Below are positions 1 to 32,000 of a stretch of 32,000 nt of DNA, in pieces. Source of the stretch: Candidatus Odinarchaeota archaeon (GTDB taxonomy: Archaea; Asgardarchaeota; Odinarchaeia; Odinarchaeales; Odinarchaeaceae); contig JAEOUO010000003.1 in the NCBI GenBank assembly GCA_016839265.1, positions 60,001 through 92,000 of the forward strand, given 5' to 3'. A model generated the notes under the pieces. The model had not been told where the DNA came from. It worked only from the letters and a program-made list of their open reading frames with translations, and ran no database searches. Numbering within the stretch: the first letter of the stretch is position 1; each line of letters starts with the position of its first letter. The position numbers and the translations under genes are program-made.

Positions 1-835
1 AAAACTTTGCAGCATACAAGAAACTACTGATAGCAGGCTTATTAGAAACCCCGCATAAAGCAAGGTTAAGCGGTTCACTATAGAATTTTAAGTCGAATTT
101 CACGACTCCCCCGGATTTTAAAGCTAAACTAAGAATTGTTTTAAGTTGAGCGCGGTTCATTCCACCGTTAGTCTCCCAGCAAACTCTTAAAATCCGCCCC
201 TCCCTTTCAGCCTTCTCTAAGGCTATGCGGCTGACAGCTATACTATGCGGTAGCTGCGGAGTTGGATCACCCCCGAAAAAACAGATGCAAGAAACTTTAT
301 CATTCACTTGCCCAGCTAATTGTTCAGCGGATAAATATTTTCCTCCGCCGGTAACAGGTCGATGATGCCAGTTCTGACAGAATAAACAGTTAAAATTACA
401 ACCCCTATAGAATACAGCTAGATTATAGTAACCGTATTCAGGTCCATTCCGGTAAGCGTACTTCGGGTAACCGCAACCTGTTCCAGCCGGACAGATAAAA
501 TCAGCTACACAGTTAGTCGGTAAACTATCATAGTAAAAATCCAGTAACCCTTTACCAGGCGTCCCAGCTAATCTAACCAGGCGACCACCCCGGTTTTCAA
601 ATAAACCACAGATACCTTTCTCTCCTCCACTGATTTTACAATGGTTTCCGCATCCGAAACATGTTAACCCCATCTTACTGGTAAGTTTACTCTCACCCAT
701 ACTTAAGCGAAGAGCGTTAACTTTCTCAAAAATAATTTCCAGTGCTTCCTCCGGGGTTTTCAATATACACTCGCGGCAAACCCCGATACTACGGCTGACT
801 GGAAGTCGATCCGAGCCACAGATACTACACTTCAA
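1..835 (-). CDS. Radical SAM protein, PflA/activating-enzyme-like, with N-terminal Cys-rich domain; 3' end runs off the window
   Basis: Not in the ORF track. Hand translation from TTG 835 (in-frame GTG at 844) gives LKCSICGSDRLPVSRSIGVCRECI...CFGCGNHC...GCNFNCLFCQNW (CxxxCxxC)...FFGGDPTPQ...VCWETNG...VKFDLK, open to position 1. Confidence 0.85.
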   Translation of the reverse strand, partial: MKCSICGSDRLPVSRSIGVCRECILKTPEEALEIIFEKVNALRLSMGESKLTSKMGLTCFGCGNHCKISGGEKGICGLFENRGGRLVRLAGTPGKGLLDFYYDSLPTNCVADFICPAGTGCGYPKYAYRNGPEYGYYNLAVFYRGCNFNCLFCQNWHHRPVTGGGKYLSAEQLAGQVNDKVSCICFFGGDPTPQLPHSIAVSRIALEKAEREGRILRVCWETNGGMNRAQLKTILSLALKSGGVVKFDLKFYSEPLNLALCGVSNKPAISSFLYAAKF

Positions 836-844
836 ATCATCCAC

Positions 845-1135
845 CTATATCCTCCTACATTTAAAAATAACTGTGCCGCCATCAGTGTAAGGAGACCCAG
901 GGTCCACGCATTGAAAATAATACACGCCAGGATTATCAGATGTAGTTAACCCTAGTTTAACAGGGTCAACACCCTCATTAATCGCTATAGCATAGTGTAA
1001 TATTACAGGTAACGCGTGAATACATAACGAGTTCGTTCTATCCAGAATAATTCTAGGAGGGTCAATAGTAATTCTGTCACCTGGTTTATAAACAGGGCAG
1101 CGGCCTTTAATTCTTTCAACTAAAACTTCAAACAT
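845..1135 (-). CDS. TIGR04076-family small Cys-containing protein
   Basis: GRCPVYKPGD...LCIHAL...FQCVDPG...GTVIF pattern; its stop abuts the start of the radical SAM gene. Confidence 0.75.
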   Translation of the reverse strand: MFEVLVERIKGRCPVYKPGDRITIDPPRIILDRTNSLCIHALPVILHYAIAINEGVDPVKLGLTTSDNPGVYYFQCVDPGSPYTDGGTVIFKCRRI

Positions 1136-1230
1136 CCTAGTTCACCTTTTAACAAGTAAATATTCGAATACTTGAAATAAAAGTTTAACATGATTTAAAG
1201 GAGAGTTTAATAATATGTTTATATATTAGA

Positions 1231-1256
1231 TATCATGTTTAATATCAAATATGATA
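1231..1256. promoter_or_regulatory. 26-bp imperfect palindrome, likely PadR autoregulatory operator
   Basis: TATCATGTTTAATATCAAATATGATA matches its reverse complement at 22/26 positions; lies between TTTATATA (1218-1225) and the GAGGT RBS of the PadR gene. Confidence 0.55.
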
Positions 1257-1270
1257 ATAGAGGTATAAAA

Positions 1271-1822
1271 ATGTGCAATCCAAGACACTTCATCCATTGG
1301 AGCAGACATATAGCAACTGTTCCAAAAGGCTTCCTAAGATACCAAGTCCTGAAACTATTAGCTGAAAAACCACACTCAGGAAAAGAAATAATGGATAAAA
1401 TTCAACAACTAACAGAAGGAAAGTGGACCCCAAGCCCAGGCTCAATATACCCGCTACTAGCATTACTAGAAGACTACGGCTACATCCAACAGCTCCCAAA
1501 AGATGAAACAGGGAGAAAACCCTACCAGATCACAGAAGAAGGAAAAAAATTCCTCCAAGAACAAGAAAAACAACGAGAAGAATACAATCAAAACAGCATA
1601 GGATTATTCACACCATTCATATTCAACCACACCTGCCCGCAAATAAACCCTGAACAAGCCCTTAAAATAAAAGAAAACATAAAAAGAATATTCCAAACAC
1701 TATTCAAACTCAGAAAACACCTAACACAAAAACCAACAAACGAGAAAATCGAAAAAATAACCCAAATAATACAAAAAATAGCCGACACACTACAACAAGA
1801 AACAGAAAAACTAGAAGAATAA
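1271..1822 (+). CDS. PadR-family winged-helix transcriptional regulator
   Basis: LRYQVLKLLAEKPHSGKEIM...WTPSPGSIYPLLALLEDYGYI...RKPYQITEEG; start moved from 1235 to ATG 1271 because GAGGT lies at 1260-1264. Confidence 0.92.
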   Translation: MCNPRHFIHWSRHIATVPKGFLRYQVLKLLAEKPHSGKEIMDKIQQLTEGKWTPSPGSIYPLLALLEDYGYIQQLPKDETGRKPYQITEEGKKFLQEQEKQREEYNQNSIGLFTPFIFNHTCPQINPEQALKIKENIKRIFQTLFKLRKHLTQKPTNEKIEKITQIIQKIADTLQQETEKLEE

Positions 1823-2012
1823 ACTAAATATTCCAACTACAATCAAATCGAATAACCATGTATTCTTCCATATTCAGGTTTAATTCTAAGATAATAGAGA
1901 ACGGGGGTTCAAAATCTCGAAGCGCCTAGAATTATAATCGCTGATTTTCTCTTATTTTTACAAATAAATTTATGCACTCGAAATGTATAGAAAATTTTGA
2001 AGGGTTCTGCGC

Positions 2013-2339
2013 TTGCAAAGCATACATGGCCTTGTAGACTCATTGATAGACAGTGTAATAGGAGCGGCTACCTATATAATTGTAGATGCGCTTGAAGTAG
2101 TTTTCACTTCACTAGGTTACTCTTGGTGGCTTTTAATAATTAAGATTTTAACTTTTTTAGGGGTATTTTCTTTTATTGATAAGTTTGAGCGCTCTAATAT
2201 TTTTTATTTTACAGGATATTTTCTGGGGTTCATTATAATGAGTAGAATTTTAGGTTTAAGTATCATAGATGTGGTTGCGATAGTAGTGTTGTTTCTCTAC
2301 GTTTTTGTTAAAATTTTGGAGAAAAAAGGTAGGTGTTAA
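2013..2339 (+). CDS. Small orphan membrane protein (about 3-4 TM segments)
   Basis: 108-aa ORF with TTG start, several hydrophobic stretches and a basic C-terminus; no recognisable family. Confidence 0.55.
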   Translation: MQSIHGLVDSLIDSVIGAATYIIVDALEVVFTSLGYSWWLLIIKILTFLGVFSFIDKFERSNIFYFTGYFLGFIIMSRILGLSIIDVVAIVVLFLYVFVKILEKKGRC

Positions 2340-2357
2340 CTAGTTATAAGCTATTGT

Positions 2358-2897
2358 TTATTGAAGTTTGTTTTGAATTATAAACCAGTATGTTAATAAT
2401 TCTTTTTCTTTATTTTCATAGTCTGGGTGCCTGGTTTTTATGATTTTCCAGAATTTTTGATTATGTTTTTTTTCAATATAATGTGCGAGTTCATGATATA
2501 GAACGTATTCTATTAAGTTCGTTGGCAAATATTTCAATAACTTGTTAACTGTTAAATTATTTTTTCTACTGTAACTTGCCCATTTAGTTTTCATTTTTCG
2601 AAAGAAGATCTTATTTAAATTTACTTTAAGCTCCTGTTTGTATTTTTTAATAATATTGTTAACTAATTCTTTTAATTGCGTGTCATCTCTGCTAGATACT
2701 TCTTTTCTTTCAGCTTCTTGAACAGCTTCCTCTATTATTTTAAGTTTTCTTTGAATCCATTTTTGATGTTTTTGAATCAGCGCCTCATGGTTTTTAAAAT
2801 TTTTAGGGAGAATTAATACTAGTTTTCCTGTTTTAAATTCTAGTCTAGGATGTTTAACGTCATGGTAGTATACTGTACAGTTTTCTATTTTATCCAT
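2358..2897 (-). CDS. M48/DUF45 (YgjP-like) zinc metallopeptidase associated with type I RM
   Basis: KMKTKWASYS, EYVLYHELAH (HExxH) and HNQKFW motifs; start overlaps the hsdR stop. Confidence 0.9.
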   Translation of the reverse strand: MDKIENCTVYYHDVKHPRLEFKTGKLVLILPKNFKNHEALIQKHQKWIQRKLKIIEEAVQEAERKEVSSRDDTQLKELVNNIIKKYKQELKVNLNKIFFRKMKTKWASYSRKNNLTVNKLLKYLPTNLIEYVLYHELAHYIEKKHNQKFWKIIKTRHPDYENKEKELLTYWFIIQNKLQ

Positions 2898-5800
2898 AGT
2901 TTTTCACGTTTTCCATGATCTGTTTTTGAAGAAGTTCTATTTGATCCAAGTTAAGATTATATTTTCGAATATATTTTCGCAAGTATTCGCGAATTAAGCC
3001 TTCAATTTTTTTTCTCGCAGTAGACTGGATTTGCCAGTTTCTAAATAAGTAGGGTTTAATAATGTTAACAATCGTTTTAGCTTCTTCAACTAAATTAACT
3101 CTTTCTTTAATCGTTTTTTCAAGTGTTAAAAGAATTGAATAATCTAGATTAGGTAAATCTAATTGTTTCTGTCGGTTTTGAAGCTGGTTTATTTCTTTTA
3201 TAATTTCAACGCCTTCACTGTAGATTTTCTCATAGTCTTTGATTTTCTCTCTCCATAGTTTAAGTAAACGTTCAACTTTATCCGTTAAAGTTTCATATAC
3301 TGGGTTGCGGTATCTTTCCACGAGAATGAAACGGTTTAATGTGAATAGAATATTTGCAGCTTTCTCCTCTTTGGATTTAACTTTTTCTTGAAGGTTTCTC
3401 AAATAATCTGCGTCGAATTGAATGTCAGGATATAGGGCTTCTATATTATTGATTTTAGTGGTTGAATACACGTATTTTAATGTTTTAGGATAATATTTAC
3501 GCACATATTTCTGTTCCTCATAGTATTGCTGTCTTAACCAGTGAAGGTAGAAGGTGTAGACTTGAATCAGCCAATTATATTCCTTGAGTTTTTGAAGCTT
3601 TATTTGATGAGGGCCGAGTAATTCGAAGATTTTTCTGAGTTGACGGATATTTTTCTGGAAGAGTTTAGTTGTCTTCTCATCGGTGGTTATTATTTCGAAG
3701 GCTTTAAACATGGTTTCTCTATCTGATCTATCTAAAGGTACGCCTTGGAATAAGCTGATGGTTTCCTCTATAAGATGCGTAAATTCTTTAGCGATATCAT
3801 CTATTGGAATTAACACACCGGTGATATCTTCTTTACTATAAGTTTCTAAAGCATGTATAAATTCTTTAAGAACTCCTACATAATCGATTATGAGACCGAC
3901 TGTTTTGTGATCATTGAAAGGACGATTTGTTCTAGCTATAGCTTGAAGTAAACGATGTTCTTTAAGCGGTTTATCAAGGTACATGGTTTGAAGAATCGGA
4001 GCGTCGAATCCTGTTAAAAGCATATCTGTGACGATTAAGATTTTAGGGTAATCATCTTCTTTAAAACGTTCTATTATTTTTCTACGAATCTCTTCAGTAT
4101 CATTACTGTAGTAACGGTTTGTTAACTCTTTTAGACAGTCTTGGATTTCCTGTGGGTCTGTTCTATTATATGTCATAACAACTTCAGAGTATTCTTTAGG
4201 CAATAGTTTATCGAGCACTCGTTTATAACGGATACACGCCAGACGGCTGACAGCGACGATTAACCCTTTAAATCTTCCATCTAAGTTTTCTTTAAAATGC
4301 TCTGTTATATCATAGGCGATTTTATCTATTCGCTGCGGGTTTTCGAGAATAACTTTTATTTGATTAAGTTTACGTTTAATTTTCTCCTCTGTTTTTTCAC
4401 GGTATTCTTCAGGGATCTCCTCGTAGTCTGATTGAATAAACTCTTCAAGCATCGCTTTATCTAAGTGAACATCTTTCTCTAATCTAGGTTGGTAGGCTAT
4501 TTTTAAAGTGCAGCCGTCTTTAATAGACTCGGTTATGAAATACTTGTCAAGGTAGTGTTCACCTTCACTTGGATAAGAGAACTCTTGGTAAGTGTCTCTC
4601 CCTATTTTCATTATAGGTGTCCCTGTGAAAGCGAAGGCGAACGCGTTTTTAAGAATCTGCTTCATTTGAGCTGCTAATAAACCATACTGGGTTCGATGCG
4701 CTTCATCTATGAATAATATAATATTCTTACGGTTTTGAACGGTCTCCTGTTTTTCACTTAAACTCTCTAATTCTTTCTGTAATTCTACTAGTTCTTCAGG
4801 GCGGAATTTATGAATTAAAGTTATGAATATTCCTCGTTTACCACGGTTTTCATCAAATCTTAAGATACGCCTTAAAACCTCTATTGAGTCAACTACCTCA
4901 GGTTTAACAATATCTAAAGCCGTAAACTCCTGGTATAATTGTTCTTGAAGCTCCTCCCGATCTACTATAAAAAATATGGTAGGTTTATCGAGAACCGGAT
5001 TCAAATAAAGCTTATTAGCTGCAAAAATCATGGTTAAAGTTTTACCGCTACCCTGCCAATGCCAGATTAACCCTTTATTTTTAGTATCCTTCCCTTCTAA
5101 GTTTAAAATAACACGATTAAAGATTTTCTCAGCAGCCTGATACTGCATATACCGTGTGATTACTTTAGTTGCAACCCCGCGCTCAACGCGGAAAAATAAA
5201 TAACTTCGAATAATATTCAATAAGTTTTCAGGGGAAAGCATCTCAACAATCGCGTCCACAGGATCCTGAAAACCAGGATGCCTCCATTCATGAATTTTAA
5301 CATCGCTTCTACTCCAAGGAGTTGTTGGAAAATACTTCACCGTATACTCAGCAGCCACACCTATCTGAACATACTTATATAACTCCGGAACCATCTCCTC
5401 GTATTCACGTATCTGCTTATAAGCAGCATACCAGTCCTCCGTTAAACTAGCAGGATTCTTACACTCTATATTTACTAATGGAATACCGTTAACGTAAAGA
5501 ATTAAATCATTGCGAATCTTTTTATCACCGTTCTGGTGGACTACTTGACTTGAAACAATAAAATCATTATTACTAACGTTATCATAGTCGAAAAGCCGAA
5601 TATATTTCACAACACGCTCCTTCTCGAATTTAACAGGCACCCCCATCTTAAAATAATTGAGAACCTGTTTAACATGCTCCGCACCCGCTGTTTTAAACTT
5701 CAACTCATTTAAAACCTGCCGAACCTCCGCTTCACCTAACCCTTTTTCAGTATTCAAATTATTTAAAACACGAGTCAAAACAGAAACCAATAACGGCTCC

Positions 5801-5910
5801 TCGAAGCTCTCCCTCTCCAAGCTATCAGCTGGAATAAACCGCCAACCTTTAGCTTGAAGCCTCTGAATAAAATAATCCTCTACAACAGATTTTTCACTAA
5901 AAAGCTGCAT
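2890..5910 (-). CDS. hsdR: Type I restriction endonuclease R subunit
   Basis: NDLILYVNGIPLVNIECKNP (PD-(D/E)xK), QGSGKT Walker A, DEAHR, FTGTP, MLLTGFDAP, QAIARTNR. Confidence 0.97.
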   Translation of the reverse strand: MQLFSEKSVVEDYFIQRLQAKGWRFIPADSLERESFEEPLLVSVLTRVLNNLNTEKGLGEAEVRQVLNELKFKTAGAEHVKQVLNYFKMGVPVKFEKERVVKYIRLFDYDNVSNNDFIVSSQVVHQNGDKKIRNDLILYVNGIPLVNIECKNPASLTEDWYAAYKQIREYEEMVPELYKYVQIGVAAEYTVKYFPTTPWSRSDVKIHEWRHPGFQDPVDAIVEMLSPENLLNIIRSYLFFRVERGVATKVITRYMQYQAAEKIFNRVILNLEGKDTKNKGLIWHWQGSGKTLTMIFAANKLYLNPVLDKPTIFFIVDREELQEQLYQEFTALDIVKPEVVDSIEVLRRILRFDENRGKRGIFITLIHKFRPEELVELQKELESLSEKQETVQNRKNIILFIDEAHRTQYGLLAAQMKQILKNAFAFAFTGTPIMKIGRDTYQEFSYPSEGEHYLDKYFITESIKDGCTLKIAYQPRLEKDVHLDKAMLEEFIQSDYEEIPEEYREKTEEKIKRKLNQIKVILENPQRIDKIAYDITEHFKENLDGRFKGLIVAVSRLACIRYKRVLDKLLPKEYSEVVMTYNRTDPQEIQDCLKELTNRYYSNDTEEIRRKIIERFKEDDYPKILIVTDMLLTGFDAPILQTMYLDKPLKEHRLLQAIARTNRPFNDHKTVGLIIDYVGVLKEFIHALETYSKEDITGVLIPIDDIAKEFTHLIEETISLFQGVPLDRSDRETMFKAFEIITTDEKTTKLFQKNIRQLRKIFELLGPHQIKLQKLKEYNWLIQVYTFYLHWLRQQYYEEQKYVRKYYPKTLKYVYSTTKINNIEALYPDIQFDADYLRNLQEKVKSKEEKAANILFTLNRFILVERYRNPVYETLTDKVERLLKLWREKIKDYEKIYSEGVEIIKEINQLQNRQKQLDLPNLDYSILLTLEKTIKERVNLVEEAKTIVNIIKPYLFRNWQIQSTARKKIEGLIREYLRKYIRKYNLNLDQIELLQKQIMENVKNYG

Positions 5911-6157
5911 AATTTAAATCACACTCTTCATTTTAACACCCAATAAGTAAACGTTTTTATCATAAATTATTTTATTTTAATTATCATGAAAAATATTTAT
6001 CAGACTTAAAAGTAAGCGTTCATTCCGTTTACCTACTTTTAAAAGTGAGAAAAATGTCTTTTTAAATCTCTTCTTGCCAGATAGTTGAACATATTTACCA
6101 TCTCTAACAAATTTAATTTTGATATAATTAAGATCGTAAACAATTCTTTTTATTTGT

Positions 6158-7681
6158 TTAAATATATATTGTGAAAACATTCTTACCACTGGCAAAAGCT
6201 GCCATACTTATATCACCAGTAAGTAATATTGCGTTAAATTCTAAGCAGGTTTCAATAATTTTTTCATCTCTAACATTTTTTGGAAGAGAGTCAGGTATTT
6301 CTTCTATTTTACCTAAAGATTCAAGCTTTATTCTTCCAATCCCATTAAATTTCCATAATTTTTCAAACTCCTTTTTACCCCTCGGCGTGCCATCACATTC
6401 TTTTCTAACCACGGGATCAAGTAATATAGTAAAGTCTTCAAAAAACCTAGACGACTCAAGATCTCTACTTATTAAGTTACGTTGTATCGCATTACTATCA
6501 GGAGTCAAATAGCCGCAATAATACCTCAAAGTAAAACCAGCGTCTTCTATAAATCGCTTGCAGTTAGGGCATTTCAATTTAGTTGTACGCTTTTTTCCAT
6601 TATTAAGCGTAGCAAAGGTTACACTTTTCAAAATATGGCCACAAAGGGGGCATACAATAGAAAGAGATTGTATCGAGAGGCGGCCTTTATTAAATTCTTC
6701 GAGAAATTGGTGTGATAATAAATCTTCTTTTATTGGAGGTATTTCTTTTCTAATTTCTTGGGATTCTCCTTCCATCTTTTTTATTATTTTAAATGACTTT
6801 TTAACAAACCATGGCCATGGTTTACCTGAGTTATGCCATTGTTTAAGCCACTCTATAGTTTGTTGGTCCGCCGCGTTGCCAGATCCCACGGATAGCCCGT
6901 TCAGCTGAAACTCTGGGTTTTTATTAATCGCGTTTATAACTGCTTCTCGTTCTCTTTTAGAAACTAATGAGGCAACTTTAGCTTCAAGATATCTTTCATC
7001 TGCGTTGTTTACTATAATTACTTCTGCTTTTTGTTTTTTTAAAAAGTTTAGAAAACGTTTTAGTGTTGAGCCTATTCCAAAATCATCTAATACAATTCTG
7101 CATTGACTGATTGGTACTTTCCTAAAAAAGATGTTTAAAATTCGTTGATAAGTTACATCCATTATTTTGTTTAAATTATATCTATCTATTTGCCACGGCG
7201 GAACCTTTTCATTAATAAATGCAAATTTTTCAGTACTAAGAGAATCCAATTTCTTAAATAATGCATCCCAATATTGAAAATCATGACTTTTTTTAGTGTC
7301 TGCAGATCCAACTATTAAATGAACTTTTTCAAATATTTCTTTAGGAAAAAATACTCCAGTAAGAACCATGTGCCCTATAACTTCTCCTTTTCCAGTTTCA
7401 TCTAACCCTATCAGAAAATCTTTTGTTGGCGGTGGATATGGGATTATTAAAGAGTTTATGTACTGCCAAGCTTTAAACACTTCAAGGTCATTTGATTTAG
7501 AGGATGTACTATAAATGGTTCCGTTTTTGTAATACGTAAAAGTTGAATCTGAAAATCTTACTCGCCATTCCTCATTATTCATATCCCCAACTGTTAACTC
7601 TTGACCACCATATTTTATGAGATAATTTTTGATAATGTCCGCAGTAGGATAATCAACATTTTTCCAAGTAGAACCATGCAT
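6158..7681 (-). CDS. Multidomain nuclease: TBP-like N-domain + RNase HII/HIII domain + C4 Zn ribbon + C-terminal PIN domain
   Basis: IGLDETGKGEVIG (D94,E95), ADTKK, VLDD (D199), NADERYLEAKVASLVSK (D228), GSGNAAD; CPLC/CPNC (C344,C347,C371,C374); PIN-like PDSN (D395), VVRKE (E428), RDEKI (D472), LLTGD (D490). Confidence 0.8.
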   Translation of the reverse strand: MHGSTWKNVDYPTADIIKNYLIKYGGQELTVGDMNNEEWRVRFSDSTFTYYKNGTIYSTSSKSNDLEVFKAWQYINSLIIPYPPPTKDFLIGLDETGKGEVIGHMVLTGVFFPKEIFEKVHLIVGSADTKKSHDFQYWDALFKKLDSLSTEKFAFINEKVPPWQIDRYNLNKIMDVTYQRILNIFFRKVPISQCRIVLDDFGIGSTLKRFLNFLKKQKAEVIIVNNADERYLEAKVASLVSKREREAVINAINKNPEFQLNGLSVGSGNAADQQTIEWLKQWHNSGKPWPWFVKKSFKIIKKMEGESQEIRKEIPPIKEDLLSHQFLEEFNKGRLSIQSLSIVCPLCGHILKSVTFATLNNGKKRTTKLKCPNCKRFIEDAGFTLRYYCGYLTPDSNAIQRNLISRDLESSRFFEDFTILLDPVVRKECDGTPRGKKEFEKLWKFNGIGRIKLESLGKIEEIPDSLPKNVRDEKIIETCLEFNAILLTGDISMAAFASGKNVFTIYI

Positions 7682-7888
7682 TTAATTATCACTACCAAAA
7701 ATTCTTATATTTTCTCTATAAGTTCCAAAATATATCTCAAGCGGATAGCGTTTCCTAACTCTTCTTGAGAATAACATATACCTCAATTTTCGTAAAAGGT
7801 AGAATATGTTATTATTATAATTATCCCCCTTTATTTTATTTACCAGAAACTTGGCCAACCGGCTAATTACAAAATTTTTTAATATCAT
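7682..7888 (-). CDS. Short basic ORF, in frame with and directly upstream of the RNase H-PIN gene; coding status uncertain
   Basis: GGGAGGAAT before ATG 7888; TAA 7682-7684 directly followed by ATG 7681. Confidence 0.3.
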   Translation of the reverse strand: MILKNFVISRLAKFLVNKIKGDNYNNNIFYLLRKLRYMLFSRRVRKRYPLEIYFGTYRENIRIFGSDN

Positions 7889-7935
7889 ATTCCTCCCACT
7901 TTTTTATGTTTTTATAAAAAAATTCTATTAAATAA

Positions 7936-9201
7936 TTAATCCGCCTTAACCCTAATTTTTCCAGTAAGAAGCAAATCCATTAAACCATGTTTAATCTTTT
8001 CTAATCTCATTCTTTCATTTTTTTCGAGCTCAAGTTTTTTATCGAGGGTTGAGAGTATTTCAGCGATTCTACACTGCTCTGAAAAATGGGGTAGAGGAAC
8101 CTTGAGATTCTTTATTATTTCAGCCGTTAAATTTGCCTGCGTGGTCCGTTTTGCATACTTCTTCAAGTCTAAATAAGAAAACACGTAGTAAAAAAACTCT
8201 GTTTCTGCTTTTTCTTTCAAAATAATTCCCAAAATTGCTTGATTTGTTGTTACTTCAAGTGTATTTATTGCGACCGAACCTAAGCTTCCATATATTGCTA
8301 CTAACAATGAATTTTTTGGAACTAACCAAGCGGTAGAATTGTTTAATCCTTCCTTAGTTATGGTTGTAAGAGTGGAAGATAAATATTTTTTAGCATTAGT
8401 TATATCTTCTATTTTCACAAAAGGTATGTTACCATTATAATATTCTTTCTTGCTTGTAAGAGGCGTTCCCCCAGATTTCAATTTTTGACAAAGGTCTTGG
8501 AATCTGACAACTTCCCATTCTTTTGGTATTTTTCCAATCTCTGTATCTTTAAACTCTTTATGCCCTATTCCTTTTGTTAGGAGGTGTTGCATTAAGGCTT
8601 TCTTTAAACGCTCGGTTTTATCTATTATTTCACTGGTTTTTTGGATGGCTTGATCGATAGTTGAAAGAACTTCAGCAATTTGACACTGCTCTGTTAGTGA
8701 GGGAAGAGGAACACTTATTTTTTCAACGTCTTTTTGTTTAATATCTTGTTGTGTGCTTCCAGTAACCAATGAATCTTTTATTCTATTGAAAAAGTTGCTT
8801 AAAAAAATCTGTATTAAATATTTAGCCGCCACTTTTTCTTTACATTTTATTCCACAAAATCCAGTTGAGAAAATATATTTGTTTATGTCATCATTGTTTT
8901 CTTCTGTGAAGGCGAAAACTTTTATTGTATTCTTCATTTTTGCAAACCATACAGAATTAAGTACTGGTTGCATATTTGCTCTTGAAGGTCTTTTTGAAAA
9001 AGTTATTTCCCCTTCTGTACCGATTATTCTTATTCCATCCACACATTTTGTGGAAATATATAATTTTTTGCCATTAAACTCATTAATTCCACTTCCAATT
9101 ATTTCAAAATATTCACTATCTCCAAGTCTAACCACTACCCATTTTTTTGGTATTTTTCCAATCTCTGTGTGTTTGAAGTTTTTCTCTTTGTAGAATTTCA
9201 T
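7936..9201 (-). CDS. hsdS: Type I RM specificity subunit with two TRDs
   Basis: Twice-repeated TEIGKIPKxWxVVR and PLPxxxEQxxIAExLSTxD conserved regions flanking two variable TRDs; ATGA overlap with hsdM. Confidence 0.96.
   Translation of the reverse strand: MKFYKEKNFKHTEIGKIPKKWVVVRLGDSEYFEIIGSGINEFNGKKLYISTKCVDGIRIIGTEGEITFSKRPSRANMQPVLNSVWFAKMKNTIKVFAFTEENNDDINKYIFSTGFCGIKCKEKVAAKYLIQIFLSNFFNRIKDSLVTGSTQQDIKQKDVEKISVPLPSLTEQCQIAEVLSTIDQAIQKTSEIIDKTERLKKALMQHLLTKGIGHKEFKDTEIGKIPKEWEVVRFQDLCQKLKSGGTPLTSKKEYYNGNIPFVKIEDITNAKKYLSSTLTTITKEGLNNSTAWLVPKNSLLVAIYGSLGSVAINTLEVTTNQAILGIILKEKAETEFFYYVFSYLDLKKYAKRTTQANLTAEIIKNLKVPLPHFSEQCRIAEILSTLDKKLELEKNERMRLEKIKHGLMDLLLTGKIRVKAD
8514..9168 (+). repeat. 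31-bp direct repeat (1 mismatch) inside hsdS at 8514-8544 and 9138-9168
   Basis: CCCATT(C/T)TTTTGGTATTTTTCCAATCTCTGT occurs twice, encoding the TEIGKIPK(E/K)W conserved block. Confidence 0.9.
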
Positions 9202-10955
9202 GGTATGTCTCCTTGGGCTTTTATTATTTCATGTAGGTATTGTTCTAGTTTTTCGTTTAATGCTTGTTTTTCTTTTTCCAGTTGTTTAAGCGCCTGGAAC
9301 TCTGCGGCGATATTTATTTGCTCTGTTTCCTCTTCAGGCATGATGTATAATGTTATGTTAAGGTTGTAATCGTTTTGCTTAATTTCGTTTAAACTAATAA
9401 TTTTAGAGAAGTTTTTTTCTTCACTGAAATTCTTGTATGCGCCCGCTATTTTCTTAATGTTGTTGGGGCTGAGAGTGTTTAGTTTTCGAACCTCCGGGTT
9501 TTGCTCGAATTCTTTAGAGGCGTTGATGAATAGTATTTTATTTCTGCGTTCCAGTGGCTTATTTTTTCTAAAGATGAGTATAGCTCCAGGTGCGCCGGTG
9601 TTGTAGAATAGTTTTTCAGGTAGTAGTATAACGGATTCGATTAAATCTTCTTCTAGGATTGCGGTGCGAATAGATTTTTCTCTTCCACCTCGGAAAAGGC
9701 AGCCATTATCTAAGACTACTCCTATTCTACCAGTTTCTTCTTTAGCTGAGGCGATCATGTGTTGAATCCAAGCCCAGTCCGCGGATTGTCTCGGAGTGAA
9801 ACCATAGGTGTAGCGTTGCTTCCAGAACTCTGCTTTTTTTAATGTGTCTTCTCCGTAGCCGTCTTGATTCCAGGGAGGATTGGCTACAACTATATCGAAT
9901 TGTTGGAGAGTGTCTTTTTCCTTGAATTTAGGATATAGGAGTGTATCACCGTATTCTAGATGTGAGTCTCGTATGTCATGGATAAACATGTTCATTTTAG
10001 CTAGGGCGAGAATGGATTGATTTGATTCTTGACCATATAAGAAGAGTTTGCTAGCTTCTTCGCCGCCGTGTTTTTCTTCGACGTGTTTATAAGCGGTGAT
10101 AAGCATGCCGCCTGAGCCGCAGGCGGGGTCGTAGACGGTTTCTAAAGGTTTAGGGTCAAGGATTTCGATTAACAGTTTTATGACTTCTCGAGGAGTGTAG
10201 ATTTCTCCTTCTTTCGCTTTTGCAGGGGCGAAATAGCGTAGAATCCATTCATAGGCGTCGCCTAGAATATCAGCTGAAACATGGTTGAGTTTTTTCTCGC
10301 TGAATAATTCTACTAGTTGGCGTAGTATTTCCGTGTTTTCACGGCTGCTTGTGAACTGGATGAAGTCCACGCTGTCGAATATGATTTTAAGATCAGGGTT
10401 AAGGTCTGCTATAGTTTTTAAAGCTTTTGAAAGTCGTTCTGTTAATCCAGCTACGTCTCTGCGTATGTTCTCCCAATGGTATTCTTCAGGTAGATTAAAC
10501 CAGTGGAATTCGCTGCGCGCAGCTTCTTTACGCGCCTGTTCCTCGGTTAAACCGTCGGCTAAAGCTTTCCGATATGCTTCTTCGAATTCTACATCCCATT
10601 TATCGCTTATTCTTTTCAGAAATAATAATATTAGTATGAATTTATAGTCGACGCGGGTGCGGATTAGATCCGCGGCTTTTTTAAGCAGACTGTCGATTTC
10701 ACCTCTTCCAATATGTTGTTCAACGTTTTTAAGACGGTAGATTTTCTCGCGTGCATCGCGGCGATCTGCTTCAACGGTTAGTAATCCTTCTTTTCTTAGC
10801 TCAGATAGAAACGCGGGGATTTGCTCCCATTGATCTTTATTTTTATTCATTAAGACGCGGGCGGCGTCTGAGAAGCGGAAAGGGTTTTCATCGAATTCAC
10901 TGAATAGAATTTTATACCGGTTCATAATCCAGTTAGGTATATTAGAAGAATTCAT
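9198..10955 (-). CDS. hsdM: Type I RM N6-adenine methyltransferase with N-terminal winged-helix-like extension
   Basis: ILGDAYEWILRYFA, GEIYTPREV, YDPACGSGG (motif I), ANPPW (motif IV); about 80 extra N-terminal residues before the HsdM N-domain. Confidence 0.96.
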   Translation of the reverse strand: MNSSNIPNWIMNRYKILFSEFDENPFRFSDAARVLMNKNKDQWEQIPAFLSELRKEGLLTVEADRRDAREKIYRLKNVEQHIGRGEIDSLLKKAADLIRTRVDYKFILILLFLKRISDKWDVEFEEAYRKALADGLTEEQARKEAARSEFHWFNLPEEYHWENIRRDVAGLTERLSKALKTIADLNPDLKIIFDSVDFIQFTSSRENTEILRQLVELFSEKKLNHVSADILGDAYEWILRYFAPAKAKEGEIYTPREVIKLLIEILDPKPLETVYDPACGSGGMLITAYKHVEEKHGGEEASKLFLYGQESNQSILALAKMNMFIHDIRDSHLEYGDTLLYPKFKEKDTLQQFDIVVANPPWNQDGYGEDTLKKAEFWKQRYTYGFTPRQSADWAWIQHMIASAKEETGRIGVVLDNGCLFRGGREKSIRTAILEEDLIESVILLPEKLFYNTGAPGAILIFRKNKPLERRNKILFINASKEFEQNPEVRKLNTLSPNNIKKIAGAYKNFSEEKNFSKIISLNEIKQNDYNLNITLYIMPEEETEQINIAAEFQALKQLEKEKQALNEKLEQYLHEIIKAQGDIP

Positions 10956-11015
10956 AAATAACGATGTGAAAAAATAAACATATAAATCTATTCTTATTAC
11001 CTAAGCTGAATTATT

Positions 11016-11339
11016 TTAGCTTAGGTTTTCTTCTTCTCTTGGTTTTATTGTTATTGTTTTTCCTGTTGTTAGGGCTTCAGCGATTTTTTTATGTGCTTGT
11101 TCTAGGAGTCTCCAGATCGTGCCGCGGCTTATGTTCATTTTCAAGCCGGCTTCTTCTTGTGATAGGCCTTGGAGGTCTACTAGTTTTAGCGCTTCCAGTT
11201 CATCGTAGTATAGGGTTATTTCAGGTGTGAGTGGGGGGGTGGTGGTGCAGATGAATTTTTTCGGTTGGTGTTCTGCGTCTAGGCAGCGTGGTTTGCGGGG
11301 TCTTCCGCGGCATCGGGGTCCTCTCCAACGATAGCACAT
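11016..11339 (-). CDS. DUF134 (UPF0251) HTH DNA-binding protein
   Basis: RGRPRKPR...ITLYYDELEALKLVDLQGLSQEEAGLKMNISRGTIWRLLEQAHKKIAEAL signature. Confidence 0.92.
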   Translation of the reverse strand: MCYRWRGPRCRGRPRKPRCLDAEHQPKKFICTTTPPLTPEITLYYDELEALKLVDLQGLSQEEAGLKMNISRGTIWRLLEQAHKKIAEALTTGKTITIKPREEENLS

Positions 11340-11409
11340 TTTGTAAGCCTCGGTTGTGTTTATTTTAAATAATATGTGTTTAGGGAATATTAAGGCTTAG
11401 TTTAGCTGT

Positions 11410-11778
11410 TTAATGGCTGTGGCGTGAGTGATGGCACGGCTGGAGGCTGGTTTTCAATAAGCCTTTCAGATAGTTTTCTACGTTTTCTTTTAGTATCGGA
11501 CTTGTAGCTGAGAGAACTTTAATGTTATTTGCGGATAGGATTTGTATGGCTTTAGGTCCCATGCCGTATGTGATCACCGCGTCGGGTTTATATTGTAGTA
11601 TGTTCTCGGATGGTAATCCGTATCCGCCGAAGTGTTGGCTGGTGTTAGGTTTAACTTCGACAGTGTATTGGTTGTCTTCCTTAATGCTTACTACCGCCAT
11701 ATAAGGGGCTCTTCCGAAGTGCTCGCTTAAACGCGAGTTTTCACCTTTATCTTCTTCAACAGGTACTATTATTATCAT
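11410..11778 (-). CDS. NifB/NifX-family (MTH1175-like) protein with His-rich tail
   Basis: LSEHFGRAPYMAVV, DAVITYGMGPKA, C-terminal CHHSRHSH. Confidence 0.9.
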   Translation of the reverse strand: MIIIVPVEEDKGENSRLSEHFGRAPYMAVVSIKEDNQYTVEVKPNTSQHFGGYGLPSENILQYKPDAVITYGMGPKAIQILSANNIKVLSATSPILKENVENYLKGLLKTSLQPCHHSRHSH

Positions 11779-11813
11779 TCTATCACCTCAAGAATAAAAT
11801 TATTTTATGAGTT

Positions 11814-12263
11814 TTAATAATGTAGGCGCGGAGTGCCTCTCCTCCGGCTTATGATTCTTTTCGGAGGGGGTGGTGGTCCGGGAGGCATACTGGATCTATT
11901 GAATGTGGTTGGGGGTGTGAAGGGGATTAACTGGTTTTTAATATAGTCTTCTATGACTTCTTTCACTGTTTGACCGATCGGAGCCATATAGGGTTTAATG
12001 TTTAATCTTGTCAGTGCGTCGTATGCGTTAGGGGTTAGTTTACCGGTGACTACAGCTGTGCAGCCTTGATTAGCTATTGTTTGAGCTGCTAGTATAGCCG
12101 CTCCGCTTGATTGGTTTACAGCAGGGTTTTGTAAGATTGTAATATTATTTATTTTATCGTTTTCAACGTCAACTATTGTGAAGTAATCGCATCTACCGAA
12201 GCGATGGTCTACTAGTGAGTCTAAGCCTCCTGGAGCGATTGAGGATACTGCTATTTTAACCAT
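11814..12263 (-). CDS. NifB/NifX-family protein with Pro/Arg-rich tail
   Basis: KIAVSS...VDHRFGRCDYFTIVD, AVVTGKLTPNAYDAL. Confidence 0.9.
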   Translation of the reverse strand: MVKIAVSSIAPGGLDSLVDHRFGRCDYFTIVDVENDKINNITILQNPAVNQSSGAAILAAQTIANQGCTAVVTGKLTPNAYDALTRLNIKPYMAPIGQTVKEVIEDYIKNQLIPFTPPTTFNRSSMPPGPPPPPKRIISRRRGTPRLHY

Positions 12264-12589
12264 TACTGCCCGCCTTTCTCAGATAATTCAAGCCGATCTA
12301 TTTCTTTCTTCAAGTTTTCAAGCTGGGTTTTAAGCGCTTCATAGTTGGCTTTTAAAATTTGGAGTCTCTGCTGCGGGTCAATAGGGACGGTTAAGGGTGC
12401 TCTGGCTCTTGCTGTCATAGCTGTGATCGCGTTTGCTAGTTGACCTGTTTCAGCTAGGTATTGAGCGCATGAACCGGGGGCCCTGTATCCGCTTCCACTC
12501 CAACCTGGAGAGTAGCCGAATCTTATAAATCCGGGTAAACCGGTTAGATAATACATGTTTCTATATCTTCCTCTTCCATGCCACGCCAT
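12263..12589 (-). CDS. DUF5320-family protein
   Basis: GRGRYRNMYYLTGLPGFIRFGY N-terminus and C-terminal coiled coil (LKANYEALKTQLENLKKEIDRL); TAATG overlap with the NifX-family gene. Confidence 0.85.
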   Translation of the reverse strand: MAWHGRGRYRNMYYLTGLPGFIRFGYSPGWSGSGYRAPGSCAQYLAETGQLANAITAMTARARAPLTVPIDPQQRLQILKANYEALKTQLENLKKEIDRLELSEKGGQ

Positions 12590-12606
12590 TTTACATCACC
12601 TTATTT

Positions 12607-12647
12607 TTGTGTTTATGCACAAAAATCTATTATGTTCATATGCACAA
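12607..12647. promoter_or_regulatory. Tandem palindromic operator sites TTGTGTTTATGCACAA (12607-12622) and ATGTTCATATGCACAA (12632-12647)
   Basis: 12/14 and 13/14 matches to the palindrome TGTGCATATGCACA, just downstream of a minus-strand TTTAAATA box (12650-12657). Confidence 0.65.
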
Positions 12648-12684
12648 TAATATTTAAATCTATCGCTTAAGAAAAAGTAAACTC

Positions 12685-12924
12685 TTATTCAGGGCACTCC
12701 CCTTTAGAAGCCCGCACAATACAACCGTAAGGCAGAGAGCACAATAATTTAGACGTCTCCTTCGCGTAAATGAATCTACCCTTCTCATCCACGTATTTCA
12801 AAAATATACTTAAAGCCTTAGTTAAAAGAGGGCAAGCTCTATCTAAATCCCCTTTCTCATAGTATTTAAAACCCTTCTTAACGTATTTACGCGCTTCAAT
12901 TATCTCATCCGGGTCGGACATCAA
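12685..12924 (-). CDS. Small helical, single-TPR-like hypothetical protein
   Basis: EARKYVKKGFKYYEKGDLDRACPLLTKALSIF resembles one TPR unit; GAGGTG RBS upstream. Confidence 0.55.
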   Translation of the reverse strand: MMSDPDEIIEARKYVKKGFKYYEKGDLDRACPLLTKALSIFLKYVDEKGRFIYAKETSKLLCSLPYGCIVRASKGECPE

Positions 12925-13030
12925 CTAACACCTCTAATCAGTTTTATTTACACATCCTTCAGATACATATATTCACACCACCCCTATACGAGGGCTACCT
13001 AACCTCTACCATTCATTCTAGACGCTCAAG

Positions 13031-14017
13031 CTATTTTCTCACAGAGTAGAAAACATCTTGACCGACCTTCTTAGAGTCTAAAATATTATTCGCTAACAGA
13101 TGGTTTAAAGCTTCCATAGCAGCTCCCAGCGAGATATTCAAGTCGCTGGTAATATCTAATAATCTGCAAGGCCGCCTGGTAAGCAAGTCTAAGATAGTTT
13201 TCTCCACGTCAACGCTACTCTTCCACTCCACTTTTCGACCGCGCGCATCATGTTCACCGTAAACCCAAAGCTGTTCTTTACCTAGTTTACTTGTTAAATC
13301 CCCGGCTGCTTTCTTAAGCTCTTGTAGCTTAACAGGTTGCACGAAGCTTTCAGCTGAAGGCCGCCACGGCGTGTAAAGTTGAACGATATGCGGGTTGATC
13401 TCTAAGATACCGTTAATCAGGTTATCATAGTGGACGCCTTCAATATTCGAAAAACCTTGACTGGTTCTCAGAAGCATAGTCTCTAAGGCTACAACGCCTT
13501 TAGACTCCTTTTTAAGCTGTTTAATGTCCTCTTTTATCTCCTGTAAGCTTGGTAGACCTTTACAAGGCCTGTTAATAATCTTATAAGCTTTCTCATCTCC
13601 CGCATCGAATTTAGCGCTTACAAAGTCGAAGGTTAAAAGCGCTTGAAAAACATCTTCACGCGGAATCAAAGAGGAATTCGTTAAGATACCTAAAGGTTTC
13701 CCCTTGATAAGATCTCGTATATTATCAACGATTTCAAGTAGAGAAAGATTTAACGTTGGCTCACCTGTTCCCGAGATTGTGACGAAATCTATTGAGTCTA
13801 ATTCAATCTTATTCAAGTATTCTTCTAAAGCGGTTCTAATCTGTTTCGCGGCGGGGAGCTGGTTTTGAATATCCTCAGGTTTCGAAACATAAAACTCAGT
13901 TCTGCCTAGTTGACAGTAAATACAAGAGTAGCTGCATTTCTTCGGCAGCGTGGTCACGTCCACACCAAGTGAGCGCCCGAACCTCCAAGAGGGTACAGGC
14001 CCGTATATTAAACTCAA
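13031..14017 (-). CDS. Radical SAM Fe-S oxidoreductase (COG0731-like) with C-terminal winged helix
   Basis: IYGPVPSWRFGRSLGVD, CSYSCIYC, TISGTGEPTL, ILTNSSL; HTH-like tail. Confidence 0.9.
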   Translation of the reverse strand: MSLIYGPVPSWRFGRSLGVDVTTLPKKCSYSCIYCQLGRTEFYVSKPEDIQNQLPAAKQIRTALEEYLNKIELDSIDFVTISGTGEPTLNLSLLEIVDNIRDLIKGKPLGILTNSSLIPREDVFQALLTFDFVSAKFDAGDEKAYKIINRPCKGLPSLQEIKEDIKQLKKESKGVVALETMLLRTSQGFSNIEGVHYDNLINGILEINPHIVQLYTPWRPSAESFVQPVKLQELKKAAGDLTSKLGKEQLWVYGEHDARGRKVEWKSSVDVEKTILDLLTRRPCRLLDITSDLNISLGAAMEALNHLLANNILDSKKVGQDVFYSVRK

Positions 14018-14019
14018 CT

Positions 14020-14835
14020 TTAAGCCTTCACATCTATTATTTTAATTAATTCGTCAACCAGCCGATCATAAGCTTTTTCAACTTCACTATTGTTTCCAGC
14101 TAGAATTACAGGTTTACCTGTATCAGCTAGTTTAGAAGCTTCTAAATCTAACGGGATTTTCGCCAGTAAAACTGTTTTAAGATAGCTAGCTATTTTCTCC
14201 CCGGCGCCCTCTCCGAAAATATTATAGGTGGAACCGCATTTCGGGCATTTAAAACAGCTCATATTCTCTACAACCCCTAAAATAGGGATTTTCAGTATTT
14301 TAGCCATGTTACCAGCTTTATCCACGATGAACTCGGATAGTTGAGAGGGGTGAGTTACAAGTATTATTCCTTTAATAGACGGAATTAACTGCATGATGCT
14401 TAAAGGTTCATCCCCTGTTCCAGGCGGTAAATCAATAAACAAATAGTCTAAGCTACCCCAGTCAGCGTCTGATAGAAAACGCTTAATCATATTACCTTTC
14501 ATCGGCCCACGCCAGATCACCGGCATAGTCTTATCAGGGAGCATTAAATCAATGGACAAAACTTTAACACCCCGCACGCCGCTCGGTAAAATCAGCGAAT
14601 CGTTCGCACCGTATAAACCTTCAGTAACCCCCAGCATTTTAGCAATAGAAGGGCCGTGGAAATCCGCGTCGAAAACACCCACCTTAAAACCACGGCTTGC
14701 TAAGCCTACGGCGAGGTTAACTGTCACCGTGCTTTTACCAACACCACCCTTACCGCTCATCACAGCGATGACATTCTTAACAGAGCTTAAACGCTTAGCT
14801 AAATTTCCATCATCACGCCTACTATCTGAACTCAT
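14020..14835 (-). CDS. Mrp/NBP35-family P-loop ATPase (Fe-S cluster carrier)
   Basis: SGKGGVGKST, DADFHGPS, VIWRGP, DLPPGTGD, ENMS.FKCPKC. Confidence 0.95.
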   Translation of the reverse strand: MSSDSRRDDGNLAKRLSSVKNVIAVMSGKGGVGKSTVTVNLAVGLASRGFKVGVFDADFHGPSIAKMLGVTEGLYGANDSLILPSGVRGVKVLSIDLMLPDKTMPVIWRGPMKGNMIKRFLSDADWGSLDYLFIDLPPGTGDEPLSIMQLIPSIKGIILVTHPSQLSEFIVDKAGNMAKILKIPILGVVENMSCFKCPKCGSTYNIFGEGAGEKIASYLKTVLLAKIPLDLEASKLADTGKPVILAGNNSEVEKAYDRLVDELIKIIDVKA

Positions 14836-14890
14836 AAGAATAACCCCTTAGCGAACAGTTAAACAGTTATATTTTAAACATATAAATATT

Positions 14891-14906
14891 TTGTGTATAA
14901 GCACAA
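14891..14906. promoter_or_regulatory. Palindromic operator TTGTGTATAAGCACAA upstream of the Mrp gene
   Basis: 12/14 match to TGTGCATATGCACA with perfect TTGTG/CACAA arms, next to TATA-like elements. Confidence 0.6.
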
Positions 14907-14958
14907 AAATATAATATTCACTATTAGTATACAGTGTTAAATCAAAAAAATTGAAGAA

Positions 14959-15478
14959 TTATAAACTAATATTATTCAGTAAATCTATAATTTTTAGATA
15001 GCTTTCAATACTACACCGCCAGCCTGCACCGATCATTTCATAAACAGCTTTCACAGCTCTATCTTTTGGAATAATACTTTCAAGCACAGCACGAATTCAA
15101 ATATAAGGTGTTCCAGCGTAAGACATTTCATAAATCTTAGCAACATTACTCGCAAGCTCGTCGTCAATTATCGCTAAGCCTTCTAACTCTCTGGCAAGAG
15201 ATAAAACCTCAGCATCCGCTTTATGAAGCCCTCTTGTTTTCATCAATCTTCTGGTAAACTCATTATCTTCCGGTTCAATAATTTTAAATATTTTATTATT
15301 AAAGAGTTTTTCTAATATAATAGCGTCTGCAACACCTTTATTTTTCCCCTTATCCACTACTTCAATTTTAACTATTGGCGTTGTTATTTTTTCCTCACTT
15401 AGTTTTTCTAAAACATGACTTAAACCAGTTTTAACTAGGGTAAATTAAAGGTGTAGAGTTGAAGACAAGAGGTTTCAT
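14959..15478 (-). pseudogene. DUF3368/PIN-family toxin, disrupted
   Basis: ATG 15478 gives MKPLVFNSTPLIY; removing one base in the run at 15438-15440 restores LVKTGLSHVLEKL...VVDKGKNKGVADA...AIIDD; in-frame TGA 15097-15099 interrupts GTPYI*IRAVLESII...GWRCSIESYLKII, ending at TAA 14959. Confidence 0.85.
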
Positions 15479-15481
15479 TAA

Positions 15482-15793
15482 TTATTCCGCCGAAGCGTCT
15501 TTAAACTCTCTTTCAATATCAGTAGGGGTTAACTTAACCCATTCAATGTTATGTTGTTTCACAAGTTCAGCAAAATCCCATAGTGAAAGCTTAGCTATTT
15601 CAGCAGCAGCGGTAAAGGTTATCTTTCCAGCTCGGAGAAGCGCTAATGCATTCCGTTTACGCCATTCAGAGAGGCCTAGCTCGATAAGATTCCTAACAAT
15701 GGTTGCTCTATCCTGTTTAGTATCCTCAACTACTTGGAGAATTTCCTGTTCTAATTATTTCGGAATTCTAACAGTTAAAGGTTTAAGAGACAA
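15482..15793 (-). pseudogene. UPF0175-family (RHH + HTH) antitoxin with in-frame stop
   Basis: Hand translation: LSLKPLTVRIPK*LEQEI...DRATIVRNLIELGLSEWRKRNALALLRAGKITFTAAAEIAKLSLWDF; TAA at 15755-15757. Confidence 0.85.
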
Positions 15794-15929
15794 TTCATTC
15801 ACCGTATACAAATGATGCTAAACGAATACATAAATATTCGCTAAACATTATTTTTATATAATAGGCTGTGCATATTCAGATGAATATTTAATTTTATTTT
15901 TAATGAAATAATAAATATGGTAATGTTAT

Positions 15930-16466
15930 ATGGTTAACAGATTATTAGTTTGGGAGATTATCGGAATAATTTTCATAATAATTGTAGGAAGTTTTATGCA
16001 TTTTGCTTGCGAGCTTTCAGGCGGGTTTCCAGCTGTAGGTATATTCGCCGCGGTTAATGAGAGTGTTTACAAGCATTTGAAACTAGGGTTTTGGCCGGCG
16101 GTGTTTTTTATACCTTTAGAGTACAGTTTCGTGAAGGATAAGGCTAATAACTTTATGCTGGCTAAGATGGCTGCTGCTTTGATTATTCCCGCTTCAATTA
16201 TCGGAATATTCTATTTGTACTCTGCGATCTTAGGCGGGGACCTGTTTATTCTGGATATTGCGACGTTTATTATCGCAGTGGTTATCGGTCAGCTTGCAAG
16301 CTATAAGATTTTAACTGTTAGACCTGTTTCAAAAAGAATCGCTTGGATTTCAGTTATTGTGCTAGTGGTGTTTATGATTGTTTTTCCGTTGCTAACTTTC
16401 TATCCTCCGGAGATGTTCATCTTTCAGGACCCTGTTTCAGGCTTATACGGTATAAAGACCGTTTAA
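15930..16466 (+). CDS. DUF6512-family membrane protein
   Basis: GSFMHF...AAVNESVYKHLKLGFWP...TFYPPEMFIFQDP pattern; about 5 TM segments. Confidence 0.75.
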   Translation: MVNRLLVWEIIGIIFIIIVGSFMHFACELSGGFPAVGIFAAVNESVYKHLKLGFWPAVFFIPLEYSFVKDKANNFMLAKMAAALIIPASIIGIFYLYSAILGGDLFILDIATFIIAVVIGQLASYKILTVRPVSKRIAWISVIVLVVFMIVFPLLTFYPPEMFIFQDPVSGLYGIKTV

Positions 16467-16518
16467 TATTCTGAAAAAAATAAAAATTAATAATAAAAAA
16501 AGAAAGATAGTTTAAGAC

Positions 16519-17826
16519 CTACTCGTACCCACACCATTCAAGTGCTGCATATGCGTATATTTTAGCCGCTTTAACTAATTCATCTATTTTCACATATTCA
16601 TTTGGACCATGAGCGACTCTAAGATCACCTGGACCTATTGTAACTGTAGGGATGCCAGCCATATTTAAGAATGCAGCGTCGTCAACCGCTGCGAAACCAT
16701 AATATTTGGCAGGCTCGTTCATTACTGCCTCGTAGGCTTGGCCACAAAGACGGGAAATTGGAGCGTCTATTGGTAAATCGAAGGCGGGCCAGAATAAAAG
16801 CCACTCGACTTTTGGCGGATGCTTTGTAAGCCAGGGATCTGTTAAAGCCCATTTTTTGATTGTATCTTCAATCTCCTTTTGTATCTGCTCGTAGGAGTCT
16901 TTTGGATGACCCCAGATAGCATATTCTATTGTGCTTTTATTTGATATTACGAAGGCACCATTAGGGCCGCCTGTTATAACACCTGGGTGTATTGTGAAAT
17001 GCCCCGGTCTGGTGAACAGCGGATGTGTTTTAGTTCTCCCCCATTCGTCTTCTAGTTTTCTAAGTCCTTCATATATTATCATAGCTTTGTCTATTGAGGA
17101 GACTCCTATTTGGTCACCACCACCGCCGGCTCTTATAAGTTCATCTCTCATCGAGGCGTGAACAGCCTTTCCTTCAATGGTAACGCGCATATAAGATACG
17201 TTCGGGGATGCGGGTATAACAGCTAGGGAATATGGTGGTGCAGATGGTTCAACATTAATACAAGCGTCGGCTTTATATCCTTTTTTGATACATGCGCCGG
17301 TGCCCGCATCGGTGTTCATCATTTCTTCTCCTACAACACTCTCGTATATTATGTCCCCTTTTAATTTGTATCCTGCGTCAAGGATCCCCCTAATAGCGGC
17401 TATTGCAGCTATATTGCCGCCTTTCATATCAGTAGATCCACGGCCGTAGATTTTACCGTCTTTGATCTCTCCGCTCCATGGCCCTGCAATAGTCCAATCT
17501 TCATCCGGCCCAGGAGGTACAACGTCAACATGACCATTAAACATTAAGGATTTACCGTTGCCTGTTCCTTTTAGAGTACCTACGAGGTTTTTTCGCCCCT
17601 CTTCATGAGCGAATAAGTCAGTTTTAAAGCCTAGATCCTTCAATATTTGTTCAACGAATTCGTTAACCTTTGTTTCACCCCCGAGTTCTTCTTCATATTT
17701 CACACCGATGTATGTAGGATTTACGCTTCGTATACGAATAGTGTCTTGAGTATGTTTTACTAGTGTATTTTTTAGGGCATCTATTTTTTTGAACACTTTA
17801 TTTTTTACATCTTCTTCTACCGTCAA
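16519..17826 (-). CDS. ArgE/DapE-family M20 metallo-amidohydrolase
   Basis: FNGHVDVVP, YGRGSTDMKGG, VGEEM, NVEPS, GPGD...AHGPNEYV. Confidence 0.95.
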   Translation of the reverse strand: MTVEEDVKNKVFKKIDALKNTLVKHTQDTIRIRSVNPTYIGVKYEEELGGETKVNEFVEQILKDLGFKTDLFAHEEGRKNLVGTLKGTGNGKSLMFNGHVDVVPPGPDEDWTIAGPWSGEIKDGKIYGRGSTDMKGGNIAAIAAIRGILDAGYKLKGDIIYESVVGEEMMNTDAGTGACIKKGYKADACINVEPSAPPYSLAVIPASPNVSYMRVTIEGKAVHASMRDELIRAGGGGDQIGVSSIDKAMIIYEGLRKLEDEWGRTKTHPLFTRPGHFTIHPGVITGGPNGAFVISNKSTIEYAIWGHPKDSYEQIQKEIEDTIKKWALTDPWLTKHPPKVEWLLFWPAFDLPIDAPISRLCGQAYEAVMNEPAKYYGFAAVDDAAFLNMAGIPTVTIGPGDLRVAHGPNEYVKIDELVKAAKIYAYAALEWCGYE

Positions 17827-17847
17827 GTCCGTTCACTCCTTTTTATT

Positions 17848-18387
17848 TTAAGGTAGGGGTATGCCCATTGGAGTGAAGTATCCAAATATAAACCCCAACG
17901 CAACTATGCCATTTATCACCGCTACAAGATAGGTATTCCATGCGGTAATCTTCGGCCCTACTTTTCCAAGACCACTGAAGAGATAATAATTGAACCATAA
18001 TTGCATCCATAAAACCCAAAAGAATGCGACTAAATACCAGCCTCCAATGATATTAAAGTATATATACGGCCATGTTGCGAAAACGACAAATAGGGCATAA
18101 TGACCTAGACCTTTATAATTTTCAGCTCTCCCCAGAATATCAAAAGCGTAAAAGTAATATGTAAACCCAAACAGAAAGCTGCCGGCCATACTCGCAACGT
18201 CGCCTAAAATTAATCCGTAGTAAAAACCTGATATGGCGTTTATAGTTCCCGTTATAAAGCACATAATCATTACTTCAAGCGGTTTGACTCTGCCTTCTAC
18301 GCCCAGACCTATTATGAAGAGAACTGCACATACGTATAACATGTTGACTCCTAGTAGGCCTATCGGGAAACTCCAAGGTATTTGCAT
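17848..18387 (-). CDS. AmiS/UreI-family urea/amide channel
   Basis: MLYVCAVLFIIGL, FLFGFTYYF, GLGHYALFV, WVLW motifs; six hydrophobic segments. Confidence 0.8.
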   Translation of the reverse strand: MQIPWSFPIGLLGVNMLYVCAVLFIIGLGVEGRVKPLEVMIMCFITGTINAISGFYYGLILGDVASMAGSFLFGFTYYFYAFDILGRAENYKGLGHYALFVVFATWPYIYFNIIGGWYLVAFFWVLWMQLWFNYYLFSGLGKVGPKITAWNTYLVAVINGIVALGFIFGYFTPMGIPLP

Positions 18388-18665
18388 ATTATAACCCCGA
18401 TTATTTATTTATTTTATATATAAAAATATATCGCATATATTAGTATATTTAATATATATGAATATACTGCTAAGATGAAACAATTAACTATTCTTAAAAA
18501 GGAAAAAAATTGTTATAATATCCTAATAAAAATTTATTTAGAAAGTAAAAGATTAGAATAAGCTCCAGGTTTATAAATATTCTAATGCTTTAGAAAATAG
18601 AGACAATAAAAAAATTGAATACTTGTTAATTTTAAATTCGAATATGTAAAGATCAATAATGTATA

Positions 18666-19358
18666 TTATCTTGCTCTGTTAACCCTTGGTCCTATTAGAG
18701 TCCACAGCCATTCTACGAATTCTCTGAGGTTTTTGGTTTGAATATATACTTCTCCAGGTCCTTTTATTTCTGTTACTAAGCCTTCTCCGCCGAGTATGGT
18801 TGATTTTAAGCCGCCGAATTTTTTCACAGTATATTCGCAAGAATTGCTGAAGGCGACTAGATGATAGTTGTCTATGATGAGGCTTTCACCCGGTTTTAAC
18901 ACATGTTTGTCTAGGGCTCCAAAGCAGTTTAGGAATACTTGTCCTTCCCCTTCTATTTTGATCATGAATAGGCTTTGACCGAAGATTCCTTTTACGAATC
19001 CTTGCCATTGAGTGTCTAAGGTTACTCCGGGTGTTGAAGCTATATAAGCTGATTGCTGGACGATGTAGCCGTTTTTACTATTCACTTCCAGTTTCACTAT
19101 ATCTCCTAATGGAGCGGATACTAATCCTATTTCCCCTGGACCGCCATGGGCGATGTAATCGTTAACGAAGAATGATTGTTGTCCTAGTATCGCGACTTTA
19201 AGAGATTTAAAGATCCCTTCCTCTCTTTTCCTAGTTTTCACCTCTAAGTTCGGGGTCATATAAGTCATAGCACCGGATTCAGCGGTTATCATTTCTTCAG
19301 GTTTAAGTTTAACTACAAGCATTGAATACGAGGGACTGTATTTTATCTCATACTCCAT
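18666..19358 (-). CDS. AIM24 (TIGR00266) family protein
   Basis: ITAESGAMTYM, GQQSFFVN, IIDNYHLVAF, GGEGLV...GPGEVYIQT. Confidence 0.92.
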   Translation of the reverse strand: MEYEIKYSPSYSMLVVKLKPEEMITAESGAMTYMTPNLEVKTRKREEGIFKSLKVAILGQQSFFVNDYIAHGGPGEIGLVSAPLGDIVKLEVNSKNGYIVQQSAYIASTPGVTLDTQWQGFVKGIFGQSLFMIKIEGEGQVFLNCFGALDKHVLKPGESLIIDNYHLVAFSNSCEYTVKKFGGLKSTILGGEGLVTEIKGPGEVYIQTKNLREFVEWLWTLIGPRVNRAR

Positions 19359-19516
19359 TTAAAATCCTCCAAAATAAACTGTTATAGTTTATTATATCTT
19401 CATTAAAGTATATTTAACCTTGATTATTAACTAGACGAATATATTGAATTATCTGTTTAACTTTACTTCAAATAATTTATAAATGTGTATATTTATACGT
19501 GTATGTGGGGGATATT

Positions 19517-19735
19517 ATGGGAGTTAAAAATATTTCAATAAAGGATAAAGTCTATAAAATGCTTAAAGAAGAGAAACGTGGCGAAGAAAGCTTCAGTGAT
19601 GTAATAGAGAAGCTTATGACTAAGAGAAAAATAGATTTAAAAGATTTTTACGGTTGCCTTAGGGATAGTATGATTTTAGATGAAATATTTGAAAAAATAA
19701 AGGAATATCGAGATGAAGCGAGGGTTCGAATTTGA
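19517..19735 (+). CDS. vapB: VapB-type antitoxin (DUF217-like)
   Basis: KNISIKDKVYKMLKEEKRGEESFSDVIEKL; start placed at ATG 19517 after GGGGGA; overlaps vapC start. Confidence 0.9.
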   Translation: MGVKNISIKDKVYKMLKEEKRGEESFSDVIEKLMTKRKIDLKDFYGCLRDSMILDEIFEKIKEYRDEARVRI

Positions 19736-20115
19736 TCATCTTGGATACTAGTGCTATAATTGATATTTTCAGAGGTAGAGAAGGTATTTTAGACCTTATA
19801 GATACGGATGTAACTACAACGGTGATAAACTATCATGAAATAATGGCTGGTGTGAAACATAAAAAAGCTAAAATTGAGGAACGCTATTTTAGAAGGTTTT
19901 TTTCAAAAATAGAGGTCTTACCATATGAGAGTTCAGCGGCTGAAAAATCAAGTGAAATCCAAGCGTATATGATGAATTTAGGTAAAAAAGCGAATACGCT
20001 TGATATTTTAATAGCTGCGATAGCTATTCAAAATGGAGCTGAGAAAATACTAACAAGGGATAGAGATTTTGTTGAAATATCGAAAATAACTGATTTAAAA
20101 GTGATAGTGTATTAA
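19732..20115 (+). CDS. vapC: VapC PIN-domain toxin
   Basis: ILDTSAIID, YHEI, LDILIAAIA, ILTRDRDF. Confidence 0.93.
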   Translation: MIILDTSAIIDIFRGREGILDLIDTDVTTTVINYHEIMAGVKHKKAKIEERYFRRFFSKIEVLPYESSAAEKSSEIQAYMMNLGKKANTLDILIAAIAIQNGAEKILTRDRDFVEISKITDLKVIVY

Positions 20116-20130
20116 ATTTAGAATATCAGT

Positions 20131-21717
20131 TTATCTGGCAATTATGGATATTAAAGCTTTCATTAACGGTTTACTAGGTGTTGTTAAATCCACGTTTTTA
20201 AGCATTGTTAGCATTTGGGCTGGTTGACCGCCTATTTTATCTATGAATCTTAGTGTTTCATCTGATAGTCTTGAGAACAGTTTGTTTAAGAAGACTTGGG
20301 TTAGGGAGACTTTAGCCCCAGCTGTCACGTGTTTAATATATTTTAAGGCGAATTCTGCGCTTAGCTTCCAGCTTCTGGTTACAAGCTCCCAGCGAGCGTC
20401 ATTCATTAGATATGTTTTGAAGAATTCTTCACCGCTGAGAGCGCTGATACCTATTGGAATGAAGAATAGTGGGAAGAACCAGGCGGGTGTGCCTTTAAGA
20501 TCGTCTAGAAGCTCTAATGTCAGCATGATATCGTCGTCTGTTTCATCAGGTAAACCGGTTATCATGGTTATGCACGGATACCAGTAGACGTCTTTCAGTA
20601 TTTGGCAGGCTTCTACAACTACTTCATGCCATTCTTGAGGTGTGTATGGTAGAACTTTACCGCGCATATATTTTTCAAGCAACCTGGGGCTGCCCGTTTC
20701 TAAACCGATCTGCGGGCCTATCCAAGGCTCCTTCTCGTTTACACCCATGTAATAGTTTAATTCTTCTATAGGTTTTTCACCTGCAAGCTTCATTGTACTG
20801 AAGTTTACATGTGTTGAAACTATTTTATCCACTCCAGGAATATTTCTAAGAGTTTGAAGGAGTTTAGTTAGCGCGTTTAAATTAAGTTCACGGAATCCTT
20901 TAGCCCCATATCTTAACCAATCTTCGCTTAGAAGATACAGGTTTTTCTCACCCGCGGCGATGCTCAGCTTCGCCTCTTTCACGATGATATCTAAAGGTAC
21001 ACTCCGCCAAGGCACCTGGGTTGGACCGCAGAACTGGCATCCTCGACCGCATCCTTCAGTTATCTGAACGAAACCGCATCTAGCCGGTCCGAGTATAGGA
21101 TACACTTGATCAGGTTTTGGGGGTGCTGCTTTCACCACAGCCGGTACACTTTCACCTTTAATGAGTTTATCAATTATTTCAGGTAATGTTACTTCAGCCG
21201 GACCGTAGTATCTTACATCTATCCCTAATAGTTCCGCCTCCTTATCTGTGACCTGCCAAGCCCCCGGTCCTCCTAAAATAACTTTAAAATTATATTTTTC
21301 TTTAAGCAGTTTAATCTTCTTCATCAAAGAGAGAAACGCTAATTGAGTGGCTGTTTTCCCTCCTCCTAAGAGGTGGCGTAGAGTCCATGAAACAGGGCCT
21401 CGACCCATCGGGTCAACCGCATCCACCCCTATTATCTTGGTTTCCTCAGATACAGCTTCATTCAGTTTAGAGGGGTGAATGAATTTTATATCACTTTTAT
21501 TGTAACCGCTATGGACTAAGCTGGCTTCCACTTTTCTAAGTGAGTATGGGGGGGCTAAAACCTCACCGTTCTTCATTCGAGGGCGAGGGCATATAATATA
21601 TTTTACTAGAAAGTTTGGTAGCACTCTACGTGGAGCGCATAATATGAATCCTAGGAAGGAGGCTCCACCATACTCTGTCATAAGTGTTTCATCAGCTGTT
21701 AAAATTATCCTGTTCAT
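20131..21717 (-). CDS. B12-binding-domain radical SAM protein
   Basis: PYSLRKVEASL, ILGGPG, QITEGCGRGCQFC, IGLETGS, MITGLPDE; start moved to ATG 21717 after GGAGGGGAG. Confidence 0.88.
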   Translation of the reverse strand: MNRIILTADETLMTEYGGASFLGFILCAPRRVLPNFLVKYIICPRPRMKNGEVLAPPYSLRKVEASLVHSGYNKSDIKFIHPSKLNEAVSEETKIIGVDAVDPMGRGPVSWTLRHLLGGGKTATQLAFLSLMKKIKLLKEKYNFKVILGGPGAWQVTDKEAELLGIDVRYYGPAEVTLPEIIDKLIKGESVPAVVKAAPPKPDQVYPILGPARCGFVQITEGCGRGCQFCGPTQVPWRSVPLDIIVKEAKLSIAAGEKNLYLLSEDWLRYGAKGFRELNLNALTKLLQTLRNIPGVDKIVSTHVNFSTMKLAGEKPIEELNYYMGVNEKEPWIGPQIGLETGSPRLLEKYMRGKVLPYTPQEWHEVVVEACQILKDVYWYPCITMITGLPDETDDDIMLTLELLDDLKGTPAWFFPLFFIPIGISALSGEEFFKTYLMNDARWELVTRSWKLSAEFALKYIKHVTAGAKVSLTQVFLNKLFSRLSDETLRFIDKIGGQPAQMLTMLKNVDLTTPSKPLMKALISIIAR

Positions 21718-21798
21718 AAGCTCCCCTCCCAAAGCATACAAGCACTAAAAACCAGTTTTAGATAATGAATTAAATCATATAAATATATTTCGATATAC

Positions 21799-23364
21799 TT
21801 ACTTGTAGTTAAATATTAAGAGAAGTATTTTCTCTAAGAGAGGGGTGTTAAGAGAGGTTTGACTTTCAAATCTTCCTTTATAAGCTTCCTGCTCTAATCC
21901 TAGATCGTAGCATGTGGTCTGCTCGATGTTGATGAGTAAACCTGGTGTTTTAAATTTCTCAAAGTCAGGTTGATGTTTTTCATAGAAGGGCGCGCAGCAG
22001 CAGCCAATGTATCCTTTAGACCCGGCTTCATCCAGCTCCCCTAGTTTTTCCTCTAAATGCTCGTAGTTTACTATCGTGAGAGGTTTAAGATTATATTTTA
22101 AAGCGAGCTTGTAACCGTCTCCTACAGTGCATAAACCACATAAAGTGCATCCTTCTTTATGCCTATAATCGCAGCCGACCAGCTTAGAGCAATAGGGTAA
22201 AAGAAGAGTGTCTACACCGTTAACTATAAAATAATCAAGTTTCTTGTTTACTAGAAAAAGATTGTTGATCTCGTTCAGAGTTAAACCGTAAGTAGTATAT
22301 TTTATTCGATCTATAGCTTCTTTAAATAATAGTTTGAAATCGCCGAGTTTAACACCAGGAATCTGAAAGTCTCGTCGACTCAGCTTTAATAATACTTTAT
22401 TAACTTCCCTCATATCAAGCGGTAGATGTTTTAAACTAGATTCTAAATCGTATATGATCCCTGGCGGGTAAGCGAAGAAGTCACCTGTAATGAAAGCGGA
22501 TGTGATCAAGTTTAATTCAACATCTACAGATAAAGCTAGCTTAACAAGTCCGCCGGGGGTTTTTCTAAGCGTGAAGAGAGCGTTACCCTGGTTTCCAGAC
22601 GCTCTTATCCCGTAAACCCAGTCCTTCGATTTAAAGTATGGCAGCTTGTTTAAAAACTCTGTTCGCTCAAAGTCTGTAAGATCACCTTCCACGAATTGTA
22701 TTCGAAACTCCTCGCTGAAGCCCTCTAAAATAGCTTTTTTAATCTCAGTGTACGAGGGAATATAACCCAACTCCCATTTTATCGTTGTAACCCTTTCTTT
22801 AAGACTGGCCACCTCTTTATCAGATAGTTTTTTAACGGGGACTTTTAAAGCGCGAAGCATTCTATTAATATCTAAATCAACTAGAAGCGTGCCTTGAAAC
22901 ATGAAAGCACCGCCGTTACTAGTGCCACCTGTCCCGCTTATCTTCCGGTGCCCTATCTCTATATCATTTTTAGGTCGGAATCGTGCTTTCAAACCAAGTT
23001 TACGTAAACCTTTAACCGCAGCGTTGCAAAGCCGCTTGTAAAGTAAGTCAACTTTATACGGGAATCTATCACCGTCTAAAGTGGCGAAAACCTCCCAGCC
23101 GAGATGCTCCGGACTAAAGTAGATAGCTCCGCCTCCCGTAATCCGCCTATTAATATCGATATTATTCTCCACACAATATGAGATTCGAATCTCCTGTTCA
23201 ACAGATTGATGATATCCGACGAGGGCTACAGGTGGATTAAACCTGAGAAAACGGAAAGTATTAGGTACCAAGCCTTCAGCTCGAGCGTCTAAGATAACCC
23301 GGTCAAGAGTAATATTCTCCGCTCCAGTTAGAAGCCCCGTGTCTACAACTCTCCAAGTCTCCAT
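21799..23364 (-). CDS. lplA: Lipoate-protein ligase (catalytic + accessory domain) fused to a Cys-rich DUF116-like domain
   Basis: RRITGGGAIY, NDIEIGHRKISG, QGTLL, ITGDFF; C-terminal LLLPYC...CTLCGLC...GCCC...C. Confidence 0.85.
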   Translation of the reverse strand: METWRVVDTGLLTGAENITLDRVILDARAEGLVPNTFRFLRFNPPVALVGYHQSVEQEIRISYCVENNIDINRRITGGGAIYFSPEHLGWEVFATLDGDRFPYKVDLLYKRLCNAAVKGLRKLGLKARFRPKNDIEIGHRKISGTGGTSNGGAFMFQGTLLVDLDINRMLRALKVPVKKLSDKEVASLKERVTTIKWELGYIPSYTEIKKAILEGFSEEFRIQFVEGDLTDFERTEFLNKLPYFKSKDWVYGIRASGNQGNALFTLRKTPGGLVKLALSVDVELNLITSAFITGDFFAYPPGIIYDLESSLKHLPLDMREVNKVLLKLSRRDFQIPGVKLGDFKLLFKEAIDRIKYTTYGLTLNEINNLFLVNKKLDYFIVNGVDTLLLPYCSKLVGCDYRHKEGCTLCGLCTVGDGYKLALKYNLKPLTIVNYEHLEEKLGELDEAGSKGYIGCCCAPFYEKHQPDFEKFKTPGLLINIEQTTCYDLGLEQEAYKGRFESQTSLNTPLLEKILLLIFNYK

Positions 23365-23443
23365 TTTAAGGTCATAGAAAAATTAAATAAACAGTATATA
23401 AAACTATTTTAAATATTCGATGAAAGTTTATTCTTCTTAGTGG

Positions 23444-24433
23444 TTGAAGATGAGTTTTCAAAAAGAAGCGCAGAGCGTATTCAACAGTCCACCAGCCGAG
23501 TTCGCCGACTACTTACAGCAAGCTTGGAATCTTACAAGAAAACTGCACGGATGGGAGGTAAACTTTTACGCTCCTAGCATACTCAAATACGACGCTGAGG
23601 GTTTCAGAGAGCCTGTTAAAAATATTTTTCAATCCATTTCAGTCACCGGTTGGAAGTGCATGTTAATGTGCGAGCATTGTAAGGGGCGACTCCTGCGACC
23701 CATGCACAGTGCAACCAGCCCTGAGCGGCTTTTAAAACTAGGAGAAGAACTTTATAATAAAGGCTGTCGAGGTCTTTTAATCAGCGGTGGCTCAGATTTA
23801 AACGGTGCTGTACCTTTAGCCAAGTTCACGAATAGCATAAGAGTTTTAAGAGATAAATTTGGAATGAAGATAGCTGTTCACACCGGTTTAGTAGATTATC
23901 AAACAGCTAAAGCGCTTAAAGAAGCAGGCGTAGAATCAGCGATGATCGATATAATAGGCGATGAAGAGACGATCAGAGAAATATATCACTTAAATAAGCA
24001 GCCTGAGGATTTTGAAAAAGCTTTAAGTGATCTAATTCAAGCCGGCTTGGAGGTGAGCCCTCACATCGTAGTAGGATTATATAAAGGCCGGGTTAAAGGC
24101 GAGTTTAAAGCTTTAGAGATAATCAGTAAGAGTAAAGCCTCGAACATCGTCATCGTAGCTTTAAAACCACTAGACACCGGTGAACTCGGTGAAAGAGTTC
24201 CTACACCCTTAGAGATAGGGCGTTTTATCACACTCACGAGATTAAAAAATCCTAGTAAAAAGATTCTTTTAGGGTGCGCTAGACCAGGCGGAGACCACAA
24301 AGTTAAAACAGATCTACTCGCGATCCGAGCGGGGGTTAACGGAGTTGCTTTTCCAACACAGGAGGCTATTAAATACGCGGAGAGAATCGGGTTAAACGCG
24401 AAGTTCAGCGCTTACTGTTGCTCGTTTATTTAA
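23444..24433 (+). CDS. Biotin-synthase-related radical SAM protein (COG1856/LipS2-like)
   Basis: SISVTGWKCMLMCEHC, GLLISGGSD, VHTGL, PHIVVGL, LGCARP; ends in CCS. Confidence 0.8.
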   Translation: MKMSFQKEAQSVFNSPPAEFADYLQQAWNLTRKLHGWEVNFYAPSILKYDAEGFREPVKNIFQSISVTGWKCMLMCEHCKGRLLRPMHSATSPERLLKLGEELYNKGCRGLLISGGSDLNGAVPLAKFTNSIRVLRDKFGMKIAVHTGLVDYQTAKALKEAGVESAMIDIIGDEETIREIYHLNKQPEDFEKALSDLIQAGLEVSPHIVVGLYKGRVKGEFKALEIISKSKASNIVIVALKPLDTGELGERVPTPLEIGRFITLTRLKNPSKKILLGCARPGGDHKVKTDLLAIRAGVNGVAFPTQEAIKYAERIGLNAKFSAYCCSFI

Positions 24434-24516
24434 ATATTTATTTCATAAATATTTATTAAATAGAATCTACTAATATATAATTAAAAATTAATTTAAAATA
24501 AAAGGAGAGATAAAGT

Positions 24517-24843
24517 ATGAGTTATGTGAAAGTGGCTGAAAAATCCGAAATACCAGTCGGAGAGATGAAAGCCGTTAAACTAGGAGATAAAGATATCCTA
24601 ATAGCTAACGTTAACGGAAAATACTATGCGATCGGGGGTAAATGCACTCATAGAGGCGGGGATCTAGCTAAAGGAAAACTGGAAGGAACCACGGTTATCT
24701 GCCCAAGACATAAAGCTCAGTTCGATGTAACTACAGGGAAATCTGTTGCAAAACCTAAAGTACCTTTAAGCCAGCCTTTAAAAGATGAACCCGTATACAA
24801 AATTAAAGTCGAAGGAGAAGATATTCTAATCCTACAAGAATAA
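24517..24843 (+). CDS. Rieske [2Fe-2S] ferredoxin
   Basis: CTH...CPRH ligand motifs, FDVTTG; GGAGA RBS. Confidence 0.93.
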   Translation: MSYVKVAEKSEIPVGEMKAVKLGDKDILIANVNGKYYAIGGKCTHRGGDLAKGKLEGTTVICPRHKAQFDVTTGKSVAKPKVPLSQPLKDEPVYKIKVEGEDILILQE

Positions 24844-24858
24844 AAAATATAAGGTAGG

Positions 24859-25461
24859 CTAGCTTAACATTCGATCCCGCCAGCGCTCTATTTGAGCGGT
24901 TAACTCCTCCACATCTCTTTTAGTAAGCTTCGAATCCTTATATTTTCTCAACGTGTTTATAACTCGCGCGATTTCATGGTATACTGGATGGAAAGAATGA
25001 TACTCCATTAATTTATCCCTAGATGTTTCGAATTCTCTTGCAAGTTCTTCACCTGAAAGATCAGCTTCTAAAGTTGAAGCCATATACCGGAATATATCAT
25101 CCACTGGACCTTTAGAAGGAGTAGCCTGAGAGACTTTAACGGCTACGCTTACAGGTTCTTCAACCGGTTTAACCACAGCTTCAGAAACCTTACTTTCCTG
25201 CACTACTGCAGTTTCAGGTTTAACTGAAACAACAGGTTTAGCAGCAAGACTTCTAACAGACTCTTCTATAGCTAGTACCCGATCATATAATTCTTTGACA
25301 TCTATTTTCTGCTCTTTCAACTGGTTAAGAGACACGCGAATCTGCTCGAATTTACCGGCTACGATTTCGATAAGCTCCTTGAAAAGAGTTTTAAGCGAGT
25401 TATTTAAGTTGACAAGCTCCTCTATTTTCTTAATAAGCATGCGTTGAACATCCTCAGACAT
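24859..25461 (-). CDS. Hypothetical protein: coiled coil + V/P/K/E-rich linker + C-terminal helical bundle
   Basis: Long ORF with heptad pattern in residues about 5-70; ATG 25461 after AAGGTGG. Confidence 0.8.
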   Translation of the reverse strand: MSEDVQRMLIKKIEELVNLNNSLKTLFKELIEIVAGKFEQIRVSLNQLKEQKIDVKELYDRVLAIEESVRSLAAKPVVSVKPETAVVQESKVSEAVVKPVEEPVSVAVKVSQATPSKGPVDDIFRYMASTLEADLSGEELAREFETSRDKLMEYHSFHPVYHEIARVINTLRKYKDSKLTKRDVEELTAQIERWRDRMLS

Positions 25462-25609
25462 GAAAACCACCTTAACTTATTAAAAATATATATTAAACGG
25501 TATTAAAACCTAGCTTACTGCTAATAGAAAACTTAACAAAACACTTTTATTAAAGGATTGTTTTAAAAAATTTAAAAGAGAAGTTAACAATATTTTAAGA
25601 GGGTTAAAC

Positions 25610-26308
25610 TTGGGTAATGAAATAGGGGAGATTAAAGCCGGAATCGTTTTAACAGCGATACTAGAATTCTTCGAAGAAATCTTCGTCAGTCGAAAAGTTA
25701 CGAAAGACGGCGCGGTAATATACCAAGTTGAAGGCCCTTTAGGATCACTGTGCAGTTTCAAAGTGGAAGAAGATAAAGTTATCTTCACACAGGATTCAAA
25801 ATTCGGTGGAAGAGAGAATGAAATCAAAGAATTAATCGCGAAGAGAGCCGGCTTAATCGAATACGCTCCACCCCCTCTTATAGAAAAAACCTTTAAAGAA
25901 GAACCGGCTATACCCGTTGAATCCGTGATTAGAAAAAGGGAAATTGAACTTGAACTTGTTTTAACCGAGACTAAGCCGATAATACCTTCAACACCAGGAA
26001 TAGCTGAAGGCTTAGACACCGCTCCAGGAGGTGTATTAGATTACGAAGGAACACCCTTTCAAATACTCACAGAGCAGCAGCCTATTCCCTCCACATCCTA
26101 CACAGTCTCACTTGGAAAATATAAAAACGAGTGGGCGGTAGCTGTAACAAGGGGTAAAAAAGTTATAGGGGTTGAGAGATTGTCAACACTAGACACTAAT
26201 GTAATAATAGGAGCAATCCAAAAAATAATAGTTATACCATTATTCTCCCCATACGCTGTTTCAAGAGCTGTCGGTAGACTTTTAGAAGAAGTTAAATCGA
26301 AAAAGTAG
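25610..26308 (+). CDS. Hypothetical two-domain protein with Pro/Glu-rich linker
   Basis: 232-aa ORF with host-like codon use, preceded by GAGGG; no recognisable family. Confidence 0.75.
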   Translation: MGNEIGEIKAGIVLTAILEFFEEIFVSRKVTKDGAVIYQVEGPLGSLCSFKVEEDKVIFTQDSKFGGRENEIKELIAKRAGLIEYAPPPLIEKTFKEEPAIPVESVIRKREIELELVLTETKPIIPSTPGIAEGLDTAPGGVLDYEGTPFQILTEQQPIPSTSYTVSLGKYKNEWAVAVTRGKKVIGVERLSTLDTNVIIGAIQKIIVIPLFSPYAVSRAVGRLLEEVKSKK

Positions 26309-26326
26309 AAAAGAAAAAAGAAAAAA
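26309..26326 (-). terminator. T-tract, probable terminator of the minus-strand operon
   Basis: Plus strand AAAAGAAAAAAGAAAAAA reads as an oligo-T tract directly after the stop at 26327. Confidence 0.45.
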
Positions 26327-26716
26327 TTATTTTTTAAGACCCTGGTAGACGCCTATAATTGTGACTCCTAAGCCTATCAGTGTTAAGATCAACGTCATTA
26401 TTTGAATTGTTCCCAGTAGAATGTGTGGGAGGAAAGATATAAGGCATGCTAAACCAATGAAGAATATTAGCAGACCCCCTCGAAGAGTTGAATTAGGGTT
26501 AGGGAGTTTTTCAGAGATTAAACCGAATATAATGTTCGCGAACCCTGCGAAAATCATTACAAACCCGAAGACATTCCAGAACCCTAATCCTCCGAAAAAC
26601 AGTGAAACAATCACTGTCACTATTACACCTATGATAATCAGCATTATTGACCCGTAGAACTCCGCTAACATAGATACTCGCTTATTTTTAGATGCGTTCG
26701 CCGTCATTTCAATCAC
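26327..26716 (-). CDS. Small 4-TM membrane protein
   Basis: Four Gly-rich hydrophobic segments; starts 2 nt after the upstream stop. Confidence 0.75.
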   Translation of the reverse strand: MIEMTANASKNKRVSMLAEFYGSIMLIIIGVIVTVIVSLFFGGLGFWNVFGFVMIFAGFANIIFGLISEKLPNPNSTLRGGLLIFFIGLACLISFLPHILLGTIQIMTLILTLIGLGVTIIGVYQGLKK

Positions 26717-26717
26717 C

Positions 26718-28829
26718 CTATGTTAAAGCTCCTGCAGGCTGGTAGACGGCAGCCTGCCATTCAGCCACCGCGTAAGCCCATGCACCCACTTCCATAGCAA
26801 TCGCGTGATCCAAGTAGGATGTAACATCTCTTATCCTATCCCCGATCGTTATCATATTTAGTAGGAATTGATCTATCTTAAACTGGCATATGTCAAGTGT
26901 ATGGTAGAACATATAGTACATCTTGTATAAGGGTCCAGCCGGCCATACAGCGGTTATATTAGCGTAGAAGTCCACTAGCAGCGTAGTTATATTCGATCCC
27001 GCGTATATGGAAGGGTCGAATCCCCATCGGATGAGTGTAGCATTATCCGGTGTAAGACTTGGCGTTGTCCTGTTCAACGATAAGATTTCATTATACACCC
27101 GGTAGTACTCTCTTGTATAGTTGAAGGCTGAAGGATACAGTAACTCCACAGTCTCATTCTCTATGAAGATGAATAACCCGAGTAGATCTGTGAAGTCAGC
27201 GGCATCACCTATATAAGGCGCGAAAACGTTTCCAGTCCAGTCACTGTCATCTATAAAATGGTTATCAACTGGGAAAGACTCCGAGTAGTTGAAGAAGCTG
27301 TCTATTAACGCCAGTGCATAGTCGATTACCGCCTGAGTTTTAGCTGAAACACTGCTTCTTAACAGGTTTAACTTATAATATTCGTACTGGAATTTAACAG
27401 CGTCACGTTTTAACGTGGTTAAATGCTCTGTTAACTTCAAACCATAGTACATGACTACTTCATCAAACCACATGCCAGCCGGGTTATAGTGGTCACCGCC
27501 TCGAAGATTCACCATAGCAGTAGCTGTCCTCGTAAAAGACTCTAAGTAAGGCATCACAGCGTCGATAGTGGATAGAATACTGTTAACTCTACTGTAAGTT
27601 ATTTCAACAGGATTATACATGGTTGAAGCTGGATCAAGGAAAGAAGTGTCTACACGTTTCTGAGCTACCCAGAAAACTGCTTGAGCGTGCAGTCTAGCGC
27701 CTGGACCAGGCCACTCAGGATGAGGACCGAAGGCTACGATTCTACCGTTACCACGCTGAGCTGCTATTATCGCAGGCTCACCCCAGATACTGTTAGCTAT
27801 ACCAGCCGCAGCCAGGTTTTGAGATATTGGAGCACTATAGTTCCCTAGCACAGTTATATTCTCACCCATATCTGTGTATGCTGGGCCGCCGTAATAGTAT
27901 AATGGGACAAGAGGCCCGTATCCTGGTCTAACAGCGTTCTCACCATAGCCGAACATAACAGGGTGCTCAGGCGCTTCAACACTAATCAAAATCGGACCTA
28001 TCAACGCCTTCCACTCGTTAGCACCGTAGCCTGCCGGTGCAAGCGTGTCATCGAACCATTCCCTATGATAGTCAGCGTCAACAAGATCAAGAGTTGTATA
28101 CGTTGTTTTCGTAGAGTTTAAAGCTTCAGAGGAGCCGGCGCATACACTAACATAGCCTCCACCATGGTAAACCCACTCCGTGATATTCTGTATAGCCCAG
28201 GTTGCTTCATCACCCCACCCGAAAGACCACAAGTGCAATGCCCCACCAGGCATTATAAACACGTTAGCATCGTATAACGGGTGAGCGGTGTCATTCCACC
28301 AGACTCCCACCATTGAATCAGCTGTAGCTAGTTTAACCTTGAAGCCGAGGCTTAGGAATCGCTCATAATGGTTAATAGCGTTATCATATGTGGATTTATC
28401 ATAGAATAACACTACTCGCGGCGTAACCAGTGTAGTTGAGTTTACAGTTATTTTCTCAGTGGTTGTATCCACTCGGAGAACCCTGTTAGTTTTAGCAACC
28501 CACATAAACCATTCCATGAACACGTCACTGGATATATTATTACGGGTTGTGAAAGGTGTTTCAATATAGAATGTTCCAGCCGGGTAAGCCACCCCGCCTA
28601 CGGTGAACGGCTCCATAGCCCAGTGAACGGTTACATTCTCTTCGAGAAGCGTGTTAACAAGTCTTATCGCAGCGATATCATCGTTTCTAAGATAGTCTTC
28701 TAAAGGTATAATGTATGTTAAGTCACCTTGCCCTCTAGCGTAAGGTGTTATCAAAGATACGGTCGGCGCTGTTAAAGCGAAAACCAGGGTTAAAGCTAAA
28801 ATTATTTTCTGGTTTTTAGACAGTTTCAT
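26718..28829 (-). CDS. Secreted protein with class I glutamine-amidotransferase-like (BPL_N-type) domain and helical C-terminus
   Basis: Signal peptide MKLSKNQKIILALTLVFAL...; FIMPGG, GGGYVSVCAGS (nucleophile elbow Cys), GRIVAFGPHPE (His-x-Glu). Confidence 0.75.
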   Translation of the reverse strand: MKLSKNQKIILALTLVFALTAPTVSLITPYARGQGDLTYIIPLEDYLRNDDIAAIRLVNTLLEENVTVHWAMEPFTVGGVAYPAGTFYIETPFTTRNNISSDVFMEWFMWVAKTNRVLRVDTTTEKITVNSTTLVTPRVVLFYDKSTYDNAINHYERFLSLGFKVKLATADSMVGVWWNDTAHPLYDANVFIMPGGALHLWSFGWGDEATWAIQNITEWVYHGGGYVSVCAGSSEALNSTKTTYTTLDLVDADYHREWFDDTLAPAGYGANEWKALIGPILISVEAPEHPVMFGYGENAVRPGYGPLVPLYYYGGPAYTDMGENITVLGNYSAPISQNLAAAGIANSIWGEPAIIAAQRGNGRIVAFGPHPEWPGPGARLHAQAVFWVAQKRVDTSFLDPASTMYNPVEITYSRVNSILSTIDAVMPYLESFTRTATAMVNLRGGDHYNPAGMWFDEVVMYYGLKLTEHLTTLKRDAVKFQYEYYKLNLLRSSVSAKTQAVIDYALALIDSFFNYSESFPVDNHFIDDSDWTGNVFAPYIGDAADFTDLLGLFIFIENETVELLYPSAFNYTREYYRVYNEILSLNRTTPSLTPDNATLIRWGFDPSIYAGSNITTLLVDFYANITAVWPAGPLYKMYYMFYHTLDICQFKIDQFLLNMITIGDRIRDVTSYLDHAIAMEVGAWAYAVAEWQAAVYQPAGALT

Positions 28830-30496
28830 CTTGATTCAACCTCCTTTCGTTTAAAAAGCCGGTCTCTGAAAATCAGTATACCTGTTGAAACCGCAAATAT
28901 TACAGTAGCCAGTATCGTCAACGCTATTGCCAGGATATCGCCTCCAGCATATGGTGGAATAATATGCCACCAGGTTAAACCTGAACTGTAAAATGTAAGC
29001 CAGATACTGAATGCAGAGCACACTATGATCAGCAACCCTACTGAAACCGCTATCCCCACCAGACTCCATATAGGTCTCTTCCAACCACGGTCTACAGGCT
29101 CGGATCCACTTTCCCCACCTGCAGCTTTAAAAACAGCAGGGCGGAAAGCATGGTTAACACAGACGAGAAGAGCTCCGATGATAATCCAGATGAAGAGAAT
29201 CCATTTCAAGTGTAGAGGAACACCGAATATTATAAACCATGTGCACAGGAAGATACCAGCCCAAGGTATAACACCGTGAACTATAATGTTTTTCGCAGTA
29301 AACCCGTCTTTCCGGTAATGCCAGAAAGCTAGCAGATTAGTTATTATGAAAGCTGGTAAAGCTCCTGTAGCTATAGTGTAGGCTATAACCTCCCACGGCG
29401 TGAAGTTGGCTAAAATCATAGTGATCACGGAGATTAAACCTATCGCGATAACAGGGGTTTGCAGTTTTCTATCAACCCTACCTAAGGCTTTAGGAGCTAT
29501 TCTATCAGCTCCAAGTTTCTGAAGCACTCTACTCGACGCGGTGACAGCGGCTAAAGCTGCTATTAAACCTGCGATTATCCCAGCGAAGTTTAAAATATTC
29601 CCTATTCCAGAACCCCATATAGCGTTACCCATAGCAGGCACAGGGTTCACATAGTATAGTAGGGAGAATAAGCCTATGGAGGGTATAGCTAGTACAAAAG
29701 CCCAGGCGAGTAAAAGATACAAGCCTGTAGCCGCTACAGCTGAGATTACAATAGCCCAAGGCACAGTTTTAGTTGGCTTTTCAGATTCCTCAGTAACAGA
29801 GGCCGGTGCCTCATATCCTAGGAAAGAGTAAACCGCCACTGTAGCACCAACCATAATACCCGCGATTCCGAATAGTGAACCAGCCGGAGTGAGTGATAAA
29901 GAAGCCTGTGTAGCGAAATTCCCAGTATTAATAGACCAGATCACAGCGCTCACCGCGAAAGCGATAAGTATAGCCAGCTGAGCCACGAATAAAATAGCCA
30001 TAGAGCGGACGGATAGGTTCGTCCCACCCCAAGCCAGTAAAGAAACCACCGCTACGAAAACGATCATAGTAACCCATGGGGGAACCCCAAGCCAGCTTTG
30101 CAGAAAGAATCCTGCCGGAATCAACGCTGCAGCTGGAACTACAAGAATCTCTAAAAGATAAATCCAAACTGAGAACTGCCCGAATTTAGATCCTACAGCC
30201 CCGCTTGCAAGCGCCCACACACTACCCGACTTCGGAAAAACCCTGACCAGTTCAGCGAAGCTTATCGATGTTATAATAATAGTTACACCTGCGATAAGAT
30301 AAGATAAAGGTATACCCATCCAAGTGTAGCCTGCAGTCATCACAAGGTTGAAAGTTGCTAGAAGCGATAAGCCTGGAGCCATGAAAGCTAAACCTAGTAC
30401 AACAAGCTTCCAAGTGTTAAAAGACTTACCCATAGCCTGTTCGACCGAGCCACTCTCCTTATTCCCTTCACTTGAAGGTTTAACAGTTTTCTTCAT
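28826..30496 (-). CDS. APC-family amino acid/polyamine permease with two extra C-terminal TM helices
   Basis: GLAFMAP (TM1), FPKSGSVW, SFLGYE, TEES, SSRVL; ATGA overlap with the downstream gene. Confidence 0.92.
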   Translation of the reverse strand: MKKTVKPSSEGNKESGSVEQAMGKSFNTWKLVVLGLAFMAPGLSLLATFNLVMTAGYTWMGIPLSYLIAGVTIIITSISFAELVRVFPKSGSVWALASGAVGSKFGQFSVWIYLLEILVVPAAALIPAGFFLQSWLGVPPWVTMIVFVAVVSLLAWGGTNLSVRSMAILFVAQLAILIAFAVSAVIWSINTGNFATQASLSLTPAGSLFGIAGIMVGATVAVYSFLGYEAPASVTEESEKPTKTVPWAIVISAVAATGLYLLLAWAFVLAIPSIGLFSLLYYVNPVPAMGNAIWGSGIGNILNFAGIIAGLIAALAAVTASSRVLQKLGADRIAPKALGRVDRKLQTPVIAIGLISVITMILANFTPWEVIAYTIATGALPAFIITNLLAFWHYRKDGFTAKNIIVHGVIPWAGIFLCTWFIIFGVPLHLKWILFIWIIIGALLVCVNHAFRPAVFKAAGGESGSEPVDRGWKRPIWSLVGIAVSVGLLIIVCSAFSIWLTFYSSGLTWWHIIPPYAGGDILAIALTILATVIFAVSTGILIFRDRLFKRKEVESR

Positions 30497-30761
30497 ATTT
30501 ACAACCTCGAAGCCGGAACTAACATCCAGCTAAAGAATGCTATCCAGCCTAGATATTTAAAAAACCAGTAGTATAATATCCTACACTAAGTATATATGTT
30601 TATAGTATACTACGAGTTAAAACATTAAATAATAGAAGCGTGTTTTAAAAACTTAGCATATCAATTAAATAATCTACTACTAAAGAGTACAACATGTTTT
30701 TAACATTTTACAATAACAGATATGTTAAAGAAAAGTTAAAAAAACCACTGGGGGAGTTTAA

Positions 30762-31571
30762 GTGAATGTTGAAATAAAGCCTGCTCACATGATGTTCACA
30801 GACGGTTATAAAATAGTGATAACAGGTGAAAACGGTGAAGTTGAAAAACACTATATGAAGTTTGAAGACGGTATAAAAAATGTTTTCAAATGGAGCGTGC
30901 TCTCACCGTTCCTAGCCAGATTAAAAATAATCAGCCAAGACTATCATATAAAAGACCCCCAGTTAAGATGGGAGAACGAGTTTAAAGTCATAACATATCT
31001 TAGAAGAAAACTATCTGAAGGAAGCTATCCTTTATACATTCCGAAAATAACTACAAACCATGTTAAATCATTAGAAAACCCTCAGCTTCAAAAATTCCTC
31101 CACCAATGGCGTGAATACAGGTATACAATACTAGAATACGTGGAAGGCCCCACACTGAGAGAAATGCTTTCAAAACCTGAAAACTACAAGCTGGAAGATG
31201 AGATAAAACTGTTAGGGGAATGCATAGGAATAATGCACAGTTTCAGCGTATGCCAGTTCGACCGGAGAACAACAAACGATATAAAAATACCAGGCGGATT
31301 CTGCTGCGTAGACTACAGTCTAGCTAAAATATTCCAGAAATGGGATAACGCATATTATAGAGCAGTAGCATTCGACATAGATAATGAAAGACTATGGTTG
31401 CCCCCTAAACTATTCAAAATATTCCAGGAAGCCCACGACAAGTACTTAACATCAATCAAAAACTTTAACATCGAAAAATATAGAACAGCGCTAACCCAAT
31501 TCAAAAGACTATCCCAGTTATCCACCATATTGAAACCGCTACTATTCCAACTGGATGGAGCTCCCTTATAG
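30762..31571 (+). CDS. Atypical protein-kinase-like protein (Bud32/RIO/Kdo-kinase-like fold)
   Basis: YMK, RWENE, IPKI, ILEYVEGPTL, MH...QFDRRTTN (DxxxxN), VDYSLA (DFG equivalent). Confidence 0.7.
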   Translation: MNVEIKPAHMMFTDGYKIVITGENGEVEKHYMKFEDGIKNVFKWSVLSPFLARLKIISQDYHIKDPQLRWENEFKVITYLRRKLSEGSYPLYIPKITTNHVKSLENPQLQKFLHQWREYRYTILEYVEGPTLREMLSKPENYKLEDEIKLLGECIGIMHSFSVCQFDRRTTNDIKIPGGFCCVDYSLAKIFQKWDNAYYRAVAFDIDNERLWLPPKLFKIFQEAHDKYLTSIKNFNIEKYRTALTQFKRLSQLSTILKPLLFQLDGAPL

Positions 31572-31581
31572 CTTCAACCAG

Positions 31582-32000
31582 TTAATCTACAACTAGTTTA
31601 TTTAAAAAATCTAAAGCTCGCATTAAAACCTCTAAAGCATATATTGGAATATCGGATCTAACTTTATTAATTTCTTTGACTGTGATATTAAATTTCTTTC
31701 TTCTTGAATGCGTGAGAATCGCCCTAATATCAGAGAAAGAATATACTTCTTCCCCTCTCTTATCAGAAACATATTCAGTAGGGTTTACAACAGTTTCTTC
31801 ACGAATACATTTATAACCAGCCATAAACGCGGCTTCGAAATCACTGTTTATAAACATTTCCACGCCTTCCGAAAAATAATATATTAAAAGATCAATATCA
31901 CTTTCTTTATCAGGAAATTTTTCATCAAGTTTCTTTCTGATAAAATAAATTTTCTCCTCTATTTTATTCTGAATTATGTTTTCACAAAGAAGCTTATATC
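31582..32000 (-). CDS. C-terminal part of a probable HEPN-domain protein; 5' end outside the window
   Basis: Frame stays open from 31863 to the window end (YKLLCENIIQNKIEEK...LLIYYFSEGVEMF); contains IRAILTHS (Rx4H) in a helical context. Confidence 0.6.
   Translation of the reverse strand, partial: YKLLCENIIQNKIEEKIYFIRKKLDEKFPDKESDIDLLIYYFSEGVEMFINSDFEAAFMAGYKCIREETVVNPTEYVSDKRGEEVYSFSDIRAILTHSRRKKFNITVKEINKVRSDIPIYALEVLMRALDFLNKLVVD

Follow-up and report, generated by a model that had tools for sequence, protein, structure and literature searches.

Gene content of the island

The window (the whole 32,000-nucleotide stretch of DNA analysed here), which comes from an archaeon, Candidatus Odinarchaeota, from oil-field samples, contains a run of five genes that all lie on the minus strand. 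Three of these—encoding a full-length HsdM (585 aa, 9198..10955; PF02384, E 1.5e-113, and PF12161; PADLOC MTase_I), an HsdS with two target-recognition domains (421 aa, 7936..9201; two stretches of PF01420 (Methylase_S), E 2e-47; PADLOC Specificity_I) and an HsdR (1006 aa, 2890..5910; TIGR00348, E 2e-204; PF04313, PF18766 and PF22679)—make up a type I restriction-modification (RM) system in a single operon. Between hsdS and hsdR lies a gene that we call X (P0001, 507 aa, 6158..7681), whose product consists of an RNase H3-like part, a zinc ribbon and a PIN nuclease, and the fifth gene (2358..2897) encodes a 179-aa YgjP-like (DUF45) HExxH metallopeptidase (PF01863, E 1.8e-29) with an HELAH motif. 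As the original prediction had it, the genes are co-oriented and overlap at the hsdM/hsdS (4 nt, 9198-9201) and hsdR/peptidase (8 nt, 2890-2897) junctions. Contigs from several metagenome runs span both junctions of X, with hsdS and with hsdR, and one across the former comes from a second study; the arrangement is therefore not an assembly chimera. The public runs with the locus are all DNA metagenomes, from oil-field or hydrocarbon sources. An Rfam scan of 1500-11500 gave no match, and there are no tRNA genes in the window.

The operon is part of a strain-specific island of 9.2 kb (1825..11015) between a PadR-family gene (1235-1822) and a DUF134 gene (11016-11339), which also holds a 108-aa hydrophobic ORF of no family on the plus strand (2013..2339), convergent with the operon. 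In one same-genus genome (G002), the flanks of the island are ~300 bp apart, which represents an empty site, and in another (G001) the same site is occupied by ~10 kb including a type III RM system. Neither X nor the RM system was found in three same-genus genomes. The site is a defence hotspot, and the RM operon is a horizontally acquired, intact type I island.

The peptidase had been taken for an M48 enzyme and a possible regulator. NCBI does label the family of this PF01863 protein "M48 family metallopeptidase"; we rejected M48 proper as its identity, the gene belonging to the YgjP/DUF45 family. A YgjP-like gene follows hsdR with an overlap in 5/5 related operons examined (L079-L083), which makes the peptidase a conserved core partner of the window's HsdR subfamily instead of an extra layer. 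Nothing useful on a link between YgjP and type I RM turned up in the literature searched.

Domain architecture of X

All four parts of X are encoded on the minus strand: a TBP-like N-domain in the style of RNase H3 (residues 1-85, 7427..7681; aligned to TIGR00716 from residue 14), a type 2 RNase H core (residues 89-300, 6782..7417), a C4 zinc ribbon (residues 340-378, 6548..6664; C344, C347, C371 and C374) and a PIN domain (residues 388-507, 6161..6520; D395, E428, E473 and D490). The AF2 model (pLDDT 93.5, pTM 0.88) has T. ammonificans RNase H3 (4py5) as its top Foldseek match, the 302 aligned columns exceeding the ~210-residue RNase H core alone. Within the core, which matches the RNase HII domain (PF01351, E 4.5e-18, residues 91-298), we find the RNase H carboxylates (D94, E95, D199 and D228) and a DETGKGE signature, with G97-K98-G99-E100 present. 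This signature agrees with D78-E79-x-G81-K82-G83-E84 of RNase H3, in which the Glu reads the 2'-OH (PMC4132731), and an invariant N269, which stands where GSGY has its Y, replaces the junction tyrosine of RNase H2. X thus has the features of RnhC (RNase H3; 4py5, Aquifex 3vn5, Geobacillus 2d0a)—a TBP-like N-domain followed by a type 2 core, a DE-x-GKGE signature with the 2'-OH-reading Glu and no junction tyrosine—but differs by an extra ~200 residues of zinc ribbon and PIN nuclease. It scores far below the rnhC equivalog cut-off (TIGR00716, 49.2 bits against 161.2), lies outside the stand-alone size of ~250-310 aa, and also stays below the cut-off for archaeal RNase HII (TIGR00729, 86.7 bits against 123.3), with GKG and N269 where that family has GRG and tyrosine.

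Pfam PIN models do not match X itself. Its C-terminal part is nevertheless a PIN nuclease in both fold and four conserved acidic residues, with a profile match to PDB 3i8o (E 3.3e-6) and Foldseek matches to 3i8o, 5f4h, 3ix7 and SMG6 at probability 1.0. The fold and acidic tetrad are those of the MJ1533, PINA, TTHA0540 and SMG6 PINs, which are combined with KH, ATPase or ribosome-biogenesis modules and, unlike that of X, never fused to RNase H. A zinc ribbon beside a PIN, as in X, is also found in Nob1. The zinc-ribbon Cys are invariant across 42 sequences, and 22 sequences of 58-71% identity share without exception the acidic residues of RNase H and PIN as well as the four Cys. We see no sensor domain and no conserved partner, and found no fused or longer forms (> 888 aa), the latter being weak evidence. 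The full-text literature searched does not describe an RNase H-Zn-PIN fusion.

Similar in design are RnlA/LsoA (RNase LS) and the "two-headed RNases" of Anantharaman et al. 2013, anti-phage enzymes whose RNase H3-like TBP domains bind substrate; in some family members an RNase H module is fused on, and for these the RNA of RNA-DNA duplexes was the predicted target (PMC3710099, PMC8266594). X likewise pairs a putative hybrid-binding module with a second RNase head. However, this head is a PIN and not a HEPN, a conserved RnlB/Dmd-type antitoxin is missing, and sequence homology does not extend past the TBP-like fold.

A protein of this make-up might be just another RNase H paralogue, serving to remove primers or R-loops and present in the operon by chance. 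Okazaki primers are removed by a comparable pairing of RNase H with a flap-type nuclease, and in WOR-3 and Acidobacteriota ~300-aa relatives that lack the Zn-PIN part occupy conserved neighbourhoods of apparently housekeeping character. We nonetheless regard this as the least probable of the readings considered, because a separate canonical RNase HII is already encoded elsewhere in the genome, the PIN is of the MJ1533/PINA/SMG6 type and not FEN, X recurs inside RM operons, and it is matched in just 3/61 relatives searched (own genome included) and in 0/3 other same-genus genomes. Unlike housekeeping RnhC, X is horizontally transferred, patchy and embedded in defence operons.

X as a mobile cassette in defence operons

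That the hsdS-hsdR slot would hold an accessory gene is supported: the slot contains a foreign nuclease gene. The nearest relatives of the RM system (HsdR 70%, HsdM 73%) have the order M-S-R-YgjP with hsdS abutting hsdR and no X, other cargo occupies the S-R slot in sister operons, and the nearest X genes (68-69%) lie in another slot, between hsdM and hsdS, in more distant operons with HsdR just 49-60% identical. X is therefore a cassette of one gene that moves independently. On the X tree, the genes embedded in type I operons are scattered, the starred branches forcing at least four changes, and this tree is decoupled from the HsdR/HsdM phylogeny. Base composition had also been offered as a sign of separate acquisition. 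While the insert (5911-7935) is indeed more AT-rich than hsdM (30.9% vs 40.8% GC), this is not distinctive, because hsdS is at 32.0%, the peptidase gene at 26.7%, hsdR at 35.5% and the genome at 36.3%, and we rejected composition as evidence on this point.

X is flanked on the minus strand by two AT-rich spacers. The one before it (7682..7935, 25% GC) contains sORF68 (7682-7888), which has a ribosome-binding site (GGGAGGA), a stop codon that abuts the ATG of X and a length greater than in 1982/2000 shuffles; the one after it (5911..6157, 23% GC) contains sORF72 (5977-6195), which overlaps the end of X. An element of this kind might be selfish, a toxin-like X spreading in mobile RM islands and stabilising them by addiction with no benefit against invaders. 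The patchy cross-domain distribution at ~60% identity, the PIN head, the antitoxin-like position of sORF68, and neighbouring Tn7-like genes (L050) and serine recombinases (L015, L022) all fit. However, sORF68 has no homologue at other X loci and sORF72 none at all, and these two and the small ORFs that flank X elsewhere are mutually dissimilar, so that no antitoxin or partner ORF is conserved across X loci. Around the 2-kb insert, direct or inverted terminal repeats amount to just short AT-rich matches at chance level, X has no recombinase of its own, and both active sites and the entire 507-aa architecture are strongly conserved. We thus hold a purely selfish role to be very unlikely.

A survey of ~33 distinct full-length loci shows where X is found. 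Homologues, 58-70% identical, are spread over bacteria and archaea; we did not find any in phage, plasmid or IMG/VR collections. X is associated with type I RM in the window and in four other loci (L002, L020, L082, L083), with a remnant in L017. Elsewhere it is found beside an HSDR_N_2-methylase with S (L001, L050), a methylase with Mrr_N (L004), DUF1156 methylase/DUF499/SNF2 genes (L006, L007, L009, L058) or an N6_N4 methylase (L027), near type III CRISPR (L003, L057), Cas3-Cas4 (L002) or GmrSD (L022), and near ImmA-DUF4411 (L013, L016) or in a HEPN/HicAB islet (L054). X homologues immediately follow methylase or specificity genes that belong to four different types of system, and where the upstream gene overlaps or abuts X, it is a methylase or specificity gene in 11/12 loci. 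About one-third of the loci have no recognisable defence neighbour (L052, L019, L012, L023), and some X genes stand alone. The predicted proximity of homologues of 6158-7681 to hsd and other defence genes is thus supported, as a descriptive count and not a statistical one. In the PADLOC check that was also suggested, hsdM and hsdS were matched by models and X by none (0 families of PADLOC-DB 2.0). Its repeated presence within DNA-methylase defence operons that are unrelated to one another makes X a good candidate for a new accessory weapon against viruses or plasmids.

Proposed autonomy of X and its relation to the RM system

The position of X invites comparison with PrrC in EcoprrI (and RloC), also an accessory nuclease encoded between hsd genes of a type I operon. 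According to this analogy, the HsdM/S/R complex would bind X and hold it inactive, and once that complex was knocked out by an anti-restriction protein, X would act as an abortive-infection nuclease. The slot is the same as that of prrC in EcoprrI (PMC12707154), X almost always comes right after methylase or S genes and is translationally coupled to them, and its PIN head is toxin-like. PrrC, however, has an ABC-ATPase-like sensor domain and cuts tRNA-Lys, while X shows no homology to it, no sensor domain and, by Pfam, NCBIfam and PADLOC, no PrrC-like ATPase or anticodon-nuclease domains. Unlike PrrC, X extends beyond type I loci and also occurs alone; its identity stays at ~60% whether it is embedded in any of four unrelated types of methylase system or lies in a CRISPR, GmrSD or housekeeping setting, it does not track HsdR/HsdM in phylogeny, and it persists beside the decayed hsd remnant in L017. 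A guard of this type is therefore distinctly unlikely.

A second possibility is that X helps its host systems, clearing R-loops and hybrids or processing hybrid intermediates so that HsdR, the SNF2 helicase of the DUF1156 system, Cas3 or Cas10 complexes can work on DNA that is blocked or protected without it. Each host system either includes a DNA translocase or helicase or works at R-loops, X is probably co-expressed with the recognition module, and runs of RNA in hybrids are the preferred substrate of an RNase H3-type core (PMC4132731). We find such a role unlikely in view of the solitary X genes in housekeeping neighbourhoods and of the nearest RM relatives, which manage without X; it also leaves the PIN head unexplained.

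On balance, we favour, with slightly better than even confidence, an RM island carrying an X cassette in which X acts as an autonomous accessory nuclease against invading replicons, independently of RM and probably not as a PrrC-type guard that senses this particular complex. The identity of ~60% kept across four unrelated methylase types, together with the solitary occurrence, is more in keeping with an autonomous module than with a protein adapted to binding one RM complex. The core of the island consists of hsdM-hsdS-hsdR and the YgjP-like peptidase, and the X cassette is inserted at the hsdS-hsdR junction. As judged from its domains, X may bind RNA/DNA hybrids through its TBP-like N-domain and RNase H3-type core and cut their RNA strand, while the rigidly attached zinc ribbon and PIN may make a second cut, probably RNA-directed. 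The module has repeatedly lodged right after methylase or specificity genes and is probably co-expressed with them, and we infer that it would provide a second, RM-independent line of defence, targeting replication primers, R-loops or nascent transcripts in RNA/DNA hybrids. Alternatively, the tight coupling to methylase and S genes could reflect a functional link to the modification module. X might be the effector of a widely transferred immune layer, as yet undescribed, that takes RNA/DNA hybrids (primers, R-loops) as the mark of an invader's replication or transcription. It would destroy the hybrid-attached RNA with two coupled active sites and be wired to the methylase/specificity module, for example through recruitment to unmodified target DNA or licensing on it. 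We consider this possible but doubtful.

Accessory genes nested in RM loci—PrrC, RloC, HEPN and TA cassettes—have repeatedly proved to be second-line immune effectors. The architecture of X is new with respect to the literature searched and PADLOC, and it has been kept at ~60% identity across bacterial and archaeal phyla. The locus also offers a clean natural experiment, with a sister genome whose site is empty, sister operons at 70% that lack X and other sister operons that carry it in a different slot, so that X can easily be tested with and without its host system. X would be the first enzyme based on a type 2/3 RNase H to be linked to defence and, if it targets RNA/DNA hybrids, replication primers or R-loops would become an immune target.

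The restriction-modification operon and its genomic island

The gene encoding X, a 507-codon RNase H3-like/zinc ribbon/PIN protein (6158-7681, minus strand in the six-frame ORF listing), lies within a type I restriction-modification (RM) operon, all of whose genes are on the minus strand. HsdM (9198-10955) and HsdS (7936-9201), the latter with two target-recognition domains (TRDs), are both recognized as full-length by Pfam, NCBIfam and PADLOC; on the other side of X are a full-length hsdR (2890-5910; TIGR00348, E 2e-204) and a 179-codon gene for a YgjP-like protein with an HELAH motif (2358-2897; PF01863, E 1.8e-29). The co-oriented layout reported in the original prediction, with overlaps at hsdM/hsdS and hsdR/peptidase, is correct in the six-frame ORF listing, where the overlaps measure 4 and 8 nt, respectively. 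The last gene had been named an M48 peptidase, which agrees with the PGAP family label (M48 family metallopeptidase) but not with the domain match, which is to YgjP-like PF01863. Nor is it an added layer of the locus: the YgjP-like gene overlaps hsdR in 5/5 related operons and thus belongs to the core of this type I subfamily, rather than being peculiar to the window locus. A second YgjP-like paralogue (28% identity) is encoded elsewhere in the genome (G000:C2:100387-100992), and contig C4 of the same genome has a weak HsdM-like methylase match.

The stretch is covered by contigs of four metagenome runs from three studies of oil-field or hydrocarbon samples. A single metagenome contig runs unbroken from the left flank through the YgjP-like gene, hsdR and X into hsdS, and the X-hsdS junction is bridged also by a run from a different study. 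Because metagenome contigs span the gene arrangement, an assembly artefact is excluded for it. Within hsdS, contigs from 4/4 metagenome runs break in TRD1 (8514-9167), at ~8543-8554 and 9114-9167, and two runs show elevated summed depth across 8514-9181, which suggests that the population contains more than one TRD1 allele or strain variant of hsdS. HsdM carries an N-terminal extension (residues 1-85; 10700-10955) that precedes its HsdM_N domain and weakly matches an MsvR-like HTH (E 0.001); relatives of this HsdM are equally long (586-589 aa).

The operon occupies a 9.2-kb strain-specific island (1825-11015), between a PadR-family gene and a DUF134 gene, at a defence hotspot that is variable within the genus, because the site is empty in one same-genus genome (G002) and holds a different RM system in another (G001). 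By DNA comparison, the window flanks (up to 1824; from 11032) are ~300 bp apart in G002 (contig C119, locus L078), and ~10 kb separate them in G001, where the insert codes for a type III Mod/Res pair, a 507-aa PD-(D/E)XK-like protein and a nucleotidyltransferase (L077, G001:C1:1223800-1235600). Searches of the three other same-genus genomes yielded neither the RM system nor X, X was matched in only 3/61 relatives searched (own genome included), and the window outside the island consists of housekeeping genes. The host genome is 1.35 Mb with 36.3% GC, and the presence of RpoN identifies the host as an archaeon.

Architecture of X

X consists of an N-domain (residues 1-85; the alignment to the RNase HIII model TIGR00716 begins at residue 14), a type 2 RNase H core (residues 89-300; PF01351, E 4.5e-18), a zinc ribbon (cysteines 344, 347, 371 and 374) and a C-terminal domain (residues 388-507) that is a PIN domain by profile match. 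No Pfam model matches this last domain; a profile built from 42 family members retrieves the PIN of MJ1533 (3i8o, E 3.3e-6) and also AF0591 (1o4w). An AlphaFold2 model on the same 42-member alignment is of very high confidence (pLDDT 93.5, pTM 0.88), the high pTM suggesting a defined packing of the domains. In Foldseek searches, the best match is RNase H3 from Thermovibrio ammonificans (4py5), ahead of archaeal RNase HII structures; since its 302 aligned columns exceed the ~210-residue RNase H core, this alignment presumably takes in part of the N-domain. The tail matches 3i8o, the PIN of PINA helicase (5f4h), TTHA0540 (3ix7) and the SMG6 PIN, each with a probability of 1.0. Among 22 family sequences (58-71% identity), the RNase H carboxylates D94, E95 and D199, the four zinc-ribbon cysteines and the PIN acidic residues D395, E428, E473 and D490 are invariant; the fourth RNase H carboxylate (D228 in X) varies, family members having D or E at positions 228/229.

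The RNase H3 signature D78-E79-x-G81-K82-G83-E84, whose Glu reads two 2'-OH groups (Figiel and Nowotny, PMC4132731), is matched in X by D94-E95-T-G97-K98-G99-E100, whereas the tyrosine that confers RNA-DNA junction specificity on RNase H2 (GSGY in archaeal RNase HII; PMC4132731) is replaced by an invariant N269. From the DETGKGE signature and N269 in place of the tyrosine, we infer that the catalytic core of X is RNase H3-like and should prefer RNA runs in RNA/DNA hybrids. X reaches the equivalog cut-off of neither rnhC nor archaeal rnhB, and the host genome encodes a separate canonical RNase HII.

Histories and neighbourhoods of the X family

In the closest relatives of the RM system (HsdR 70%, HsdM 73% and YgjP 56-58% identical), the gene order is hsdM-hsdS-hsdR-YgjP. 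Two related operons (L079 and L081) lack X and have hsdS-hsdR gaps of 2-8 nt, and a third (L080) has an unrelated, unannotated 273-aa gene in that slot (L080:1493-2314). The closest X homologues (68-69%) belong to type I operons with a more distant HsdR (49-60% identity); they are placed between hsdM and hsdS, and the hsdS-hsdR slot of these operons holds MNT-HepT in one and DUF1186/SEC-C plus PRiA4 in the other. Because the nearest RM relatives lack X and the nearest X homologues are in divergent operons, the histories of X and of its host operon differ. The reading of X as an accessory gene in the hsdS-hsdR slot is borne out by the absence of X from the nearest RM relatives and by the other cargo that sister operons carry there, and the spaces between hsd genes in this type I subfamily serve as landing sites for accessory cassettes. 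In all, the cargo between the hsd genes of L082 (4952-7092) and L083 (4381-6966, 9717-10347) comprises this MNT-HepT pair, the DUF1186/SEC-C plus PRiA4_ORF3 gene (212 aa) and a 500-aa protein with a weak PIN_3 match.

GC content is 33.1% in X, 32.0% in hsdS, 26.7% in the YgjP-like gene, 35.5% in hsdR and 40.8% in hsdM (genome, 36.3 ± 3.1% per 1.5 kb). The insert is therefore more AT-rich than hsdM, as had been noted, but this is no mark of separate acquisition since hsdM is the outlier. Composition as a sign singling out the insert was rejected, hsdS and the YgjP-like gene being lower in GC than X. The AT-rich spacers on both sides of X are each almost filled by an ORF on the same minus strand in the six-frame ORF listing, one of 68 codons (sORF68, 7682-7888) and one of 72 codons (sORF72, 5977-6195). 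The putative sORF68 has a strong ribosome-binding site (GGGAGGA) and ends exactly at the ATG of X; both ORFs are longer than in >99% of shuffles and would encode basic products (pI 10.6). They have no homologues in other X loci or elsewhere in the genome, and fall outside the conserved module.

The X family has >500 members at E <0.001 in a word-indexed search, the best 120 of which are 58-71% identical and are spread over Thermotogota, Latescibacterota, Chloroflexota, Thermococci, Thermoplasmata, Asgard and others. An exhaustive search gave 86 clusters (50% identity) at E <1e-30, and also ~300-aa forms without the Zn-PIN part. These N-domain plus RNase H core proteins (L030-L032 and others), which match only residues 1-304 of X at ~40% identity, lie in a neighbourhood that is conserved in WOR-3 and in Acidobacteriota, and may be housekeeping RNase H3-like relatives, the ancestors of X. 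P0267, a distant 534-aa relative, has an N-terminal domain of the RnlA_toxin type (PF15935, E 3e-5) together with the RNase HII core, which links the X family to RNase LS-type proteins.

In line with the original prediction, the contexts of X are strongly biased to defence genes, with no conserved single neighbour in 47 species-representative and 8 metagenome loci. X is found with type I RM (window, L002, L020, L082 and L083; a decayed remnant in L017), HSDR_N_2-methylase plus S (L001; L050, beside Tn7-like genes), methylase plus Mrr_N (L004), DUF1156 methylase/DUF499/SNF2 (L006, L007, L009 and L058), N6_N4 methylase (L027), type III CRISPR-Cas (L003 and L057), Cas3-Cas4 (L002), GmrSD (L022), ImmA-DUF4411 (L013 and L016) or a HEPN/HicAB islet (L054), and alone among ordinary genes in L052, L019, L012 and L023. 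In 12 loci X overlaps or directly adjoins the gene upstream of it, and in 11 of these the upstream gene encodes a methylase or specificity subunit. In L050 (4727-15481), a methylase-S-X cassette and a 399-aa gene of no known family adjoin TniQ/TniB/transposase genes of a Tn7-like element, which suggests that the cassette is carried by a transposon. In a maximum-likelihood phylogeny of 31 X proteins, type I-embedded X are scattered, starred branches forcing at least four changes, and DUF1156-linked X form one Archaeoglobaceae clade. Searches of IMG/VR contigs, PLSDB plasmids and GenBank phages gave no X, which, given the uncultured hosts, is weak evidence for a cellular rather than viral gene.

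The original prediction had proposed, by analogy with PrrC (PMC12707154), that X guards the RM complex. Such a guard is possible but disfavoured, because X is without any sensor domain and survives alone, because it stays ~60% identical in host systems that are unrelated to one another, and because its phylogeny is uncoupled from those of HsdR and HsdM.

Predicted role of X

Accessory nucleases nested in RM operons are a known kind, of which X is a variant; no description of an RNase H-Zn-PIN fusion was found in the literature searched, and PADLOC, a proposed check, was run and has no model matching X. The observation behind the original prediction is confirmed, and its interpretation is partly supported. 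Two other roles are live rivals, namely that X is a helper clearing hybrids for translocases or that it is a selfish toxin. RnlA/LsoA bind substrate via RNase H3-like TBP domains (PMC8266594), and fusions of HEPN RNases to RNase H modules have been described by Anantharaman et al. (PMC3710099). Because a logic of hybrid binding plus a second nuclease thus has defence precedent, we rank highest the reading of X as an autonomous accessory effector. An RNA/DNA hybrid would be clamped between the TBP-like N-domain and the RNase H3-type active site, with the second, PIN-type nuclease site held at a fixed position, and X would be co-expressed with the methylase module and act autonomously against hybrid-containing intermediates of invaders.
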